From the IMG/VR virus record IMGVR_UViG_3300044816_000098, positions 90,157 to 154,156 of that record: a stretch of DNA of 64,000 nucleotides; one strand, given 5' to 3'. Numbering within the stretch: the first letter of the stretch is position 1; every line of letters begins with the position of its first letter. The notes under the pieces are model-generated. The model saw only the letters and a list, made by a program, of their open reading frames with translations, ran no database searches and was not told where the DNA came from. Shown here piece after piece: positions 1 to 64,000 of this stretch. Source of the stretch: a virus. The position numbers and the translations under genes were made by a program.

Positions 1-337
1 TGGTCTGTACCTTTCGGCATCCACCAGCGTTGACATGAACACCATGGCGCCGAACACCACCCCGGCGGCGGATGGCTCCACCCCGATCAACGGACCCGGC
101 CGCCCCGGACCCCTGGACGGCCAGCAGGACGCCGCCACTGCGGGAGGACCGGCTCCGTACAACGGCGCCGAGCCCTTCGGTACGCCGGTGGTCCCCACGG
201 CCGGACAGACACCGCCCAGCCCGGCGGACGCACTGATCGGCGGTGGTGGCATGTCGACCACTCAGCAGGTCCAGGCATTCCGCAGGATCGTCCAGGCGAA
301 TCTTCTCGCCGAGCGCAAGCAGGGGAGTGAGATTTAA
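1..337 (+). CDS. 3' end of a hypothetical Pro/Gly-rich head-region protein (starts before the window)
   Basis: Frame is open from the window edge to TAA at 335-337. Confidence 0.6.
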   Translation, partial: GLYLSASTSVDMNTMAPNTTPAADGSTPINGPGRPGPLDGQQDAATAGGPAPYNGAEPFGTPVVPTAGQTPPSPADALIGGGGMSTTQQVQAFRRIVQANLLAERKQGSEI

Positions 338-339
338 AA

Positions 340-1626
340 ATGACGGATCTGTGGACCGAGGCATCTCGGGACCTGGAGAGCGAGGGGCGTCAGCACGCCC
401 TGGAGATGGCCAAGCATGCGTCCAGCGGCATCTGGGGGTTCCTCGCGCAGGCGCAGAGCCCGGTGGAGTACGCGGACCGGCTCGACCTCGCTCAGAACCA
501 GATCGCGGCGGTGGCGTCTTCGACCGGCGCCCCGCTGGAGGACATCCTCGCCGTCTTCGAGCAGCGGTTCGCCCTGCTCCACGAGGCCGACAAGAACCCC
601 TTCGGTGACGATGACTCCGACAAGGACGACTCGGACGACGACGGGGACGGCAACGACGACGATGACGGCGCCAATGCCGACAAGGGTGACGAGACGGACT
701 CGGGTGGTGACACCGACGATTCCGATGACTCGGACACCAACGACGACGACGACGACGACTCGGATGACGACGGGGATGACGACTCCGACGACAAGGGCGA
801 CAAGGGCGACAAGGACCAGGACGACCCTGGCGTGAGCGACGACGGAAGTGACGGCTCCGCGCCGTTCCCGCCGTTCAAGAGTTCGGCCCGGTACGCGAAC
901 CTCCTGAGCCGCATCGAGTCCGGCGAGAACCCCATGAGCTGGGGTGGGAGCGCCCCTTTCGTCAGCAGCCCTAGCCGCAAGACAGCGGCCGGGGCGATCG
1001 ACGACACCGTGTCCGACTCCAACGTCCCTCAGGACACCGGAATGGACGAGGGGCCCTCTGCGGGCATGGGAATGCCTGCTGCACTGCCGGAGACCACCAA
1101 GCCCCGCCAGCTCCCTGCCGGGGGCACGGAGGGGCTGGACACCGGCGGGGGAGAGCCTTTGGATCCCGCGCTCAACGGCGGGGACATCGGTGCGGGTGCG
1201 GACAGCCCTCCGGACACCCAGCGGGAAGCGGCTCTGTCGCTGATCGTCAAGGAGGTCCAGCGGTACAACCCGGGCCTGTCCAACCAGCAATGCGCCAAGG
1301 TCGCCTTCCAGGTGATGTCCCGTTACCTGAGTAAGCAGGCCGAGGACCTCTCCCCGCTGCTGTACGGCGACCGGGGCGCGGTGCCGGACGGACCGGTCAC
1401 CGACGCGGTCAAGAAGTGGCAGCCGCCGGACCCGAAGGTTCCCGGCGCCCCCAAGGGCGGCGGTACGGGCACGGAAGCGCCTGGTGGTGGCGGAGGGATG
1501 CCGGGAGGCCCCAAGGCCCTCATGGGCGGCGGTGAGGCCGCCGGTGCCGCTGGCGCGGGAGAAGCGGCCGGTGCCGCCACGATGGGCGCCGAGGTCGCAG
1601 AACTCGCACCCCTGCTGCTGCTGTAG
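340..1626 (+). CDS. hypothetical acidic/Gly-rich putative head-internal protein
   Basis: 428-aa ORF with GGAG RBS, Asp-rich tract and MTDLWTEA N-terminus. Confidence 0.75.
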   Translation: MTDLWTEASRDLESEGRQHALEMAKHASSGIWGFLAQAQSPVEYADRLDLAQNQIAAVASSTGAPLEDILAVFEQRFALLHEADKNPFGDDDSDKDDSDDDGDGNDDDDGANADKGDETDSGGDTDDSDDSDTNDDDDDDSDDDGDDDSDDKGDKGDKDQDDPGVSDDGSDGSAPFPPFKSSARYANLLSRIESGENPMSWGGSAPFVSSPSRKTAAGAIDDTVSDSNVPQDTGMDEGPSAGMGMPAALPETTKPRQLPAGGTEGLDTGGGEPLDPALNGGDIGAGADSPPDTQREAALSLIVKEVQRYNPGLSNQQCAKVAFQVMSRYLSKQAEDLSPLLYGDRGAVPDGPVTDAVKKWQPPDPKVPGAPKGGGTGTEAPGGGGGMPGGPKALMGGGEAAGAAGAGEAAGAATMGAEVAELAPLLLL

Positions 1627-1633
1627 GAGAAGC

Positions 1634-2119
1634 ATGATCCAGGACGGCTGCCGGGTGACGTATACCGGCCTCGGGGAGCACCCGCTCGCCTTTGACGACC
1701 AGGGAACGGTCCTGGTCGTCTCCGGCACCGCCGCTCACGTCCAGTGGCGGACGGGTGCTCTCAAGGGCGGGGTATCCCTTGTGGATACCAGGGATCTCGA
1801 TCCCGTCTCCGGCAGCCGTCCACAGGCTGTGGAAAACGCTCTGGACGACTCTCTGGACATCGCGGGACTGGGTACCTTCACCGCCCGCCAGATCTACGAC
1901 GAGGGTGGCTCCGAGGCCCTGCTTAACGCCATGGTGGAGTCCGGCCACCTGTCGTCCTTCGGCAGCATCGCCGAGGAGGCCCTGACGCTCGTCGAAGGGC
2001 GTATCAGGGCCTCTGCGGACTTCCATGCCGTGACCAGCCATCTGGACGAGACCGAAGCCGATGAGCTGGTGCGTATGGCATCAGCCGCGCTGATCCGGGA
2101 CGCCTTCAGCCCGGACTGA
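1634..2119 (+). CDS. hypothetical protein
   Basis: AGGAG RBS before ATG 1634; fills the gap between neighbours. Confidence 0.7.
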   Translation: MIQDGCRVTYTGLGEHPLAFDDQGTVLVVSGTAAHVQWRTGALKGGVSLVDTRDLDPVSGSRPQAVENALDDSLDIAGLGTFTARQIYDEGGSEALLNAMVESGHLSSFGSIAEEALTLVEGRIRASADFHAVTSHLDETEADELVRMASAALIRDAFSPD

Positions 2120-2152
2120 TGTCCACCCCTTCACATCTCCCCGGAAGAGGTG
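2120..2152 (+). promoter_or_regulatory. putative phage late promoter TGTC-N20-GAAGAGGTG
   Basis: One of 13 copies with fixed spacing, all upstream of + strand genes. Confidence 0.7.
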
Positions 2153-2162
2153 GAGGTGGGTC

Positions 2163-5100
2163 GTGGCCAACAGGACATGCGAACGGTGCGGGGGAAAGGC
2201 ATCCCCGTGGATCCCGCGCAAGCGGAGCACCCAGGGGCAGATGCTCTGTGACGGGTGCACCCAGGTCGTGGCCCGGGAGCGTGTGTCCGCGAGGACCGCG
2301 AGCACGGATCCGGTGGAGGACCGCCAGCCCGCCGGGAGTGCTACCTCGGACTTCGGCTGGGACAACGACCTCGGGCCGGAGGGTGTCCATCCCCTCATGG
2401 CCCCGCTGCCGAACTCCATGTGGGAGCGCTTCTCCAAGAAGCAGGAGCTGCGCGGCAAGCCCCTGGTGCCCATGGCGAGCCAGATCAAGATCAACCAGAA
2501 GATGCGCGGCGAGAGCGGGGGTAAGACCGCCGCGCTCAAGACGGCGGACAAGGACCTCTCTCACAACGCGCATACGGTGACCCCGGGCAAGGTGATGACC
2601 AAGCACCTTGAGGAACACCACGATCTGCCTTACGCAGAGGCGTATGTCCATGGTTACGGCGCGAGCAAGCACCTGGAGCTGCACAACTCCGGCGCCGATC
2701 ACACCCATGACCCCTCTGGCGCCGTGGTGCCCAATGCTCCTCATGCACACACGAAGATGTCCGAGAAGGAGTTGGACTCCCACCTCACGGAGCACCACGG
2801 TCTGCCCGCCGCCTCGGTGAAGACGCTGAAGAATTTCCTGAACCCGGGACAGACCATGCATGGCCTGCATGCCGGGTACCACGAGGACCCCAATTCACCT
2901 GCTGCCCCCACGATCTCTCACAAGCACTCTGGAGAGGACTTCAGCAGCTCTCCTGAGGTCAACGGGAAGAAGCAGTCTCCTCACCCCGGCTCGATGACGT
3001 CCGGCGGTCTGAAGGCCCACCTGCTGGCCGACCACGACATGCCCGGCGACCACATCGCCAACGCGATCGACGCCACCGCCAAGGGCGCGATGCCGATCGA
3101 GACCATGAAGGCCCTGCACGACAAGGCGCACTCCCAGGGCATTGGGGTCGACAGTCACGAGCACGCCGAGGGGTGGGACCACCAGAGCTTCGTTCACCAG
3201 GACCCGCACGGGGTGGACGAGCACCTCGGACACCTCAAGCACGCCCACGGCATCGGGGACGAGGAGCTGGCCCAGAAGGCCGAGGCGTCCGGCGGGGACC
3301 CGGAGCTGCACCACCAGAAGCTGAAGGAACTCCACTACGACCTGCACGACCATGACGCCGGGTCGTACATCAAGCACGGGGCCCCGAACCACACGCACAG
3401 CGGGCACTCGGATGTGGGCCAGGCTTTCCTCGGAAGCAAGGGTGGGGATAGCGAGTACGAAAGTGGGGCGCATCTTCAGCATTCGCATGGACTGTTGGTG
3501 AAGGACCTCACCGATATCACCAAGTCGGAGCCCGACTACATCTCCCCGCAGCAGGCGTACGAGACGGCCCACGCGGCCCTCCACGCCAAGATGGGGGAGA
3601 ACGTCGATCACCAGCACGTGCCGACGATCAAGGAGGGGGTGAAGACCCCCGAGAAGATCGCCAAGGAGAAGATGGTCCAGCACTTCAAGGACCATCACCC
3701 TGAGGTATCCGACCCCGACCACATGTCGGTGGGCAGTCATGCTTCTCTCCATGACCCAGAGGCGTGGGGCTACAAGGGCCACCCCGGTCACGAGCACGAG
3801 AACGGGTGGGCAGGGAAAGTCGTCAAGGCCCTTCCCACGGAGAAGTCAGGGAAGCCCCTCACGCACGCTCACGCGTCGGACATGAGCCACAAGCAGCTCA
3901 AGGGCCACTTGATCATCGCCCACAACAACACGGGCGACGATCTGCACCTGAAGTCGCACAGTGAGCTGTTGCAGCAGCACGCCACCGAGCACGCGACCGG
4001 CGCCGCCACGAACCCCTGGAACGAGGGAGAGAAGCTCCCCGCGCACAACCACGGGATCTCGCAGAGCGGCCACGACGCCTTCGGGCGCAAGCTCTACGGT
4101 GGCGACGAGCCGGAGCCGAACGCCAAGATCCACCCGGCGGTCGAGGACGAATCCGGCGCGCTGGCGCACATCATTCAGCACCACCCCAACATCTCGGCAG
4201 AGACCTACGACACGTACAAGGGCGGGGACAACCCGCAGAAGTCGATGCAGAACTTCCACGCGAAGCTGCATGCAGGGAACACGGGACTCCCTGCGGCCCC
4301 TGACGGGCACGAGCACGCCGAGAAGCAGGGTCCTTCGACGCACATCCCCATCGGCTCCCACCTGGTCTCCCACCACGGGATGTCGCAGGAGCAGGTGGCC
4401 TCGATGTCGCCTGCGGAGTTCAAGGCCCACCACGAAGAGCTGCACACCCGACATGAAGAGGCGGACCTCGGACACGGCCACATCACGCCGGGCGGCAAGG
4501 TCCGGGGACCCATCGACTCCGCAATCAACCCGCACCACGCGAAGATGCGGGAGAACCCCGACCACCCTGCGGTCACCGAGTGGTACCACGGCACGAGCAA
4601 CGACTTCGAGGGTCCGCCGAAGAACGCCACCGAGCTGATGGAAGACCATTCTCAGTGGGGCAACTACGGCGGCGGTGACTGGAACAACCACGCCGGAACC
4701 CACTGGTCCTCGCTCCACGACATGGCGAGGAACTTCGGCAGCGGGGACAACCGGGTCGTCCACGCCAAGCTCCACATGAAGAACCCGATCACCTACAACT
4801 CGCTGAACCACATGTCCCACGACGCGTATGACCGTCTCCACGCGTCCGGCGACATGCAGGACGGCGGGGAGTTCCTGGGCAAGCACGACGACGACAACGG
4901 CTACAACGAGTGCTGCTCAAAGCCCCTGCTCCACTACGCCAAGGGCGGCCACCGCTCGGACGGCAAGTACGGCATGGAGCGGTACCGGGACTCCCTGCGG
5001 GCCTCCGGCCACGACGGGATCCTGGTCCGGAACCAGGCGGACGACCCCTCTGGCCACTGGAACGCCATCCCGTTGCACGCGGACCAGGTGGAGATCACCC

Positions 5101-6767
5101 ATGGGTCCTGCCATTTCGAGCACGGTGATGAGCGGGACAACGACGTAGCCGAGTTCAACGCCAACAAGAAGAAGCTCACGGAGGGCTGGGAGCACCCCAA
5201 GCACTTCGACTCGATGGCCTACACCAAGGGCAAGCCGCTTCCGGACGTTGACGACGTCACCGCCGCGCACGAGCGCAAGAAGCAGGCGCCGGAACCCACC
5301 CACATTCGGGAGGGCCGAGGAGAGCGCCGGGGTGACGCGAACCCTAATCTCAACGGCCGCGACCTCGGTGGTGGGGGTGGTGACGATGATGACGACTCCG
5401 ACGAGGACGAAGAGCACTTCTGCTCGCACTGCGACGAGTACGGCGACCACACCTCTGACAACTGCGACAACAAGTGGTGCAAGGTCTGCGACACCCACAC
5501 CTCCCACACGGCGGAGGAGGAGCACCCGTACTGCGATCACTGCGACGACTACGCCGACCACGACTCCGATGACCACGAGGACGAGTGGGGAGAGCACCCC
5601 GACAAGATGAAGAACGAGGGCTACTGCCCTCATTGCGAGGAGTCGACCAAGCAGAACTACGGCGAGGACAAGTGCACCTCCTGCAACGAGAAGCTGCCCG
5701 ACTGGGGCCACATGGCTTCGCACGGCACGCCGATCAAGAAGGGGCAGTACAACAAGTCCGGCCACTCCGCCATAAGCGGGACGAAGGTCGACGCCCTTGA
5801 CGAGGACGAGGACCCCGAGGAGAACTCTCTCGGTTACGGGTCCGGTCTTGCCGCGCACCTCTACCACCACCACGGTGCGGAGGTCGGGGGCAAGGAGTTC
5901 GACAAGGACGACGACTGGGACGAGGACGCCCTCGAAGCCCACCACGCCCACCTGCACCTCGATCCGGCATGGGCGAAGGACGCGGGTTTCAAGACGGGCA
6001 CCCACAGCCACAAGCAGAAGTTCGGGGAGTTCAAGAGCCACGAGTCGATGACTCCGCACGAGATCCACGCGCACATGATGCTGGGTCACGCAGGAGATCC
6101 CTCTACGCCGGGCTATGCCCCGATGGGGGACATCTTCAAGATGAGCCCCGACGAGGCAGTGAAGGAGCACCAGAAGCTCCACGCGACAGACGACGCCGTT
6201 CCGTGGGGGCAGAAGGACGAAGACGACAACATCAAGGCGAAGGTGGACCACCACCACCAGGTGCCTGATAAGCAGCCGTCGAACGCTCCTGCGGGCCATT
6301 CGCCGACCGGGGACGAACTGATCAGCCACCTGAACGAGAAGCACCTCAAGGTGCCGGTATCGCTCAAGTCCGCCCTGAAGAAGCACCCCGAGACGGCCGA
6401 TGCCCTGCACCAGCAGATGCACGACTGCAAGGGTCCCGCCGCGAGTGAGCTGGGCAGCAAGTACCACACGCACACGGCCAGCGAGGCGGAGGAGAACGCC
6501 GACAAGGGCGCCTTCCTCCAGCACCTCCAGGAGCACCACGGCTTCGGGGCCACGCACCACATGAACGAGCAGCTCCAGGGGATGACCTCCAAGGAGCTGG
6601 CCGCCCATCACGTCCAGGAGCACAACTCGATGTTCCCGATGGGTAACGACCCCGACCACAGCCACGCCAACAACGACCCGCACAGCGAGAAGTGGACCCA
6701 GCACGAGGCCCACAAGACATCGGCCCGGCTCTCCCTGGTCGACTACTTCCAGGAGGCGGCGGTATGA
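2163..6767 (+). CDS. giant His-rich repeat protein with ADP-ribosyltransferase (polyvalent-protein type) domain and Zn-binding CxxC repeats
   Basis: About 13 H-x4-H...H-x3-H...HxH repeats; WYHGT...GTHWSS...LHMKNP...GHDGI ART-like motifs (about 4580-5100); CxxC/H repeats about 5415-5700. Confidence 0.75.
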   Translation: MANRTCERCGGKASPWIPRKRSTQGQMLCDGCTQVVARERVSARTASTDPVEDRQPAGSATSDFGWDNDLGPEGVHPLMAPLPNSMWERFSKKQELRGKPLVPMASQIKINQKMRGESGGKTAALKTADKDLSHNAHTVTPGKVMTKHLEEHHDLPYAEAYVHGYGASKHLELHNSGADHTHDPSGAVVPNAPHAHTKMSEKELDSHLTEHHGLPAASVKTLKNFLNPGQTMHGLHAGYHEDPNSPAAPTISHKHSGEDFSSSPEVNGKKQSPHPGSMTSGGLKAHLLADHDMPGDHIANAIDATAKGAMPIETMKALHDKAHSQGIGVDSHEHAEGWDHQSFVHQDPHGVDEHLGHLKHAHGIGDEELAQKAEASGGDPELHHQKLKELHYDLHDHDAGSYIKHGAPNHTHSGHSDVGQAFLGSKGGDSEYESGAHLQHSHGLLVKDLTDITKSEPDYISPQQAYETAHAALHAKMGENVDHQHVPTIKEGVKTPEKIAKEKMVQHFKDHHPEVSDPDHMSVGSHASLHDPEAWGYKGHPGHEHENGWAGKVVKALPTEKSGKPLTHAHASDMSHKQLKGHLIIAHNNTGDDLHLKSHSELLQQHATEHATGAATNPWNEGEKLPAHNHGISQSGHDAFGRKLYGGDEPEPNAKIHPAVEDESGALAHIIQHHPNISAETYDTYKGGDNPQKSMQNFHAKLHAGNTGLPAAPDGHEHAEKQGPSTHIPIGSHLVSHHGMSQEQVASMSPAEFKAHHEELHTRHEEADLGHGHITPGGKVRGPIDSAINPHHAKMRENPDHPAVTEWYHGTSNDFEGPPKNATELMEDHSQWGNYGGGDWNNHAGTHWSSLHDMARNFGSGDNRVVHAKLHMKNPITYNSLNHMSHDAYDRLHASGDMQDGGEFLGKHDDDNGYNECCSKPLLHYAKGGHRSDGKYGMERYRDSLRASGHDGILVRNQADDPSGHWNAIPLHADQVEITHGSCHFEHGDERDNDVAEFNANKKKLTEGWEHPKHFDSMAYTKGKPLPDVDDVTAAHERKKQAPEPTHIREGRGERRGDANPNLNGRDLGGGGGDDDDDSDEDEEHFCSHCDEYGDHTSDNCDNKWCKVCDTHTSHTAEEEHPYCDHCDDYADHDSDDHEDEWGEHPDKMKNEGYCPHCEESTKQNYGEDKCTSCNEKLPDWGHMASHGTPIKKGQYNKSGHSAISGTKVDALDEDEDPEENSLGYGSGLAAHLYHHHGAEVGGKEFDKDDDWDEDALEAHHAHLHLDPAWAKDAGFKTGTHSHKQKFGEFKSHESMTPHEIHAHMMLGHAGDPSTPGYAPMGDIFKMSPDEAVKEHQKLHATDDAVPWGQKDEDDNIKAKVDHHHQVPDKQPSNAPAGHSPTGDELISHLNEKHLKVPVSLKSALKKHPETADALHQQMHDCKGPAASELGSKYHTHTASEAEENADKGAFLQHLQEHHGFGATHHMNEQLQGMTSKELAAHHVQEHNSMFPMGNDPDHSHANNDPHSEKWTQHEAHKTSARLSLVDYFQEAAV

Positions 6768-7507
6768 CCGGTCAGGTCGCCCTGATCAATCCCGGCGTGA
6801 TGGGACAGGCGTTCAAGGCGTGCCCAGGGCACTACCGGGAGTACCTGTCCCACCTCGGCAGCGACGTGAGTCCTGGCACGGTCACCTATGTCCAGGGGGC
6901 GTGCGCGGGCTGCAAGGCCAACGGCACCCACCCGCTGGCCGGGGACCAGTGGCCTTCGGTAGGAGACAAGATGAACGCCAGGGTCGGCTCGATCGGCAAG
7001 GAGGCCCACGACTCCGGAGACGGCGCCACGGTCTTCCACTGCCCCTTCTGCGGCTCCGGGCAGGTCATCGCCCGGTCGGACCGCACGATCGAGTGCGAGT
7101 ACTGCCACACCTGCTTCACCGTCCAGGTCCAGCCGGTCTTCCCGTCCTTCCCGCAGACCATCGACGGCCAGCCGATGCAGGTGCCCGGCATGCCCGGCCA
7201 GATCGGTGGTCCTCCGGCGGCTCCTGGCGCCCCTCCCATGGATCCAATGGCCGATGCCGGGGGAATGGACCCCGCAGCGGCTGGGGGCTTCCCTCCGGGC
7301 CAGGAGGACCCCGAGGAGGGTGCCGCGCCGGAGGAGGACGACGAAGCCGGGGGAGACGCTCCTCCGTGGGTCAAGTCTTCATTCCGGACCGCCACCGGCG
7401 CGCTCCTGACGGGGGACACCTACCTCAAGCACCTGGCGATCAAGTTCGCCGGGGAGAACAAGGACTCCGTGATCGAGCGGGTCCGTACGGAAGGGACGAG
7501 CCGATGA
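6764..7507 (+). CDS. Zn-ribbon protein with Pro-rich tail
   Basis: CPFCGS...CEYC motifs; GGAGG RBS; ATGA overlap. Confidence 0.7.
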   Translation: MTGQVALINPGVMGQAFKACPGHYREYLSHLGSDVSPGTVTYVQGACAGCKANGTHPLAGDQWPSVGDKMNARVGSIGKEAHDSGDGATVFHCPFCGSGQVIARSDRTIECEYCHTCFTVQVQPVFPSFPQTIDGQPMQVPGMPGQIGGPPAAPGAPPMDPMADAGGMDPAAAGGFPPGQEDPEEGAAPEEDDEAGGDAPPWVKSSFRTATGALLTGDTYLKHLAIKFAGENKDSVIERVRTEGTSR

Positions 7508-7713
7508 CCGAGAGCGAACAGCGTGAGCTGTACGTCGTGATCGACTACAAGGACCCCGAAGGTCAGGACCACGCCCGGGGGAGCAAGGTGAAGGTCAGCA
7601 CCGAGGACTCCCTCGCCAACGAGCTGCTGTACCGGGGAGTCCTGTCCCTCAACCCCGTACGTCGCCAGGCGGGCGAGAACTCCGAGCGCGTAACGGGGGA
7701 CAAGAAGAAGTGA
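7504..7713 (+). CDS. small hypothetical protein
   Basis: 4-nt start/stop overlaps at both ends; 69 aa. Confidence 0.65.
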   Translation: MTESEQRELYVVIDYKDPEGQDHARGSKVKVSTEDSLANELLYRGVLSLNPVRRQAGENSERVTGDKKK

Positions 7714-8042
7714 TCCCCGGGGAGGTCATCGGTCTGATCGGGGAGACTCCCTCGATCGTTCTGCCGGGACTGCCGACAGATCAGCACGAATGCCAGGGGG
7801 CGAAGTTCCACTCCCCTCGTCCGATGATCGTCCAGTCGTTCGAAATAGCCCGGTCGGAAGACCAGGATGAGATCGTTTACCTCTGCGGCACCTGCACGGA
7901 CAACGTCAAGGTGCTGCTGGCGTTGCTGAGGGCGCGCGGTGGCGATGTCCCCTGGACCGTCAAGCGCTGCTTCGGCAACCTCGTTCGCGGTGTCGCCGAA
8001 CAGGTGTACACCCACCCTGTGGAGGAGAGCCACCATGCCTGA
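7710..8042 (+). CDS. hypothetical protein (CxxC)
   Basis: GTGA overlap; LCGTC motif. Confidence 0.6.
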   Translation: MIPGEVIGLIGETPSIVLPGLPTDQHECQGAKFHSPRPMIVQSFEIARSEDQDEIVYLCGTCTDNVKVLLALLRARGGDVPWTVKRCFGNLVRGVAEQVYTHPVEESHHA

Positions 8043-10149
8043 GGACCCGACCCCGGACGCCTACCAGCAGGCCGCCTTCAAGCGGCTGGGGGCCACTGTG
8101 AGCCGGGGTCGGTCCTCCTCCTCGGAGGGCAAGACCGACGGGACCCCGGAGTCGCAGGAGATGCGGCGGAACCGACGGGTGGCTATGAACAAGACCGGCT
8201 CTGCCGCCACCCCGTCGACCGCCTTCGCCACCGGGCGCCCCCGGGACCCGTTGTTCTACTGGAAGCAGAACAACCTCCCGTACGAGACCGACGACGAGTC
8301 GCAGCTCAAGCAGCTCCGGATGTACTGCCGCCTGCTCTACCAGACGCACCCGGTGGTGGCCTCGTGCATCGACATCTACACGAAGTACCCCCTGCTGGGC
8401 ATGGAGCTGCGGTGCAAGGACGAACAGATCGTCAGCTTCTACGAGGACCTGTTCTTCAACGAGGGCGGGCTCAACTACGACGAGTTCCTCCTGGACGTCG
8501 GCCGCGAGTACTGGACCGTCGGCGAGGCGTGGCCCTTCGCGACCTTCAACGAGTCTCTGGGCATCTGGGACGACGAAGAGCTGCTGAACCCCGATGACGT
8601 CCTGGTGCAGCGCTCCGCGTTCCTCAAGGAGCCGCGCTTCCTGATCCGGCTCCCCGAGACCCTGCGGACCATCATCACCAAGCGCTCCCCCGCGTGGGAG
8701 TACGAGAAGCTGATGAAGGTCTACCCGGAGCTGGCCCGGTACGCCGGGGCCGACGACATGATGCCGGTCTCGAACATCCTGCTGCGGCAGATGAAGTACA
8801 AGGCCGACACCTTCGCCAAGCGCGGCATCCCGATCCTCATGCGCGCCATGCGCGCGATCATGCAGGAGGAGATGCTCAACGCCGCTCAGGACGCCGTGGC
8901 GGACCGTCTCTACACCCCGCTGGTCCTGGTCAAGTTGGGCGCCTCCGCGACCGACCTGGGCACCCAGGTGCCCTGGATTCCGACCCCGGACGACCTCGAA
9001 GACTTCATGGAGTCGCTGGACGCGGCCCTGGCCGCCGACTTCCGCGCGCTGGTGCACAACTTCGCCGTGACCATGGAGCCGGTCTTCGGCCGCGAGAACA
9101 TGCCCGACATGAGCGCGGACTTCGAGCGCCTGGAGGACCGGATCCTCCTGGCCTTCGGGCTCAGCAAGACCATGCTCTCCGGCGCCTCCTCCGGCGAGAC
9201 CTACGCGGCCGACGCGATGAACCGCGACCTGGTCACCCAGCTCCTGACGACCTACCAGGACATGATCAAGCGCCACTTCCACCAGCGGGCCCTGGTCGTC
9301 GCCGAGGCCCAGGAGCACTACGACTACGACGAGCGCAACGGCAAGCGCTACGTGAAGATGGAAGAAGTCCTCGAAATCGACGAGGAGACCGGCGAAGAGC
9401 GCATCGTGGAACAACCGATGCTGCTGGTCCCCGAGCTGACGATGCAGACCATGAACCTCTCGGACGAGTCCGCCGAGAGGGAGTTCCTGGAGGCCCTGCG
9501 CGCCGCCGGGGTGCCGATCTCCATGAAGACCCGCCTGATGTCCTCCGGCATCGACCTGGACGACGAGATCGAGCGCACCCAGGACGAGCAGGTCCAGCTT
9601 GCCGTGGCGGAGCAGGAGACCCGGAAGAAGATCTACCAGGCCCTGAAAGACAAGGGACTCCCGCTCCCCGACGACCTGAAGACCGACTTCCAGCCGATGG
9701 CAGAGCAGATGCAGCCCCCGGCCAACCCGATGATGGGGATGCCGATGCGCACCCCGATGCTGGGCACCGACGAGCTGGCCATGACCCCGAACCTCGCCCC
9801 GACCCAGATGGACCTGGCCGGGGACATGCCGTCCGGCGGGGTGCCTATGCCCGGTATGGACGCTCAGCCGGTGGACCCCTTCGCCGCTCCGGAGGAAGAA
9901 GGCACCCGGCCGGAGGAGAGCGACGAGCAGCGGGCCGGAATGCCCAAGCCCGCCAAGCTCTTCCGCCAGTCCGAGCGCACTCGCAAGCTCGCCCGCGAGA
10001 ACTTCGTTCCCGTGACCCTCGATCCCGACATCCCGGTGGGCGAACAGCCTCCGATGGGCAAGTTCGCTCAGCCGAAGGTCGTGGGCGTCCGGCGCCACAT
10101 CGAGGTCGATCCCGCGACCTTCTTCGACCCCGAACTCCAGGAGGCGTAA
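8035..10149 (+). CDS. portal protein
   Basis: HPVVASCIDIY, RGIPILMRA and LAFGLSKTMLSG portal-like motifs; GGAGG RBS. Confidence 0.85.
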   Translation: MPEDPTPDAYQQAAFKRLGATVSRGRSSSSEGKTDGTPESQEMRRNRRVAMNKTGSAATPSTAFATGRPRDPLFYWKQNNLPYETDDESQLKQLRMYCRLLYQTHPVVASCIDIYTKYPLLGMELRCKDEQIVSFYEDLFFNEGGLNYDEFLLDVGREYWTVGEAWPFATFNESLGIWDDEELLNPDDVLVQRSAFLKEPRFLIRLPETLRTIITKRSPAWEYEKLMKVYPELARYAGADDMMPVSNILLRQMKYKADTFAKRGIPILMRAMRAIMQEEMLNAAQDAVADRLYTPLVLVKLGASATDLGTQVPWIPTPDDLEDFMESLDAALAADFRALVHNFAVTMEPVFGRENMPDMSADFERLEDRILLAFGLSKTMLSGASSGETYAADAMNRDLVTQLLTTYQDMIKRHFHQRALVVAEAQEHYDYDERNGKRYVKMEEVLEIDEETGEERIVEQPMLLVPELTMQTMNLSDESAEREFLEALRAAGVPISMKTRLMSSGIDLDDEIERTQDEQVQLAVAEQETRKKIYQALKDKGLPLPDDLKTDFQPMAEQMQPPANPMMGMPMRTPMLGTDELAMTPNLAPTQMDLAGDMPSGGVPMPGMDAQPVDPFAAPEEEGTRPEESDEQRAGMPKPAKLFRQSERTRKLARENFVPVTLDPDIPVGEQPPMGKFAQPKVVGVRRHIEVDPATFFDPELQEA

Positions 10150-12095
10150 TGCCCCGGCACTTGACGACCACCGACGCCACCACCTTCGTCCCCACCACGG
10201 ACAAGGGGGCCGTGAACGGGGTCGCCCAGCTCGACGGCACGGGGAAGGTCCCTACGGCCCAGCTCCCGGCCTCCGTCTCCACGGGCGTCTCCTCGGTCAA
10301 CGGCTTCTTCGGGAACGTCGTGCTGGTGGCGAGCGACGTCTCTGCGGATCCTGTCGGGGCTGCGGCCTCGGCCCAGACGGCCGCCGCGACCAACGCCGGG
10401 TCCCAGATCGCCACGCACGCGGCTGCCGTGGACCCCCACGCGGACCGGGCGTACACCGTGACCCAGATCGGGGTGCACGCGGCTGCTGCCGACCCCCATG
10501 GCGACCGGGCCAACACGACCTCGCAGATCTCCACGCACTCCGCTGCGGCGGATCCCCATGGGGACCGCGCCAACACCACGACCCAGATCGCCACACACTC
10601 GGGTGCGGCCGACCCGCACGGTGACCGTGCCTACGCCGTGACGAACGCGACTTCCCAGATCGCGACCCACTCCGCTGCTGTGGACCCCCACGGGGACCGT
10701 GCGTACGCGGACGGCGCGAGCGTTCCCCAGGCGGTCGTCACCGTTGACCAGCTCCTGGCCAACAACCCCTTCTACGTCGCCCACCGGGGCTCCGGAGGAG
10801 AGTACCCAGAGCACACGATGATGGCGTACAGCTCCTCCGTGGGCCTGGGCGCGCAGGCGATCGAGGTGTCCGTCAACTGCACCGTGGACGGCGTGCTGTT
10901 CTGCATGCACGACACCACGCTCGACCGGATGACCAACGGCACCTGGACCGGCTCCAACGCCACCTGGACGTGGGCTGCGCTCAACCAGAGGGCCAAGGTG
11001 GTCGGCACGCCCCTGCTGGGTCCGGCCTGGGCTGACCAGCCCATTCCGACCCTGCGCGAGGTGCTCGACCGCTTCCTCGGCAAGGTCGTCATCTTCTTGG
11101 AGGCCAAGGGCAACAGCGCGGTGACGCCGCTGGAGAACATGCTCCTGACCTACCCCGGCGCCACCAAGTCGGTCGTGTGGAAGGCGTACTACCTGGCGAA
11201 CACCCTGACCTGGGCGAAGTCCCACGGGTTCAAGGTGTGGGCCTACGCCGACGCGGCCACCACCTCGGCCGCATTGGATGCCATCGAGGCGAACGTGGAC
11301 TACTGGGGGATGCCGATCGAGGCGTCCGACGCCCAGATCACTGCCGTGGTGACCCGCACCATCGTCAAGCCGGTCATGTGCTGGGAGGTCCACCGCCGGA
11401 GCGACGTGACCCGGCTCGCGGCCCTCGGGGTCAAGGGGATGATGTGCGCGCAGTACCTGTACGTCACCCGCTCCACTGCGCTGGCCCTGACGGATGACTT
11501 CTCCACCCAGGTGAAGTCTCCGGGCAACTTCGGGCCACTCCACCTGGACCCCTTGGCGGCCATGAAGTGGGACACCGGCGCCGGGGCCAACGTGGTCTAC
11601 CTGAACAAGATCGGCGGGGCGTCCATGACGCTCGGTCGGTTCGGCCCCGTGGTGCCCGGCACCAACGGATACAAGATCACCTTCGGCATGATGTACCCGG
11701 TGCTGCCGACGTCGACCCTGCATTCGGGGTTTTACTTCGGCAAGGCGTCCGACGACATGTACACCTTCTCGTCGACCTCGAACGTTACGAGCGGCTACCA
11801 CTCCGCATTCCGGGGCAATGGGGACATGCAGCTCTATACCCATACCGCCGGGGTGGCGACCGGCACCCAGCTCAACACCGTCTCCACCGCGACCCCCATC
11901 GCGGGCACCTGGATGACCTTCGAGATCGAGGTCAACCCGACCCAGGTCATCCTGCGCAGGACCGACGGCACCCCCGTCACGCTCACCACGGCGACCACCA
12001 CCTTCCGGGGTGGCTACTTCGGCTTCCACAACGGATCGCTGACCGACATCACCTCGTGCCCCCGGTTCAGGAACATCACCGTCGTGTCGCTGTAG
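10149..12095 (+). CDS. fiber-like protein with glycerophosphodiester phosphodiesterase domain
   Basis: AHRG...PEHT...MHD.TLDR GDPD motifs; five HxxAxDPHxDRA repeats; beta-rich C-terminus. Confidence 0.8.
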   Translation: MPRHLTTTDATTFVPTTDKGAVNGVAQLDGTGKVPTAQLPASVSTGVSSVNGFFGNVVLVASDVSADPVGAAASAQTAAATNAGSQIATHAAAVDPHADRAYTVTQIGVHAAAADPHGDRANTTSQISTHSAAADPHGDRANTTTQIATHSGAADPHGDRAYAVTNATSQIATHSAAVDPHGDRAYADGASVPQAVVTVDQLLANNPFYVAHRGSGGEYPEHTMMAYSSSVGLGAQAIEVSVNCTVDGVLFCMHDTTLDRMTNGTWTGSNATWTWAALNQRAKVVGTPLLGPAWADQPIPTLREVLDRFLGKVVIFLEAKGNSAVTPLENMLLTYPGATKSVVWKAYYLANTLTWAKSHGFKVWAYADAATTSAALDAIEANVDYWGMPIEASDAQITAVVTRTIVKPVMCWEVHRRSDVTRLAALGVKGMMCAQYLYVTRSTALALTDDFSTQVKSPGNFGPLHLDPLAAMKWDTGAGANVVYLNKIGGASMTLGRFGPVVPGTNGYKITFGMMYPVLPTSTLHSGFYFGKASDDMYTFSSTSNVTSGYHSAFRGNGDMQLYTHTAGVATGTQLNTVSTATPIAGTWMTFEIEVNPTQVILRRTDGTPVTLTTATTTFRGGYFGFHNGSLTDITSCPRFRNITVVSL

Positions 12096-12103
12096 CTCTC
12101 TGC

Positions 12104-12136
12104 TGTCACCCCTTCCGCCAGGACGAGGAAGGGGTG
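12104..12136 (+). promoter_or_regulatory. putative late promoter TGTC-N20-GAAGGGGTG
   Basis: Motif copy. Confidence 0.7.
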
Positions 12137-12157
12137 GAAGCAGTAGGAGGAGGACAC

Positions 12158-15100
12158 ATGGGGCTGGGACGCCGCGAGAGCAGTCACGACACGGCTCTCT
12201 CCCGCAAGCAGGGTGTTGGGGACTACCCGACCACGTTCATGCCGGGCCAGCGGGTGATGACGGTGGACGGCATCCCCGGGATCATCGACGGGATCGACTA
12301 CTCGCCCCAGATGGGGGAGCAGTACGAAGTCACCCTGGAGAACGGCGCCGGGCACGGTAACTACGCCCCTTCCCAGCTCTCCCCGATGGCCGGGCACATC
12401 GCGTCGGGCGCGCACCTGGCGAGCGACGACTACCCGGAGCTGACGGAGATCCTCCGGGAGCGGCCGGACATTGCTCTGCCGACCCACGTGGGTTCGCTCC
12501 AGACCACGGCTGCGACCCGGGCGGACTTCCAGTTCGAGCACGAGGACACGGGCATCGGTGGGGTGAAGTTCGGTCCCAAGCAGCACCTGCGCGCGATCCA
12601 CCCGGAGACGGGAGAGCAGGCCGGGAAGCTGACGTACTTCGCGCCCAAGCGCAAGGGGTCCCCGGTGACAATGGACAGCCTGACCACGAGCCACCCTGGC
12701 GCGGGGTCCGCGCTGATGGACGAGATGGAGTCCCGACACCCGGGAAGCCGGGTCGTACACGACCAGCCCATGAGCAAGGGCAAGCCGCACTACGACCACC
12801 CGGATTACGGCAAGCCGACGGACTGGGAGTCTCGCTTCCCGAGCCTGCCGGATCAGGTCCATCGGGGCATGAGCGTGCGTCTGGAGGGGTCGGACGCCCG
12901 CGCGGTGACGAGCGGGAACGGATCGGCAGCCGAGCACGGGGAACTCCTGAAGCAGCACCTGCAATCCACGGGCCCTCTGGGCATGCACTGGTCCACCAGC
13001 GAGGACATCCCCCGGAACTTCGCGCACCGCAATATCCGCGACCCCCGGCAGGACGTGCCGGTGATCGTGCACGCCGACCGGCCGGAGGCCAAGGACATCG
13101 AGACCCGGCCGCAGGTCCTGAAGGACCGAGGCGTCTGGTCGCACGACTACGAGCACGGTGATGCCGAGGTCCCGGTACGCAAGGGCCGGAAGCTCAATCT
13201 GCGGGGAATCTCCTGGAAGCCGGACGCCCCGCATCCGGAGGCCGACGCCGACGGATGGGTGCACCACACCTTCGAGGGCACTCAGCACAAGGCGTCCCTG
13301 ATCGTGGTGGGTGGCGACGACGACGGCGACTACCGGATGCAGCACAAGGCGCCCACTCCTGGCGAGGGGAACAACCACCTCGGCGAGATGGGCTATGCGG
13401 GGGAGCACGTCCCGATCTACCGGTCTGCCCCGCACGGGGTCCACACCATCAGCCCTGGTGACTGGGTCTCCACCAACGCGGACTACGCCCACCAGCACGG
13501 TATGCACGGCACCAACTCGGAGAAGGACTGGCCCGTCCTGACCGCCCACGTCCCGGCAGAGCATGTGTGGACCGACCACAACGACGAGAACGAGCAGGGG
13601 TACCACGGCCCCCCGATCCACGAGGCAGACTTCCACCACCCCGAGCTGGGCGAGGTCTCTCACAGTGACGCCCACGCGGCACAGGACGAGCACCGGGAAA
13701 TGGGCATCCACCTGCTCTCGGAGAAGCCCGCCCCGGAGACCCACACCGGCGCGGCGGTGCAGTTGAGCCCCGAGGACCACGCGTTCGTCCACGACTCCTC
13801 GAAGCCGATCCACGAGCGGGCGCAGAGGGTCTATCAGGCCACTCGGGACAACAGCAACCACCTGTACAACGACGATCACGAAGATGCCCAGAGCGCGGCA
13901 GACGACGCCGATGTGGACGCGTACGACCTGAACGAAGACCACGGCAAGGATCCCCAGTCGCTCACCCACGTGGTTCTGCACGGGCACGAGGGCAATGGCG
14001 GCCTGCACCACGGGATCTCGTGGGGCGGAGCCGATGAAGCGGGTGCGCCGTTGTACCCCAAGGAGTACACGCACCATCACCTGGTGGACGGTAGTCACAT
14101 GAAGACGGCCGGGGCCTTCAACGGTATGGACGGTGGGTTCGAGGACGTCTCCGACGAGGACCCCAACGAGGACATCGTCACCCACGGGTCTTTCGACCCG
14201 TACGACCTGCTCACCGTGGCAGCGGTCGACCCGGTCTTCCGCTTCCACATCACCGCGTCCTGGGCTGACGTCCAGCGCAAGGCCAAGCGCATCCGCTCCG
14301 AGGGCAAGGTGCGGATCACCCTCGCCTCGGACGGTCTGGTGATCGGTGAGGTCCAGGGCGACCACCACGTCTACGAGACCGGGGTGCAGCGCTTCCCCGG
14401 CTCCAAGCACTCGGTGGCCACCTACACCTGCGGCTGCAAGTGGGGCGCGTACCACTGGGGCGCGAACGACGACTTCTCGCGGTTCGCGGGCAGGATGTGC
14501 AGTCACGCTCTCGCGCTCCAGTACGAGGCGTCCAGCCGGGGCATGTTCGGCCGGGACGTCAAGGAGGACGGCTCCAAGCCGGACTGGGTCCCGAAGAAGA
14601 TCGTCCTGCGCTACGACATCGACGAGGGCGACAACGTCATGGCGAGGTCCTCCTCCCTGGAGGTCACGCCCCTGATCGCTCTGGCCCACTGGGCCGAGGC
14701 TCAAGGAGACGATCAGGATGAGTTTCACCTCGCCCTGGTCTGCGCCGGGCTGAACGTCACAGCCGCCGTGAGTTCTCCGTGGGGCGAGCCGTCGGCTCCC
14801 CGGCCGAACTACACGCCGGGCCCGACCAAGCCCCGGGATCCCTCGGAGAACCCCGCGTCGGCAGGATGGGCCTCGCAGGGCGACCCGGACAACTGGGGGT
14901 CCATCGAGGGCAACCAGCTCGGGGACCGGATCGCGGCACTGGAAGACGATGCGTTCCTCTTCGAGGGATCCATCCCCGAGGAGGTGGCTCAGTCCGATGA
15001 TCCCCAGGCGTCCGTACCGGGTCTTCATCAGAACGACGCCGACCCGATCTCTGCTTCTGCGGCCCAGGAGGGCCCGCCGCGACCCTCTGGCCCCAAGGGT

Positions 15101-15556
15101 GGTCCGGGCGGCGATATGCCTCCTGGACACCCCGGTATGCCGGAGCACGATGAGCTGAAGAACGGCACCGAGGCGACCCTCCACATGGAGCCGGAGGGGG
15201 CGCTGCCGTTCACCGACGGCGATGGGCCGGACCTGTCCGACGACGAGTCCCTCACCCCGCCCCACACCGCGTCCGTTGAGGACACCGTGGCGGCCTTCCA
15301 GGCCACCGCCGGATACCTGATGGCCGGTGGCCCTTCCACGGCCCCCACGGGCGACCTGGGGGACATCGCGGCGGCGGCCAAGGCCCACCTGGCCAAGACG
15401 GCCGTGAAGGACTACAGCTCCGCTGAACAGGCTGCGATCATCAACGAGGGTTCGAACGGTGTCCGTGCCGCGAATCTGGACCGGCTCGACATCGCAGACA
15501 CGCACTACGCGCTCATCGACTCGGGAGAAGAGGACGAAGGATCATGGCTGAACTGA
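12158..15556 (+). CDS. multidomain protein: GNAT-like, two or more ART-like domains and SWIM Zn finger
   Basis: GAGSALM; VHRG...HWST...AEVPV; IYRS...PGDWVS...EQGY; CGC...CSH motifs; GGAGGAGG RBS before ATG 12158. Confidence 0.7.
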   Translation: MGLGRRESSHDTALSRKQGVGDYPTTFMPGQRVMTVDGIPGIIDGIDYSPQMGEQYEVTLENGAGHGNYAPSQLSPMAGHIASGAHLASDDYPELTEILRERPDIALPTHVGSLQTTAATRADFQFEHEDTGIGGVKFGPKQHLRAIHPETGEQAGKLTYFAPKRKGSPVTMDSLTTSHPGAGSALMDEMESRHPGSRVVHDQPMSKGKPHYDHPDYGKPTDWESRFPSLPDQVHRGMSVRLEGSDARAVTSGNGSAAEHGELLKQHLQSTGPLGMHWSTSEDIPRNFAHRNIRDPRQDVPVIVHADRPEAKDIETRPQVLKDRGVWSHDYEHGDAEVPVRKGRKLNLRGISWKPDAPHPEADADGWVHHTFEGTQHKASLIVVGGDDDGDYRMQHKAPTPGEGNNHLGEMGYAGEHVPIYRSAPHGVHTISPGDWVSTNADYAHQHGMHGTNSEKDWPVLTAHVPAEHVWTDHNDENEQGYHGPPIHEADFHHPELGEVSHSDAHAAQDEHREMGIHLLSEKPAPETHTGAAVQLSPEDHAFVHDSSKPIHERAQRVYQATRDNSNHLYNDDHEDAQSAADDADVDAYDLNEDHGKDPQSLTHVVLHGHEGNGGLHHGISWGGADEAGAPLYPKEYTHHHLVDGSHMKTAGAFNGMDGGFEDVSDEDPNEDIVTHGSFDPYDLLTVAAVDPVFRFHITASWADVQRKAKRIRSEGKVRITLASDGLVIGEVQGDHHVYETGVQRFPGSKHSVATYTCGCKWGAYHWGANDDFSRFAGRMCSHALALQYEASSRGMFGRDVKEDGSKPDWVPKKIVLRYDIDEGDNVMARSSSLEVTPLIALAHWAEAQGDDQDEFHLALVCAGLNVTAAVSSPWGEPSAPRPNYTPGPTKPRDPSENPASAGWASQGDPDNWGSIEGNQLGDRIAALEDDAFLFEGSIPEEVAQSDDPQASVPGLHQNDADPISASAAQEGPPRPSGPKGGPGGDMPPGHPGMPEHDELKNGTEATLHMEPEGALPFTDGDGPDLSDDESLTPPHTASVEDTVAAFQATAGYLMAGGPSTAPTGDLGDIAAAAKAHLAKTAVKDYSSAEQAAIINEGSNGVRAANLDRLDIADTHYALIDSGEEDEGSWLN

Positions 15557-15981
15557 CGAAGGAACTCGCAGAGGGCGAGACCGAGGAAGAACTCAACGGC
15601 GGCCTGATGCGTCCCCCGCTGGCCGGTACCGAGCTGTTCGGCGGGGACCACAAGTCCCTGGAGGTCACCCGGGAGGTCGGCCTGATCCAGCTCCTGGACG
15701 AGATCGAGGAGCGGTTGGGGGACCGGGACAAGTTCCACGTCGCGATGGAGACGAAGGACCACCAGGCGCCGGTCTCGGACACGAACCCGATGACCATCCA
15801 CATCCACCCGTCCGAGGTGGACATGCGCACCGTACGGGGCGTCGTGGAGTCCCACGTCGTGGACCCGGACTACGGCAAGACCGACGAGGACAAGAAGCTG
15901 GAGTCGCTCAAGGCCCGCCTGGCCAAGGGTGACCTGTCGCTGAAGGACCTCAACGTCATCCTCAGGTCCGTCATCGCCTAG
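15544..15981 (+). CDS. hypothetical protein
   Basis: 145-aa ORF with typical codon usage. Confidence 0.7.
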   Translation: MAELTKELAEGETEEELNGGLMRPPLAGTELFGGDHKSLEVTREVGLIQLLDEIEERLGDRDKFHVAMETKDHQAPVSDTNPMTIHIHPSEVDMRTVRGVVESHVVDPDYGKTDEDKKLESLKARLAKGDLSLKDLNVILRSVIA

Positions 15982-15984
15982 GTA

Positions 15985-16013
15985 TTGCACTACAAGGATC
16001 CTTGTAGTAGCTT
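15985..16013 (+). promoter_or_regulatory. sigma70-type promoter TTGCAC-N17-TAGCTT overlapped by 20-bp palindrome ACTACAAGGATCCTTGTAGT
   Basis: Perfect palindrome 15989-16008; the same core recurs at 63246-63263. Confidence 0.7.
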
Positions 16014-16052
16014 CGGAAGTGACAGAAGTTCCGGACTCCCTAGGAGATCACC

Positions 16053-16298
16053 ATGGCGTACTTCCTGGACCAGGGCTTGGCCGACCTGACCGCGAACGAG
16101 CAGGGGAAGAAGAAGGGGCGCTCCGGCTACAACACCGGTGCCTCCTTCGGCACGGCCACGGCCGCGAGCCCCACCGCCAAGAAGACGAACCGGTACGCGG
16201 CGGACTGCACCGCGTGCGGTAACCGTGTGGCCGAGGGCAAGGGCATTCTGGACAAGAAGAACGGCGCTTGGGTGACCACTCATTCGAGCTGCCCCTGA
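16053..16298 (+). CDS. small Zn-binding protein
   Basis: NRYAADCTACG...HSSC; AGGAG RBS. Confidence 0.7.
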   Translation: MAYFLDQGLADLTANEQGKKKGRSGYNTGASFGTATAASPTAKKTNRYAADCTACGNRVAEGKGILDKKNGAWVTTHSSCP

Positions 16299-16315
16299 TC
16301 CTCATGGAGGCCCCC

Positions 16316-16558
16316 GTGTCGTCAAACATCGACAACAGACTCTCCCGCCGCAGGCCGCACACGCACCCTGCGGGGGAGGAGATGTCCATCCCTGAGCTGA
16401 GGAACCACCTGGTCAAGTACCACGGGTGGTCCATCGGCCAGATACTCCAGCGCGGAGACGTGGATGGCGGGGGCTACATGAAGCAGTTCCACGAGAACGA
16501 GCACGCCACCTCGCACCTGGATCCTCGGGGGTACAGCGCGACCGCCGAGGACTCCTAA
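16316..16558 (+). CDS. small protein made of a single His-repeat unit
   Basis: HTH...MSIPELRNHLVKYHG...FHENEH; GGAGG before GTG. Confidence 0.6.
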   Translation: MSSNIDNRLSRRRPHTHPAGEEMSIPELRNHLVKYHGWSIGQILQRGDVDGGGYMKQFHENEHATSHLDPRGYSATAEDS

Positions 16559-16758
16559 TGCCCACCTGGGTCATCACTCCACTGCCGGACGGCAGGTACG
16601 AGCTGAAGGTGCGAGGGCGCCCGGCCAGGACGGTAGAGGACGAGGACGAAGCCTGGCGCTACATCCGAGGCCAGATGGAGCCTGAGGACCGCGTGCAGAT
16701 GACGGAGAAGGACGGATATCGCGTCCCCATCACCCGCAAGGTCCGCAGGGCGAAGTAA
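16558..16758 (+). CDS. small hypothetical protein
   Basis: TAATG overlap; 66 aa. Confidence 0.6.
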   Translation: MPTWVITPLPDGRYELKVRGRPARTVEDEDEAWRYIRGQMEPEDRVQMTEKDGYRVPITRKVRRAK

Positions 16759-16807
16759 CAAGGATCTTCCGAGTACCAGACTCCCGCCAGAGGACAAGGA
16801 CTTTAAA

Positions 16808-17539
16808 ATGCAGATTCAGTACATGAAAGCCGGTGTTGTTTACGCACACCGCACGCGAAGCGACGGAGAGTACACGCCGGTCATCCTGCTGGACACCCAG
16901 TTGCGGCAGATGAGACGGCCTACTTCCTATACCGATCCCGTGTTCCGTCTCGCGCCGCCCAAGACGAAACCCTCGCTGAAGTCCTCGCGGACCTACGGCG
17001 ACCGGAACTTCGTCCCGACGGGCTACGTGGCGATGTCGATCGGCCGGTACGGGGCGCACGTCGGGCCGATCGACGACATCGCGCCGGAGCAGTACACGGA
17101 CTCGGACTGGCGGATGGAGGAACTGTGCCGGTTCATTCCCCTGCTCCCCACGCTGGTGGAGGACTTCACCCGTGATCCCGCCGCGATGTCGGATCTGGGG
17201 AAGCTGGTCGAACTCTCCGTCGTCCTGCCCCGGAACATCGCGGGGACCTGGGGAAACATCATCGGTCTCTACAACAAGAGGGTCGCCGAGACCGAGGCCA
17301 AGAACGAGGGCACCCAGGCTCAGGCCACCGAGACCAACGCGACGATCAAGGCTCTGGTCGGCAAGGTCCGGGAGATCATCGCCGACCATCCGCACAGCGT
17401 CTCGTCCCAGTCCGTCAAGGTGAAGGACTCCTTCAACAAGGAGTTCCCGAACTGGATCGAGCACCGTGGGTCCATCACGTTCGAACCTGATGCGCTCCTG
17501 GCCTTGCTGACCTCCCTGGGTGTAGAGGTACACTCGTAG
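16808..17539 (+). CDS. hypothetical protein
   Basis: 243-aa ORF with AAGGA RBS. Confidence 0.7.
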   Translation: MQIQYMKAGVVYAHRTRSDGEYTPVILLDTQLRQMRRPTSYTDPVFRLAPPKTKPSLKSSRTYGDRNFVPTGYVAMSIGRYGAHVGPIDDIAPEQYTDSDWRMEELCRFIPLLPTLVEDFTRDPAAMSDLGKLVELSVVLPRNIAGTWGNIIGLYNKRVAETEAKNEGTQAQATETNATIKALVGKVREIIADHPHSVSSQSVKVKDSFNKEFPNWIEHRGSITFEPDALLALLTSLGVEVHS

Positions 17540-17582
17540 CGGACTTGGTGATCTCTGGCAGGACACCGCCAACGGAACGAAA

Positions 17583-17617
17583 CGAAACCCCTGGAGCCAC
17601 TGGCCCCAGGGGTTTCG
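17583..17617 (+). terminator. intrinsic terminator-like hairpin
   Basis: CGAAACCCCTGG...CCAGGGGTTTCG. Confidence 0.7.
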
Positions 17618-17620
17618 TGC

Positions 17621-17653
17621 TGTCTCAGGAGCCCCTAGCCCATTGAAGGGATG
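17621..17653 (+). promoter_or_regulatory. putative late promoter TGTC-N20-GAAGGGATG
   Basis: Motif copy directly after a hairpin. Confidence 0.65.
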
Positions 17654-17746
17654 AGGAGCAATCGCATCAATCGGTTGGAGGAAGTACTCCAATGCCTGCT
17701 CAGAGTGGTTCTCCGACCACGCCTGACGTCCACTTAGGAGGGTTTC

Positions 17747-18118
17747 ATGCCTGATCCGACCCTCCCGAAAGAGGACTTCAACAGGTATGTGGATCGGCAC
17801 GATCACCAGCACGCTGAGCTGGACGGGCGTCTTGCACGGGACATGGTCCCCATGTCCATGTACATCGCCGATCAGCGATCCCAAGAACGGCGTCTGACCA
17901 CGCTGGAACACAGCATCTCGGATGGGGTGGCCCGGCATGATCGGGACATAGCCCTGAAGGCGGACACTGCCGACGTCGCGCTGATCGACCGACGGATCGT
18001 CGCGATCGAGCAGCGTCCGGCCAACATGCGCAACTACCTGATCGCGTTGGCCGGACTGGCATTGACCCTGCTGGGCATCGTCGTCAGCGCGTACTTCTCT
18101 TCGAGAGGCTCAAGCTGA
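17747..18118 (+). CDS. membrane protein (C-terminal TM), lysis cassette
   Basis: Coiled-coil followed by hydrophobic LIALAGLALTLLGIVV. Confidence 0.7.
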   Translation: MPDPTLPKEDFNRYVDRHDHQHAELDGRLARDMVPMSMYIADQRSQERRLTTLEHSISDGVARHDRDIALKADTADVALIDRRIVAIEQRPANMRNYLIALAGLALTLLGIVVSAYFSSRGSS

Positions 18119-18119
18119 C

Positions 18120-18947
18120 ATGAGGACGTGGCTGATCAAGCATCAGGTGGCGGCACTGCGGGTGTCGTTCGCCGCCGTGTTCGTACTGATGGTTCTGGCG
18201 GGTATGTACGTTTCTCGCCAGATCTCCGTCTTGTCCAGTCGCACCAACCAGCAGGGTGAGGTGATCGTCCAGCTCTCTAGGAGCCTCGATACCTCGCGCA
18301 ACCAGCTCACGGACCATGGGATCAAGCCCAAGGAGCCTCCGGCCAACCAGATCGTCCAGGGGGTTCAGGGTGCGCAGGGATCCCAGGGCCAGCCCGGCCA
18401 GAACGGTCTTCCCGGCGCTCCAGGCGTCCCGGGTACGAGCGCCACCGGTAAGCCGGGGGCAACGGGCCCCAGCGGTCCGCCAGGCCCCTCGGGAGCATCG
18501 GGTAAGCCCGGAGTGGCCACGACCGGCGCTCCGGGCGTCCAGGGGGCTCCTGGAGTCGCGGGCAAGGATGGGGCGAACGGGGTCGACGGCAAGGATGGCG
18601 CCAAGGGCGCGGACGGTCAGAACGGAGCCCCGGGGCAGGCGGGCAAGGACGGAACCGACGGCAAAAACGGTTCTCCTCCCGCCGGTTGGACCTGGAAGGA
18701 TGCTGCCGGGCAGAACTACACCTGCAACCCGGACGACCCCTTCGACGTGGACCATCCCCACTACACCTGTGCGGCTGATGCCCCGGCGCCCAGCCCGAGC
18801 GATACGACTTCTCCTCCCGCAACGGCAATGGCTCGGAAGACCTCATATGTCATACCGGCAGGGGATAATGGGCATAAGGACGGCGAGGGAACACCATTTC
18901 TCGCCGGTGCGTTCTTCGCTGTAGTCCCTGAGCGGAAGTACGTGTAG
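18120..18947 (+). CDS. membrane-anchored collagen-like protein
   Basis: N-terminal TM and long Gly-X-Y tract. Confidence 0.8.
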   Translation: MRTWLIKHQVAALRVSFAAVFVLMVLAGMYVSRQISVLSSRTNQQGEVIVQLSRSLDTSRNQLTDHGIKPKEPPANQIVQGVQGAQGSQGQPGQNGLPGAPGVPGTSATGKPGATGPSGPPGPSGASGKPGVATTGAPGVQGAPGVAGKDGANGVDGKDGAKGADGQNGAPGQAGKDGTDGKNGSPPAGWTWKDAAGQNYTCNPDDPFDVDHPHYTCAADAPAPSPSDTTSPPATAMARKTSYVIPAGDNGHKDGEGTPFLAGAFFAVVPERKYV

Positions 18948-18966
18948 CGGCAAGTAGGAGGTCACC

Positions 18967-19248
18967 ATGACCCCTCAACCCACCCACCAGTCCCAGAACA
19001 ATGTCCTGGTGTTCATGGTCGTAGCACTCTTCATGCTCACCATCGCTCTCACTGCTGTCTTCTACTTCAGCAGCAAAGATCGACTGGACACCATTCGGCA
19101 GAACCAGCAGAACGGCCAGCAGAGCAGCTCGGTTCAGCGTCAGGACCTGACCAAGATCACCTGCTCCATGTGGCACACGATGATCACCTCGCCGAACGCA
19201 CACCCGTCCGACGAGACCCGCAAGCAGATGGTGGCCCTCTGCGGCTGA
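18967..19248 (+). CDS. small membrane protein
   Basis: N-terminal TM; GGAGG RBS. Confidence 0.7.
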   Translation: MTPQPTHQSQNNVLVFMVVALFMLTIALTAVFYFSSKDRLDTIRQNQQNGQQSSSVQRQDLTKITCSMWHTMITSPNAHPSDETRKQMVALCG

Positions 19249-19255
19249 CCGCTCC

Positions 19256-19288
19256 TGTCCGGACGTATGTACGGCCCCCGAAGGGGTG
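19256..19288 (+). promoter_or_regulatory. putative late promoter TGTC-N20-GAAGGGGTG
   Basis: Motif copy. Confidence 0.7.
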
Positions 19289-19333
19289 GAGACCGTTTCG
19301 TACGGTCCGGTCGCTACCCCGAGGAGTCGCTCC

Positions 19334-20221
19334 ATGCCCGATCTGTGGATGCCCGGCGCACAGAATGTCGACGTCGGGGACCACGCCCTGACCGACACGC
19401 AGTACTCCGCGAAGGCGATTGCCCACATCACGTGGGATAAGAACGCCTCCGCCAACGCCCCGCAGGACCTGGTGTCCTTCGCCACCCTCACCGACTACTT
19501 CGGCCGGAACCCCGACGGCAAGGCCGTGGCTCCGCACATCCTCTGGGACCCGTTCCACGGGACCTTCGCGCAGTTCTACCCGGCCAACAGCCGCTCGAAG
19601 TCCGTGGCGGACAAGGCCGGTGGCACCAGGACCAACCGCGCGGGCAAGGTGGTCATCCAGGTCGAGTCGCTCTTCTTCCCGTACTGCCGGGTCGACGGCC
19701 ACACCTACGCGCGTCTGGCCGACACTCCCTGCAAGGGCTGGGACAAGCTCAACGCCTGGATCCGCTCCTGGGGTGTGGCCGATACCTGGCCCATGGGCCA
19801 CCCGGTCAACTTCAACTCCAACCGCGACGAGGGCATCTGGGAGACGCACGGCGGTTGGTACGCCCACGCCCAGGTCCCCGAGAATGATCACCAGGACCCC
19901 GGCTCCTGGCCGAACTTCATCTCGGCTCCCGCCAGCGGGGGTGGCACTCCCGCTCCGGTCTACCAGCCCTTCCCGGGCACCGCGACGTTCGTCGATGGGC
20001 ACAGGTCCCCGATCATCGAGGCGATGCACAACCGCCTGGTGGCTGTGGGCTGTGGCCACTACACGAGCAACCTGAAGAAGGACGTCTGGGGCTCCGGCGA
20101 CAAGAACTCGTACGCGGCGTGGCAGCGCTCCACGGCCGGTGGCGGTTACACCGGCTCGGCTGCCGACGGCATACCCGGCCCCGCTTCGTGGGGTCGGCTC
20201 CACGTCCCGAAGGTGGTCTGA
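19334..20221 (+). CDS. endolysin (amidase-type with C-terminal peptidoglycan-binding domain)
   Basis: AHITW...QVE...HAQVPENDHQDPG Zn-amidase pattern; ADGIPG PG-binding motif. Confidence 0.85.
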   Translation: MPDLWMPGAQNVDVGDHALTDTQYSAKAIAHITWDKNASANAPQDLVSFATLTDYFGRNPDGKAVAPHILWDPFHGTFAQFYPANSRSKSVADKAGGTRTNRAGKVVIQVESLFFPYCRVDGHTYARLADTPCKGWDKLNAWIRSWGVADTWPMGHPVNFNSNRDEGIWETHGGWYAHAQVPENDHQDPGSWPNFISAPASGGGTPAPVYQPFPGTATFVDGHRSPIIEAMHNRLVAVGCGHYTSNLKKDVWGSGDKNSYAAWQRSTAGGGYTGSAADGIPGPASWGRLHVPKVV

Positions 20222-20222
20222 C

Positions 20223-20534
20223 ATGCCCGATAGCCAGAACGTCGTCCTCAGTCTGGTCCGCACCTGGGTCCCGATCGTGGTCGGCTCCGTCGTCTCGTGG
20301 CTCGCCGGGCTCGGCCTGGACGTCAACACGGACGCCAAGGGCGCCATGACGGTCCTGATGACCGCGATCCTGATCGGCCTGTACTACACGGTCGTGCGCC
20401 TGCTGGAGAAGCAGTTCCCCTGGATCGGGATCCTGCTGGGGGCTCCGACCCAGCCGGTGTACTCCGCGCCGGTGACGACCTCCAACGGGGGAACGGCCGC
20501 CCCGATGTACCCGCCGGACCCTCCGGTCCTCTAA
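20223..20534 (+). CDS. holin-like protein
   Basis: Two TM segments directly after the endolysin. Confidence 0.7.
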   Translation: MPDSQNVVLSLVRTWVPIVVGSVVSWLAGLGLDVNTDAKGAMTVLMTAILIGLYYTVVRLLEKQFPWIGILLGAPTQPVYSAPVTTSNGGTAAPMYPPDPPVL

Positions 20535-20547
20535 GGTCGGCCCTTCG

Positions 20548-20588
20548 AGAAGCCCCGTCTGTACCCGCCCGGCACAGACGGGGCTTCT
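20548..20588 (+). terminator. terminator-like hairpin
   Basis: 15-bp inverted repeat AGAAGCCCCGTCTGT. Confidence 0.7.
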
Positions 20589-20591
20589 TGC

Positions 20592-20624
20592 TGTCCTCCC
20601 GGCCGGTAGGGCCCAGAAGAGGTG
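20592..20624 (+). promoter_or_regulatory. putative late promoter TGTC-N20-GAAGAGGTG
   Basis: Motif copy. Confidence 0.7.
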
Positions 20625-20635
20625 GAGGTGCGCCG

Positions 20636-22363
20636 ATGCTGAAGTACGCCAGCACGCAGGTCATGTCGAAGGTTCTCGCCCCGGTGGGCGTGAGCCGCCG
20701 TGAGCTGCGTCGGTTCGCGCACCGGCACCAGTTCCAGTACGAGGTGCGGCCGGGGTTCCTGTACGTCCGCTCGCGGGCGATCTCCAGTCGGTGCAACGAC
20801 AACTTCGACGAGTTCCCCGCCGAGGAGCTGGAGAAGGCGTATGCCTCCTTCAAGGGCAAGCCGGTCTTCGTCAATCACGTGAACAACAACCACCACCGCG
20901 CTCGCGGCGTGATCATCGACGCCGCGCTCCACAAGGACTCGAACCGCGACGGCAGTCGAGACTGGTGGATCGAGGTCCTTCAGGAAATCGACGCGGTCCG
21001 CTTTCCCCGGCTGGCGAAGGAAATCCTGGCGGGCAATATCGCCCGGACCTCCATGGGCTGCGATGTGTCCCATTCCATTTGCAGCGCGTGCGGGAACAAG
21101 GCCACCACTCCGGCCGAATACTGCGCGCACATTCCGGCCTCCAAGGGAATGAAGCTCTACCGGACGACTGCCTCCGGGCAGAAGGTCGGCGACATCATCC
21201 GGGAGACCTGCTTCGGGCTGAAGTTCTTCGAGAACTCGCTCCTGGTGGAACCCCCGGCGGACCCCACGGCGCATTTCACTGGTGTCGACGCCTCCGGCCT
21301 GGACAAGGCTGCGGCCCTCTCCCAGAAGGAAAGGGCCACCCCTGCCATGCCGAGCCATACCTTGCCGGACCATGCCGCGCCACGCCTAGCCGAGACCAGC
21401 CACGCGGTGAACCAGCAGCGTACCGCATCGGTTGACGCTGTCTCCAAACTGGCCTACGGCGAGACGAAGGCTCCGGAGGACGTCGACACCCTCCGCGAGG
21501 ACTCGTGCCCCGTCTGCGGCGACCGCGACACCTATGACGGCGCGACCTGTGCGGTCTGTGCATATGTTTCGCCGCCGAAAATCTTCCAGGACCCGGATCT
21601 CGAACTCGCCCGCCAGATGGACCTGAGGAAAGACATCTCGGAGTTCAACGGTCAGCCGGGCCAGCCCGTCGATCCGAACGCCCTGGATGCACAGGGCAAT
21701 CCCATCCCCGGCGCCTCTCCCGAAGAGCAGGTCCCCGGTTCGCTCCCCGGTGAGGTTCAGGCCGAGGTGCAGACCGCTGACGGCTCCGAGGGTCAGATGC
21801 CGGGTCAGGACGGCCAGATGGCCCCGCAGCCGGGGGAACCGATTGACCCGGCCATGCTCGGACCTGACGGTCAGCCTCTTCAGCAGGGCCAGCAGATGAT
21901 CGGCCCTGACGGGATGCCTCTTCCCCAGCAAGGGCAGCAGCCCATGCTGGGTCCGGACGGTATGCCCATCGGACCCCAGCCGCTTCCTGCGGATGCGATG
22001 TCCGGTGACGGCCAGCCGTTCAACCCTGGCCCGAACGAGCCCCAGGGACCCGGTGGTCCGGAACAGCCTCTCGGACCCGAGGACCTGGACAGCGACGGTC
22101 AGGTGCCCAACCCGGAAGCCGGACAGGGTGTACCGGGCACTCCCGAGGACGGTGTCCCCGACCTCATGTGCCCCGCCTGCGGATTCACCGCCGACGCCAC
22201 TCAGCCCGTCTCCGTCGACATGGACACGGCCAACCTCCCGGACGCGGGAGTGGCCACCCAGGACGGAGTAGCGGCCGGGGATGTCTGCCCGAACTGCGGC
22301 ACGGGACTGTTGCTCAGCCCGGCTGAGGTCCAGGGCGAAGCCTCCGTTCCCGTCACCGTGTAG
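20636..22363 (+). CDS. capsid maturation (prohead) protease with Pro/Gln-rich, Zn-ribbon C-terminal extension
   Basis: GKPVFVNH, TSMGC and FFENSLLVEPPAD motifs. Confidence 0.85.
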   Translation: MLKYASTQVMSKVLAPVGVSRRELRRFAHRHQFQYEVRPGFLYVRSRAISSRCNDNFDEFPAEELEKAYASFKGKPVFVNHVNNNHHRARGVIIDAALHKDSNRDGSRDWWIEVLQEIDAVRFPRLAKEILAGNIARTSMGCDVSHSICSACGNKATTPAEYCAHIPASKGMKLYRTTASGQKVGDIIRETCFGLKFFENSLLVEPPADPTAHFTGVDASGLDKAAALSQKERATPAMPSHTLPDHAAPRLAETSHAVNQQRTASVDAVSKLAYGETKAPEDVDTLREDSCPVCGDRDTYDGATCAVCAYVSPPKIFQDPDLELARQMDLRKDISEFNGQPGQPVDPNALDAQGNPIPGASPEEQVPGSLPGEVQAEVQTADGSEGQMPGQDGQMAPQPGEPIDPAMLGPDGQPLQQGQQMIGPDGMPLPQQGQQPMLGPDGMPIGPQPLPADAMSGDGQPFNPGPNEPQGPGGPEQPLGPEDLDSDGQVPNPEAGQGVPGTPEDGVPDLMCPACGFTADATQPVSVDMDTANLPDAGVATQDGVAAGDVCPNCGTGLLLSPAEVQGEASVPVTV

Positions 22364-22373
22364 GAGAGAAGCG

Positions 22374-22634
22374 ATGCCGATGCCCCCTGAAGAAGAGATG
22401 CAGAACGCACCGGTCATGGTGGATTTCACTCTCCGCCTGCACGGCCAGATGGTCCGTTGTCAGGGATACATCCCCCTGGCGGAGTGGACTGCTCTCGGGA
22501 ATCACGAGGCCCAGTTCGAAGAGTTGAGACTCTCGATGGCGAAGTCGATGGGCGCGGTCCTCGATCAGGTGGAGCGGAGCAAGATGCTCCAGGACACCGA
22601 ATCCTGTCCCGATCCGGCTCAGACCCCCGAATAG
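22374..22634 (+). CDS. small hypothetical protein
   Basis: AGGAG RBS. Confidence 0.5.
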   Translation: MPMPPEEEMQNAPVMVDFTLRLHGQMVRCQGYIPLAEWTALGNHEAQFEELRLSMAKSMGAVLDQVERSKMLQDTESCPDPAQTPE

Positions 22635-22637
22635 TTG
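22605..22637 (+). promoter_or_regulatory. degenerate late promoter TGTC-N20-GAATAGTTG
   Basis: Same spacing; upstream of 22686. Confidence 0.5.
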
Positions 22638-22685
22638 AAGACCATCGCTCCCGGCCTGCCGCGAGCCCCAGAAGGAGTACCCAGT

Positions 22686-23582
22686 ATGGGAAACCGACCG
22701 CTCATGCAGGCTGTTGCGAACCAGCAGCGCACCCTCCAGTCCCTCGCGGCACGTAACGCGGTCCTGGAGCACGAGAACGCCGTACTCGGCCTCCAGCTCG
22801 CCTTCGTGGCCCGCATGGCGGGCGTCTCCAAGGAGATCGCGGCCATCCGCACGCAGGCAGACATCGACAACCCGGCTCAGCCGGTCGAGAACCCCGCGAG
22901 CGAAGCCCCGGCGGAGACCACCCAGGAGGCGATGACTCCTGAGGCGTACGACGACCCGAACGCCATCGGCCAGACCCCGGGCGCGACCCAGGGTGTCCCC
23001 GCCGCCGCGACCGGTACCCCGATGGACCCGGGAGTCACTCTCCCGACCTCGCCGTACAACCAGCTCATGGACGTCTCCGCTCCGGTGGCCGGTACCGAGA
23101 CCCACGTCCCGGACGAGCAGACCCGGATCGAGACCGATGTCCGTGTCGGCGACCCCATGAACCCCGAGACCGCGTACCCGCTGAACCCGGCCTTCGGGCC
23201 GACCCAGCAGCGCGGTACCACCCCGCCCAGCTCGGGTGAGATGAGCCAGACCGGTTCCCGCAACCGGACCATGGCCTCCATCCGCCTGGCCCGGCTCCAG
23301 ATCGCGGCCGGTATCGCGGTGGGCGACGACCTCGCCATCGCGGCCGGTATCGAGTCCAACGCCGCGCTGACCGACGAGTCCATCCGGACTCAGATCGAGA
23401 CGCTCGCGCAGGTCTCCCGGGTCGCTTCCCGCCAGCCCCGCCCGAACAACCTGGTACCTCGTGCGGCTGCGGGCAACGTCCGCCGTACCACCCCGTCGCT
23501 GGTGACTCAGCCCGCTCCGATCACCTCGGTGGCCGGTTCCGTGGGCGCAGTTGATGTCGACGCGGAGAGCCTGTTCGACTAG
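22686..23582 (+). CDS. putative scaffolding/head assembly protein
   Basis: Position between protease and capsid; N-terminal coiled coil; AAGGAG RBS. Confidence 0.6.
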   Translation: MGNRPLMQAVANQQRTLQSLAARNAVLEHENAVLGLQLAFVARMAGVSKEIAAIRTQADIDNPAQPVENPASEAPAETTQEAMTPEAYDDPNAIGQTPGATQGVPAAATGTPMDPGVTLPTSPYNQLMDVSAPVAGTETHVPDEQTRIETDVRVGDPMNPETAYPLNPAFGPTQQRGTTPPSSGEMSQTGSRNRTMASIRLARLQIAAGIAVGDDLAIAAGIESNAALTDESIRTQIETLAQVSRVASRQPRPNNLVPRAAAGNVRRTTPSLVTQPAPITSVAGSVGAVDVDAESLFD

Positions 23583-23599
23583 TACAGTCGACCGAAGAC

Positions 23600-23644
23600 A
23601 GCCCCGGACCTGGGAGTGGTGCAGGCCGGGGCTTCTTCGTTTTC
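23600..23644 (+). terminator. terminator-like hairpin with T-tail
   Basis: AGCCCCGG...CCGGGGCT then TCTTCGTTTTC. Confidence 0.6.
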
Positions 23645-23654
23645 CGGGCGATGC

Positions 23655-23688
23655 TGTCCAACTGACCTTGAGGCCCGGATAAGAGGTG
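23655..23688 (+). promoter_or_regulatory. late promoter variant TGTC-N21-TAAGAGGTG
   Basis: Motif copy upstream of the decoration/capsid genes. Confidence 0.6.
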
Positions 23689-23761
23689 AGGGAACCCGTC
23701 TCGCGTCGGACACGAGCAGACGGCCTAAATGTCCGATACGCGAGATTGAAGGAGGGAAAGT

Positions 23762-24271
23762 ATGCTTCGCACTCGTATGGCGACCAGCTACATCAAGCGG
23801 ACGATCCGTCCGCTGTATGGCTGGACACAGTCCACGCCGAAGTCGTGCTTCCTGGACCCCGCCTGGGACCGGTCGGTGAACATCTGGCCCGGCATGGTCT
23901 TCATGAAGACCGCTGGCGAGAACGTCACCCTGCTCAACGGAACCGGTGTTCCGTACGGCCTGGGCGCCCTGTACGTCGGTGGCGACGGGATCGACGAGCC
24001 TCTCGACTCCGGCATCAACACCTTCGCCACCTGGGTCCTGGACCCGGACGCGGAGTTCGAGATCCTCGCCCCCGCCTTCGACACCACCCTCACCTGGGCT
24101 GAGGTCGGCGACGGCACCGAGACCCTGATCTACGGTCAGACCACCGGTGCGAGCCGAGGCAAGCTGGTTGTGGCCGGTACCTCCGGTGCCTCCGCCCAGC
24201 CGGTCGCGCGTCTCCTGAAGGTCAACTCGCCGACGAAGATCACCATCGGTGGCCTTCGGCAGAAGTACTAG
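23762..24271 (+). CDS. putative capsid decoration protein
   Basis: 169-aa beta-rich ORF directly upstream of the major capsid gene. Confidence 0.6.
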   Translation: MLRTRMATSYIKRTIRPLYGWTQSTPKSCFLDPAWDRSVNIWPGMVFMKTAGENVTLLNGTGVPYGLGALYVGGDGIDEPLDSGINTFATWVLDPDAEFEILAPAFDTTLTWAEVGDGTETLIYGQTTGASRGKLVVAGTSGASAQPVARLLKVNSPTKITIGGLRQKY

Positions 24272-24283
24272 GAGAGCCGACCA

Positions 24284-25270
24284 ATGACGCAGACCCTCGC
24301 GACAACCTCCGGCCTCCGTGGCCGCGTTGCCAAGAAGTCCGACGACTACGTGTCGTCCATCGTCGCCCGTCGGGAGAGCGCTCAGCCGCTCACCCACGAG
24401 GCGAAGGTGCAGAAGATGGCGCTCATCCTCTCCGACGAGACCAGCGGCATCCGCCGTCTGGGTGTCGGCATGGTGGGTCCCATCCAGCTCAAGCTGCGCT
24501 ACCAGGGCATCACCCGTAACGTCCTCGTCGAGGACCCGGTGACCCCGGGTACCCCCGTCGAATATGACGTCTGGGACGACTTGGGCCAGGCGTACATCAT
24601 GTCCGGCACTGAGGGCGAAGTCCGTGTGACTCCGTTCGAGGGCAAGCGTGTTCCGGTGCGGTTCTTCCGCATCGCCTCTCGTCCGGCCATCCGTAAGGAG
24701 GACCTGTTCTACCTCCGCATCAACGCGGTGGAGCAGGCCCAGGACGAGACCAAGCAGGCCATCCTCAAGCAGGAGGACAGCCGCCTGCTGGTCCTGCTCC
24801 AGGCCGGTCTGACGGACTACGCCACCCGCCCGGACCACACGGTCACCCCGAACCACAACATCACCGAGGCGTCGGGCTACCTGACGCCGGGGTCGCTGTA
24901 CAGCGCGGTCGCCATGACCGACATGCACGAACTCCAGTCTGCGCGGATCCTGATCAACCCGTTCGACTTCCGTGACATGTACCGCTGGGACATCAATCAG
25001 ACCGGCTGGGCATTCAAGGACAGGATCGTCGCGGGCGAGACGATCACCTCGTTCGGCGAGTTCCAGATCCAGCGGTCGATCATCGTCCCGCAGGGCAAGA
25101 TCTTCCTCACCCCTGAGCCGAACTTCCTCGGCGTCTTCCCCGTGCTCTACTCGCTCGATGTCGAGGAGAACCACATGGTCGAGGCGTTCTGGAAGGGCTG
25201 GGTATTCGACGAGATGGTGTCCATGGCCATCCTGAACCCGCGCGGCATCGCCACCATCACCAAGGCGTAA
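24284..25270 (+). CDS. major capsid protein
   Basis: Resembles cluster-C-type myovirus capsid (PIQLKLRYQGITR...KQEDSRL...NPRGI); strong codon bias. Confidence 0.85.
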   Translation: MTQTLATTSGLRGRVAKKSDDYVSSIVARRESAQPLTHEAKVQKMALILSDETSGIRRLGVGMVGPIQLKLRYQGITRNVLVEDPVTPGTPVEYDVWDDLGQAYIMSGTEGEVRVTPFEGKRVPVRFFRIASRPAIRKEDLFYLRINAVEQAQDETKQAILKQEDSRLLVLLQAGLTDYATRPDHTVTPNHNITEASGYLTPGSLYSAVAMTDMHELQSARILINPFDFRDMYRWDINQTGWAFKDRIVAGETITSFGEFQIQRSIIVPQGKIFLTPEPNFLGVFPVLYSLDVEENHMVEAFWKGWVFDEMVSMAILNPRGIATITKA

Positions 25271-25302
25271 GTTTCCGGTCTTCGGCCGGGAAGCAGGGAA
25301 AG

Positions 25303-25336
25303 CGAAGGGCCCCTCTCTCACCAGAGGGGCCCTTCG
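25303..25336. terminator. bidirectional terminator-like hairpin
   Basis: CGAAGGGCCCCTCT...AGAGGGGCCCTTCG between convergent genes. Confidence 0.75.
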
Positions 25337-25341
25337 TCATT

Positions 25342-25527
25342 TCAGGTCCCGTTATCCCGTCTTTCCTCGTACGCCTTCACCTGGTCGCCCGTCCATATGG
25401 GCCCGCAGGCGAGTTCCTTGGGTGGGGTCAGGTTTTTCCGGGCAAGCTTCGCGGCACCCTGCCGGGTAATTCCCCAGCGAGCGGCCAGTTCGCCAACGCC
25501 GTACAGATCCAGCTCGTGTGCCTCCAT
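25342..25527 (-). CDS. small HTH DNA-binding protein
   Basis: LYGVGELAARWGITRQ...GPIW pattern; the only convincing minus-strand CDS. Confidence 0.75.
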   Translation of the reverse strand: MEAHELDLYGVGELAARWGITRQGAAKLARKNLTPPKELACGPIWTGDQVKAYEERRDNGT

Positions 25528-25550
25528 GCTGATCAGTGGACCATCACCCC

Positions 25551-25602
25551 TTGACGCCGTCAACCGGAACGGGTTGACATCGTCAACGCCACCTGTCAGA
25601 GT
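25551..25602. promoter_or_regulatory. tandem TTGAC-N3-GTCAA operators over a TTGACA-N17-CAGAGT promoter
   Basis: Palindromes at 25551-25563 and 25574-25586. Confidence 0.6.
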
Positions 25603-25609
25603 CTGGTCA

Positions 25610-25677
25610 GGCGGATGAGCGAGATTCGGGTTTCTGTTCCCCTACGGAGATGTCCGGACTGCGCTCGCTCATCCGCC
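25610..25677 (+). ncRNA. candidate hairpin sRNA
   Basis: Perfect 14-bp stem 25610-25623/25664-25677 with further internal pairing. Confidence 0.4.
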
Positions 25678-25735
25678 CGTTCAACCGAGATTCGCTGTTG
25701 GGTCGAACCTGGCCCGGAGGGACAGCATCTTGAAG

Positions 25736-25768
25736 GAAGCCCCCAGGGACCCTGACCCTGGGGGCTTC
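25736..25768 (+). terminator. terminator-like hairpin
   Basis: GAAGCCCCCAGGG...CCCTGGGGGCTTC. Confidence 0.7.
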
Positions 25769-25772
25769 GTCC

Positions 25773-25805
25773 TGTTGGAGTGCCGATGACCCCTCGGAAG
25801 AGGTG
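25773..25805 (+). promoter_or_regulatory. putative late promoter TGTT-N20-GAAGAGGTG
   Basis: Motif copy. Confidence 0.65.
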
Positions 25806-25833
25806 GTAGAGCATTCCAGCGAAGGAGCATGTC

Positions 25834-26373
25834 ATGCCTGTCGACGGCACGGTGGTAGCGAAGAACCTCATGGATGGCGTCACCATCCTGAGTTCTGACG
25901 TCAAGGGGACGGTGGCAGTCGAGTTCGGGGCGATGAACGACCCGAACGGCGACGACATCCAGTACATCCCCACGGAGATCCTGAACTCGCCCGCCTTCAA
26001 GCGCGCCCTCGCGCGCGGGGTGCTGGGCCTGATCGAGGACGACTCCGACCCCGACGTCCTGGAAGCGCTCGGCAAGCAGGTCGCCGCGTTCCAGAAGCGC
26101 CAGCGCGGTGCCGAGGACCAGGTCACGGCCACCATCGACCGCCAGGTCTCCAACGACCAGATCTCCATGTTCTGCGTCGGTCCCGACTCCCGGGGAACGG
26201 GTACGTGTGGGGAAGGCGTACCGGTCAAGGAGTCCCTCAAGGACTCTGCCCCTCCGCTGTGCGGTCGCCACCGGGGTCTTGCCCCGCAGTACGTTCCGGA
26301 GCACCGGACCGAGGGCGAGAGCACTCGGGTGATCTGGAATCGCGTCACGATGACCGCGCGCGTGAGCGCGTAA
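25834..26373 (+). CDS. hypothetical virion-region protein
   Basis: AAGGAG RBS; C-terminal Cys/His motif. Confidence 0.7.
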   Translation: MPVDGTVVAKNLMDGVTILSSDVKGTVAVEFGAMNDPNGDDIQYIPTEILNSPAFKRALARGVLGLIEDDSDPDVLEALGKQVAAFQKRQRGAEDQVTATIDRQVSNDQISMFCVGPDSRGTGTCGEGVPVKESLKDSAPPLCGRHRGLAPQYVPEHRTEGESTRVIWNRVTMTARVSA

Positions 26374-26392
26374 CTCACAAGGAGATCTGAGC

Positions 26393-27025
26393 ATGAGCGA
26401 GCAGAACGAGACGGCGGACGAGAAGGCCCCTCAGGCAGCTCCCCAGCCGTACCGGGAGTCCGAGGACCACGTCCCGGACCCGACCGCCGTCAACGGCACC
26501 CTGGAGACCTCCGACACCGGCGGCGGCCACCACTCCTCCCTGCGGGGCGTGAGCCGCATCTTCGGCAGTGCCGAGGAGTTCCTCGCCCGTGTGGAGAGCG
26601 CCGCCCAGGACAAGGTGGCGGAGCTGGTGGACGACATCAAGGACATGGTCCACCGCGAGGAGGCCGCTGGCGGCCCCCAGCAGACCACCGAGCAGGACGG
26701 CCACCCCGTCCATGAGGGCGAGATCGTCCAGGGTGACGCCACCGGGCACCCCCAGCCGAACGCTGGCGAGGGCGCGGCTGTGGCGTCGGAGAACACCCCG
26801 GCCGACCAGCGTCAGGCGGGTACCGCCGACACCAGCACCGAGGACGTTGTGGACCAGTCGGCGCCCGTCGCCGGTCCGGGTCCGCAGGTCGACGACCAGA
26901 GCACCAAGGCCAAGGTCGCCGACAGCAAGGCGGCCGACAGCAAGGCGGAGCAGGACGCCGCGACGGGCAGCAAGGCCCCGGCCAAGAAGGCTGCTGCCCC
27001 GAAGACCGGTTCCGCCAAGAAGTAG
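26393..27025 (+). CDS. hypothetical low-complexity protein
   Basis: AAGGAG RBS; Lys/Ala-rich tail. Confidence 0.65.
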   Translation: MSEQNETADEKAPQAAPQPYRESEDHVPDPTAVNGTLETSDTGGGHHSSLRGVSRIFGSAEEFLARVESAAQDKVAELVDDIKDMVHREEAAGGPQQTTEQDGHPVHEGEIVQGDATGHPQPNAGEGAAVASENTPADQRQAGTADTSTEDVVDQSAPVAGPGPQVDDQSTKAKVADSKAADSKAEQDAATGSKAPAKKAAAPKTGSAKK

Positions 27026-27052
27026 TCCGAGAGACCCAGAGGAGCAGCACTG

Positions 27053-28444
27053 ATGACCACACCCGTTGACACCGAGGGTGTCTCCGGCAACGCCGGGGCT
27101 GCCCCTCTGGGTACCGGCCGTTTCGCCAGCAACGTCGACACCGCCACTCCCGGCGGGGTCGGTGGTGGAGACACCGGGCTGGCGCCGGACCCGAACACCG
27201 CGATGTCCGGTACCCCCGACACCTCCGGCGCGGGCCAGGGCCAGAGTGCGACTTTCACGCCGGTCAGTACCCTGCTCTCCGGCACCTTGGACACCCAGTC
27301 CATGGGCTGGCCGCTGACTGCGGGTGTCTCCCAGGCGTACCGCGCCCCGAACACCACGATTGGCACCATCAACGGCGCCACCGGCGCGCTGGACACCACC
27401 CGCACCGACACGCCCATCTCGGACGGCTCCACCCGGCCCGACCTGATGAGCACCTACACCGGCACCATGGACAGCAACTACATCGGCGCCCCTGCGGTCC
27501 TGCCGGTCTCCTCGCTGGTCCCCGTCGCCCCGGCCGGTACCCCCACGGTCTCCAACGCGATTGCGGCCCGCTCGGTGCGGGTCACCTGGGCCACCGTGGC
27601 CGACCCGCATGCCACCGCTCCGGTCCAGGGGTACGTCATCCTGGGCTCCACCGGCGGCACGACCTACGCGCCCCGCAACGCGACCTCGGTCATCGTCCAG
27701 AACCTGGTCCCCGGACAGTCGTACAAGTTCCAGGTCGCGGCCCAGAACATCAACGGTCTGGGCCCGTACGGGACCGTCTCCGCCGCCGTCATCCCGTACA
27801 ACCCGGACGAGGCCGACGCGAACGACCCGAACGCCGGTCTGGAGCCCGCGAACACCCAGAACCCCATCTACGGTCCGGACGGCACCATCAAGGCCGGTAC
27901 AGGGCTTGCTGGGCGTCCTGGAGCCCCCACCTCGGTCGTGCTCTCGGGTACCACCACTCCGGGTGTCGTCAACGTTGTCTGGGTCGCTCCGACCGGTGTG
28001 GGCATCGTCCTGCGCTACACGGTGACCCTGTCCTCGGGCCAGACCAAGACGATCGCGGCGGGAACCCTCACCGCGCAGTTCACCGGCGTCGCCAGCGCGA
28101 CGGCCATCACGGGCACCGTCACGGCCGTGGGTGCGGTCACCAGCACCACTTCGGCGGCCTCTGCGGCCTTCGGTAAGCCGACGGCGCCTGCGGCCCCCAC
28201 GCTCACCAGTCCGACCGCCGGGACGATCCACTGCGTGTGGACTGCCCCGTCCTCGGGTGCGCCGCTGAACTACATCATCACCCTCGCGGGTGGCGACACC
28301 ACGACCCACACGGTGGCGGGCAACCTGCTCACCTACGACTTCACCAGCATCACCACCGGCCACGTCGACACTGCCACGGTCGGGGCCCAGGGCTCCGTCT
28401 CCACCACCACCTCGGTCGCCTCCTCTGCGGTGACCGTCTCCTAA
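27053..28444 (+). CDS. fibronectin type III domain virion protein
   Basis: Three FN3-like units (VTW...GY...LVPGQSYKFQVAAQN). Confidence 0.8.
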   Translation: MTTPVDTEGVSGNAGAAPLGTGRFASNVDTATPGGVGGGDTGLAPDPNTAMSGTPDTSGAGQGQSATFTPVSTLLSGTLDTQSMGWPLTAGVSQAYRAPNTTIGTINGATGALDTTRTDTPISDGSTRPDLMSTYTGTMDSNYIGAPAVLPVSSLVPVAPAGTPTVSNAIAARSVRVTWATVADPHATAPVQGYVILGSTGGTTYAPRNATSVIVQNLVPGQSYKFQVAAQNINGLGPYGTVSAAVIPYNPDEADANDPNAGLEPANTQNPIYGPDGTIKAGTGLAGRPGAPTSVVLSGTTTPGVVNVVWVAPTGVGIVLRYTVTLSSGQTKTIAAGTLTAQFTGVASATAITGTVTAVGAVTSTTSAASAAFGKPTAPAAPTLTSPTAGTIHCVWTAPSSGAPLNYIITLAGGDTTTHTVAGNLLTYDFTSITTGHVDTATVGAQGSVSTTTSVASSAVTVS

Positions 28445-28457
28445 CACTCCCTCTCCT

Positions 28458-28499
28458 GACGGGGCCTCCGTACGCGCGACCGGTACGGAGGCCCTCGTC
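28458..28499 (+). terminator. terminator-like hairpin
   Basis: GACGGGGCCTCCGTAC...GTACGGAGGCCCTCGTC. Confidence 0.65.
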
Positions 28500-28532
28500 C
28501 TGTAATCGTTGGTAGTACCTAAGTGATGTTGC

Positions 28533-28565
28533 TGTCTGAGCCCCCGCCTCCCCGGTGAAGAGGTG
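28533..28565 (+). promoter_or_regulatory. putative late promoter TGTC-N20-GAAGAGGTG
   Basis: Motif copy. Confidence 0.7.
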
Positions 28566-28592
28566 AGGCCGTAACCAAGGATCGGGAGCCCG

Positions 28593-29261
28593 ATGTCCAC
28601 AACCAGTCAGCACGTGGGATACAAGATCCCGGACGGGTCCGACCCCTTCCTTCGGACCGACTTCGTCTCCAATCTGAACCTCTCCGACAGCTTCCCCGGG
28701 GACTGGATCTGCACGTCGACCACCCGGCCCACCTGGGGCGCCTCCCAGGCCGGGATGAAGATCACCGAGTCGGACACCCGCCGCACCATGCTGTGGAACG
28801 GCACCACCTGGCGAGAGATGCTCACCGGTCCCGCGATGTGGTGGGGCTCCCTGCGGCCCGGCGTGATGATCGGCCGGGGAACGACCGTCTCCTACGTGGT
28901 CGGCACCTTCACCGTGAACCGGCCGGGCACCCTGTTCGTGATGTCCACGACCGAACTGGGTCTGCCGGGCAACGGCTTCTCCCAGGGCAACGTGGTCTCC
29001 ATGGTGGACGGCAGCCTGGCGAACTGGGACGGCGCCGCCTTCGGTGAGTTCTTCGCCCAGGACAACCGCACCGCGCCCTCCACCGCCGGGCAGAACGCCT
29101 TCTCGGACACGTTCGCGTCGATCGGTGTCCGCACCGTGAGCGCGGGAACCCACTCCGTCGGCATCCGGGTCAGCATTCTGACCCAGCCCTCGATCAACAA
29201 CCTGGTGCGTGTCACGTCCATCCGCTCGATGGCCATGTTCGTCAACGGCACCGACCGCTAA
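28593..29261 (+). CDS. hypothetical virion protein
   Basis: 222 aa; WNGTTW fiber-type motif. Confidence 0.65.
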   Translation: MSTTSQHVGYKIPDGSDPFLRTDFVSNLNLSDSFPGDWICTSTTRPTWGASQAGMKITESDTRRTMLWNGTTWREMLTGPAMWWGSLRPGVMIGRGTTVSYVVGTFTVNRPGTLFVMSTTELGLPGNGFSQGNVVSMVDGSLANWDGAAFGEFFAQDNRTAPSTAGQNAFSDTFASIGVRTVSAGTHSVGIRVSILTQPSINNLVRVTSIRSMAMFVNGTDR

Positions 29262-29270
29262 GGGGCATCC

Positions 29271-30134
29271 ATGCTGTGGGAGGACCGTCAGTACGTCTCG
29301 CAGTGGTCTGCGGAGATCATCGGCCTGCACCTGATCCAGAACGGCGTGCCGATCGACGCCGGGGGCGCGGTGTCGGTCTCCATGATCTCGGAGAACACCG
29401 GCGCCTCGATCTTCTCCCGGGCAGCAACCCATAACGCTGTTGGCGACTACTCGGTCACTCTGAGCAGCGTGGAGTCCGGCACTCCGGGTCAGTACACCGT
29501 GACCTGGAACTACCAGATCGCCTCGGTCGCCCAGTACTTCGAGACCGGCATCGAGATCGGTCCGGCCACCCCGGCCTACGACGGTCTGTCCCCGGACATG
29601 AAGAACATCGTGGAACAGGTGTGGATCCGCCTCGCCGACACGATCGACTCTCCCGGTGGCGGCCCGAACCTGACGACCTACATCCAGAGCAAGTTCGGCC
29701 GGGGCCGCATCGCCCAGTTGCTCAAGATCGGCGTTGGACGGCTCAACACGGTGGCCCAACCCCACGGCACCTTCACTCTGGACGGGGTGGGAGGGGCAAC
29801 CTTCCCCATCGCCCAGTGGGGGTCCCTGCTGGAGTCGGTGACGTGGATCGAGACGCTCAAGCACCTGATCCGTTCGTACACCGAGCAGCCGGACTTCGTG
29901 GGCGGCGGCAACATCTCCCGGCTCGACCGGACGAAGTACTCCAAGGCATGGCGAGACGTCATGGTCGACGAAGAGGCCATCGTCCGGGGCCAGCTCGATG
30001 TCTTCAAGATCGCCCAGATGGGTCTGGGCCGCCCTGCGGTCCTGATCTCCGGCGGCGTCTACGGACGGTACGGACCTACCCGCATGGCGGGCTCCGTCGC
30101 CGCCCGGCCGCGTTACTACACGCGGATGTACTGA
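29271..30134 (+). CDS. putative head-to-tail adaptor
   Basis: Synteny; beta-rich N-terminus and helical C-terminus. Confidence 0.55.
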   Translation: MLWEDRQYVSQWSAEIIGLHLIQNGVPIDAGGAVSVSMISENTGASIFSRAATHNAVGDYSVTLSSVESGTPGQYTVTWNYQIASVAQYFETGIEIGPATPAYDGLSPDMKNIVEQVWIRLADTIDSPGGGPNLTTYIQSKFGRGRIAQLLKIGVGRLNTVAQPHGTFTLDGVGGATFPIAQWGSLLESVTWIETLKHLIRSYTEQPDFVGGGNISRLDRTKYSKAWRDVMVDEEAIVRGQLDVFKIAQMGLGRPAVLISGGVYGRYGPTRMAGSVAARPRYYTRMY

Positions 30135-30412
30135 TGAAGGCCCTTCACTCCCCAGAGGTGATGGCGAAGTTCAACCTCGCCATGACCGTGCTCTGGTCCC
30201 TGCTCCTGATCCCTACCGTGATCTGGTGGAAGGACTCCCTGCTCTGGGTCCTGATCATGAGCGCCTACGCGAACATCGTCGGGCACTGGTCCGCGTACCA
30301 GGGTTCACGCGCAGGAGTGGAAGCGGAGCGAAACGGAGACACCGATTCAAAGGACGCTGTTAGGGTCAGTCCGCCGAGAGGGGCCAACCCGCCCCCGTCG
30401 TTGCAACCCTGA
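30134..30412 (+). CDS. small membrane protein
   Basis: TGATG overlap; two hydrophobic segments. Confidence 0.6.
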   Translation: MKALHSPEVMAKFNLAMTVLWSLLLIPTVIWWKDSLLWVLIMSAYANIVGHWSAYQGSRAGVEAERNGDTDSKDAVRVSPPRGANPPPSLQP

Positions 30413-30421
30413 TCGGCCGTT

Positions 30422-30454
30422 CGAAGGCCCTCGCTTCCCTGCCGAGGGCCTTCG
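30422..30454 (+). terminator. terminator-like hairpin
   Basis: CGAAGGCCCTCG...CGAGGGCCTTCG. Confidence 0.65.
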
Positions 30455-30467
30455 GCATGTCCGGACC

Positions 30468-30500
30468 TGTCCACCACCCTCGCAGCGCGCTGAAGGAGTG
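30468..30500 (+). promoter_or_regulatory. putative late promoter TGTC-N20-GAAGGAGTG
   Basis: Motif copy. Confidence 0.65.
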
Positions 30501-30516
30501 AGGACAGGAGGTCTTC

Positions 30517-31365
30517 GTGGGATACACCGTGGTCATCAAAGATGGGCTGAAGGACATCGCCCTCCCCAGTGGGGCACTAGTGCAGGGTGGCCAGACGGCC
30601 ATTCTCACGGATGATCAGTACCTGATGCTCAGTTCCACCGCTTCGGCGGCACTCTTCTTCTCCGTGGTTCACACCGGCGGAGGGGGCGGAGGAGCCGTCT
30701 CCTCGGTCAACACGCTCACCGGTGACGTAGTCCTCACGGCGGCCCTGGTAGGGGCGTACAGCAGCTCTCAGGGCAGCACGCTGGCCGACCGGACCAGCAA
30801 CGTGGAAACGGTCGCCACCGGCCTCAACACCCTGGTGACGGACGCCGAGGTCCGGGTGGGAGGGGCGGAGACGCGCCTGACCGCACTGGAGCACATCCGG
30901 CCCATCACGGCCTTCACCCGGCTCAAGTCCGAGATCGTGGCTCTGCCGAACACCGGTGGGTGGGCAGTCGTCGCCACCTCCGGCGCCGTACCACTGTCCT
31001 GCCAGGTCACCGCCGCCATCGGAGACCGCATCCTCGCGGATGCGACCTTCATGCGGACCGGTACCGGGGACTACTTGGACCTGGCGATCCTGACCAGCGC
31101 GGGGGCGATCTCCGAGTACGCGGGATCCGGTACCGGCACTCCGCTGGACGAGGGCTCCCCGGCCTACTATCCGAGCGCCGGGGGCTTCCCGGGCGCCACG
31201 GGGACGACCATGTTCACGGTCCAGTCCGGACAGGTGAACGGATCGGGCAAGGTCGAGATCGCGCTGGTCTACAAGGGTTCGGGCAGCGGTTCGGAGTCGG
31301 TGTACGCGAGTGCGACGTACCCCTTCTTCCTGATGCTGACGAACATCGGCCCCCAGCCTGCGTAG
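30517..31365 (+). CDS. fiber-like virion protein
   Basis: VSSVN.LTGDVVL fiber repeat plus coiled coil; GGAGG RBS. Confidence 0.65.
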   Translation: MGYTVVIKDGLKDIALPSGALVQGGQTAILTDDQYLMLSSTASAALFFSVVHTGGGGGGAVSSVNTLTGDVVLTAALVGAYSSSQGSTLADRTSNVETVATGLNTLVTDAEVRVGGAETRLTALEHIRPITAFTRLKSEIVALPNTGGWAVVATSGAVPLSCQVTAAIGDRILADATFMRTGTGDYLDLAILTSAGAISEYAGSGTGTPLDEGSPAYYPSAGGFPGATGTTMFTVQSGQVNGSGKVEIALVYKGSGSGSESVYASATYPFFLMLTNIGPQPA

Positions 31366-31415
31366 TTCTGCAACTACGAGGATCATCGTACGAAATGACA
31401 CCGACGGGAGATGAC

Positions 31416-32120
31416 ATGCCGTACTCCACAGCACAGCCGTCCAGTGGGTACATCCCCTCCCGTCGGCAGCCCTACTACGTCCGGCAGCCGCAGCGCTGGG
31501 CGGTGGACCAGGAGCGCCAGCGCCACTCGCAGGCGCTCTACACGCTCGGTGAGTGGACGATGTTCTGCCTGATGTGGCACATCCAGGACTTCGAGAACGG
31601 GCTCGTGGGCAAATGCCCGGCCTGCGCGACGAGCCGAATCGCCACCGCCTACAAGCAACCCGAGCGCAACAAGTGCCTGACCTGCTTTGGAACCACCTTC
31701 AACGGGGGTTTCAAGGCGCTGATCATCCGTCCGGCCATCTTCAGCGACACCGACGAGGGCCAGCAGTACCAGGCGCGCGGTGTGGTCGAGTCGGACGACC
31801 TGGACATGGAGTCGACCCCGGACTTCCGCGTGCGCTCCGGCGACTACTGCTTCCGCTCCACCGGGGACCGGTTCTTCCTGCGGGTCCCGCAGCGAGTGAC
31901 CCTCCGCACCGGCTTCGCGACCCCGTACCAGCGAGCCATGGCCGTGGGCTACAACCACGCGCACGCCTCGCTGGAGGACCACAGCACGGTCTCGTACCTG
32001 ATCCCGCCCAAGGCGGACGACCTGATCGAGATCCTCAACGTCACCTCCAACGAGCCGATCGACTGGAGCGCGTACGAGATCATCCGGGCCCCGCTCATCC
32101 CTGTCGACGACCTGGCATAG
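31416..32120 (+). CDS. putative neck/head-closure protein
   Basis: CPAC...CLTCFGTTFNGGF motif; synteny. Confidence 0.6.
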   Translation: MPYSTAQPSSGYIPSRRQPYYVRQPQRWAVDQERQRHSQALYTLGEWTMFCLMWHIQDFENGLVGKCPACATSRIATAYKQPERNKCLTCFGTTFNGGFKALIIRPAIFSDTDEGQQYQARGVVESDDLDMESTPDFRVRSGDYCFRSTGDRFFLRVPQRVTLRTGFATPYQRAMAVGYNHAHASLEDHSTVSYLIPPKADDLIEILNVTSNEPIDWSAYEIIRAPLIPVDDLA

Positions 32121-32134
32121 AGGAATTTAAAATC

Positions 32135-32797
32135 ATGAGTCTGTTGTGGGTGAGGGCCGGGCTCTCGAAGTGGTACCAGGCCAGGCAGGGCGCGGACATG
32201 CCCGCGATGACTCGTCACCGGGACCAGATCGCCCAGGCCCACGGGGTCCCGGGCTTCAAGGCGGCCATCGCCCTGCGGCCGGTCTACAACGCCCTGAGCA
32301 AGTCTCCCGTCGGCCATATGAGCCCGACGGACGCGGGGTTCGCCTCCGGCCCCAAGTTGGACGCTGACCGCAACCTGGAGATGCCGTGGAGCGATGACCA
32401 CCCGCTGAACGAGAACAAGAACTGGGACCACATCCCGGCGGAGAAGGTCAACATCTCCCGGGGGATCCACGCCACTCAGGAGGGCGTGAACGCCAGCACG
32501 GTGGCCCACAACCTCTTCCACCCGGGGAAGCTGCCGCCCATCTCCTGGCCCGGCCACGAGCAGACCTCGGAGATCGGCCACCCCGACGTGGACCCGGACA
32601 GCCACGACCGGGCCCTCCGGGAGGAGCACTACGGCGCGGACGAGTCCAGCAAGGTCCCCCGGTTCTACCGGGACAAGACCGGCAAGACCTACGTGGCCGA
32701 CGGACACCACCAGGTCTCGGCCGCCCTACTGCTGAAGAAGCCCCACATCGAGGGTCGCGTCTGGGACGAGAACAACCCTCCTGAAGGAGTCCGATGA
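32135..32797 (+). CDS. ParB/Srx-like domain protein with MSLLW leader
   Basis: ATQ...YVADGHHQ motif. Confidence 0.65.
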   Translation: MSLLWVRAGLSKWYQARQGADMPAMTRHRDQIAQAHGVPGFKAAIALRPVYNALSKSPVGHMSPTDAGFASGPKLDADRNLEMPWSDDHPLNENKNWDHIPAEKVNISRGIHATQEGVNASTVAHNLFHPGKLPPISWPGHEQTSEIGHPDVDPDSHDRALREEHYGADESSKVPRFYRDKTGKTYVADGHHQVSAALLLKKPHIEGRVWDENNPPEGVR

Positions 32798-33525
32798 GCC
32801 TGCTGTGGCGCACCGCGCTGATCCGTACCGCCACCTGGGCTCCGGCTGACTCCGAGGAGAACATCCACCCGAGGGCGCTGGAGGGGGACAAGTCCACGCA
32901 TGAGCTGAACGGCAAGCACATCAGCGAGTTGGCCCATTCGATCGACACCCACGGGTACAGCCGCGAACGACACGGCCAGCTCGGGGTGAACGTCACCGAC
33001 AACGGCGAGAACCTCTACACGCACTCGCGCGGGACCGAAGCCCACCCGGACCACCCGAATGACCACCACGAACACCTGTTGCGCGCGCTCAAGGAGGCCG
33101 GGCACGGTGAGGTGGCGGTGCACATCCACGACCAGCGCTCCGACGAGGGTGGCGACCCGGCCCCGAAGTACTTCCACGGCACCACGGTGGAGGACCTGGA
33201 GCATGTCCACCCGAACCACGGGACCTCGGGGAACTTCGGCAACAACGGCATGATCCACGAGCCGGGCTATGCCTATGCCACCAGTCGCAGCAGCGCGGAG
33301 CACTACGCCGACATGGCGGCCATGACCCACGGCGGCAAGCCGCACGTCTACGAGGTCGAGCCCCGGGGGCCGGTGGAGAAGGACCCGAAGTACACCGCCA
33401 ACGGCGTCAACCGGGGAAACATGGAGGACGACGTGCGCTCGAAGCACGGCTTCTCCGTGCTCGGCGAAGAGGACCTCGGTCACGACGACGATGACGAGGA
33501 TGAAGACGAGCACGGGAGCTGGTGA
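32794..33525 (+). CDS. Arr-like ADP-ribosyltransferase with MSLLW leader
   Basis: YFHGT...YAYAT...VYEVEPRGPVEKDP...RSKHGFSVLGE follows the Arr-family motif order. Confidence 0.7.
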   Translation: MSLLWRTALIRTATWAPADSEENIHPRALEGDKSTHELNGKHISELAHSIDTHGYSRERHGQLGVNVTDNGENLYTHSRGTEAHPDHPNDHHEHLLRALKEAGHGEVAVHIHDQRSDEGGDPAPKYFHGTTVEDLEHVHPNHGTSGNFGNNGMIHEPGYAYATSRSSAEHYADMAAMTHGGKPHVYEVEPRGPVEKDPKYTANGVNRGNMEDDVRSKHGFSVLGEEDLGHDDDDEDEDEHGSW

Positions 33526-33528
33526 GAC

Positions 33529-34239
33529 ATGCTCCTCGAAACGGCCGAGATCAGGCTCTGTGAGACCCCTGACCGCATCATCATGGTGGTCCCGGGGCTC
33601 TCCGGCTCCAGGGCCCGCAGCATCGCTCAGGCGGCCGTACGTGAGTGCCGCCGCAAGATGCCGAAGATGTCCGGCGCCAGCGCGGCCCGGCTCCAGCCGA
33701 TCTACGGCAAGGGCTACTTCGGAATTTGGTGGGCCGACAGCTACGTCTGGTTCCAGGACCACGGCATCCGGCCCTTCACCATGCGGAGCCTGGCGGGGAA
33801 GACCATCCCTATGTGGATCGACGACCCCACCGGCAAGGAGCGGTCGAAGAACCCCAAGGCGAAGGTCCGCACCACCATGAGCGGCAAGGTCCAGGTGCTG
33901 ATCTTCCGCAAGGCCGCCAACCTCGGCCAGCGAATCACCAAGTACGGCAAGGACCGCCAGGGCAACCGCGTCATCGTCTCCGACCGGCCCGCGAGCTATC
34001 CCGGAGCCCCCGGCCGGATCAGCGTGCGGGAGTCCGCCTCCCCGAACACCCGCCTCGGCAAGAAGGGCGGGCAGATTGCGCCAGGCAATGGCGGGGTGCG
34101 GTGGCGCCACCCCGGAACCGCCCCGCGATTGTTCCTCAATAACGCGATGACGCTCGCGGCCCAGTGGAACGGCATCCTGCCGGTCCGTGTCTATCTCGCC
34201 GACGGCCGGTGGAAGAGCAACCTGAAGGGCCCTAGCTGA
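33529..34239 (+). CDS. putative tail completion/neck protein
   Basis: Basic protein; WRHPG...P..FL motif; synteny. Confidence 0.55.
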   Translation: MLLETAEIRLCETPDRIIMVVPGLSGSRARSIAQAAVRECRRKMPKMSGASAARLQPIYGKGYFGIWWADSYVWFQDHGIRPFTMRSLAGKTIPMWIDDPTGKERSKNPKAKVRTTMSGKVQVLIFRKAANLGQRITKYGKDRQGNRVIVSDRPASYPGAPGRISVRESASPNTRLGKKGGQIAPGNGGVRWRHPGTAPRLFLNNAMTLAAQWNGILPVRVYLADGRWKSNLKGPS

Positions 34240-34883
34240 TGTACATCGCGCCCCTGAAGACCGTCCTGGTCGAGGCCCTGAAGGCCACCTTCGACATGAG
34301 CTACCCCGAGCCGGACTTCCGCAACGTCCACATCGACATCGAATACCCGATCGACCCGCAGGAGTACCCGTCGGTCTGGGTCGACTACGACGACACCCAG
34401 GACCTGGTCCGTGCGGGCATCTGCCACCTGGAGTACGTCGATCCGGTCACCGACACCGCGCGGGCGGCCTTCACCCGCTGGCGCTTCACCGGGTACATCT
34501 CGATCACCGTGGTGGCCATGACGTCCCTGGAACGGGACCGCCTCTTCGACGAGATCGTCCGGGTCGTGGCCTTCGGCAACGAGGACGTGGTGATCGGCCG
34601 CTTCAAGAGGTACATCGAGGCGAACGACCTGATCGCCGCGAACATGAACACGGACAAGGTCCAGCCCCGGGGAGCCGCCGCCGCCCCCGGGACCCCGTGG
34701 TCCACCGACGAGCTGATGTACGAGCGGACCCTGAACCTGGAGATCATCGGGGAGTTCATCCCCAACGCCACCACCGGGACCCTGATCCCGCTCTCCAAGA
34801 TCCTCCTCATTCCGATCGAGGACGTCACCGGAGACCTCGGCGACCCGCCCTTGCGCAATCAGGAATTGGGCACCTGGCACTGA
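34239..34883 (+). CDS. putative tail terminator
   Basis: Position directly before the sheath gene. Confidence 0.55.
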   Translation: MYIAPLKTVLVEALKATFDMSYPEPDFRNVHIDIEYPIDPQEYPSVWVDYDDTQDLVRAGICHLEYVDPVTDTARAAFTRWRFTGYISITVVAMTSLERDRLFDEIVRVVAFGNEDVVIGRFKRYIEANDLIAANMNTDKVQPRGAAAAPGTPWSTDELMYERTLNLEIIGEFIPNATTGTLIPLSKILLIPIEDVTGDLGDPPLRNQELGTWH

Positions 34884-34890
34884 GTTCTCC

Positions 34891-34923
34891 TGTCCATCCC
34901 CTCGGTTCACCCCGGAAGAGGTG
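34891..34923 (+). promoter_or_regulatory. putative late promoter TGTC-N20-GAAGAGGTG
   Basis: Motif copy. Confidence 0.7.
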
Positions 34924-34958
34924 ACAGAGACATCCGGGCGCCCGAGGGGTGGAGAACC

Positions 34959-36527
34959 TTGCCTGACTTCACGAGCTACGTACCACCGGGCGTCTACGTC
35001 TCGGATACATCCCAGCCGGTGGTCACGCCGACCAACATCACCACGAACATCGTCACGGTCGTGGGGCCCGCACAGGGCTACCAGACGGCCTCTGACGTGG
35101 TCCAGGTGTACTGGAACTCGAACACCGCGCTGACTCACCGAGGCATCTTCACCACGGCCGTCACGGGCCCTCCGGCCATCGGCGCCCCCGTGGTGAAGAA
35201 CGCGGCCGGGGTCGTCCTGGTCTACTCGGTCGACTACACCTGGGTGATCGACACCTCTGGCGGCGGCGGTGCGGCGAACGCCGTGACCTACATCCACCGG
35301 CTCGGCACGGTCAGCGTCCCCTCGGACCCCTCCCCGGGTGGTCTGATCGACGGCTCCTACGTGACGGTCACGTACAACTACGCGGACCCGAGCTACTACC
35401 AGCCGCGACTCTTCAACGACCCGAGCCAGATCTCCCAGAGCTACGGCGCGGCGGTCACCAGCACGGTGCCCGTCAATCCGAACGCCTCCCAGGTGATCTG
35501 CCCGCTCACCCTCGCCGCCCAGATGGCCATGGCCAACGGGGCGTCCAGCGTGCTGTGCCTGGCGACCAACCCTGCGGACGGCACCCAGAAGTCCCAGTTC
35601 CTGGCCGCGTACGCCAAGATCGCGGCGAACTACCAGGCCATGCTGATCGTCCCGCTCTTCGTGGACGGCATGGCCCAGGGCGACACCACCGCCGCCGACG
35701 CGCACACTCCGACGGCGGTCCTCGCGCTGATCCAGGACATCCAGGCCCACTGCAACACCTCGGCCGCCGACGGCTACGGCCGGATGGCGTTCGTGGGAGT
35801 CGCGACCAACTACGACTCGGCGACCAAGCCGTACGACGTCCTGGCCGGAAACATCAGCTCCAAGCGCATCGTGCTGGCGTACCCCTCACAGCTCAACTTC
35901 TACAACGCGCAGCTCAGTCAGACCACGGTCGTCTCCGGCTACTACCTGGCCGCCGCGATGGCGGGCGCCCTGGCCGGGGAGAACGCGAACCAGGGTCTTA
36001 CCAAGAAGAGCCTGATCGGGTTCAACGGCTTCCCCGCCACCGTCGCCCAGCAGCAGACGATGACCTTCAAGAACTCGCTGAGCAAGGCCGGGGTCTGTGT
36101 CGCGGAGATCTCCCGCAACGGCACCCTGGAGGTCCGCCACGGCGTGACCACGCTCATGACCGCGCTCACCAGCCGCGAGATCAACATCGTGCGCTCCGGC
36201 GACGTGCTCTTCGAGCTGGTCCAGACCGGCATGGACGCGGCTGCCCTGATCGGCCAGCCCATCGACGCGGACACCACGACCAAGGTCAAGGGCGCTCTGT
36301 CCGGGATCCTGGAACAGGCCGTCAACAACCGGGTCATCCAGGCGTACGGGAACCTCGCGGTCCGTCAGCAGGCCCTCCCCGGCGGCGACCCGTCGATCAT
36401 CGAGTGCCAGTTCGCCTACGCCCCGTCGATCCCGCTCAACTACATCACCGTGACCTTCGCGATCGACCTGACGTCGGGCGCGTTCTCCACGGACGCCACT
36501 TCCGGCACCGACTCCGCCGCCGCCTGA
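34959..36527 (+). CDS. tail sheath protein
   Basis: Y.PPGVYV N-terminus; PLNYITVTF C-terminus. Confidence 0.9.
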   Translation: MPDFTSYVPPGVYVSDTSQPVVTPTNITTNIVTVVGPAQGYQTASDVVQVYWNSNTALTHRGIFTTAVTGPPAIGAPVVKNAAGVVLVYSVDYTWVIDTSGGGGAANAVTYIHRLGTVSVPSDPSPGGLIDGSYVTVTYNYADPSYYQPRLFNDPSQISQSYGAAVTSTVPVNPNASQVICPLTLAAQMAMANGASSVLCLATNPADGTQKSQFLAAYAKIAANYQAMLIVPLFVDGMAQGDTTAADAHTPTAVLALIQDIQAHCNTSAADGYGRMAFVGVATNYDSATKPYDVLAGNISSKRIVLAYPSQLNFYNAQLSQTTVVSGYYLAAAMAGALAGENANQGLTKKSLIGFNGFPATVAQQQTMTFKNSLSKAGVCVAEISRNGTLEVRHGVTTLMTALTSREINIVRSGDVLFELVQTGMDAAALIGQPIDADTTTKVKGALSGILEQAVNNRVIQAYGNLAVRQQALPGGDPSIIECQFAYAPSIPLNYITVTFAIDLTSGAFSTDATSGTDSAAA

Positions 36528-36545
36528 TCCAGGGAGGATTTTTAA

Positions 36546-37049
36546 ATGCCTCAGACCAAGGTGAGGGTCGTTGGCTCTGGCTACACGACCTTCTTCTACC
36601 GGGGGAAGGCCATCGCCTTCTGCGAGGGGGTGGAGGACAGCGGTCAGCGCGCCTTCTCCGACCTCGGCCAGCCGTACCAGTTCATTCACCCCATCGGGGC
36701 CTCCCACCCGGTGGAGATCGCCACCTCGCGCGTTCTCCAGGGCGGCACGCTGATGCTGACCATCCGCGAACTGTGGAACACCTGGGTGTGGGAGCAGCTC
36801 GCGGGCCTGGCGGGCAGTCACAACATCGTCGACATCTTCAGGGTGCTCGCCGCCGACCCGAACTACGTCACCTGCCAGACGGTCATCAAGCCTCCCGGGA
36901 CCGAGAGCCGTCCCTCCCAGTGGCGAGGGAAGAACTACCAGAACTGCACCGTGGTGGACATCAACGACGGTGACACCATCACCGTCGGCTCCCTCGCGGT
37001 GACCAAGGGCATCACGATTGCCTACACCCACACCACCGCGTTGAACTGA
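36546..37049 (+). CDS. tail tube protein
   Basis: 167 aa directly after the sheath gene. Confidence 0.8.
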   Translation: MPQTKVRVVGSGYTTFFYRGKAIAFCEGVEDSGQRAFSDLGQPYQFIHPIGASHPVEIATSRVLQGGTLMLTIRELWNTWVWEQLAGLAGSHNIVDIFRVLAADPNYVTCQTVIKPPGTESRPSQWRGKNYQNCTVVDINDGDTITVGSLAVTKGITIAYTHTTALN

Positions 37050-37057
37050 GAGAACAG

Positions 37058-37594
37058 ATGAGCAGCGGCGCCACGTCCTACGACCCGACCGCTTTGGGTC
37101 CGCAGGAGGAGCAGGACACTCCCGGCACCCTCCGGGACGATGACGGCAACCTGCTGCCCTCCTTCGACCCCAAGTACGCGGACCCCTTCACCGGGCTGCT
37201 GTACCTGGGGGCACTGGCGGACGAGTTCTCCTGGCTCGGTCACGACTTTAAAATCCGCACCCTGCGGGATGGCGAGTTGCTGGCGATCTCCCAGATCATC
37301 AAGCCGTACCAGGACACGATGGGTCTCGACCGGGCCTACGCCAACGCGGTCGTCGGCATGTGCCTGATGTCCCTGGACGGCGAGGAACTGCCGATCCCCA
37401 TCGGGGAGACCAAGCGCATCAACGAGTGGGGCCACCTGCGCTTCGAGTACATCCGGGACAACTGGTACTCCTCCACGGTCGACCAGGTGTTCAACCGGTA
37501 CCTCCAGCTCGATGACCTGGTCAAAAAGGTGGTCGAGGCGATGGGAAAAGCATCAGCCCCCGAGGCGCAGATCCCTTCGTCGAACGGCATCTGA
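37058..37594 (+). CDS. tail assembly chaperone
   Basis: Between tube and tape measure; slippery site G GGA AAA at 37543-37549. Confidence 0.8.
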   Translation: MSSGATSYDPTALGPQEEQDTPGTLRDDDGNLLPSFDPKYADPFTGLLYLGALADEFSWLGHDFKIRTLRDGELLAISQIIKPYQDTMGLDRAYANAVVGMCLMSLDGEELPIPIGETKRINEWGHLRFEYIRDNWYSSTVDQVFNRYLQLDDLVKKVVEAMGKASAPEAQIPSSNGI

Positions 37595-38058
37595 GGAACG
37601 CTCGGGACCGGGGGCTCCTGCGGGGGGACAACCTTTCCCAGGTGGCGGTCCTCGCCGTGGAGTTCCTGCGCTTCCTGGACGGTCTCGGGACCCAGGCGGA
37701 CGACATCCGCAACGCGGAGCGGCACCGGGAGATCGTCGACTCGATCGTGCGGGGCTCGCTGGTCAGCACCGACCGGTACGACGAGAAGCGCGTCTTCAAG
37801 GAGTACTTCCCGCCCCAGGAGTCCACTCAGGGTGGCCTCAAGGGGTCGGACGCGGAGACGGACTTCGACTACGAGGACGTCACGTGGGAGGCCCCTTCCG
37901 AGGACGAGCTGGCCATCCTTCAGCGGATGCTCGAAGACCCCTCCGTGACTCTGTCCGGAGAGTCCTTCGGACCGCCGGAGGAGTTCGAGGTCTTCTCGGA
38001 GATCCCGGACGGCGCCCCGGTGATGGAGTCGATCGAGAACAACAGGGAGTGGGTGTGA
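37058..38058 (+). CDS. tail assembly chaperone, -1 frameshifted form
   Basis: -1 frame is open from the slippery site (GKSISPRGADPF...) to TGA 38058. Confidence 0.8.
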
Positions 38059-38059
38059 G

Positions 38060-40591
38060 ATGGCGATCAACCCTGACGACGGCGTAGACGGCAACCTAGA
38101 CATCGGCCGTCTCTTCCAGCTCTTCATCCGGGGCCAGGAGAACACCAACCGGGTCCTGGCGGACCTGAACCAGACCGCACAGCGCCAGCTCCACATGGCC
38201 CAGCAGTTCAACGTCCGGCCGGGGCAGAACCAGCAGGCGGCCAACGCCCGGCAGACCATGGCTGGGGGAGGACCCGGCGCCGGTCCGAACGCCGGACAGA
38301 CCACGGTCTACACGATCACCAGCATGGGCGGCGGAGCCCCCTCGGGGCCGCCTCCCGGCCACAACCCGACCGCTGGCCAGACGAGCACTGGTGGAGCCCC
38401 TCCGGCCGCTCCTGCACCCCCTGCGGGCCCTCCTGCGGGTAACCCCGGCAACTGGCTCGGCAACCAGGTCCGGCAGGGGTCGACCTTTCCCACGACATCC
38501 GCCACGGCGGGCTACACCCTGAGCACGCTGCGGAACGACACCATCAACCAGCTCGGCCGCTCCCTCAACAACTCCTTCTGGCAGGGCTGGTCCCGCACCA
38601 ACGGCAACGGTGGGGGTGGCGGAGGAGGCAATGGAGGAGGGGGTTCCGGCGGTGGAGGAGGCGGCGGCGGCTACAACGGCCAGCAGCCTCCCGCACGTCC
38701 TCCGGGCGGTGCCGGTCGCGCGATCCCTCCGCAGGGCCCTGGCGGGGGCTTCTGGCCGGGCGGATACACCCCGGCCTCGCCGTACGGTCCCTATGGCCCG
38801 TACGGACCGTACGGAGCCTCCGGCGGTAGTGGCGGTAGTGGCGGCGGGGGAGGATCGCCCACCAACCCCTCGTCGGTCGACGACGGTCACATGTACGGGA
38901 TGAGTTCCGGCGTCGGCAAGTGGATGCGCAAGTGGATCCCCGGCGTCGACATGGCCGACAAGGTCGGCGGCGAGATCCGGTCCCAGCGGAACAAGAACGA
39001 GTACTACCAAAACATCGAGGGCGGCGCGAACTTCGACGCCTTCGCGGAGCGCGGGCACGAGGAGGCATACGCCTTCTCGACCAACGGCGTGTTCTCCTCC
39101 GGGGAGGCCCGGCAGGCGTTCAAGGGCGTCACCCGCCTGGGCTACAACGGGAAGGTCGGCCAGGAGTTCAGCCAGCAGGGCGGACGCCAGGCCGCGCTGA
39201 ACTTCGCGTACCACGGCAAGACCTCGTACGGCGCGTCCGTCAACGAGTCCCTCCAGCAGCTCGAAGTGGCCTCGAAGAACTCCACGATCAACCTCCGGGA
39301 GTTCCAGCAGGCCCTGAAGGACATCAGCGACACGGCGGGGGAGGCCGGGGTCAACGCGCAGATGGCCCGTGGGCAGCTCACCTCGCTCATGCAGAGCGCC
39401 ATGGGTGCCGGGTACGGCGCCGGTTCGGTGTCGACGGCCTCGAACATCCAGCAGGGTCAGACCTCGCTGGGCCGGAGCTACCAGAACATCGACCTGTCCG
39501 GCCAGATGAGCCAGAAGTTCACCTACATGGCCGCCTCGAACTCGGGGATGACCTACAACCAGTACGTCGCCCAGCAGTCAAAGAGCCCGATCGGTGCCGC
39601 ACAGGGCCGTGCCGGGCAGAACCTCCAGGCCCTGAGTCAGATCTTCTCCGCCGCAGAGACGAAGTGGATCAAGGACAAGGCTCAGTCCATGGGCGGCAAG
39701 CTCGACCCGAACTCGGCACTGACGATCGTGCCGGACTTCGAGCAGGCGTTCCCGGACCACAACGTCCAGGTCATCACCCAGCAGCTCGCGGCCTTCGGCA
39801 TCGTGCAGTCCTCCGACCCCACCACGGCACTCGGGTACGCCTTCAACCTGATCGCGGGCAACAACGGTGACCTGGCCAGTGCGGAGAGGAACACCGCAGC
39901 GACCCAGACCATGACGGCGGACGCGGCCAAGGGCCAGGAGGGCACCAACAGCGACCTGATCAAGGGCTTCTCGACCGGCAAGCACGAGCAGACCGTGGCC
40001 AACGCGGCGGCCGGTGTCGCGGTGGAGACCCTGACCTTCGGGATGGCCGGTGGGGACATCGGCAAGAAGAGCGACAACGGCGCCCTGAAGGCGTACAAGG
40101 ACCAGGTCAGCGGCACCAACACGCGTAACCCGGTCATCGAGTCCCTGCTCCAGAAGGTCGGCGACCCGGACAAGGCCAAGGTCACCGTCCACACCAAGGA
40201 CGGTCAGCGGGTCATGTCCCTCGCGGATGCCATCCGCAGTCACCCCACCGAGCTGAGCAGCGGTCAGGTCCAGTTCGTCGAAGGCGGCGACAAGGACCGG
40301 TCCGTCGGGGACATCGTCGGACAGGGCCATACGAACTCCTCCGCCAACTGGACGGACGAGGCGTCCAAGGAGGATAAGCAGGGCCAATCCCTGGCCGACT
40401 GGCAGAAGGAGAACGGCACCTCTGACCTGTTCGGCAACGGCAACCAGACCGGTTCGAACGGTAAGGTGATCGTCGATCTCTCCGATGCGGCCAAGCAGCT
40501 CCTGAAGGTCTCCTCGGCCACCGGGATCGCCGGTGCGAACGGAGAGGGTGCCCCGCCCGTCAACTCGTACTCGTGGAACGCGAACAGGTAG
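38060..40591 (+). CDS. tape measure protein
   Basis: Long Ala/Gly/Gln-rich ORF after the chaperones. Confidence 0.75.
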   Translation: MAINPDDGVDGNLDIGRLFQLFIRGQENTNRVLADLNQTAQRQLHMAQQFNVRPGQNQQAANARQTMAGGGPGAGPNAGQTTVYTITSMGGGAPSGPPPGHNPTAGQTSTGGAPPAAPAPPAGPPAGNPGNWLGNQVRQGSTFPTTSATAGYTLSTLRNDTINQLGRSLNNSFWQGWSRTNGNGGGGGGGNGGGGSGGGGGGGGYNGQQPPARPPGGAGRAIPPQGPGGGFWPGGYTPASPYGPYGPYGPYGASGGSGGSGGGGGSPTNPSSVDDGHMYGMSSGVGKWMRKWIPGVDMADKVGGEIRSQRNKNEYYQNIEGGANFDAFAERGHEEAYAFSTNGVFSSGEARQAFKGVTRLGYNGKVGQEFSQQGGRQAALNFAYHGKTSYGASVNESLQQLEVASKNSTINLREFQQALKDISDTAGEAGVNAQMARGQLTSLMQSAMGAGYGAGSVSTASNIQQGQTSLGRSYQNIDLSGQMSQKFTYMAASNSGMTYNQYVAQQSKSPIGAAQGRAGQNLQALSQIFSAAETKWIKDKAQSMGGKLDPNSALTIVPDFEQAFPDHNVQVITQQLAAFGIVQSSDPTTALGYAFNLIAGNNGDLASAERNTAATQTMTADAAKGQEGTNSDLIKGFSTGKHEQTVANAAAGVAVETLTFGMAGGDIGKKSDNGALKAYKDQVSGTNTRNPVIESLLQKVGDPDKAKVTVHTKDGQRVMSLADAIRSHPTELSSGQVQFVEGGDKDRSVGDIVGQGHTNSSANWTDEASKEDKQGQSLADWQKENGTSDLFGNGNQTGSNGKVIVDLSDAAKQLLKVSSATGIAGANGEGAPPVNSYSWNANR

Positions 40592-40596
40592 GGCTT

Positions 40597-41304
40597 ATGG
40601 GACTCGCATCGCTGGGTTTCGCCACCGGCCCCTCCATGACGTTTCGGATCGACCCGACGTCCCTGGACTACAAGGTCGACGTCTTCACGCACGTGGACGA
40701 GACCGTGGGCGGCCGGGTCGTCCAGATCACCGGCAACGCGATCTCGGACATCTCCATGACCGGCTCGATCGGGGAGAACCACAACCTGGGCAAGGCGCCC
40801 CGGGGCGAAGCGGAACACCCCGGCGTCTCCTGGAAGCTCGCGGAGCAGTTCTTCAGCAAGATCCAGTCGATGATGCTGCACCAGTCGGCGGACACCACGG
40901 TGATCGGCAGCAAGTCCGTGCTCCGCCCGGCCACCTTCGTCTACTCGCCGCTGGGACTGCGCTTCCCCTGCTACATCAAGTCCATCACCGACCTCGATGG
41001 GGACGGTCAGGCCGGGGTGGTCCACAAGGTGGCACGGGCGAATTACCGCTACTCGCTGAACCTCTTCCCCGTCCTGGACGGAACCACCGGTCTCCAACTT
41101 GCGGGACAGAATGCGAATGGCGTGCTGGACCGCGCCAGGGCCGCTGCGGTGGACGCGTATATCGGACGTATATCCCAGGGCATCGGATGGCGATTCACCG
41201 CGTACAACGGCGGATCCACTCCCGGCGCTCCGTGGGAATCCGACTTCGCCAAGAAGAACTCGGACGCGGTCCCGAATTCGACCCTGAAGAATCGGAAGGA
41301 GTGA
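40597..41304 (+). CDS. putative tail tube initiator/baseplate protein
   Basis: Synteny after the tape measure gene. Confidence 0.55.
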   Translation: MGLASLGFATGPSMTFRIDPTSLDYKVDVFTHVDETVGGRVVQITGNAISDISMTGSIGENHNLGKAPRGEAEHPGVSWKLAEQFFSKIQSMMLHQSADTTVIGSKSVLRPATFVYSPLGLRFPCYIKSITDLDGDGQAGVVHKVARANYRYSLNLFPVLDGTTGLQLAGQNANGVLDRARAAAVDAYIGRISQGIGWRFTAYNGGSTPGAPWESDFAKKNSDAVPNSTLKNRKE

Positions 41305-41306
41305 CT

Positions 41307-41552
41307 ATGCCGGATCCAGTTCACTGGGGTGCCGACGTACCCATCTCCATGCCGGAGCCGCTCGCGGAGTCCAACCCCGGGGTCGTCTCCATGGACGGGT
41401 TCACCTTCACCTTCAACGGCCTCTTCCACGACCTGTCCCAGGAGGACTGGGCCGTGCGCTCTGTGCCGTCCTTCGCCCCGCTCTCCCCGGCCATGCCGAA
41501 GACCTCCTACGACACCGGGCTGGACGGTCCGAAGGGGAGCGAGGACGCATGA
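41307..41552 (+). CDS. small hypothetical protein
   Basis: AAGGAG RBS; ATGA overlap. Confidence 0.6.
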   Translation: MPDPVHWGADVPISMPEPLAESNPGVVSMDGFTFTFNGLFHDLSQEDWAVRSVPSFAPLSPAMPKTSYDTGLDGPKGSEDA

Positions 41553-42241
41553 GCCGTCAGGGACTGAACGGGAACCTCTCGTACGTGGTGTCTGGCCGCC
41601 GGTACGAGTACCTCGTGCGTGTGGGGCAGCTCGACCACGGCTCGCGCATGGTGGCCGACGAGGCGACCTCGCGTACGCGGCGGGCCTACTACCCGCACCG
41701 GCTCTCCGCCGCCCCGTTCACCCTGACGATCGTCCTCAAGGGCTACAACGAGCGCGTCCTGTTCTCGAACTTCCTCAACGACTACGTCTCGCGCGCACTG
41801 AACCCTGCTTTGGCGGGGAGCTTCCCCCAAATGACCGTCATGGTCCCAGTGCGCAACTTCTTGCGCACCGGGGTGCCGATGACCGGCATCGAGTGGGGGA
41901 CGAAGGTCGGCGCCATCGTGTGGCAGCCGAAGGTGAAATTCGAGACGACGTATGACAAGAGCATCGGCGACGCGACCAACCCCGGGCGGTCGCAGTTCGT
42001 CCTGAGCCCCAGCGCGACCAACCGCGCACCGGAGCTGAAGTACTTCTACCCCTCGGGGGTGCAGCTCTCCGGAGACCAGGTCCCGCCCTCCGGCGACTAC
42101 ACCAAGCAGGTCGGACCGCAGGACATCGCCGACATCATCAGCGGCGGTACCCCTGGAGGATCTAATGCCGGGGACAACGGCTGGGGAGGCATTCCGTACG
42201 CTCCGGGCCAGCCCGGGGTCAAGAGCCCGTTCTTCCAATGA
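41549..42241 (+). CDS. putative baseplate protein
   Basis: Synteny. Confidence 0.55.
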   Translation: MSRQGLNGNLSYVVSGRRYEYLVRVGQLDHGSRMVADEATSRTRRAYYPHRLSAAPFTLTIVLKGYNERVLFSNFLNDYVSRALNPALAGSFPQMTVMVPVRNFLRTGVPMTGIEWGTKVGAIVWQPKVKFETTYDKSIGDATNPGRSQFVLSPSATNRAPELKYFYPSGVQLSGDQVPPSGDYTKQVGPQDIADIISGGTPGGSNAGDNGWGGIPYAPGQPGVKSPFFQ

Positions 42242-42250
42242 GGAGTACTC

Positions 42251-44857
42251 GTGGGTAGCTTCATCTACACCCCGCAGATCCGGGTGCTCGTCGAGGCAGG
42301 CGGCAACTACTACCGCAAGGACACCTCGCCGCGTACGTACGACGTGTCTGCCGACCTGGTGTCCGGCACGATGAACCGCAGGGTGGACGGGGTCTCGGAC
42401 TTCAACTTCACCCTGCTCAATCCCCGGCGTAAGTACGACCAGATCTTCACCCCGAACGACCGCATCACGGTCCTGATGAAGCGGGTCGAATGGGTCCGCG
42501 TCTTCACGGGCTACCTGAACAAGGTGCCCCTGATGACCGCCTGGCCGCGCAACGTCTCCCTGACGGCCTCCTGCTCCCTCAAGCGGCTCCAGTACTGGTA
42601 CTGGGACCCGGAGTCGGCCTACACCCAGCAGATGATCATGAACGCCCTGAGCGCTGCGCGGGGGAGTGGTGTCAACACCGACGGTGGAATGACCAACGTC
42701 GTCCTGTCGGTGCTGAACAACGTCGTGGGGTGGCCGAACTCCAAGGTCCACATCGCCAAGATCCCGGACGACTGGTTCGCCGTTGCGCAGAAGATCGCCG
42801 CTGCGGTGGAGAAGGGTGCACTGGAATCCGATGCTCTGGCGAAGCAGTTCTTCCAGAGCCTGGGCAGTTCCGGTGTGATCGGGGGCACACAGGGAGACTC
42901 CACCGCCGGGACGGGGAACGTTGGCGGAACCCTCGGCACTGCGCAGATCGGGGAGTTCGGCACCGTCGCACTGCGCAATGCCGAGAAGATCTTTGCGCAG
43001 GGCTCGTCCATGAGCGCAACGACCTCGGACCAGATCGTCGCGCTCATGACCGCCATGCAGGAGACCCACCTCGGAGAGGACCCCCGGACCAACATCCCCA
43101 ACGAGTACGACGCGGTGGGGGTCTTCCAGCAGCGGTACAAGCTCTCCGAGTGGGGCGGCTCGCTCCAGAGCTGCCTGGACGTCCAGCAGTCGGCGAAGCG
43201 GTTCTTCGAGCACCTGTTCAAGATGATTCCGAGCCGCGCCACGATGGCCAAGGGACAGCAGGCCAACACCGTCCAGCGCGCCGGTGCGGATCAGACGGTC
43301 AACTTCCAGAAGTGGGAGGGGGCCGCCACCACCCTGGTCAACAAGATCCAGGGCAAGACCGCCAGCACCACGGCGGACACCGCCAACACGGGTAAGGCGC
43401 CGGGCTCGACCACCTCGGTGGGCAACGCGACGAATCTCCAGATGATCCAGGGCGCCAAGGACTTCGTAGCGAGCTACCCGAGCATTCCGTACACCCAGAA
43501 GTACGGCGGCACCCAGATGGCCGTCCTGGCGGCGACCCCTCCGCCGGGGCTCGACTGTTCCTCGTTCGTCCAGGCCGTGGTCCTGCGGGTCCTGGGCGGC
43601 CTCTACGACTTCCAGCACGCCCGCGTGGTCTCCGAGCAGCGCACCGTCTGTCGGATCATCGACGTGGCCACCGCGCTGAAGACCCCCGGTGCACTGTTGT
43701 TCAACGGCAACGAACACGTCGAGATGTCCATCGGGGACGGCAAGCACTCGGTGGGGGCCCACCACACCGGGACCGTGGCCTCCGTGCAGGGCACGTCGGC
43801 CTCGTACTGGACCGACGGCGGCCTGATCCCGAGGGTCAGCTACGGCCCCCTGGGGACCGGAGACGGCACGGCGACCGGCGGGACCACCGATGGCACCGGA
43901 GCGACCGGAGCGGCCACCAAGCGGGTCTACAACGATGCCTACAGCTCCATGCCGGGCTACAACCCGAACGACCCCTTCGACCGGCTTTTCGGGGACACCG
44001 TCTGGCAGCCCCTGGTGTCCCAGGAGACCAGCGAGGCGTATGCCCTCTCGCAGTCCCTGACCGGCATCAAGTCCCTGCTCAACGATCAGCCCCTCCTGCC
44101 GTACCTGAAGAACCTCTTCTCGGCCACGATGCGCTCGTTCTCCTCGGCCCCCAACGGCGACCTGATCGCCTGGTTCCCGGACTACTACGGCCTGTGGGGC
44201 ACGGCGGCGAAGATGGTCGTCCAGCCGATCGAGGTCAAGGACTTCTCGGTGGACTGGGACGACTCGTACTTCGTGACCCATCAGTTCACTGCCACCACTC
44301 CCTCCGGTGGCGCCGGGCAGAACGGCCTGGACCTGTCCACCGGCCAGGTCTCCCCGCTGGTCTCCTCGGTGACCGACCCCCTGGTGATCGCGCAGAACCT
44401 CGCCTACACGCGCGGCATCGCCTCGATCGACATTCCGGCCATGATGTACGCGATGTTCAAGGTCAGCGCGACCGATGCCCAGGCGAAGTCCTTTGCTGCG
44501 TGGATCTATAAGCGATTCGGTGCCCGACCGGACTTCCAGCAACTCCCGAACCTCGTCGGCCCCAGCGCTGAATTCTTCGCCTCGATCTACTTCTTCATGC
44601 GCCAGTGGGCCTACCAATACAACGCCGATATCCCGCTGACCTTCATGCCGGAGCTGTATCCCGGAATGCTCATCCAGATCCCGGCATTCTCTTTCCAGGG
44701 CTATGTGAACTCAGTTACCCATTCCTTCCAGTTCGGCAAGGACGGATACTTCAGTACTCAGGTCAACATCTCTGCCCCGGCCCGGCTGAGCGAGTCGGGC
44801 AATGCCGCCGACGTGCTGATCGGTCTGCCGAGTGCGGGCGACTTCAAGGGAGCGTGA
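42251..44857 (+). CDS. baseplate hub with lysozyme-like and NlpC/P60 domains
   Basis: AMQET...GVFQQR...WG; LDCSSFV...HVEM; FMPELYPG hub C-terminus. Confidence 0.8.
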   Translation: MGSFIYTPQIRVLVEAGGNYYRKDTSPRTYDVSADLVSGTMNRRVDGVSDFNFTLLNPRRKYDQIFTPNDRITVLMKRVEWVRVFTGYLNKVPLMTAWPRNVSLTASCSLKRLQYWYWDPESAYTQQMIMNALSAARGSGVNTDGGMTNVVLSVLNNVVGWPNSKVHIAKIPDDWFAVAQKIAAAVEKGALESDALAKQFFQSLGSSGVIGGTQGDSTAGTGNVGGTLGTAQIGEFGTVALRNAEKIFAQGSSMSATTSDQIVALMTAMQETHLGEDPRTNIPNEYDAVGVFQQRYKLSEWGGSLQSCLDVQQSAKRFFEHLFKMIPSRATMAKGQQANTVQRAGADQTVNFQKWEGAATTLVNKIQGKTASTTADTANTGKAPGSTTSVGNATNLQMIQGAKDFVASYPSIPYTQKYGGTQMAVLAATPPPGLDCSSFVQAVVLRVLGGLYDFQHARVVSEQRTVCRIIDVATALKTPGALLFNGNEHVEMSIGDGKHSVGAHHTGTVASVQGTSASYWTDGGLIPRVSYGPLGTGDGTATGGTTDGTGATGAATKRVYNDAYSSMPGYNPNDPFDRLFGDTVWQPLVSQETSEAYALSQSLTGIKSLLNDQPLLPYLKNLFSATMRSFSSAPNGDLIAWFPDYYGLWGTAAKMVVQPIEVKDFSVDWDDSYFVTHQFTATTPSGGAGQNGLDLSTGQVSPLVSSVTDPLVIAQNLAYTRGIASIDIPAMMYAMFKVSATDAQAKSFAAWIYKRFGARPDFQQLPNLVGPSAEFFASIYFFMRQWAYQYNADIPLTFMPELYPGMLIQIPAFSFQGYVNSVTHSFQFGKDGYFSTQVNISAPARLSESGNAADVLIGLPSAGDFKGA

Positions 44858-44859
44858 CC

Positions 44860-45669
44860 ATGCGTCAGTCGGTGTTGGGCGAGCGAGTGGCCGGGGGCTC
44901 CTCCGGAGTGGGGTTCGGCTTCCGGATCGTCAAGATCATGGAAGTAGATGCGAGCACAAATATTTGCATCGCTAACGATGTCACGACCAACGAGAGCTTC
45001 CAGCTCGGTCTGAACAAGCGCGGGGACAGCGCGGTGTGGCCCCAGGTCGACGACGGGTGGCTGATCAACCGCCAGATGGGCCACTGGGCCCTGGCGAGCA
45101 AGATCACCGCCACCTCGCCACCGTCCTTCATCGGTAGCTGGAACCTGATGGACAACGACCTGCTCCGGTTGGTGAGCCTGCTCAACGAGAACGGGCTCAT
45201 CAAGGACGACACCACCGCGTCGACCCCGTTCACGGTCACCGGCTCCCGCGCCACGATGAACCCTGCCCTGGGGGTCATCATCGACATGCTGGTGGCCAAG
45301 GGGCTCCTTCAGGACAGCACCACGCCCGCGACGCTCCCGGTGGACGTCTGGCAGATCCCCACCCTCAACTCCCCGTGGGCGAACTTCAACGCGGTCACCT
45401 ACGAGTCGGCCCGCTACCGGATCCGCACGGACGGAGACGTCGAGATCGGGGGACTGGTCAAGACCACGGCTTCCGTCACCGGCACCGTCGTACTGTTCAC
45501 CCTGCCCTCCGCGTACTGGCCGCCCGTGATCATGGTGAACGCCTCCCTCAGTTCCGGGAACACGATCCGGCAACTGGAGGTCGCCGCCAACGGTGACGTC
45601 CGGTTCACCGGCGTGGCAGCAGGCACCGTCAGCTACGCCTCGATCCGTTACCGGTTCCCCCTCTCGTGA
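44860..45669 (+). CDS. putative baseplate spike protein
   Basis: WPQVDDGW OB-like motif; fiber-type C-terminus. Confidence 0.55.
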   Translation: MRQSVLGERVAGGSSGVGFGFRIVKIMEVDASTNICIANDVTTNESFQLGLNKRGDSAVWPQVDDGWLINRQMGHWALASKITATSPPSFIGSWNLMDNDLLRLVSLLNENGLIKDDTTASTPFTVTGSRATMNPALGVIIDMLVAKGLLQDSTTPATLPVDVWQIPTLNSPWANFNAVTYESARYRIRTDGDVEIGGLVKTTASVTGTVVLFTLPSAYWPPVIMVNASLSSGNTIRQLEVAANGDVRFTGVAAGTVSYASIRYRFPLS

Positions 45670-45702
45670 TGTCCGGCCTCCTTCGTCGCCTCTGAAGAGG
45701 TG
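45670..45702 (+). promoter_or_regulatory. putative late promoter TGTC-N20-GAAGAGGTG
   Basis: Motif copy. Confidence 0.7.
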
Positions 45703-45713
45703 AGGAGGTGGCG

Positions 45714-46142
45714 GTGAAGACACTCGCGCTGTCCGGCGGGGACCTGGTCCTGGGATCCGGCGGTTTGCAGATGATCACGGGCGCGGCCAAGATCCGTCAG
45801 GATGTGGCCCTCTCGCTGGTGGAGGAGTACGGCACCGACCCGTACCACGCGGAATGGGGATCCGTGCTGCCCCAGTACGTCGGCCGGGCGATCGAGGATG
45901 ACACCCCCCTCCTGGTCCAGGCCGAGGTGAACCGGGTTCTCCAGCAGTACATGGCGCTCCAGCAGGCCATGCTGAACTCGTCGGCCATCAACAACCGGAC
46001 TACTACCCTGACCACGTCGGACATCGTCCGGAGCGTGGACAAGATCGACGTCTCGATCCTCTTCGACACGGTGAAGGTGCTCATCACCCTCACCACCATG
46101 GCCGGGCAAACGCTGAGCATCAGCAGGACGGTGACGAGCTAG
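45714..46142 (+). CDS. gp25-like baseplate wedge/sheath initiator
   Basis: GTDPYHAEWGS motif. Confidence 0.75.
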   Translation: MKTLALSGGDLVLGSGGLQMITGAAKIRQDVALSLVEEYGTDPYHAEWGSVLPQYVGRAIEDDTPLLVQAEVNRVLQQYMALQQAMLNSSAINNRTTTLTTSDIVRSVDKIDVSILFDTVKVLITLTTMAGQTLSISRTVTS

Positions 46143-47971
46143 TGGCGACCACCCAGGCGGATATCGCCTCTCAGATGAAGGCCGCCCTGCTGGCCTCGAT
46201 CCCGGAGATGGACACCTCCGTCGGGACCCCGGCGGCCAAGATCCTGGACGCGGTGGCCGCCTCGATCGCCTCGGCGTACGTGGACAACCATCTGCTGACC
46301 TACACCTACGACATCGACAGCAAGACCGATGCCGACCTGGACGCGTTCTGCCAGCTCTTCGGCATCGCCCGGCTCCCGGCCAAGCGCGCCTCGGGAACGG
46401 TCACCTTCACCCGCGACGTCAGCGGCATCGGCTCGATCGTGTACATCCCGATCAACTGCCAGATCACCTCCACCTCGGAGGACCCGCAGGTGATCCAGAC
46501 GGTCACCGGCGCCGTGATGAACATCGGGGTCCTATCGGTCACCGTGCCTGTCCTGGCGGTCTCCGCCGGGCCCGGCGGCAACGTGGGCGCCAACCTGGTG
46601 AACAACCTCACCTCGCCGGTCTCCGGGGTCTCTGCGGTCACCAACCTGTCCGCCCTCAGCGGGGGCATGGACCAGGAGACGGACACCGCGCTGCGGGCCC
46701 GCTGGAAGGCCACCGTCTTCCGCAACCTGGCCGGTACCGAGTCGATGTACCTGGGCATCGCCCTGGACGACCCGGACTGCTTCGCGGCGAACGTCGTCAC
46801 CGCCACCAAGCAGGTCCGCGAGCAGATCCAGATCGCCAGTGGTGCGGCGACCAGCACGGTGAACGACGCGAAGTACGTCTTCGGCACCCCGGTGGCCCTG
46901 GGGACCGACATCGACAACGGCGTGGTCTTCATCGGCAACCACGACTACACGTTCAACCCCACGGTGCCGCCGACCATCACCGTGAACAACGCGCTGGCCA
47001 TCCCGGACGGCACCATCGCCGACCTGATGTACCAGTACACGCCGGTCATGTGCCGGGCAGACCCGTCCACCGGGATCATCAACCGCATCGACCTGTGGTG
47101 CGGCGGTACCCGGGCGGTCTCCGCCCAGCAATCGGTGGTCTTCAAGAACTCCAAGGTCTTCGCCGGATCGGGCACCTACAACCGGGTCAACTACGTCCGG
47201 CCGGACGGCACCAACCCGACGCTGACCAACATCTTCATTCCGCTGGCCTTCGGACCGATCATCACGGTCTCCTCCACGGTCACGATCGCGTCGACCACCT
47301 ACGGCCTGGCCACGGCGGCCAACCCCCTGGGCACGGTCACAGGAGGCATCACCTACGCCTATCAGATCGTCCACGAGAACACCGCGACCGGCTGGACCCC
47401 TCAGTCGCTGTTCGGGCTGGAGTGGGACGCCGCGCATGCTCCGGCGAACAACAGCGTCTTCACCATGGGCGCTGACGGGGCTTACGCCTACAACCAGGTG
47501 CCCACCTCGATCCAGCAGGCCATCGACTCCTGGCGGCTGGCCGGGACCGACGCCCGTGCCCATCAGGCCCAGATCGTGCGCCTGAAGTTCTCGCTGGCCG
47601 TGATGTACGACCGGACCGCCTACCCGGCACAGGTCAATCAGGCCATGGACGCGGCTCTGGCGGCCTGGCTCGGCTCCCTGGGCATCAACTCCGTGGTGCA
47701 GGTCTCGGACGTCCTCCAGGTGCTGCACAACGTCCCCGGGGTGGACAACGTCCGCTTCCTGAATGGAGCCGACTTCGTGGGCTTCACCGTGGGTACCGCG
47801 AACAGCTTCACCGTGGGCATTCAGCAGATCAGTTCGGCCGGGACCACGATCACCTCGTACGTGGACTCCACCGGCCGCCCGAAGGACATCCTCTTCACCG
47901 ACGCGCAGGCGCCGCAGTTCGGTTCGTCCGTTTACACCCAGAAAGCACAGAATAGTTTTGGCTCGTACTGA
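46142..47971 (+). CDS. baseplate J-like protein
   Basis: ASGTVTF...GGMDQETDTALRAR. Confidence 0.9.
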   Translation: MATTQADIASQMKAALLASIPEMDTSVGTPAAKILDAVAASIASAYVDNHLLTYTYDIDSKTDADLDAFCQLFGIARLPAKRASGTVTFTRDVSGIGSIVYIPINCQITSTSEDPQVIQTVTGAVMNIGVLSVTVPVLAVSAGPGGNVGANLVNNLTSPVSGVSAVTNLSALSGGMDQETDTALRARWKATVFRNLAGTESMYLGIALDDPDCFAANVVTATKQVREQIQIASGAATSTVNDAKYVFGTPVALGTDIDNGVVFIGNHDYTFNPTVPPTITVNNALAIPDGTIADLMYQYTPVMCRADPSTGIINRIDLWCGGTRAVSAQQSVVFKNSKVFAGSGTYNRVNYVRPDGTNPTLTNIFIPLAFGPIITVSSTVTIASTTYGLATAANPLGTVTGGITYAYQIVHENTATGWTPQSLFGLEWDAAHAPANNSVFTMGADGAYAYNQVPTSIQQAIDSWRLAGTDARAHQAQIVRLKFSLAVMYDRTAYPAQVNQAMDAALAAWLGSLGINSVVQVSDVLQVLHNVPGVDNVRFLNGADFVGFTVGTANSFTVGIQQISSAGTTITSYVDSTGRPKDILFTDAQAPQFGSSVYTQKAQNSFGSY

Positions 47972-47987
47972 TGGAGGTGGGTAACCG

Positions 47988-49331
47988 ATGACTACGCCTA
48001 TTTTCAACCAAAGTGTCAGCTTCTTCGACACCTCCACGGCCGACCCGAAGGGGATCCTGCCGCTCCAGGCCGACCCCGCCGGGGCCCAGGTCTCCGGTGT
48101 CGAGCGCGCCACCAACATGCTCATCCCGGACGCCCCCACGTCCCAGCAGCTCAAGAACTTCCCCGAAGAGCTGTATGACCTCCGTGACTCCACCACGCTG
48201 GTCCGGCTCATGAAGGTGCTGCTGGGGGATGCGGGCGCGGGACAGCTCCGCAAGCGCACCATGGTGACCCGCCTGGAGGGGTACCTCGCCGGGGCGAACT
48301 TCTTCGACCTGGACCGGTTCTACGGGGCGATCTTCGGGGCCCTGCGGAACCCCGCCGAGTCCCTGGACATCAACCCCATGGACGACGTGGCCACGCCGGA
48401 CGAGTGGGACGCTCTACTCTCCGCCGATGCCTCGTTCCGCGAGCGCATCTCCAACCTCGCCACGGCCATCAACATGGGTGGCACCATCCCGGGCCTCAAG
48501 AGGGCCGCTGAGGCCATCTGCCAGGCCGAGGTGGACATCTACGAGTCCTGGCAGCTCATGGACGCGTACTCGTCCTTCCTGAACGCCACGCCGAACACCT
48601 GGACCCAGGTGGAGGTGGCCCACCCGACGTGGAGCGCCTTCGACTCCACCGACACCTGGAACGCGGTGGAGGGGACCACCACGGTCGGCCGGACCGGGAC
48701 TCTGAGCCGGTCTGAGATCGTCGTCCGGCCGAAGAAGGAGTACGCGGCCAACCCGGACTCGCCCTACACGTTCCCGCTGGACGAGAACGCCTTGGTGCGG
48801 GTGCTCCAGCACCTGCGTCCGGCCGGGACGATTGTCACCATCGACCCCACCATGGGCAACCCCCACCGAGTCGCCCCGATCTCCGGGCTCCAGGCCGACA
48901 GCGAGTACTGGGAGGTCGTCCCGAAGGTCACCCCGAGCACTTCGCTCAACGACATCACGTCGATCTACCCCCTGTCGGTCAACCAGGCCACCAGCGGAGT
49001 GCATGTGGGGGACCAGCGGATCCTGGCCCGGCCGCCGTGGTCCACCTCGATGGGTCGCGGCTGGAGCTACAACACAATGGTCGCCGGGGCCAAGAGCTAC
49101 AGCTACCAGGCCCCCGACCCGACCGATGTACTGGACCCCCAGACCAGCACGCCTTCGGTGGCCACCGACGACCAGACGATCGTCTACCGGGACGGGACCT
49201 CGGTTCGGTACGCAGCCACCAAGGGCGTCATGAGCGCGCAGAGGGTGCTGTCCGGTCTCGCCGTCGCTGACGGGGTCCTGGTCGCCCACCCGTACACCGC
49301 CGACCGGAAGGCCGTCCTGTCCCATGACTAG
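47988..49331 (+). CDS. baseplate wedge protein (gpI-like)
   Basis: FRERI...GGTIPGL...LRPAGT motifs. Confidence 0.7.
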   Translation: MTTPIFNQSVSFFDTSTADPKGILPLQADPAGAQVSGVERATNMLIPDAPTSQQLKNFPEELYDLRDSTTLVRLMKVLLGDAGAGQLRKRTMVTRLEGYLAGANFFDLDRFYGAIFGALRNPAESLDINPMDDVATPDEWDALLSADASFRERISNLATAINMGGTIPGLKRAAEAICQAEVDIYESWQLMDAYSSFLNATPNTWTQVEVAHPTWSAFDSTDTWNAVEGTTTVGRTGTLSRSEIVVRPKKEYAANPDSPYTFPLDENALVRVLQHLRPAGTIVTIDPTMGNPHRVAPISGLQADSEYWEVVPKVTPSTSLNDITSIYPLSVNQATSGVHVGDQRILARPPWSTSMGRGWSYNTMVAGAKSYSYQAPDPTDVLDPQTSTPSVATDDQTIVYRDGTSVRYAATKGVMSAQRVLSGLAVADGVLVAHPYTADRKAVLSHD

Positions 49332-52300
49332 TGCTCCCGTGATCCCGGGCAGCCTGGGTGTGCCCACCCTGTCCAAGCTGTACGTGGACGGCATCCCCCT
49401 GGACGCCCTGAACACGGCGGTGTCCGCCAACCAGACCTTCGTGGCGGCCCAGCACGAGTTGACCGACCAGGCGTTCTTCTCCACCCCGATGCGACCCAAC
49501 GGCGATTCGACCCGCGACGTCTTCGAGGTGTCCCTGTCGATCCCGCAGGCGGTCAACCGGGTGCAGTTCGCCCTGGCGCACTTCCCCCAGCGCTCCTGGC
49601 TCCAGTACTTCGACCAGGCCACGATGACCTGGATCACCTTCACCCAGACCAACAACCTGACGACCACGATGGTGATCGAGGACTCGATCCCTCAGGTCAT
49701 CTCCTCCGGGGTGAACGACAACAGCCACCTGCACCCGCAACACTTCGGCGCCAGTCACTGGACCCCGTACGACTTTAAAATCCGTCCCGTCATCGCCTCG
49801 CGGTTCCGCGTCGTCATGTCCCGGCCGGTCTCGGAGAACATCCCGCTGACCAACTTCGGGAACCCCGTCGACTACTCGCTCGGGGTCCGGGACTTCAACA
49901 TCGGCTACCTGGTGGCCAGCCGGGACGACCTGCCCAACTCCACCCGCTCCAGCGACACCCTGACCGAGCGGGAGGCGATCGGGACGAGCATGGACCTCCT
50001 CGGCTCCTCGGTCGAGTACGTGGTGCGGGAGAACCGGGCCTCGGACCTGCTCACCACGACTGGCGCTCTGTGGAAGTCCGGCCCGCAACCCATCGCCGAC
50101 TCGGTGGTGTGCCTGTACGTGGACGCCCGGGACTCCCAGGGTGCCGCGCAGGTGGTGGACCGGTTCTACCTGGACCCGCTCCACACCGGGTGCACGGCGA
50201 ACATCTACTACAGCCCCGACATCCCGGACCCGGCGGTCTTCTCCGCTGCCGAGGTGCCGTTGAGCTTCCCCCTCACCCGGCCGGTCGGCGCGACCATCCC
50301 GCAGCCGCTGCCCGAAGGGATCCTCTTCCCCACCACGCCCTCGTTCCTGGACCTGGACAATCGGGCGGTGCAGTTCAACCCGACCAAGCCCTTCCAGTTC
50401 CACGGTATGTTCCAGCCGCAGTTCCCCGCCTCGTCGACCACCCCGGCGGTGTTCTACGACGATGGCGTCCTGGCGATGTCCTGGGGGCCGGACCCGACCG
50501 GGGCTGCCGGAGGGGTCTTCCGAGCCACCCTGGGCTCCATGGCGGCCACCTGGGCGGGCCTGACCTTCGACTTCAACGCCCGGCTGGTCTTCACCATCAC
50601 CTTCGACGGCAACCTCCTGGTGATGGAGTCTCCCCACGGCCGGGTCGAGTCCATGAGCGGGGAGATCACCCCCGGCACCCAGCTCCCGGACACCCTGCGC
50701 ATCGGAGGGTCCCAGACGGCCACCCCAGAGACCTCGGTCCCGGGCAGCGTCCGCGTGCTCTCCCTCATGATCAAGCAGGGCAACCCCGACGACGACGCGG
50801 CCAAGGCCCTGTACTGGTCCAACCCGTCCGCGTACGTCATGACCCCGCAGTTCCACACCGAGGGTCCGCACACCACGGACAACGCGATCCTGCGGTACGA
50901 CCCGAGCCAGCAGACCCCGGGCCAGTCCTCGATCAACCCGTACGGCTTCCTGGGTGGCCCCGGCGTCGTCTACGAGAACATCCGCTGGACCCCAATCGCC
51001 CGGGACTACGTCCTGAAGAAGGGGTTCTTCAACTTCGACCCGACCAAGGCGAGGTTCTTCAAGTTCGAGTTCTCGAACCTGTCGGCGGAGCCCTTCGAGT
51101 CGGACCACCCCGTCGTGCTCACCACCAAGGTCTTCTCAGGTCTGAGGGAGGCGACCACCTCTCCGGGCCGGGCCACCGCCCAGAGTTCCAACAACGGCGG
51201 CTCCGGCATGTCGGTGAACACCTCGATCTCCTCGATCAACCGCTTCGAGGACCAGAACCGGCTGACCGCATCGGGTTCCGCCGCCGTGACCCCGACGAGC
51301 CTGACGACCTACTTGCCCACTGAGGCGCTGCGGGTGATGGACCTCCAGGGTGCTGCCCGGATGGAGGGTCTCGCGCCGTACTGGAACTTCTCGAAGTTCC
51401 AGTCGGGCAGCATGATGGACCGCTTCGAGCAGTCCGAGCGGCACTACTACGAGAACGTCTCGGTGATCCACACCAAGCGGGTCGCCTACTTCGTGGGCCT
51501 GCGCGGGATCCGGATGTACCGGATCAACCGCCAGCTCGCCGACGACCAGGACCAGTACACCGAGCTGTTCCTGGACGCCCAGGACCTGCTGTATAACCCC
51601 ACGATCAACTCCTGGGCCCTGGGGGACGGGCAGATCAGCACCACCTCCACCCTGGCAGCCCCGGTCACCCTGACCAGCAAGCCGTACGCCTCCTTCCGGG
51701 CGATCCAGGCGGTCCAGTTCGCCAGCACTCAGTCCCCGGCCAAGCAGCTCCTGATCGACCCGGACTTCGACGACGTCTCCCTTCAGTACTGGCAGCCCAT
51801 CGGGGATGCCGAGACCGTCCCGGACCCGTTCTTCAACACCGACGTCGGCTCGCTGGTGCGGGTCACGCGCGGGGGCAACCCGGTCACCTGGTCGTCGATG
51901 GAGACCTCCTTCGCGACCTGGAACCTGCTGGAGGATTCGGACCCGAACCCGTACCTGCCCACCTGGGACACGATCGAGGGCAGCACCTCCCCGACGGCCA
52001 CCGGAGGGATCCAGTCCTTCCAGTCCATCCAGCCGTCCTCGATCGGCAAGCTCTACGCGGCGGCCCGGGTCATCGCCCCGGCCACGCTGAACGCTCCGCT
52101 GGTCCTGCGGCTGGTCAACGGCGACGGCACGATCCTGGCCGAGAAGCCGATGAACGTGCTCGCGAACCAGATCACCGAGTGGTTCGTCGAGTACGACATC
52201 GGGACCAGCTCGACCCCGGCGGGAACCCACTCGTGGGACTTCCTGGAGACGGGCAACACCTGGACCACGATGGAGGCCCTGGGCACCTGGAACGACGTGG

Positions 52301-52902
52301 CGAACATCGTGGCCCAGATCGAGGTCCACGACGTCCAGGTGAGCCTGTCGCAGGACTTCGCCACGGCGGACGTCTTCTACGTCGACAACATCTCGATCTT
52401 CAACGACGCGATCCTGTGGGAGTTCAGCCGCGACAGCGGTCAGACCTGGTGGCCCGCATGGGACATCCGCAACGACCCGCACGGCGCCTTCGTCTTCCCG
52501 GACGGCGACCAGTCGGTACCCGGCGGCGGCAGTCAGTTCGTGTGGAGGGTCACCGGCGCCGCGTCGGACTTGAGCGTGTCCGCACTCCAGGTCCGCTTCT
52601 GGTTCGACTCGCTGATGATGGGCATCCCGTTCAACCGCACGCTCCAGCACGGCGGCCCGAACCTCACGCCGCTGGATCAGTACCCCGATGTGACCGACGA
52701 CCCGATGTTCAAGGCATGGCACGGCGCCATCCCTCAGGACTGGTGGTACATCTACCGCCAGTGGGTCCGCCTGCACGCCGCGACCCCGAGCATCACCCAG
52801 CGCGCCTTCCTGCCGGACACCCTGCCGGTCGGCGTGGACGAGGGATCTCCGGCGGCTCCGTCCTACAGCGTCATGCCCACCTCTCTCGTCCGCCGCATCT
52901 AA
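49324..52902 (+). CDS. large baseplate/minor tail protein
   Basis: 1192-aa beta-rich ORF in the baseplate cluster. Confidence 0.7.
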   Translation: MTSAPVIPGSLGVPTLSKLYVDGIPLDALNTAVSANQTFVAAQHELTDQAFFSTPMRPNGDSTRDVFEVSLSIPQAVNRVQFALAHFPQRSWLQYFDQATMTWITFTQTNNLTTTMVIEDSIPQVISSGVNDNSHLHPQHFGASHWTPYDFKIRPVIASRFRVVMSRPVSENIPLTNFGNPVDYSLGVRDFNIGYLVASRDDLPNSTRSSDTLTEREAIGTSMDLLGSSVEYVVRENRASDLLTTTGALWKSGPQPIADSVVCLYVDARDSQGAAQVVDRFYLDPLHTGCTANIYYSPDIPDPAVFSAAEVPLSFPLTRPVGATIPQPLPEGILFPTTPSFLDLDNRAVQFNPTKPFQFHGMFQPQFPASSTTPAVFYDDGVLAMSWGPDPTGAAGGVFRATLGSMAATWAGLTFDFNARLVFTITFDGNLLVMESPHGRVESMSGEITPGTQLPDTLRIGGSQTATPETSVPGSVRVLSLMIKQGNPDDDAAKALYWSNPSAYVMTPQFHTEGPHTTDNAILRYDPSQQTPGQSSINPYGFLGGPGVVYENIRWTPIARDYVLKKGFFNFDPTKARFFKFEFSNLSAEPFESDHPVVLTTKVFSGLREATTSPGRATAQSSNNGGSGMSVNTSISSINRFEDQNRLTASGSAAVTPTSLTTYLPTEALRVMDLQGAARMEGLAPYWNFSKFQSGSMMDRFEQSERHYYENVSVIHTKRVAYFVGLRGIRMYRINRQLADDQDQYTELFLDAQDLLYNPTINSWALGDGQISTTSTLAAPVTLTSKPYASFRAIQAVQFASTQSPAKQLLIDPDFDDVSLQYWQPIGDAETVPDPFFNTDVGSLVRVTRGGNPVTWSSMETSFATWNLLEDSDPNPYLPTWDTIEGSTSPTATGGIQSFQSIQPSSIGKLYAAARVIAPATLNAPLVLRLVNGDGTILAEKPMNVLANQITEWFVEYDIGTSSTPAGTHSWDFLETGNTWTTMEALGTWNDVANIVAQIEVHDVQVSLSQDFATADVFYVDNISIFNDAILWEFSRDSGQTWWPAWDIRNDPHGAFVFPDGDQSVPGGGSQFVWRVTGAASDLSVSALQVRFWFDSLMMGIPFNRTLQHGGPNLTPLDQYPDVTDDPMFKAWHGAIPQDWWYIYRQWVRLHAATPSITQRAFLPDTLPVGVDEGSPAAPSYSVMPTSLVRRI

Positions 52903-52911
52903 GGAGTCCCT

Positions 52912-53685
52912 GTGCGCGCTCACTTCACGCGACCGGTCACCGACCAGCAGGGCAACTTGCTGCCGAACGTTCAGGTCTCGATCTACGACCCCGGCACCAC
53001 GGACCCGATCTCGGACACGATCTACTCCACCGACGTCGGCACGAACGTGCTGAGCAACCCCTACGTCAGTAACACCGGGATCATCGACATCTACTTCGAC
53101 GTGCCCCGCCGGGTGCGGATCGGGCTCATCCAGGGGACCCTGCCGGTCCAGTACTACGAGGACGTGGATGTCCTTGCGGCCGGGGCGGACTCCGCGCACA
53201 TCGGCGCCGGGGCCAACTCCCTGGTCATCGGTCACCTTGCCGTGGCGCCCGGGGACAGTGCCACGGCCCTGGGCCCGGGATCCTCCGCCGGAGGCGCTCA
53301 GGGGACCGCTGTGGGCAGCGCGGCCAACGCTCTGGGCAGTCAGTCCGTCGCGGTGGGTGCCGCCGCTGTGCAGGACACCGGGAGCATCGGCATCGGCGAC
53401 GGGGCGGCGGCCGGGGGACCGAACAACATCGCCATCGGCGCGGACGCCACCACGGGGATGGATCAGACCATCGCCATCGGCCACGCGGCGGTGGCGAACT
53501 TCAACCACTCCACGGCCATCGGCGCCGGGGCGACCAACACCGGCCCGAATCAGATCGTGCTCGGCACCGGTGACGACTACGTCGAACTTCCGCCCGGGTC
53601 CGCGCTGGCCCTGACGTCCCCCATCGGCAACCGCTTCAAGATCACGGTCGACGACGACGGAAGCCTGACCACCACGCCCGCGTAG
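52912..53685 (+). CDS. tail fiber-like protein with YadA-head-type repeats
   Basis: 14-aa A.A.G..S.AIG repeats. Confidence 0.7.
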   Translation: MRAHFTRPVTDQQGNLLPNVQVSIYDPGTTDPISDTIYSTDVGTNVLSNPYVSNTGIIDIYFDVPRRVRIGLIQGTLPVQYYEDVDVLAAGADSAHIGAGANSLVIGHLAVAPGDSATALGPGSSAGGAQGTAVGSAANALGSQSVAVGAAAVQDTGSIGIGDGAAAGGPNNIAIGADATTGMDQTIAIGHAAVANFNHSTAIGAGATNTGPNQIVLGTGDDYVELPPGSALALTSPIGNRFKITVDDDGSLTTTPA

Positions 53686-53688
53686 CGC

Positions 53689-53721
53689 TGTCACAGCTCC
53701 CGCGAGGACTGTGAAGAGGTG
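53689..53721 (+). promoter_or_regulatory. putative late promoter TGTC-N20-GAAGAGGTG
   Basis: Motif copy. Confidence 0.7.
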
Positions 53722-53740
53722 AGGACCAAGGAGGACCGAC

Positions 53741-56545
53741 GTGGCACGAGCCCATCTGTTCCGACCGATCACCGATCGTGAAGGCAACCTGCTCTACAAC
53801 GCGACTGTGACCGTTCGTGAGACCAACTACGCGGTGGCCATCGGGCAGCCGCTGTACGCGTCCGCCACGGGGAGCACGGTGCTCGACAACCCCTTCGTGG
53901 CCCCGAACGGGGTGATCGACTTCTGGTTGGACACAGCTCAGCGGGTGTCGATCCTCGTCGAGGCCGAGGGGGAGCAGGCGATCCTGGCCTACCTCGATGC
54001 CTTCCCGGCGCCGGAAGAGGTCGTCTCCTCCACCGCGCCGCTGAAGGTCACCAACGTCCCGACCACCTCGGGTCAGGTCCTGCTCTCCACCGCCACGGCA
54101 GGTGTCGTGCAGTGGGGAGACCCACCCGTCGGTACCGGCCTGACCCCGGTGGTCGTGGCGTCCTCGCAGAGCTTCAACACCGGCGCGGACCCGATCGGCT
54201 GGACCTTCACCGGGTCCAACAGCACCCACTCGTACGACCCGCTGATCCTGCCGCCCGGCACGAACTACCTCTACGCGCTGCACGGCCAGACCACGGCGGC
54301 CAGCGGGGTCCTGACGGTCACCGGACCTACCTTCACCCTCCTGGAGGCCGGGAGCCTGTCCCTGTGGGTCAAGAGCACCGTCCAAACCGGGGACACCTTC
54401 CAGGTCAAGGTCACCAACACCGTGCCGACCACCACGGTGCTGGGGACGATCTCGGAGACCCGGGACTGGGGCTTCTACTCGTACCCGCTGGCGGCGGGCA
54501 CATATACCCCCAAGTTCGTCTACACCGGCACCACACCCTTCACCGGTACGTCACATGACGTCTGGATGACCGGCTACGTGGCCCGCTACGGGGGCAACGT
54601 GCCCTCGCACACCCACGCGGGCGCCGGAGCCTCCTCCGTGGCCCTGGGGACCTCCTCGGTGGCCTCTGCGGCCTTCTCCACCGCCGTGGGCGCGACCGCC
54701 TCTTCGACGGGCAGCAACGCCACCGCCTACGGCTACGGGGCGTCCGCGTCCGGCAACAGCTCGCTGGCCGTCGGCACCGGCGCCATCGCCAACGCGGACT
54801 ACGCCATGGCCGTAGGCGCGGGTGCGGCGGGATCGGGAGCGGCCACCGCCTGGACTGCCGTGGGGTACAACGCCTCGGCGACCGGCCTGGAGTCCGTGGC
54901 GATCGGCAAGAGCGCTCAGGCCACGGCCGACTATGCCACCGCCGTGGGGTCCTCCGCCCAGGTGAACTCCGCCTCGGGTGTGGCCATCGGGCAGAACGCC
55001 CAGGCCCTGGCGGCCTCGGGTGTGGCCCTGGGCGCCGGTGCGGTGGTGGGCGCGACCCACATCAACTCGGTCGCCCTGGGCGCCGGAGCGACCTCCACCG
55101 GCTCGAACCAGATCGTTCTGGGCAACGCGGGCGGGATGACGATCATCCCGGGCTCGTTGCAGAACTACGGCCTGGTCTCGCTGGGGACCCAGGGGTCCCG
55201 AGTCGGCTTCTACGGCTCCACCGGCAACGTCCAGCAGACGGTCAACGGCTCCGACGACGGCAACGTCACCCTGCGGACCCTGACCACGGCCCTGGCCAAC
55301 ATGGGGCTGATCGTCAACAACTCGATCCAGCAACCGGCGCAGTTCCGCAACCCGGTCGGGATCATCGACTACTTCTACCACCAGGATCCGGCGGACGGCA
55401 CGCTGGGCAACGCGGACTTCGACTACCGGCCGTACACCTACGCGCCGCTGGCCTTCTCCTCGAACACCCCGTACCCGGCCGGACCCCAGTGGTCGGTGGG
55501 TACGGACCACAACGCGTACAAGGGCCTGGCCACGGGCCTGGGCGCCATGAAGAACATGTACACGCCGAAGCAGACGTCCGTCTTCGTCACGACCTTCACC
55601 GGCACCGGCAACAAGGTCTGCATCGCCGTGCGGCACACCGGCCAGACGGACAGTTCGGCGGCGGCCGGGTACCTGATCATCGACCAGGCCGCGAACACCA
55701 TCGCCTTCGCGACCAAGGCCGCCGGAGCCCTGTCGAATGTCTACACCGTGGCGGGCGGCAACTCGGTCTCGCTGGCCACCTTGCCGTACACCCTCTTCGA
55801 CGGCCTGGCCCACGGCCACATGATCACGGTGTCCGGCAACTACGTGATGTACGCGGACAGCTTCCAGACGCCCTTCTTCACCCCGGTCTTCTTCTACGAC
55901 CCGGCCCTGAACGCCACGGGCACGTATGTGGGGATCGACGTCAACGCCACCACGACGAAGTTCAACTACCTCGCCTTCCTGCCGCCGCACAGCTTCGACA
56001 ACTTCCGGGTCACCGGCGCTCTGTCGAACGCCCCGACGAGCGAGCCGTGGTGGCCGGTGAACTCCGGTGCGGGTGCAGCGAGCACGGTCTCCGTGGCGGG
56101 CAATCTCCAGATCACCGGGGCCTCCGGCGGATACTCGCTCAACTACATCCTGACGACCAACAACTCGGACCTGAAGGCCGTTCGCACGAAGTGGGGCGCC
56201 GGTACCCCGACCACCGCCATGGGCATGATCCTTTGCTACGTGGACCCCAACAACTACTACTTCTGCAACAACAGTCAGGTCCTGCGGGTGCTGGCCGGGG
56301 TCACCACCACACTGGCCACCTACTCCAGCAACATGGTGGCCACAGACCTGATGCTGGTCACCCATACGGCCGTAGGAGGCATTCAGGTCTCCCGCAACGG
56401 CGTGGTGGTGGCGACCACCTCCGACACTTCTCCAGCCATGCTCGCGAGCAATCGGTTCGGTCTGGGTGTGCGCGGCGTCGGTGTCGCGAACTTCGCGTAC
56501 TTCTGGGTGGCGGACAACTACAACGCCGGGGTGATCTACAAGTGA
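53741..56545 (+). CDS. tail fiber protein with YadA-head-type repeats and lectin-like domains
   Basis: N-terminus paralogous to 52912; 14-aa repeats. Confidence 0.75.
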   Translation: MARAHLFRPITDREGNLLYNATVTVRETNYAVAIGQPLYASATGSTVLDNPFVAPNGVIDFWLDTAQRVSILVEAEGEQAILAYLDAFPAPEEVVSSTAPLKVTNVPTTSGQVLLSTATAGVVQWGDPPVGTGLTPVVVASSQSFNTGADPIGWTFTGSNSTHSYDPLILPPGTNYLYALHGQTTAASGVLTVTGPTFTLLEAGSLSLWVKSTVQTGDTFQVKVTNTVPTTTVLGTISETRDWGFYSYPLAAGTYTPKFVYTGTTPFTGTSHDVWMTGYVARYGGNVPSHTHAGAGASSVALGTSSVASAAFSTAVGATASSTGSNATAYGYGASASGNSSLAVGTGAIANADYAMAVGAGAAGSGAATAWTAVGYNASATGLESVAIGKSAQATADYATAVGSSAQVNSASGVAIGQNAQALAASGVALGAGAVVGATHINSVALGAGATSTGSNQIVLGNAGGMTIIPGSLQNYGLVSLGTQGSRVGFYGSTGNVQQTVNGSDDGNVTLRTLTTALANMGLIVNNSIQQPAQFRNPVGIIDYFYHQDPADGTLGNADFDYRPYTYAPLAFSSNTPYPAGPQWSVGTDHNAYKGLATGLGAMKNMYTPKQTSVFVTTFTGTGNKVCIAVRHTGQTDSSAAAGYLIIDQAANTIAFATKAAGALSNVYTVAGGNSVSLATLPYTLFDGLAHGHMITVSGNYVMYADSFQTPFFTPVFFYDPALNATGTYVGIDVNATTTKFNYLAFLPPHSFDNFRVTGALSNAPTSEPWWPVNSGAGAASTVSVAGNLQITGASGGYSLNYILTTNNSDLKAVRTKWGAGTPTTAMGMILCYVDPNNYYFCNNSQVLRVLAGVTTTLATYSSNMVATDLMLVTHTAVGGIQVSRNGVVVATTSDTSPAMLASNRFGLGVRGVGVANFAYFWVADNYNAGVIYK

Positions 56546-58935
56546 CGGCACGCTGCCACCTGCATCTTCCGATCACCAACTCCGCCGGGGTGGTGTTTCC
56601 CTACGCCACGCTGGAGTTCTTCGACTTCACCACCGGCGCCCCGAGCACCGAGCCGATCTTCGTCCAGGCCCTCGGCGGCAACGCGGTCTCCACGCCGCTG
56701 TTCTGCGACCCGGCGGTCATCGACGTCTGGACGGACAACCCGGTCCGGTTCAAGATCGTGGCCACAGTGCAGGGCAACGTCCGGATCCAGCTCGATGGCG
56801 TCGACATGCTCCCCGAGCCGACGTCGATGATGCAGGCCCCGGCCCACATGCGGGTCACCGAGCCCCCGAACACCGCGCTGAACACCGAGGTGCTGATGTC
56901 CTCGCTGCCCGGGGAGGCCGCCTTCCGTGTCGCCAACCCGCTGGCCACGCACCAGCATGAAGGTGACTCAGTAGGTTCGGTGGTCCTCACCGGCGAGGAC
57001 GCGACCGACTTCAACCCGTATCAGTCGTGGCTCGGCTACCACGCGGGGGAGAACGTCTCGGCATACTCGCCCGCTTCCTCGGCACTGGGTCCGCACGCGG
57101 ACGTCCAGGGCGCCAACGCGACCATCGTGGGCATCGGCCAGATCATCACGCAGACGTCCAGTGGCCTGGCCGGGGACATGGCCACCGTGCTCTCCAGCGA
57201 GGACGGGACGGCTGCCCAGGGGTCCACCACCATCGGCGCAGCCAACATCACCGCCCAGGGCCGCAACGTCACCGTGGTGGGCTCCCTGAACGGGACCTCC
57301 TCGCCCGGTTCGACTCCTGACGGCACGGTCGTGGTGGGCCAGGGCAGCGTCCTGGGGGCCGCTGGAGCGGTGAAGATCGGGCCGAACCATCCGGCCTCCA
57401 CGGCGGGCGCGAACAACGTCTCGATCGGCAACGCCAACGTCGCCCAGAGCAACGGTCTGCCGTGGGCCGGGGCCCAGAACCCGATGGCCATGGGGACCAA
57501 CACCACGCTGGCCGGAGACCCCTCCACGGCGCTCTCCTCGGACGACTGGTTCGGTGGAGTGGGTCCGCTGGCCCTGGGGGTCAACAGCACCGCCTTCAGC
57601 CCCTCCCTGGGCACCCTGTCCGGCGCCGCCGCTACCCAGATGCTGCTGGCCGTGGCCGGGGACGTGGTGGTCAATGGACAGAGGACCTACCTGGGGACCA
57701 CCACCACGCTGGGCTTCTACGGGACGGTCGGCATCGTCCGGCCGAAGATCCCGTACGACGCGGGAGACGTGGTCAACACCCAGGTCACCTCGCTGTGCCA
57801 GGCCCTGGCCAAGATCGGGCTGATCTACACCAACGACGTACCGGTGCTGTCCGAGTCCGGGACCCACACGGACGGCGCCGCGCTGGAGTTCGCCGAGACC
57901 GGCCAGGCGTTGCAGTGGAAGCTTCCCGTGGCCTCTCCGGCCTACCGGGCAACCAATCCCTTCACGATCGCCTCCAACAAGGTGGTGCTGAACGCGGCCA
58001 ACGGCCCGTTCCCGACCCGGGGCGTGAGCGCGCTCTACTCCGGGAGCCTGCCGGACGTGAGCGTGAAGGGCCGGTTCACCTACAACCCGACCGGCACGAA
58101 CCTGTGCACGAATGGCGAGTTCGGGACGGACACCTCCGGCTGGGCCGGGTACGACTCCGGCGCCACGATTGCCAGGGACACCACGAAGGCGAAATACGGA
58201 CTCGCCTCTCTGAAGATCACCCCCGGTGGATCGAATGTCGCGGTACGAGCGGCATTCACCCTGAACGGCCAGACGACTGGTGCACAATTCAACTTCTCGG
58301 CCTACGTGATGCCGACGAGCAGTCGGAATGTGCGGATCAGTATCGACGGGTTCACCGCTGGGAACGTCTTTTCGAGCACCATCGGATCAACCAACATCGT
58401 TCTGACTCCGAACGTATGGACCCGCATTTCGGTATCCGGCACTGTGCTGGCCGGGGCCCCCAACCTCCGCTTCGTCGTGGGCTATCAGGACGCCACCAAC
58501 GTGCCCGTGGGGGAGACCCTGAACGTGGACGCGGCCCAGATCGTCTCCGGGGTCACCCTGATGCCGTACGTGGACGCGGGCGGGTACCACCCGGACGATC
58601 TCCACACCGGACTGATGTTCCGGACCTACAACGCGCAGTCCGTGGTGCTGGGTCTGACGCAGGCCGTGGTGACCGGATATGTGGTCGGACGCACCTCCGT
58701 GTATTCGATGACGGACAACACGATCGGCTCAACTGTGGCGACCTTGAGCGCACAGCCTGCGACGGGGGATCTGTTGCAGGCAGACTGCAATGGGACGAGC
58801 GTGACGATCCGCAAGAACGGAACTTCGGTAGCTACTTTCACGGACAGCACCCTGAACACCCGTGTGAAGCACGGATTCAAGGTCTGCCCGAGCACTTCTG
58901 CCTACGCATTCCAGGTCTACCCCTTCGGGTTCTAG
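56542..58935 (+). CDS. tail fiber protein with carbohydrate-binding-like insert
   Basis: GTGA overlap; paralogous N-terminus; NLCTNGEFGTDTSGW CBM-like start. Confidence 0.7.
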   Translation: MTARCHLHLPITNSAGVVFPYATLEFFDFTTGAPSTEPIFVQALGGNAVSTPLFCDPAVIDVWTDNPVRFKIVATVQGNVRIQLDGVDMLPEPTSMMQAPAHMRVTEPPNTALNTEVLMSSLPGEAAFRVANPLATHQHEGDSVGSVVLTGEDATDFNPYQSWLGYHAGENVSAYSPASSALGPHADVQGANATIVGIGQIITQTSSGLAGDMATVLSSEDGTAAQGSTTIGAANITAQGRNVTVVGSLNGTSSPGSTPDGTVVVGQGSVLGAAGAVKIGPNHPASTAGANNVSIGNANVAQSNGLPWAGAQNPMAMGTNTTLAGDPSTALSSDDWFGGVGPLALGVNSTAFSPSLGTLSGAAATQMLLAVAGDVVVNGQRTYLGTTTTLGFYGTVGIVRPKIPYDAGDVVNTQVTSLCQALAKIGLIYTNDVPVLSESGTHTDGAALEFAETGQALQWKLPVASPAYRATNPFTIASNKVVLNAANGPFPTRGVSALYSGSLPDVSVKGRFTYNPTGTNLCTNGEFGTDTSGWAGYDSGATIARDTTKAKYGLASLKITPGGSNVAVRAAFTLNGQTTGAQFNFSAYVMPTSSRNVRISIDGFTAGNVFSSTIGSTNIVLTPNVWTRISVSGTVLAGAPNLRFVVGYQDATNVPVGETLNVDAAQIVSGVTLMPYVDAGGYHPDDLHTGLMFRTYNAQSVVLGLTQAVVTGYVVGRTSVYSMTDNTIGSTVATLSAQPATGDLLQADCNGTSVTIRKNGTSVATFTDSTLNTRVKHGFKVCPSTSAYAFQVYPFGF

Positions 58936-59010
58936 ATCGCGTAGACGACACATCGTTCCTCTGGCTAATATTCTCTTAGCAACAATTCCTGGAGAACCCC
59001 GGAGGACGCC

Positions 59011-59301
59011 GTGAGTAGCGTCGATGTTCTGGCCGCGCAGATGGTCATGCGTGCTCGCCAGGTCGAACGCGCCCTGCACGACCCCGGTCCGTGGATGGTG
59101 CGCGCAGACGGACAGGACTACCCGACCCGCAAGGTCATCGGTGAGGACCACGTCACTTTCTTCTCGCTCGTCGACCTTCCGTGGCCCGGCGTCGCGGAAC
59201 TGGTCTGCAACGACGACACGATCTCCGTGTGCCACCTGGACGATTCCGGTTGGATCCAGGTCGCCTGGGAGTTCCTCGTCGAAGAGCCGGTATCCGCATG
59301 A
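59011..59301 (+). CDS. hypothetical protein
   Basis: GGAGG RBS; possible promoter TAGACG-N18-TAATAT at 58942-58971. Confidence 0.6.
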   Translation: MSSVDVLAAQMVMRARQVERALHDPGPWMVRADGQDYPTRKVIGEDHVTFFSLVDLPWPGVAELVCNDDTISVCHLDDSGWIQVAWEFLVEEPVSA

Positions 59302-60869
59302 CCGCACCCACGATCGAGAAGCCCCCTCCCGCCGGATGGCCGGAGGGGGCGCTCTACTACAGCCCGAAGGGTTTGTACGGGTTCCAGGCCGACGACATCG
59401 CCCGAGCCCTCGTCCTGCGCGCTGAGGGCCGTCCGCATGCCCTGTTCTCCTGGGGCACCGGTCTGGGGAAGTCGCACGGCCTGATGGCCACCAGCGCCTT
59501 CACGATCGAGGACCAAGCGGCAGACGTCGTGTTGCTGATCTGTGAGAAGGTCAAGCTCCAGGAATGGCTGGCGGACTTCCAGCAGTTCACCCGGTTCGAT
59601 ACCCGGATTCACCACGGTCCGAGCAGGAAGGGCAAGCTCGCCAAGCTCGGGTTCCCGCAGGTCCTGATCAGCACGTATGAGACCTTTGCTACCGATCTGG
59701 CCGTCTTTGAGGCGAATAAGAACGACCGAGGCAAGCATGCCGTCCACGGATGGCTCATGGGAGAGTTGATCAATTCCGGCCTCAAGCCGATGGTCATCTT
59801 CGACGAGTCGGACAAGCTCTCGAACCGTAAGAGTCGTCTGTACAAGTCGTGGGATCACGTTCTGCGTAACTTGCGTAAGAAGTACCCGAAAATGCCGGTT
59901 TACATGGCTTCTGCGACCCCGATCCGCCGAGACCTGGAGGGGGCGTACAACCAGCTCCGGTTGATGGCCCCGGGCAGCATGCCGCTGGTCGGCGAGTTCG
60001 AGAAGTACTTCTTGCGCGGTCGGGACATCTATGGCCGTCCCCAGTACTTCGACCACCGGATCCCCGAGTTCGTGGCCATGGCCGCACCGCTCCTGCTGAC
60101 CAAAAGCAAAGAGGACAAGGACGTCGTCGACCAGTTCCCGAAGCTCACCGAGGAGAGCTTGTGGGTCGACATGGAAGGCGCTCAGAAGGAGCTGTACGAC
60201 TTCGTCGCGGATCTGGACGTACCTGGCCAACTGACCGCCCTGCGGCAGATCTGCGCCCACCCGGCGGCACTCATCCACTCGGCTCTGTATGGGGAGAGCA
60301 AGCTCGCCAAGACGCTCTACGCCGAACTGGGTCCGGACTACCTGCGGTCGATCCCCTCCGCGAAGACCGAGCGACTCGTGGACTATGTCCGGCCGATCGT
60401 GCTCAACGAGCGAGCCAAGGTGGTCACCTTCTCCTTCTACGGCCCGAGCGTGTTGCCCCTGCTCAAGGCCACGCTGGAGGCCAAGGGGGTTCAGGTCTGG
60501 GTCCACGACGAGGACCACGGTATCCAGGCGTTCCGTACCTCGAAAGAGCCCGGCGTCCTGCTGTGCTCCGATGCGGCCAGCCGAGGGATCAACCTTCCCG
60601 AGGCCGAACACCTGATCGAGTACGACATAGCGGGCACCTACGGGACCCGGACCCAGCGGATCAACCGGGCCAGCCGGATCGGTCAGGGCGGGCCCACGCT
60701 GACGGTCCGGACCATGCTGATCCGCAAGTCAGTCGAGGTCAGCCTGTTGTACGGGATGCTGCGGGGTCACGCGCAGTCGGACGCCCTGCTGGGGGTCGGG
60801 GTCACAGGGGACGAGTTCCTCACTGCCGCCATGCGCCGCCGGATCCTGACCGAGGGCATGCACGACTGA
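59298..60869 (+). CDS. SNF2-family (SF2) helicase
   Basis: GTGLGKS, DESD, SATP, RGINL and QRINRASR motifs. Confidence 0.9.
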   Translation: MTAPTIEKPPPAGWPEGALYYSPKGLYGFQADDIARALVLRAEGRPHALFSWGTGLGKSHGLMATSAFTIEDQAADVVLLICEKVKLQEWLADFQQFTRFDTRIHHGPSRKGKLAKLGFPQVLISTYETFATDLAVFEANKNDRGKHAVHGWLMGELINSGLKPMVIFDESDKLSNRKSRLYKSWDHVLRNLRKKYPKMPVYMASATPIRRDLEGAYNQLRLMAPGSMPLVGEFEKYFLRGRDIYGRPQYFDHRIPEFVAMAAPLLLTKSKEDKDVVDQFPKLTEESLWVDMEGAQKELYDFVADLDVPGQLTALRQICAHPAALIHSALYGESKLAKTLYAELGPDYLRSIPSAKTERLVDYVRPIVLNERAKVVTFSFYGPSVLPLLKATLEAKGVQVWVHDEDHGIQAFRTSKEPGVLLCSDAASRGINLPEAEHLIEYDIAGTYGTRTQRINRASRIGQGGPTLTVRTMLIRKSVEVSLLYGMLRGHAQSDALLGVGVTGDEFLTAAMRRRILTEGMHD

Positions 60870-60893
60870 GGGGCCCTCCGAAGAGGGCCCCTC
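60868..60893. terminator. hairpin between the convergent helicase and array transcripts
   Basis: GAGGGGCCCTC-CGAA-GAGGGCCCCTC. Confidence 0.7.
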
Positions 60894-61229
60894 CCATGCC
60901 TCGCCTTACCCCGCCAGGTCCCGCCGTACCTCGCCCAGCCTGGTCTCGCCTAGCCTCGCCTTGAACGCCCCCACTAGCGCCGTGAAGCCCTGATGGGGAA
61001 CCCTGCCTCGCCTAACCAGACCCCGCCTTGCCCAACCACGCCAGGCCCAGAACGTCCCCTCCAGGACTTTAAAATCCCGGAGGGGTACCTTGCCCTGCCG
61101 TACCTGGCCCTGCCACGTCCTGCCGTGCCAAACCGCGCCATGAACGCCCCCGCACGGGTATTGAGCCCCGTGTGGAGTACCTCGCCTCGCCATGCCGAAC
61201 CTCGCCCGGCCAGGACTTGCCTTGCCGTG
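60894..61229 (-). repeat. array of four (GGY-NN)n pentamer tracts with three 37-nt hairpin linkers; candidate guide-RNA array
   Basis: Tracts 60894-60963 (14 units), 61001-61050 (10), 61088-61142 (11), 61180-61229 (10); linkers 60964-61000, 61051-61087, 61143-61179. Confidence 0.85.
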
Positions 61230-61238
61230 CAGAACAGG

Positions 61239-61282
61239 ACCCTACGCGAGAACTTGCACTCCTGCAATGCCGGGAGTAACGT
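61239..61282. promoter_or_regulatory. overlapping divergent sigma70-type promoters
   Basis: Minus: TTGCAG-N17-TAGGGT (61267 to 61239). Plus: TTGCAC-N17-TAACGT (61254-61282). Confidence 0.7.
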
Positions 61283-61405
61283 TCTCCTCGTTCGGAAGTT
61301 CACCCGCAAGGGGGAGCCCAAGAGCGTGCGCCCGTAAGGCCAGGGATCGTTAGGCCGGAGGGAAGTCCCGGACCCCTGTCCGGGTTCGACAGCCAGGGGT
61401 GAGTC

Positions 61406-61524
61406 ACGATGTTGGCAGAGTGGCCGAATGCACCGGTGGAGGACGGCGATACGTCCAGGACCGGAGATCCGTGAGGGGTATCGCCCCCTCCTGGTTCCGT
61501 GGAGTTCGAATCCCACACGTCGTA
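61406..61524 (+). ncRNA. tRNA-like RNA lacking a canonical anticodon loop
   Basis: 7-bp acceptor ACGATGT/ACGTCGT; D-arm TGGCAGAGTGGCCGAATGC; T-loop GTTCGAATC; extended arms with complementary loops. Confidence 0.7.
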
Positions 61525-62190
61525 CAAGGGGTGCACGGCCCAAGCAGATCCCTTACGTGCGCTCCCCACCAGCGGATGTCGGAGGACTAACTATCCCTCC
61601 GGCTCCGGCCTCAGGTCTGGTCCTACCTGTGCTGGGCAACGGGACCACCCCTCATCGCCCGGCGGGCTTTACTCCTTTCACCGCCGGGTGGCCCTGGACC
61701 CGCGTGCTGGCTAGATTCGGCGGGTTTATGCACCAGGTTCCCTCTCCTGGGGGCCGGAACGAGGTGGGGGCAGACGGGCGACGTGCACACATCTACTTCG
61801 CGGTAGGTGGTCGTCTGTTCGACCAGCGGCGTACTCCGTGCCGTGCCCCGACTACGGAGGAGGGGGAGGCATTCAGCCGGGCCTTTTTGGGTGGGCCAGG
61901 AAGGATGACCGGCAACGAGGTAGCTCGCCTCGTTGCCGCAGATGAGCGACGAAGGCCCTTCCCGGTGACAGACGGGGGAGGGCCTTCCGTCTGTCCAGAG
62001 GTGTTCACGACGGCATCAGTGGGGATCTCCAGCCCTGGCCCCACCAGCCCTTATAGGACCTTCAGGAACCTCACCAACACCAGCCCCTCCTGGCCGTAGT
62101 TGAGGAGGTACTTAGGTAGGGGACGTAGTTAGAACTCCCCGTGAAAACGTGCAGGTCAGTGGCCTGCTACGGCGATCCCGGGAGGAGGGG

Positions 62191-62199
62191 TGCTATGAT
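62191..62199 (+). promoter_or_regulatory. extended -10 element TGCTATGAT
   Basis: TGn-TATGAT upstream of the 62380 ORF. Confidence 0.4.
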
Positions 62200-62379
62200 C
62201 TGCCCCGAGCAACGACAAAGGCCCCCACCTCGGTGAGGGCCGGTCGTCCGGAAGGTGCGTCAACACCAGACCGGATGCTCACTCCCTAGTGACTCACGCA
62301 ATCCCGGGAGCAAGCCCTGTATCACGCAACCGTACCAGGCGCACTCCGTCTGGTCATCTCGATCTCCGCCGACCGTTCC

Positions 62380-63222
62380 GTGTCGACGTCCTCTCTCCGC
62401 ATGGTGCACGGGATGATCCCTGCCGTGGAGGAGAAGCTCGCCCTCCACGACGAGGCGTACATCCCGCAGGCCACCGTTGCCGAGTGCACGGGTCTGGCGG
62501 CCAGCAAGGTGCTCAGCCGGTACTACCCCAAGCAGGCTCAGGAGCTGGGCATCGTCCTGCTCTCCCACCGGGGGAAGTTCGGGATGGTCGCCACCAAGGA
62601 CGGCAACTGGCGGGGGGAGTCCTCCCGCTGGATCCTGGACCTGGACAACTACACGCCCCGGGACATCCCCGTCATGGACCTGGAGACCGCCCCGTACTGG
62701 GGTGACCTGGACTACGAGGCCATCGCCGCCGCCATGAAGCCGACGGACGTCACCTGGGCCAAGGAGCCCGAGGCGTACCGGCTGACCATGGCCCTGCTCC
62801 ACCACGTGGGTCTGGCCAAGGTGAAGGTGACCCCCTACCAGGCGGCCGAGATCTTGGGGAAGTCTCGGGTGACCGGCTGGAGGACCCTGCGCAAGATGAG
62901 CGAGATGGGCCTGTACAAGGACGGCTGGGTGGACGCCTCGATCCTCTTCAGGGACGCGACCCTGGCCTACGACCACCCCGAGCTGACGGCCCGTACGAAG
63001 GCCCACCAGGCCCGCCGGTGGACCGTGTTCACCCGGGAGGGCTGGGAGGTGCGGGACGCGGCCCGGCAGTGGCGGGAGATGCTGCCCCGGATCAGCGCTG
63101 TCTCCCCGGTGTCCGAGGTGTTCGCCCGCTACGTGGGGCACCGGCATCTGGAGGCCACGGTCCGGTACGTGCAGGATGTGTTCTCCCAGCCGAATGCGAC
63201 CGGCCAGCCCGCCAGGATTTAA
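62380..63222 (+). CDS. winged-HTH DNA-binding protein (possible replication/regulatory protein; start uncertain)
   Basis: TPYQAAEILGKSRVTGWRTLRKMSEMGL wHTH pattern. Confidence 0.6.
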   Translation: MSTSSLRMVHGMIPAVEEKLALHDEAYIPQATVAECTGLAASKVLSRYYPKQAQELGIVLLSHRGKFGMVATKDGNWRGESSRWILDLDNYTPRDIPVMDLETAPYWGDLDYEAIAAAMKPTDVTWAKEPEAYRLTMALLHHVGLAKVKVTPYQAAEILGKSRVTGWRTLRKMSEMGLYKDGWVDASILFRDATLAYDHPELTARTKAHQARRWTVFTREGWEVRDAARQWREMLPRISAVSPVSEVFARYVGHRHLEATVRYVQDVFSQPNATGQPARI

Positions 63223-63238
63223 AAATCGTCATAGGGGC

Positions 63239-63266
63239 TTGCGTACTACAAGGATCCTTGTAGACT
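63239..63266 (+). promoter_or_regulatory. promoter TTGCGT-N16-TAGACT overlapped by palindrome CTACAAGGATCCTTGTAG
   Basis: Same palindrome as at 15990. Confidence 0.65.
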
Positions 63267-63301
63267 GGGCCATGCCAGAGACCGAGTGCCCAGGAGGCTC
63301 C

Positions 63302-64000
63302 ATGACGATCACCGCGACTGACCCCACCACCAGCACGCCGGACATGCCCGGCTGCTTCGCTGACGTCGAGGTCAACTTCGCTCGGTACCTGCCCGGGTAC
63401 GAGGCGCGTCCGCAGCAGCAGGCGCTGGCCCTGGCCATCGAGAACGCCATCCGGGACCGGAAGCACCTGTTCGCCCAGGCGGGCTGCGGTACCGGCAAGT
63501 CCCTCGGCGGAGTCACCCCGATGATCCTCGCGGCCATCAAGGACGGGAAGCGTGCGGTGGTCGCCACCGCGACTAAGGCCCTCCAGGAGCAGTACGCGGG
63601 GAAGGACATCCCCTTCATCCAGGCCAACTCCGGTGTCCCCTTCAAGTGGGCCCTGCTCAAGGGCCGCTCGAACTACGTCTGCCGGGCCAAGCTCGTGAGC
63701 GACGAGGCCGAGCGTCTGGTGGCGACCCCCATGATCAAGGCGGAGCTGGAGGAGAACCCGGAGCACTCCGGGGACTTCGAGCACTTCGCGATCTCCGTCG
63801 ACCCGATGGAGTTGGGTCGTCTGTCCACTGGGGCTAACGAGTGCCCCGGCAAATCGGAATGCCCCTTCGGCGAGATTTGCTTCGCGGAGAAGGCCAAGGA
63901 GGCGGCCCGGGAGGCCGACCTGGTGATCACCAACACCGCGATGCTCATGACGGACCGGGTGATCCTGTCCAAGACCGCCCACCGCGAGAGCGGCCCGGTG
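63302..64000 (+). CDS. DinG/YoaA-family Fe-S helicase (runs off the window; absent from the ORF track)
   Basis: GYEARPQQ, AGCGTGKS, ATATKALQEQ and KGRSNYVC...C...CP...C motifs; AGGAGG RBS. Confidence 0.9.
   Translation, partial: MTITATDPTTSTPDMPGCFADVEVNFARYLPGYEARPQQQALALAIENAIRDRKHLFAQAGCGTGKSLGGVTPMILAAIKDGKRAVVATATKALQEQYAGKDIPFIQANSGVPFKWALLKGRSNYVCRAKLVSDEAERLVATPMIKAELEENPEHSGDFEHFAISVDPMELGRLSTGANECPGKSECPFGEICFAEKAKEAAREADLVITNTAMLMTDRVILSKTAHRESGPV

Follow-up and report, generated by a model that had tools for sequence, protein, structure and literature searches.

A VIPR guide array behind a phage helicase gene, with two guides that may be directed at the helicases of related phages

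Four minus-strand tracts behind a helicase gene of a soil phage are identified from their sequence as four vrRNAs (T1–T4) of the phage's own VIPR (Viral Interference Programmable Repeat) system, forming an array distal to the vipr gene. The phage's own helicase does not qualify as a target under the published criterion (at least 80% identity along the entire guide), and the guides match the own helicase gene no more closely than expected by chance. It seems to us slightly more probable than not that T1 and T4 are, or were, directed at the helicase and act against related phages, with the caveat that the helicase was first chosen as the target post hoc in the original prediction. Taken separately, a helicase target appears evenly balanced for the 3′ part of T1, somewhat doubtful for T4, and improbable for T2. 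The reading code of the tracts is already published; the suggested class of natural target is new.

VIPR systems, first described in 2026, are built on a minimal RAMP protein, Vipr, and on vrRNAs of 9–16 GGY/NN units with a structured 3′ tail (2026 bioRxiv preprints). The NN pairs read double-stranded DNA, one base being skipped per unit (bioRxiv 10.64898/2026.04.26.720920); the skipped base is usually the codon wobble position, either strand may be read, and a PAM is not required. Every GGY of the guide is covered by Vipr subunits, which offer the NN pairs for base pairing, and transcription is silenced by the bound complexes; according to the structural preprint, there is one Vipr per unit, and the complex assembles and opens the R-loop in the 3′-to-5′ direction, beginning close to the 3′ tail. 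Natural targets are called at ≥80% NN identity over the whole ungapped guide; those known are satellites, prophage regulators, and other VIPR loci, and the published surveys report no self-hits at ≥0.8 (2026 bioRxiv preprints).

The genome (154,156 bp, 67% G+C) has direct terminal repeats, and the window analysed here comprises the final 64 kb of its virus record; positions below are those of the window unless the genome is named. The gene in question (59298–60869, plus strand) encodes an SNF2-type helicase of 523 aa (Pfam SNF2-rel_dom, 5.6e-13; Helicase_C, 2.3e-11). The majority of its homologues (n = 90) are encoded on phage contigs of 100–160 kb. The closest, P0004, shares 86% identity, and the sister clade (P0005, P0006, P0007, P0014, and P0015) 61–68%. 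Among cultured phages, megablast and tblastn found no close relatives (helicase identity at most 27%), and a scan of genome contigs gave no indication of the host, its only hits being two distant metagenome-assembled genomes. Relatives were sampled at the DNA level as 26 IMG/VR loci, 50 metagenome loci, and three whole relative genomes, the loci being retrieved with the helicase alignment as the query (a single helicase protein gave none); scores for P0004 and the sister clade are protein-level upper bounds.

The tracts lie 30–360 nt downstream of the helicase gene, on the opposite strand, and each consists of 10–14 GGY-NN pentamers followed by a G+C-rich hairpin. T1 (60962 to 60896, minus strand) has 13 variable NN units and a constant AT; T2 (61049 to 60998, minus) has nine variable units and a constant AG-GGTTC; T3 (61141 to 61085, minus) has 11 units, and T4 (61228 to 61177, minus) has 10. 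GGY is found in 40 of the 44 triplets, the deviants being GAC (three times) and GTC (once), and none of the four tracts has lost its GGY scaffold or its tail. Before the hairpin, the tracts end in GGTTC, GGTAC, or GGCAT-GGGAG; T2 and unit A1 of the main vipr locus have identical tails, and the GGCAT-GGGAG junction of T1 recurs in B3 and in relatives. The T1 tail hairpin (GGGAGGGGCCCTC TTCG GAGGGCCCCTC; 60870–60895, minus) immediately follows the stop codon of the helicase gene, and a second role as a bidirectional terminator is probable. Re-decoding of the four tracts exactly reproduces the NN strings of the original prediction. The 5′ units of T1, AA GA TA GA, read KDYE and are shared with the guide of a relative, G001; its 3′ units, CA TG GA AC GG CT GG AA GA, read QWDTGLGK plus one further unit, and a deviant GAC unit is located at the junction of the two parts. 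No Rfam family matched in 58000–64000, and a tRNA scan found none in the region. An initial interpretation in terms of G-quadruplexes or of a TRAP-like ring that binds RNA was abandoned in view of the Vipr match and the preprints.

The NN-x-NN-x reading with the wobble base skipped, as originally proposed, coincides with the published VIPR code. Because the tracts obey the rule of the preprints and the genome encodes a Vipr homologue, they are assigned to a distal vrRNA array. The homologue, P0001 (194 aa, genome 56264–56848), lies approximately 94 kb from the helicase-side array and matches the PDB entry 36pp_D, “SUSP1 Vipr protein,” over its full length (residues 8–191 against 5–189; E = 2.6e-34); a Pfam search with P0001 returned no hit, and a single-sequence AlphaFold model of it (pLDDT 31) was unusable. 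Nine further tracts flank the vipr gene, some with tails identical to those in the window, and the whole genome contains at least 14 GGY-NN tracts. Between both halves of the main vrRNA array there is a 192-aa ORF, P0002 (genome 57303–57881), with a coiled-coil-like C-terminus and no significant Pfam hit; it is a candidate vap accessory gene. A promoter-like motif (GGGGTTGTACTCC...GTAGTAGC) is repeated at genome positions 56193–56230 and 58180–58215, that is, ahead of the vipr operon and again after its terminator, and a weaker look-alike occurs upstream of T4 (approximately 61240–61290, minus).

The system resembles the type II VIPR of Escherichia phage SUSP1, composed of Vipr, Vap1, and vrRNAs (bioRxiv 10.64898/2026.04.26.720920, 10.64898/2026.04.26.720927), in its Vipr homologue, in vrRNAs of 9–16 GGY/NN units with a structured 3′ tail, in a one-nucleotide skip code aligned to the codon wobble with no self-targets at ≥0.8, and in having arrays both beside the vipr gene and away from it. 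It differs in the carrier, a large G+C-rich soil phage with terminal repeats; in the tails, predicted here to be simple hairpins with three junction types (GGCAG-GGTTC, GGTAC, and GGCAT-GGGAG); in the distance of 94 kb between the array and the vipr gene; and in the suggested target, which for SUSP1 is a satellite recombinase and here would be the essential replication-type helicase of related phages.

Originally, three of the guides were aligned with 59355–59576, that is, with codons 20–93 in the 5′ part of the own helicase gene. The T1 core matches at 13/14 (59451–59470) within the Walker A codons SWGTGLGKS (59448–59474, plus); the T2 core at 8/10 in KGLYG (59367–59381, plus); and T4 at 12/16 from 59553, or 13/20 over the whole guide, in KVKLQEWLAD (59547–59576, plus). 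The arithmetic is correct, and all three are in frame. The T1 core match is the only one of its kind in the window, the next best being 11; there are, however, 35 equal or better matches for the T2 core, which is thus at the chance level, and the 12/16 of T4 is one of five equal or better matches. Window-wide, 72% of the NN-order shuffles equal or beat the best segment of the four guides; within the helicase gene only, 4–11% do as well. Clustering of the four guides in one 300-nt bin gives a score of 31, with a mean best bin of 31.0 for shuffles, 55% of which reach 31. The near-matches, being at the chance level, therefore provide no evidence by themselves, and within the window their use as a signal fails the shuffled-NN control. 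Scored over the full guide length in the registers originally proposed, T1 reaches 15/28 (0.54), T2 9/20 (0.45), and T4 13/20 (0.65), and the nine 3′ units of T1 score 13/18 at the own Walker A site. No self-target of ≥80% was found for any guide tested, and the best own-genome identity (0.64–0.75) equals that of the shuffled-guide null.

Comparison with the helicases of relatives separates the guides. The prediction that relatives are targeted, and match better than the phage itself, holds for the T1 core (14/14, and a run of eight units) and marginally for T4 (16/20 vs. 13/20); it is not supported for T2 (p = 0.85), nor for the whole of T1, which stays at or below 0.71 in every helicase sampled. 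In 82 of the 90 relatives, Asp replaces Gly53 of this phage, while the closest relative has Ala; because of this Asp, the T1 core is perfect (14/14) in the DNA of many relatives, with 15 matching bases in an intein-bearing allele. A score of 14/14 is reached by 1.3% of shuffles in the helicase genes and by 5% in 1 Mb of the relatives' loci. At the protein level, QWDTGLGK of the sister clade gives eight perfect in-frame T1 units (0/400 shuffles, null maximum 13), the corresponding 16/18 being inferred from protein under an assumed favourable codon choice (CTN for Leu). Such a match, anchored at the 3′ end, fits R-loop assembly from the 3′ tail.

Other observations count against T1. The whole guide scores 0.64 in the DNA of relatives and at most 0.71 at the protein level (p = 0.08), below the published 0.8 cut-off. 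Its nine 3′ units reach 14/18 in ordinary relatives, the same level as the G001 guide on its own gene, where the match is presumably tolerated; in the DNA set, they are matched at skip 1 no better than at other skip sizes or when read backwards, and a search of 2.5 Mb at three mismatches yields two hits with them, one in a helicase and the other at an unrelated site. In a functional P-loop, GK is followed by Ser or Thr, with which the last variable unit, GA, is incompatible. An exact gapped-pattern scan of IMG/VR, along the lines originally suggested, yields more than 120 hits of the T1 core, the best full-length extension being 21/28, and five hits of the eight-unit run, about the chance number by a hand estimate; none of the five falls among the helicase relatives retrieved from IMG/VR, and the scan found no homologue of the T1 guide itself.

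T4 reaches 16/20 (0.80) at the homologous helicase site of four relatives (L129, L130, L177, and L186), compared with 13/20 on the own allele; the matching alleles are KNKLREWKDD or RNKLREWVED. The helicase site is the unique best T4 match across the whole 156-kb genome of another relative, G003, and the NKLREW site is also the best T4 match anywhere in the sampled relatives. A score of 16/20 is obtained by 4% of shuffles in the helicase genes and by 21% in all loci (p = 0.02 at the protein level), and exceeds the control level by only one match; a match to the invariant Trp90 is impossible, and one of the four single-base mismatches to the best target falls at an invariant Trp. T2 shows no signal on the relatives' helicases (p = 0.85, best at most 0.75), and neither does T3 (best at most 0.73). 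Of nine control guides taken from other parts of the genome, none gives a signal over its full length against the helicases; one reaches p = 0.04 on segments. Gapped-pattern scanning of IMG/VR gave no exact targets of T2, T3, or T4; when all guides of the phage were compared with the three whole relative genomes, nothing reached 0.8 except T4 on the G003 helicase; and no target of ≥0.85 for T1 or T4 was found in the DNA examined.

The relative G001 serves as a positive control. A single vrRNA was found on its 59-kb fragment; like T1, it follows the helicase gene immediately and is encoded on the other strand. The nine variable units of this guide, AT CG AA GA TA GA AA GC TT, read IRKDYENAF. 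The guide scores 18/18 on the helicases of L131 and L134 and 17/18 on that of L129 (19/20 also in L174, L175, and L177 when scored as 10 units), as against 14/18 on its own helicase (IRRDLENSF) and 11/18 on the homologous site of the present phage (IRRDLEGAY, 59922–59948, plus). With up to three mismatches, it finds only helicase sites in 26 whole records of relatives, and the backwards control finds none. Checked with other gap sizes, as originally proposed, the G001 guide has an identity of 1.00 at skip 1 only and of at most 0.78 at other skips; the nine units of T1 are no better at skip 1. Since the G001 guide matches other members at 18/18 and its own gene at 14/18, helicase-side guides against the helicases of other lineage members do, judged by sequence, exist, with carriers having diverged alleles. 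T1 and the G001 guide share their position, tail type, and the four KDYE units; owing to this, and to the GAC at the junction, T1 looks like a fusion of a KDYE-guide remnant with a nine-unit P-loop guide.

Several other explanations have to be weighed. The VIPR array might be real and yet have all four guides directed at elements outside the sample (satellites, prophages, or unrelated phages, for example), with the helicase matches coincidental, since G- and A-rich NN strings easily resemble the Gly- and Lys-rich codons of a P-loop. We regard this as a real possibility, but a less likely one than a helicase target. It agrees with the equally good matches of shuffled guides in the own window, the null-level full-length scores of T1, T2, and T3, the indifference of the nine-unit part of T1 to the skip size in the DNA set, the more than 120 exact hits of the T1 core seed in IMG/VR that never extend beyond 21/28, and the control guide with p = 0.04 on segments. 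It accounts poorly, however, for the perfect in-frame eight-unit run of T1, seen in 0/400 shuffles; for the position, tail type, and four NN units that T1 shares with a guide unambiguously targeting the helicase family; and for the best T4 match in a whole relative genome falling in the same gene.

Alternatively, T1 and T4 might descend from working anti-helicase guides rendered non-functional or retargeted by recombination (T1) and drift (T4), so that the matches are historical. The chimeric T1 with its deviant GAC at the junction and an unmatched 3′ unit, the four single-base mismatches of T4 to its best target, one of them against an invariant Trp, and the absence of any DNA target of ≥0.85 are what such decay would leave behind; yet all four tracts retain complete GGY scaffolds and tails, and the sister clade and the closest relative, P0004, are represented at the protein level only. 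We consider decay improbable. Self-regulation, named in the original prediction as the alternative, would have the partial matches to the own helicase gene tune its expression. The guides do adjoin the gene, and three near-matches lie in frame within its first 280 nt; but the own-gene identities (0.45–0.72) are those of shuffled guides, the published surveys contain no self-hits at ≥0.8 (2026 bioRxiv preprints), and it is precisely at the guide-read bases that the own allele departs from the consensus of the family. As no self-hit reaches 0.8, this explanation is hardly credible.

On the reading that we prefer, the helicase-side array would be aimed at conserved, codon-phased helicase motifs of related, competing phages. 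The nine 3′ units of T1 would read the Walker A motif (Q)WDTGLGK, and T4 would read NKLREWxDD; the first four units of T1 would be a remnant of a guide against IRKDYENAF, while T2 and T3 would have other targets. Where the guides read it (Ser51 and Gly53, Val85 and Gln88, and RRDLEGAY), the own helicase appears to have diverged, and would for this reason lie below the targeting level. The near-matches to the own gene would then be a shadow of the relation to the relatives' alleles, rather than sites of action.

It is rather unlikely, in our estimate, that the array and the adjacent helicase allele form a linked cassette of a weapon and a resistant target. If they do, the guides would silence sensitive helicase alleles of co-infecting relatives and spare the neighbouring resistant allele; the pair would spread by recombination, like a homing endonuclease or intein with its immune allele; and the chimeric T1 would record the origin of new VIPR guides by recombination between guides.

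More generally, a lineage of large actinophage-like soil phages keeps guide arrays directly behind the helicase gene, and at least one guide, that of G001, is perfect against lineage helicases while the carrier's allele is diverged. This pattern suggests that related lytic phages compete by silencing an essential gene of replication. The allele pairs also offer material for gauging the mismatch tolerance of VIPR and the sufficiency of a 3′-anchored partial match, both left open by the preprints. Solo or orphan vrRNAs directed against VIPR genes or satellites of relatives (bioRxiv 10.64898/2026.10.15.759431) are similar in being aimed at close competitors, in the carrier's own copy scoring below non-self, and in having codon-phased targets that do not permit escape by synonymous mutation; they differ in that the candidate target here is a helicase gene, with the resistant allele directly beside the guides. 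Class 1 CRISPR systems (Cas7 filaments) likewise polymerise RAMP subunits on a guide RNA, with bases flipped out regularly, whereas VIPR has neither CRISPR repeats or spacers nor known acquisition machinery, skips three guide bases and one target base per unit, and silences rather than cleaves.

Some further features were noted in this phage and its relatives. A solo vrRNA-like tract, S1 (21332–21401, minus; genome 111488–111557), with approximately 13 GGY-NN units followed by a hairpin, is located well away from the two arrays; it matches nothing in relatives, and no self-target reaches 0.8. Five relatives (P0008, P0022, P0023, P0052, and P0056) have helicases of approximately 860 aa with a LAGLIDADG-type intein domain (PF14528) inserted directly after the Walker A codons (WDTGLGKAE|PISEP..., e.g., G002 L128:8800-9000), that is, at the same P-loop codons that are read by T1. 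G002 (IMGVR_UViG_3300044691_000566, 160 kb) contains approximately 19 vrRNA tracts in at least seven places, three of the tracts being behind the helicase gene, and none with a convincing match to this phage, G001, or G003. In distant relatives, GGY-NN tracts occur just downstream of the helicase gene (L179:4647-4804, L188:4964-5032, L189/L190:4656-4904, and L219:775-843); these are on the gene's own strand, back to back and without hairpin tails, and may be the “staggered arrays” of the preprint.

What the first reader, a model, noticed from the sequence alone, without database searches (positions are those of the whole stretch)
61406..61524. tRNA-shaped RNA whose anticodon and variable arms can form a kissing loop
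Seen: acceptor stem 61406-61412/61517-61523, a Ser/Leu-like D-arm, and a T-loop GTTCGAATC with a bulged A in the T-stem; no encoded CCA. The anticodon arm is extended: CCGGT-GGA-GGACG[GCGATA]CGTCC-AGG-ACCGG. The variable arm is GAGGGG[TATCGC]CCCCTC. The two 6-nt loops (61446-61451 and 61479-61484) are exact reverse complements. Inference: a non-decoding tRNA mimic, for example a decoy for anticodon nucleases, a processing tag, or a domain of a larger RNA.
Basis: partly seen in the sequence, partly recalled or inferred. Interest (0 to 1): 0.75.

Follow-up and report, generated by a model that had tools for sequence, protein, structure and literature searches.

The report
Self-locked serine-tRNA mimic in phage
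A large soil phage carries a conserved RNA that keeps the body of a serine tRNA but has no anticodon: two lengthened arms pair tip to tip, so it is a tRNA look-alike of untested function, most like phage T4's still unexplained RNA C.

Summary
Observation confirmed. Window 61406-61523 (+) has a 7-bp acceptor stem, a serine-type D arm, a T arm and no encoded CCA. Its anticodon and variable arms are lengthened, and their 6-nt loops (61446-61451, 61479-61484) are exact reverse complements. ARAGORN and Rfam 15 do not call it.

It is not chance. I found 15 distinct variants in related ~150-kb uncultured phages, always downstream of the same SNF2 helicase gene. Nine keep the D arm and six lack it. 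The loop-loop pairing is held by compensating changes in both groups, all nested stems covary, and the two arms stay equal in length.

All 15 follow a conserved phage promoter motif. The nine D-arm forms also have an H-type pseudoknot next to the acceptor stem. The element is therefore a domain of a longer non-coding RNA.

No anticodon loop remains if the inner hairpin is removed, so it is very unlikely to decode. Function is untested. My best guess is a tRNA-shaped handle or decoy for a factor that reads the tRNA body.

The closest named relative is T4 RNA C, which shows the same loop complementarity. This scan has noted similar kissing-loop tRNA mimics in other phages.

The parts
61254..61282 (+). 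Promoter-like motif: TTGCAC, a 17-nt spacer that ends in GGAG, then TAACGT. Predicted start near 61289.
   Evidence: The same motif class occurs 28 times on the + strand of the 154-kb genome, nearly always followed by a ribosome-binding site and a start codon. A copy lies 110-275 nt upstream of all 15 family members. Expression itself is inferred.
61289..61366 (+). Leader of the non-coding transcript, with GNRA-capped hairpins.
   Evidence: No credible ORF or Pfam hit in this stretch. Alignable with L002 at 74% identity over the whole ~1-kb region. Not analysed further.
61367..61399 (+). H-type pseudoknot. S1 is 61367-61372 with 61379-61384. S2 is 61373-61378 (CCCCTG) with 61394-61399 (CAGGGG).
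   Evidence: Found in all 9 D-arm variants. S2 changes by compensating substitutions, for example CCTCGT/ACGAGG, CCCCAT/ATGGGG, CCCGTG/CACGGG. Its 3' strand ends 0-6 nt before the acceptor stem in 8 of the 9; L138 has an extra hairpin in between.
61406..61412 (+). Acceptor stem, 5' strand.
   Evidence: 100% paired in 9 sequences, and 2-3 of 7 pairs change on both sides.
61415..61431 (+). D arm of class II (serine) type: 3-bp stem and an 11-nt loop containing GG.
   Evidence: Nearly invariant in the 9 D-arm variants, with one compensating change in the stem. The motif is typical of phage tRNA-Ser.
61433..61464 (+). Extended 'anticodon' arm: outer stem, 3x3 internal loop, inner 5-bp hairpin, kissing loop 1 GCGATA (61446-61451).
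   Evidence: Both stems covary (helices 3 and 4). There is no 7-nt anticodon loop and no U33.
61466..61498 (+). Lengthened variable arm with kissing loop 2 TATCGC (61479-61484).
   Evidence: 7 of 9 stem pairs change on both sides (helix 5). The loop is complementary to loop 1 in every variant.
61499..61516 (+). T arm: T loop TTCGAAT, with an extra A at 61503.
   Evidence: Stem 100% paired in the 9 D-arm variants. The extra A occurs only here and in L002.
61517..61524 (+). Acceptor stem 3' strand (61517-61523) and discriminator A (61524). No CCA follows.
   Evidence: The discriminator varies (A, G or U), but the next base is C in all 15 variants.
61526..61554 (+). Trailer helix: AAGGG (61526-61530) with CCCTT (61550-61554).
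   Evidence: Equivalent pairings occur in the other D-arm variants, with compensating changes, for example AAGGAG/CTCCTT in L149 and AAGGGC/GCCCTT in L140 (read by eye). An alternative hairpin is possible in the window.

Best explanation
The element is a domain of a phage non-coding RNA that descends from a class II (serine-type) tRNA gene.

It keeps the parts that give a tRNA its shape: acceptor stem, D arm, T arm, and therefore the elbow and the acceptor-T stack. The decoding end has been rebuilt. The anticodon loop is replaced by an extra hairpin, the variable arm is lengthened to the same length, and the two terminal loops base-pair. The two arms most likely run side by side and are tied at their tips within one molecule.

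The RNA cannot present an anticodon, so it does not read codons. It is probably transcribed from a phage promoter about 150 nt upstream. A pseudoknot lies against the 5' side of the acceptor stem and a helix starts just after the discriminator.

I think it most likely acts as a tRNA-shaped handle or decoy for a protein or RNP that recognises the tRNA body. Candidates are RNase P, the CCA-adding enzyme, tRNA-directed toxins, and Ro60-type RNA surveillance, which this phage also encodes.

Shown: the fold, its conservation and covariation, the matched arm lengths, the promoter motif.
Inferred: expression, non-decoding, pairing within one molecule.
Guessed: the partner.
For: 1. Fifteen distinct variants lie downstream of orthologous SNF2 helicase genes in related ~150-kb phage contigs.
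2. Loop-loop helix, D-arm group: 6 pairs, 4 changed on both sides, 88.9% of cells paired, on a MAFFT alignment not fitted to the structure. No 3'-letter shuffle reached the observed whole-structure score, and slid registers fall to 21-53% paired.
3. Loop-loop helix, D-arm-less group: 7 pairs, 3 changed on both sides, 95.2% paired.
4. Each cognate loop pair gives a run of 3-8 Watson-Crick pairs. For 10 of the 13 distinct loop pairs tested, fewer than 5% of shuffles matched that run.
5. All nested helices covary: 17 of 34 pairs change on both sides, 94% paired.
6. From its base to the kissing segment, each arm measures 12-16 nt per strand in all 15 variants. This holds although stems, bulges and loop sizes differ, which suggests a geometric constraint.
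7. A conserved promoter motif precedes every member and recurs 28 times in this genome.
8. The upstream pseudoknot covaries.
9. More distant relatives have ordinary tRNA arrays at the same place, which fits descent from a phage tRNA gene.
10. The D-arm motif matches phage tRNA-Ser.
Against: - No expression data: no RNA run holds the stretch.
- The fold energy is not better than shuffles (z = -0.93).
- Nothing here identifies a binding partner.
- Acceptor-stem sequence and discriminator are not conserved, so no specific aminoacyl-tRNA synthetase identity is evident.
- In the window both loops are only 6 nt and fully paired. That normally favours end-to-end stacking of the hairpins and strains closure within one molecule.
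- Covariation cannot tell pairing within one molecule from pairing between molecules.
- Six variants lack the D arm and have a changed T loop (TGCGAAT), so the tRNA elbow may not be the common functional surface.
- The sequences are related, so shuffle counts overstate significance.
Confidence: 0.55

Rival explanations
1. The complementary loops pair between molecules, hand in hand as in phi29 prohead RNA. The RNA then forms dimers or closed rings that display several tRNA-like tops.
For: Covariation fits pairing between molecules equally well. In the window both loops are 6 nt and fully complementary, a geometry that usually stacks the two hairpins end to end. From my own knowledge, untested here: phi29 pRNA uses exactly such covarying loop pairs, and large phage-associated RNAs (ROOL, GOLLD) were recently reported to form homo-oligomers.
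Against: Both arms are held at nearly the same length in all 15 variants, which an intermolecular ring would not require. Many variants have 9-16-nt loops with unpaired flanks that could bridge two parallel arms. No packaging-motor context was seen.
Confidence: 0.15
2. It is mainly a processing signal. RNase P and RNase Z cut at the tRNA-like shape to release the flanking RNAs (the leader with the pseudoknot, and the 3' domains). The loop lock only keeps the excised piece out of translation.
For: The acceptor-T stack is intact in all 15 variants. The element sits inside a longer non-coding transcript whose flanks carry conserved structure. From my own knowledge: tRNA-like punctuation is established for MALAT1/mascRNA and mitochondrial transcripts.
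Against: In most D-arm variants the pseudoknot ends 0-2 nt before position 1 and a helix begins 2 nt after the discriminator, so neither flank is a free leader or trailer. A plain tRNA would serve as a tag. Maintaining a 6-7-bp loop-loop helix and matched arms by compensating changes points to a role for the locked body itself.
Confidence: 0.15
3. The structured transcript is an RNA primer or regulator of a replication origin. It sits between two helicase genes, next to arrays of 5-bp repeats, and the tRNA-like part is one of its folding domains.
For: The locus lies between an SNF2 helicase and a DinG-like helicase gene. Short-repeat arrays lie directly upstream, at 60868-61267. RNA-based origins are documented for extrachromosomal mycobacteriophage prophages (PMC7157519).
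Against: No ParA or tyrosine integrase was found, so there is no sign of a plasmid-like lifestyle. That paper mentions no tRNA-like element. Nothing here shows an origin.
Confidence: 0.05
4. It is a working tRNA whose extra hairpin is an intron that is removed to give a normal anticodon loop.
For: Phage tRNAs with unexplained insertions have been reported as introns (Lak megaphages, PMC6784885). The tRNA frame is intact.
Against: - Removing the inner hairpin leaves 5-8 nt with no conserved U33 and no shared triplet: GGA/AGG, CTA/GAT, CTAA/GGAT, CTAT/GGAT, TCTCA/none.
- There is no bulge-helix-bulge motif.
- ARAGORN in intron mode does not call it.
- The phage has no RtcB.
- The 'intron' loop covaries with the variable-arm loop, which a spliced-out piece need not do.
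Confidence: 0.03
5. It is a decaying tRNA pseudogene, and the loop complementarity is chance.
For: tRNA finders and Rfam miss it. The fold energy is unremarkable.
Against: Fifteen variants show compensating changes in every helix and in the loop-loop helix. The D and T arms are nearly invariant, while the neighbouring helicase protein diverges to about 54% identity.
Confidence: 0.02

Closest known systems
Phage T4 RNA C (species 1 RNA, rnaC; NC_000866 70908-71046)
   Same: A stable small phage RNA encoded among tRNA genes. It has a T arm with TTCGAAT and an acceptor-like closing stem, and two hairpins in place of the decoding end. I saw the same trait in its sequence: TTGACG at the tip of hairpin 1 and a CGTCAA loop on hairpin 2 are exact reverse complements. 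Its role is still listed as unknown (PMC3014915; PMC9697503).
   Different: There is no detectable sequence relationship. My model scores rnaC at 16.5 bits, within the 9-44 bits it gives the ordinary T4 tRNAs beside it. The rnaC arms are very unequal (about 22 versus 10 bp), it has no serine-type D arm, its host and GC content differ, and no upstream pseudoknot was noted.
Class II tRNA-Ser of bacteria and phages (Rfam RF00005)
   Same: 7-bp acceptor stem, U8, a 3-bp D stem with the GG loop, a long variable arm, a 5-bp T stem and a GTTCGAATC T loop.
   Different: There is no 7-nt anticodon loop, no U33 and no anticodon. The variable arm is about twice the normal length. Rfam tRNA and ARAGORN do not score it. 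Pair 2-71 is C-G and the discriminator varies, unlike the serine identity set as I recall it.
Bacterial Y RNA YrlA (Rfam RF02553)
   Same: A non-decoding tRNA mimic. This same phage encodes Ro60 and has two sub-threshold YrlA-like matches upstream of that gene.
   Different: As I recall it, YrlA is permuted: the acceptor is closed by a loop and the ends come out at the anticodon side to form the Ro-binding stem. Here the acceptor end is open and the anticodon side is closed. There is no YrlA match in the region even at E <= 10.
phi29 prohead RNA (pRNA)
   Same: Two loops in one RNA are complementary to each other and covary.
   Different: pRNA loops pair between molecules to build a ring on the portal. 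pRNA is not tRNA-like. No homology or packaging context was found here, and the matched arm lengths point to pairing within one molecule.
Purine riboswitch L2-L3 loop-loop contact
   Same: Two neighbouring arms of equal length lie side by side and are tied together at their terminal loops (my own knowledge, offered as a structural analogy).
   Different: Only two Watson-Crick pairs plus base quadruples are involved there, against 4-8 here. It is a ligand-sensing three-way junction and is unrelated in sequence and context.

Membership tests
Canonical tRNA (Rfam RF00005), class II Ser | Cloverleaf frame: 7-bp acceptor stem, D arm with GG, 5-bp T stem, T loop TTCRANY | tested here: met
   All helices are 100% paired in the 9 D-arm variants. 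The window has one extra A in its T stem.
Canonical tRNA (Rfam RF00005), class II Ser | 7-nt anticodon loop with U33 and a readable anticodon | tested here: not met
   22 nt lie between the anticodon-stem strands and form an internal loop plus a hairpin. No conserved triplet remains after removing the hairpin.
Canonical tRNA (Rfam RF00005), class II Ser | Recognised by the tRNA covariance model or by ARAGORN | tested here: not met
   No match at the gathering score or at E <= 10. ARAGORN with and without introns finds nothing there.
Canonical tRNA (Rfam RF00005), class II Ser | 3' CCA end and aminoacylation by SerRS | not testable with these tools
   CCA is not encoded. The discriminator is A, G or U and pair 2-71 is mostly C-G, which does not match the serine identity set as I recall it. 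The phage encodes no CCA-adding enzyme.
T4 RNA C type phage stable RNA | T arm and closing stem plus two hairpins with mutually complementary loops, encoded at a phage tRNA locus | tested here: met
   Architecture. Distant relatives carry tRNA arrays at the same locus. The defining features are my own, because the literature gives no formal definition.
T4 RNA C type phage stable RNA | Sequence or profile homology to rnaC | tested here: not met
   R1 scores rnaC at 16.5 bits, within the 9-44 bits it gives the T4 tRNAs beside it.
YrlA / Y RNA (RF02553) | Ro-binding stem formed by the 5' and 3' ends, and a permuted tRNA-like module with a closed acceptor | tested here: not met
   No YrlA match in 60900-62100 at E <= 10. 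The topology is unpermuted. The phage's YrlA-like matches lie elsewhere.
tmRNA | tRNA-like domain formed from the two ends, plus a tag reading frame | tested here: not met
   ARAGORN tmRNA mode finds none in the genome. The tRNA-like part is contiguous.
Intron-bearing tRNA (archaeal bulge-helix-bulge or group I) | A splice motif, and a normal anticodon loop after excision | tested here: not met
   The internal loop is symmetric, not two staggered 3-nt bulges. The insert is 15-18 nt, too short for group I. The residual loops vary. There is no RtcB.
   Loop complementarity and covariation are met. Whether pairing is within or between molecules cannot be told from sequence. Matched arm lengths lean towards pairing within one molecule.

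The most novel reading that the evidence does not exclude
Self-locked, anticodon-less tRNA mimics are a widespread class of phage RNAs that no catalogue holds. They have arisen repeatedly from different class II tRNAs (Ser here; Leu and T4 RNA C elsewhere). They share one job: for example, disarming host immune effectors that attack the tRNA body or its 3' end, or capturing a tRNA-processing enzyme. If so, this family offers a tractable way to solve the 50-year-old question of what T4 RNA C does.
Probability: 0.25. Interest if true: 0.85.

Novelty: new variant of a known kind. Interest (0 to 1): 0.7.

Why it matters
Phage-encoded tRNA look-alikes have been known since T4 species 1 and 2 RNAs were sequenced in the 1970s, and their roles are still listed as unknown (PMC3014915, PMC9697503).

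This family gives a clean comparative picture of one design rule. The tRNA top half is kept, the anticodon is removed, and two arms of equal length are tied together by a covarying loop-loop helix. It does so in two diverged subtypes, with a defined promoter and flanking structure.

It is absent from Rfam 15 and invisible to tRNA finders, so such genes are being missed in phage annotation. If the class has a common partner, such as a tRNA-processing enzyme, a tRNA-directed toxin or Ro60, it would add an RNA-based layer to phage-host conflict. It would also provide a compact natural scaffold for RNA engineering.

Tried and rejected
- ARAGORN on the window and the whole genome, with tmRNA and intron modes: no call at the site.
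- Rfam at gathering score on the window, at E <= 10 on 60900-62100, and at E <= 0.05 on seven related loci: no family. The weak DUF3800-III match at 61323-61410 (16.3 bits against a cut-off of 43.8) was judged to be chance.
- blastn of 60870-62400 against 50,697 phage records: no match.
- Exact-pattern scans of viral contigs with two family-specific strings: none.
- A single-protein helicase scan of viral contigs found nothing. An alignment-based scan was needed.
- The genome-contig scan gave only distant helicases without the element.
- Look-up of a Streptomyces helicase relative (P0075) was not on record, so the host is inferred only from the best cellular matches of Ro60 and the helicase, which are Streptomyces and allies.
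- Sequencing runs: no RNA holder listed, and only small-share DNA holders, which I did not lay.
- Co-occurrence with Ro60 was checked. All four contigs that could be checked for Ro60 and that carry the element also have it. So does one contig without the element, and three others have neither. This tracks relatedness and is not independent evidence.
- Searched for and not found in the phage: CCA-adding enzyme, RtcB, ParA, tyrosine integrase.
- Literature searches for a described kissing-loop tRNA mimic in phages found none.
It was redone from stored alignments.
- No 3D modelling of RNA was available, so pairing within versus between molecules stays open.

Full report
**Where it lies.** The window is the last 64 kb of a 154,156-bp uncultured virus record with direct terminal repeats. 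GC content is about 65%. The best cellular relatives of its Ro60 and helicase proteins are from Streptomyces and allied actinomycetes, so an actinomycete host is likely but not shown. The element sits in a roughly 1.4-kb stretch without credible genes. This stretch lies between an SNF2-type helicase gene that ends at 60869 and a gene for an HTH protein that starts near 62380.

The minimum-energy fold is the same cloverleaf with two extra hairpins. Its energy is no better than that of shuffled sequence (z = -0.93), so thermodynamics alone gives no support. ARAGORN does not call the site, with or without introns or in tmRNA mode. Neither does Rfam 15, at gathering score or at E <= 10. The 5' part is a phage serine-tRNA D arm: the motif GTTGGCAGAGNGGCCNAATGC hit 46 other viral contigs, and ARAGORN called a tRNA at 43 of them, mostly tRNA-Ser.

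**Homologs.** The helicase has many relatives on ~100-160-kb metagenomic contigs. I fetched DNA around them and searched it with profile and covariance models.

- Nine distinct variants keep the full frame with the D arm ('type A'): the window, L002, L003, L143, L144, L148, L149, L138 and L140. Their helicases are 64-86% identical to the window's.
- Six more lack the D arm and have a T loop reading TGCGAAT, but keep the acceptor stem, the T arm and two hairpins ('type B'): L056, L114, L077, L116, L053 and L005. Their helicases are about 54-59% identical.
- All 15 lie downstream of the helicase gene on the same strand.
- Some relatives have no such element at the locus (L147, L115, L118).
- Still more distant relatives have ordinary tRNA arrays there, up to nine tRNAs in L124.

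This pattern fits an origin from a phage tRNA gene at a tRNA locus.

**The loop-loop pairing is conserved by compensating changes.**

| Group | Loop 1 / loop 2 pairings |
|---|---|
| Type A | GCGAUA/UAUCGC (window, L002), GCGGU/ACCGC (L143, L144, L148), GCGG/CCGC (L003), CGGUC/GACCG (L149), ACGG/CCGU (L138), GUGGA/UCCAC (L140) |
| Type B | GGCGGGA/UCCCGCC, GACGGGA/UCCCGUC, GGUGGGA/UCCCACC, GUGGGA/UCCCAC, ACAGG/CCUGU |

- On a MAFFT alignment that was not fitted to any structure, the six type A loop pairs are 88.9% paired, and four of them change on both sides. No 3'-letter shuffle reached the whole-structure covariation score, and sliding the partner by 1-3 columns drops pairing to 21-53%.
- For type B the seven loop pairs are 95.2% paired, and three change on both sides.
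- The hairpin stems that carry the loops also covary (4 of 6 and 7 of 9 pairs change on both sides). The complementarity is therefore not a disguised alternative long helix. Hairpins and the loop-loop helix are both under selection.
- The sequences are related, so shuffle counts overstate significance. The double changes at several positions in two diverged groups are the stronger argument.

**Within or between molecules.** Covariation cannot tell. One observation leans towards pairing within one molecule. From the base of each arm to the kissing segment there are 12-16 nt per strand in all 15 variants. Per-strand averages are 13.5-15 nt for arm 1 and 12-14 nt for arm 2. This holds although the arms are built differently: 6-nt against 12-14-nt loops, and internal loops against continuous stems. 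Equal arms tied at the tips recall the side-by-side arms of the purine riboswitch. A ring formed between molecules, as in phi29 pRNA, would not need equal arms. Against this, the window's two 6-nt loops pair completely, which usually stacks hairpins end to end. I give the intermolecular model 0.15.

**It is part of a longer RNA.**

- A motif of the form TTGnnn, 17 nt ending in GGAG, TAnnnT lies at 61254-61282.
- The same motif class occurs 28 times on the + strand of this genome, almost always just upstream of a ribosome-binding site and a start codon.
- A copy lies 110-275 nt upstream of each of the 15 elements.
- Between promoter and acceptor stem, all nine type A variants have an H-type pseudoknot. 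Its second stem changes by compensating substitutions and ends 0-6 nt before position 1 in eight of the nine (window 61367-61399).
- After the discriminator comes C in all 15 variants. In type A a short helix then follows (AAGGG with CCCTT, 61526-61530 / 61550-61554), with compensating changes in L149 and L140.
- Further 3' blocks are conserved within subgroups, and one (ATGGGGCACC...) is shared by type A and type B loci.

The tRNA-like part is therefore an internal domain of a transcript of probably several hundred nucleotides. Its 3' end I could not place.

**What it is not.**

- *Not an intron-bearing tRNA.* Removing the inner hairpin leaves 5-8 nt with no U33 and no common triplet. There is no bulge-helix-bulge motif, and the phage has no RtcB.
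- *Not a Y RNA of the YrlA kind.* The topology is unpermuted and there is no Rfam match. The phage does encode Ro60, and two sub-threshold YrlA-like matches lie upstream of that gene.
- *Not a tmRNA*.
- *Probably not an attachment site.* No tyrosine integrase was found, and the selection is on RNA pairing.

**How it most likely works.** What is common to all 15 variants is the acceptor-T stack plus two locked arms of equal length. Type A adds an almost invariant D arm and T loop, that is, a normal tRNA elbow. The acceptor sequence and the discriminator vary, so no particular synthetase identity is kept. The simplest reading is a non-decoding tRNA-shaped module that is recognised by shape. The loop lock both removes the anticodon and fixes the lower half rigidly.

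Candidate readers are RNase P, RNase Z, the CCA-adding enzyme, toxins that modify or cut tRNA bodies or 3' ends, and Ro60-type surveillance. These candidates rest on my own knowledge of those systems, and none was tested. A pure processing tag is possible, but it does not explain why the lock is maintained, and the flanks are structured right up to the acceptor stem.

**Comparison with what is known.** Earlier notes of this scan pointed to T4 RNA C as a relative of similar finds, and I checked that lead. T4 rnaC (NC_000866 70908-71046) has a T arm with TTCGAAT. It also has TTGACG at the tip of one hairpin and a CGTCAA loop on the other, which are exact reverse complements. Reviews still list its role as unknown. 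My model does not detect rnaC above the level of ordinary tRNAs. The resemblance is therefore one of design, not demonstrable homology.

The same scan has noted kissing-loop tRNA mimics of leucine type and others in unrelated phages. I did not verify those notes. If they hold, this is one more, serine-derived, instance of a recurrent phage invention. I found no paper describing such a lock.

**Verdict.** This is a real, conserved and uncatalogued phage RNA domain. The structure is well supported, expression is inferred and function is unknown. It is a new variant of a known but unexplained kind. Interest 0.7.

Noticed in passing
window 60868-61267: Directly after the helicase stop codon come tracts of 5-bp units (CC-NN-R on the + strand) separated by hairpins. 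Another first-stage note already flags this. A similar run of NNGCC pentamers follows the helicase gene in L115, so the feature is conserved in relatives.
   Followed up: partly
window 15985 and 61254; 26 more sites at genome 28836-86442: A phage-specific promoter-like motif, consensus TTGTACTCCTGCAATNNNNGGAGTAGAGT, contains an inverted repeat ACTCC...GGAGT. It occurs 28 times, all on the + strand, mostly 30-45 nt upstream of a start codon.
   Followed up: partly
L152 (genome 82000-90200): 1843-3528 (-), 3659-3727 (-), 4120-4184 (-): The phage encodes a 561-aa Ro60/TROVE protein. Upstream on the same strand are at least two YrlA-like tRNA-mimic modules, with sub-threshold Rfam matches of 27.6 and 36.9 bits against a cut-off of 69. 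Ro60 homologs also sit on several related ~150-kb contigs.
   Followed up: partly
L159:909-1047 (-), phage T4 rnaC: T4 species 1 RNA carries TTGACG at the tip of its long hairpin and CGTCAA as the loop of its second hairpin. These are exact reverse complements. I found no paper that mentions this.
   Followed up: partly
L013:6478-6601 (-), L021:1799-1898 (+), L034:1605-1727 (+): Three unrelated viral contigs carry serine-type tRNA frames with the same D-arm motif but irregular, enlarged anticodon and variable regions that ARAGORN does not call. R1 scores them at 48-57 bits. I saw no clear loop-loop match in L021.
   Followed up: partly
L054:6139-6207 (same in L055, L130): A 69-nt reduced tRNA-like element lies downstream of the helicase. 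It has the type B acceptor stem (GCGGGAC/GTCCCGC) and a normal GGTTCGAATCC T loop, but only one internal hairpin, so there is no partner loop.
   Followed up: no
window 27802-27878 (-): ARAGORN calls a 77-nt tRNA-Trp(CCA) with the anticodon at position 37, but the Rfam tRNA model gives no match at its gathering score anywhere in the window. This tRNA may be atypical.
   Followed up: no
P0006, P0019, P0021, P0048, P0052 (helicase relatives); L147:7632-8452: Several orthologs of the SNF2 helicase are about 860 aa long and carry a LAGLIDADG-type insertion, probably an intein. The DinG-like helicase in L147 has an intein-splicing domain hit.
   Followed up: no
window 61788-61826: TACTTC and CTGTTC lie 15 nt apart downstream of the element. 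They resemble the scaffold words that another first-stage note gives for this phage's Y RNAs. There is no YrlA match here at E <= 10, so this may be chance.
   Followed up: partly
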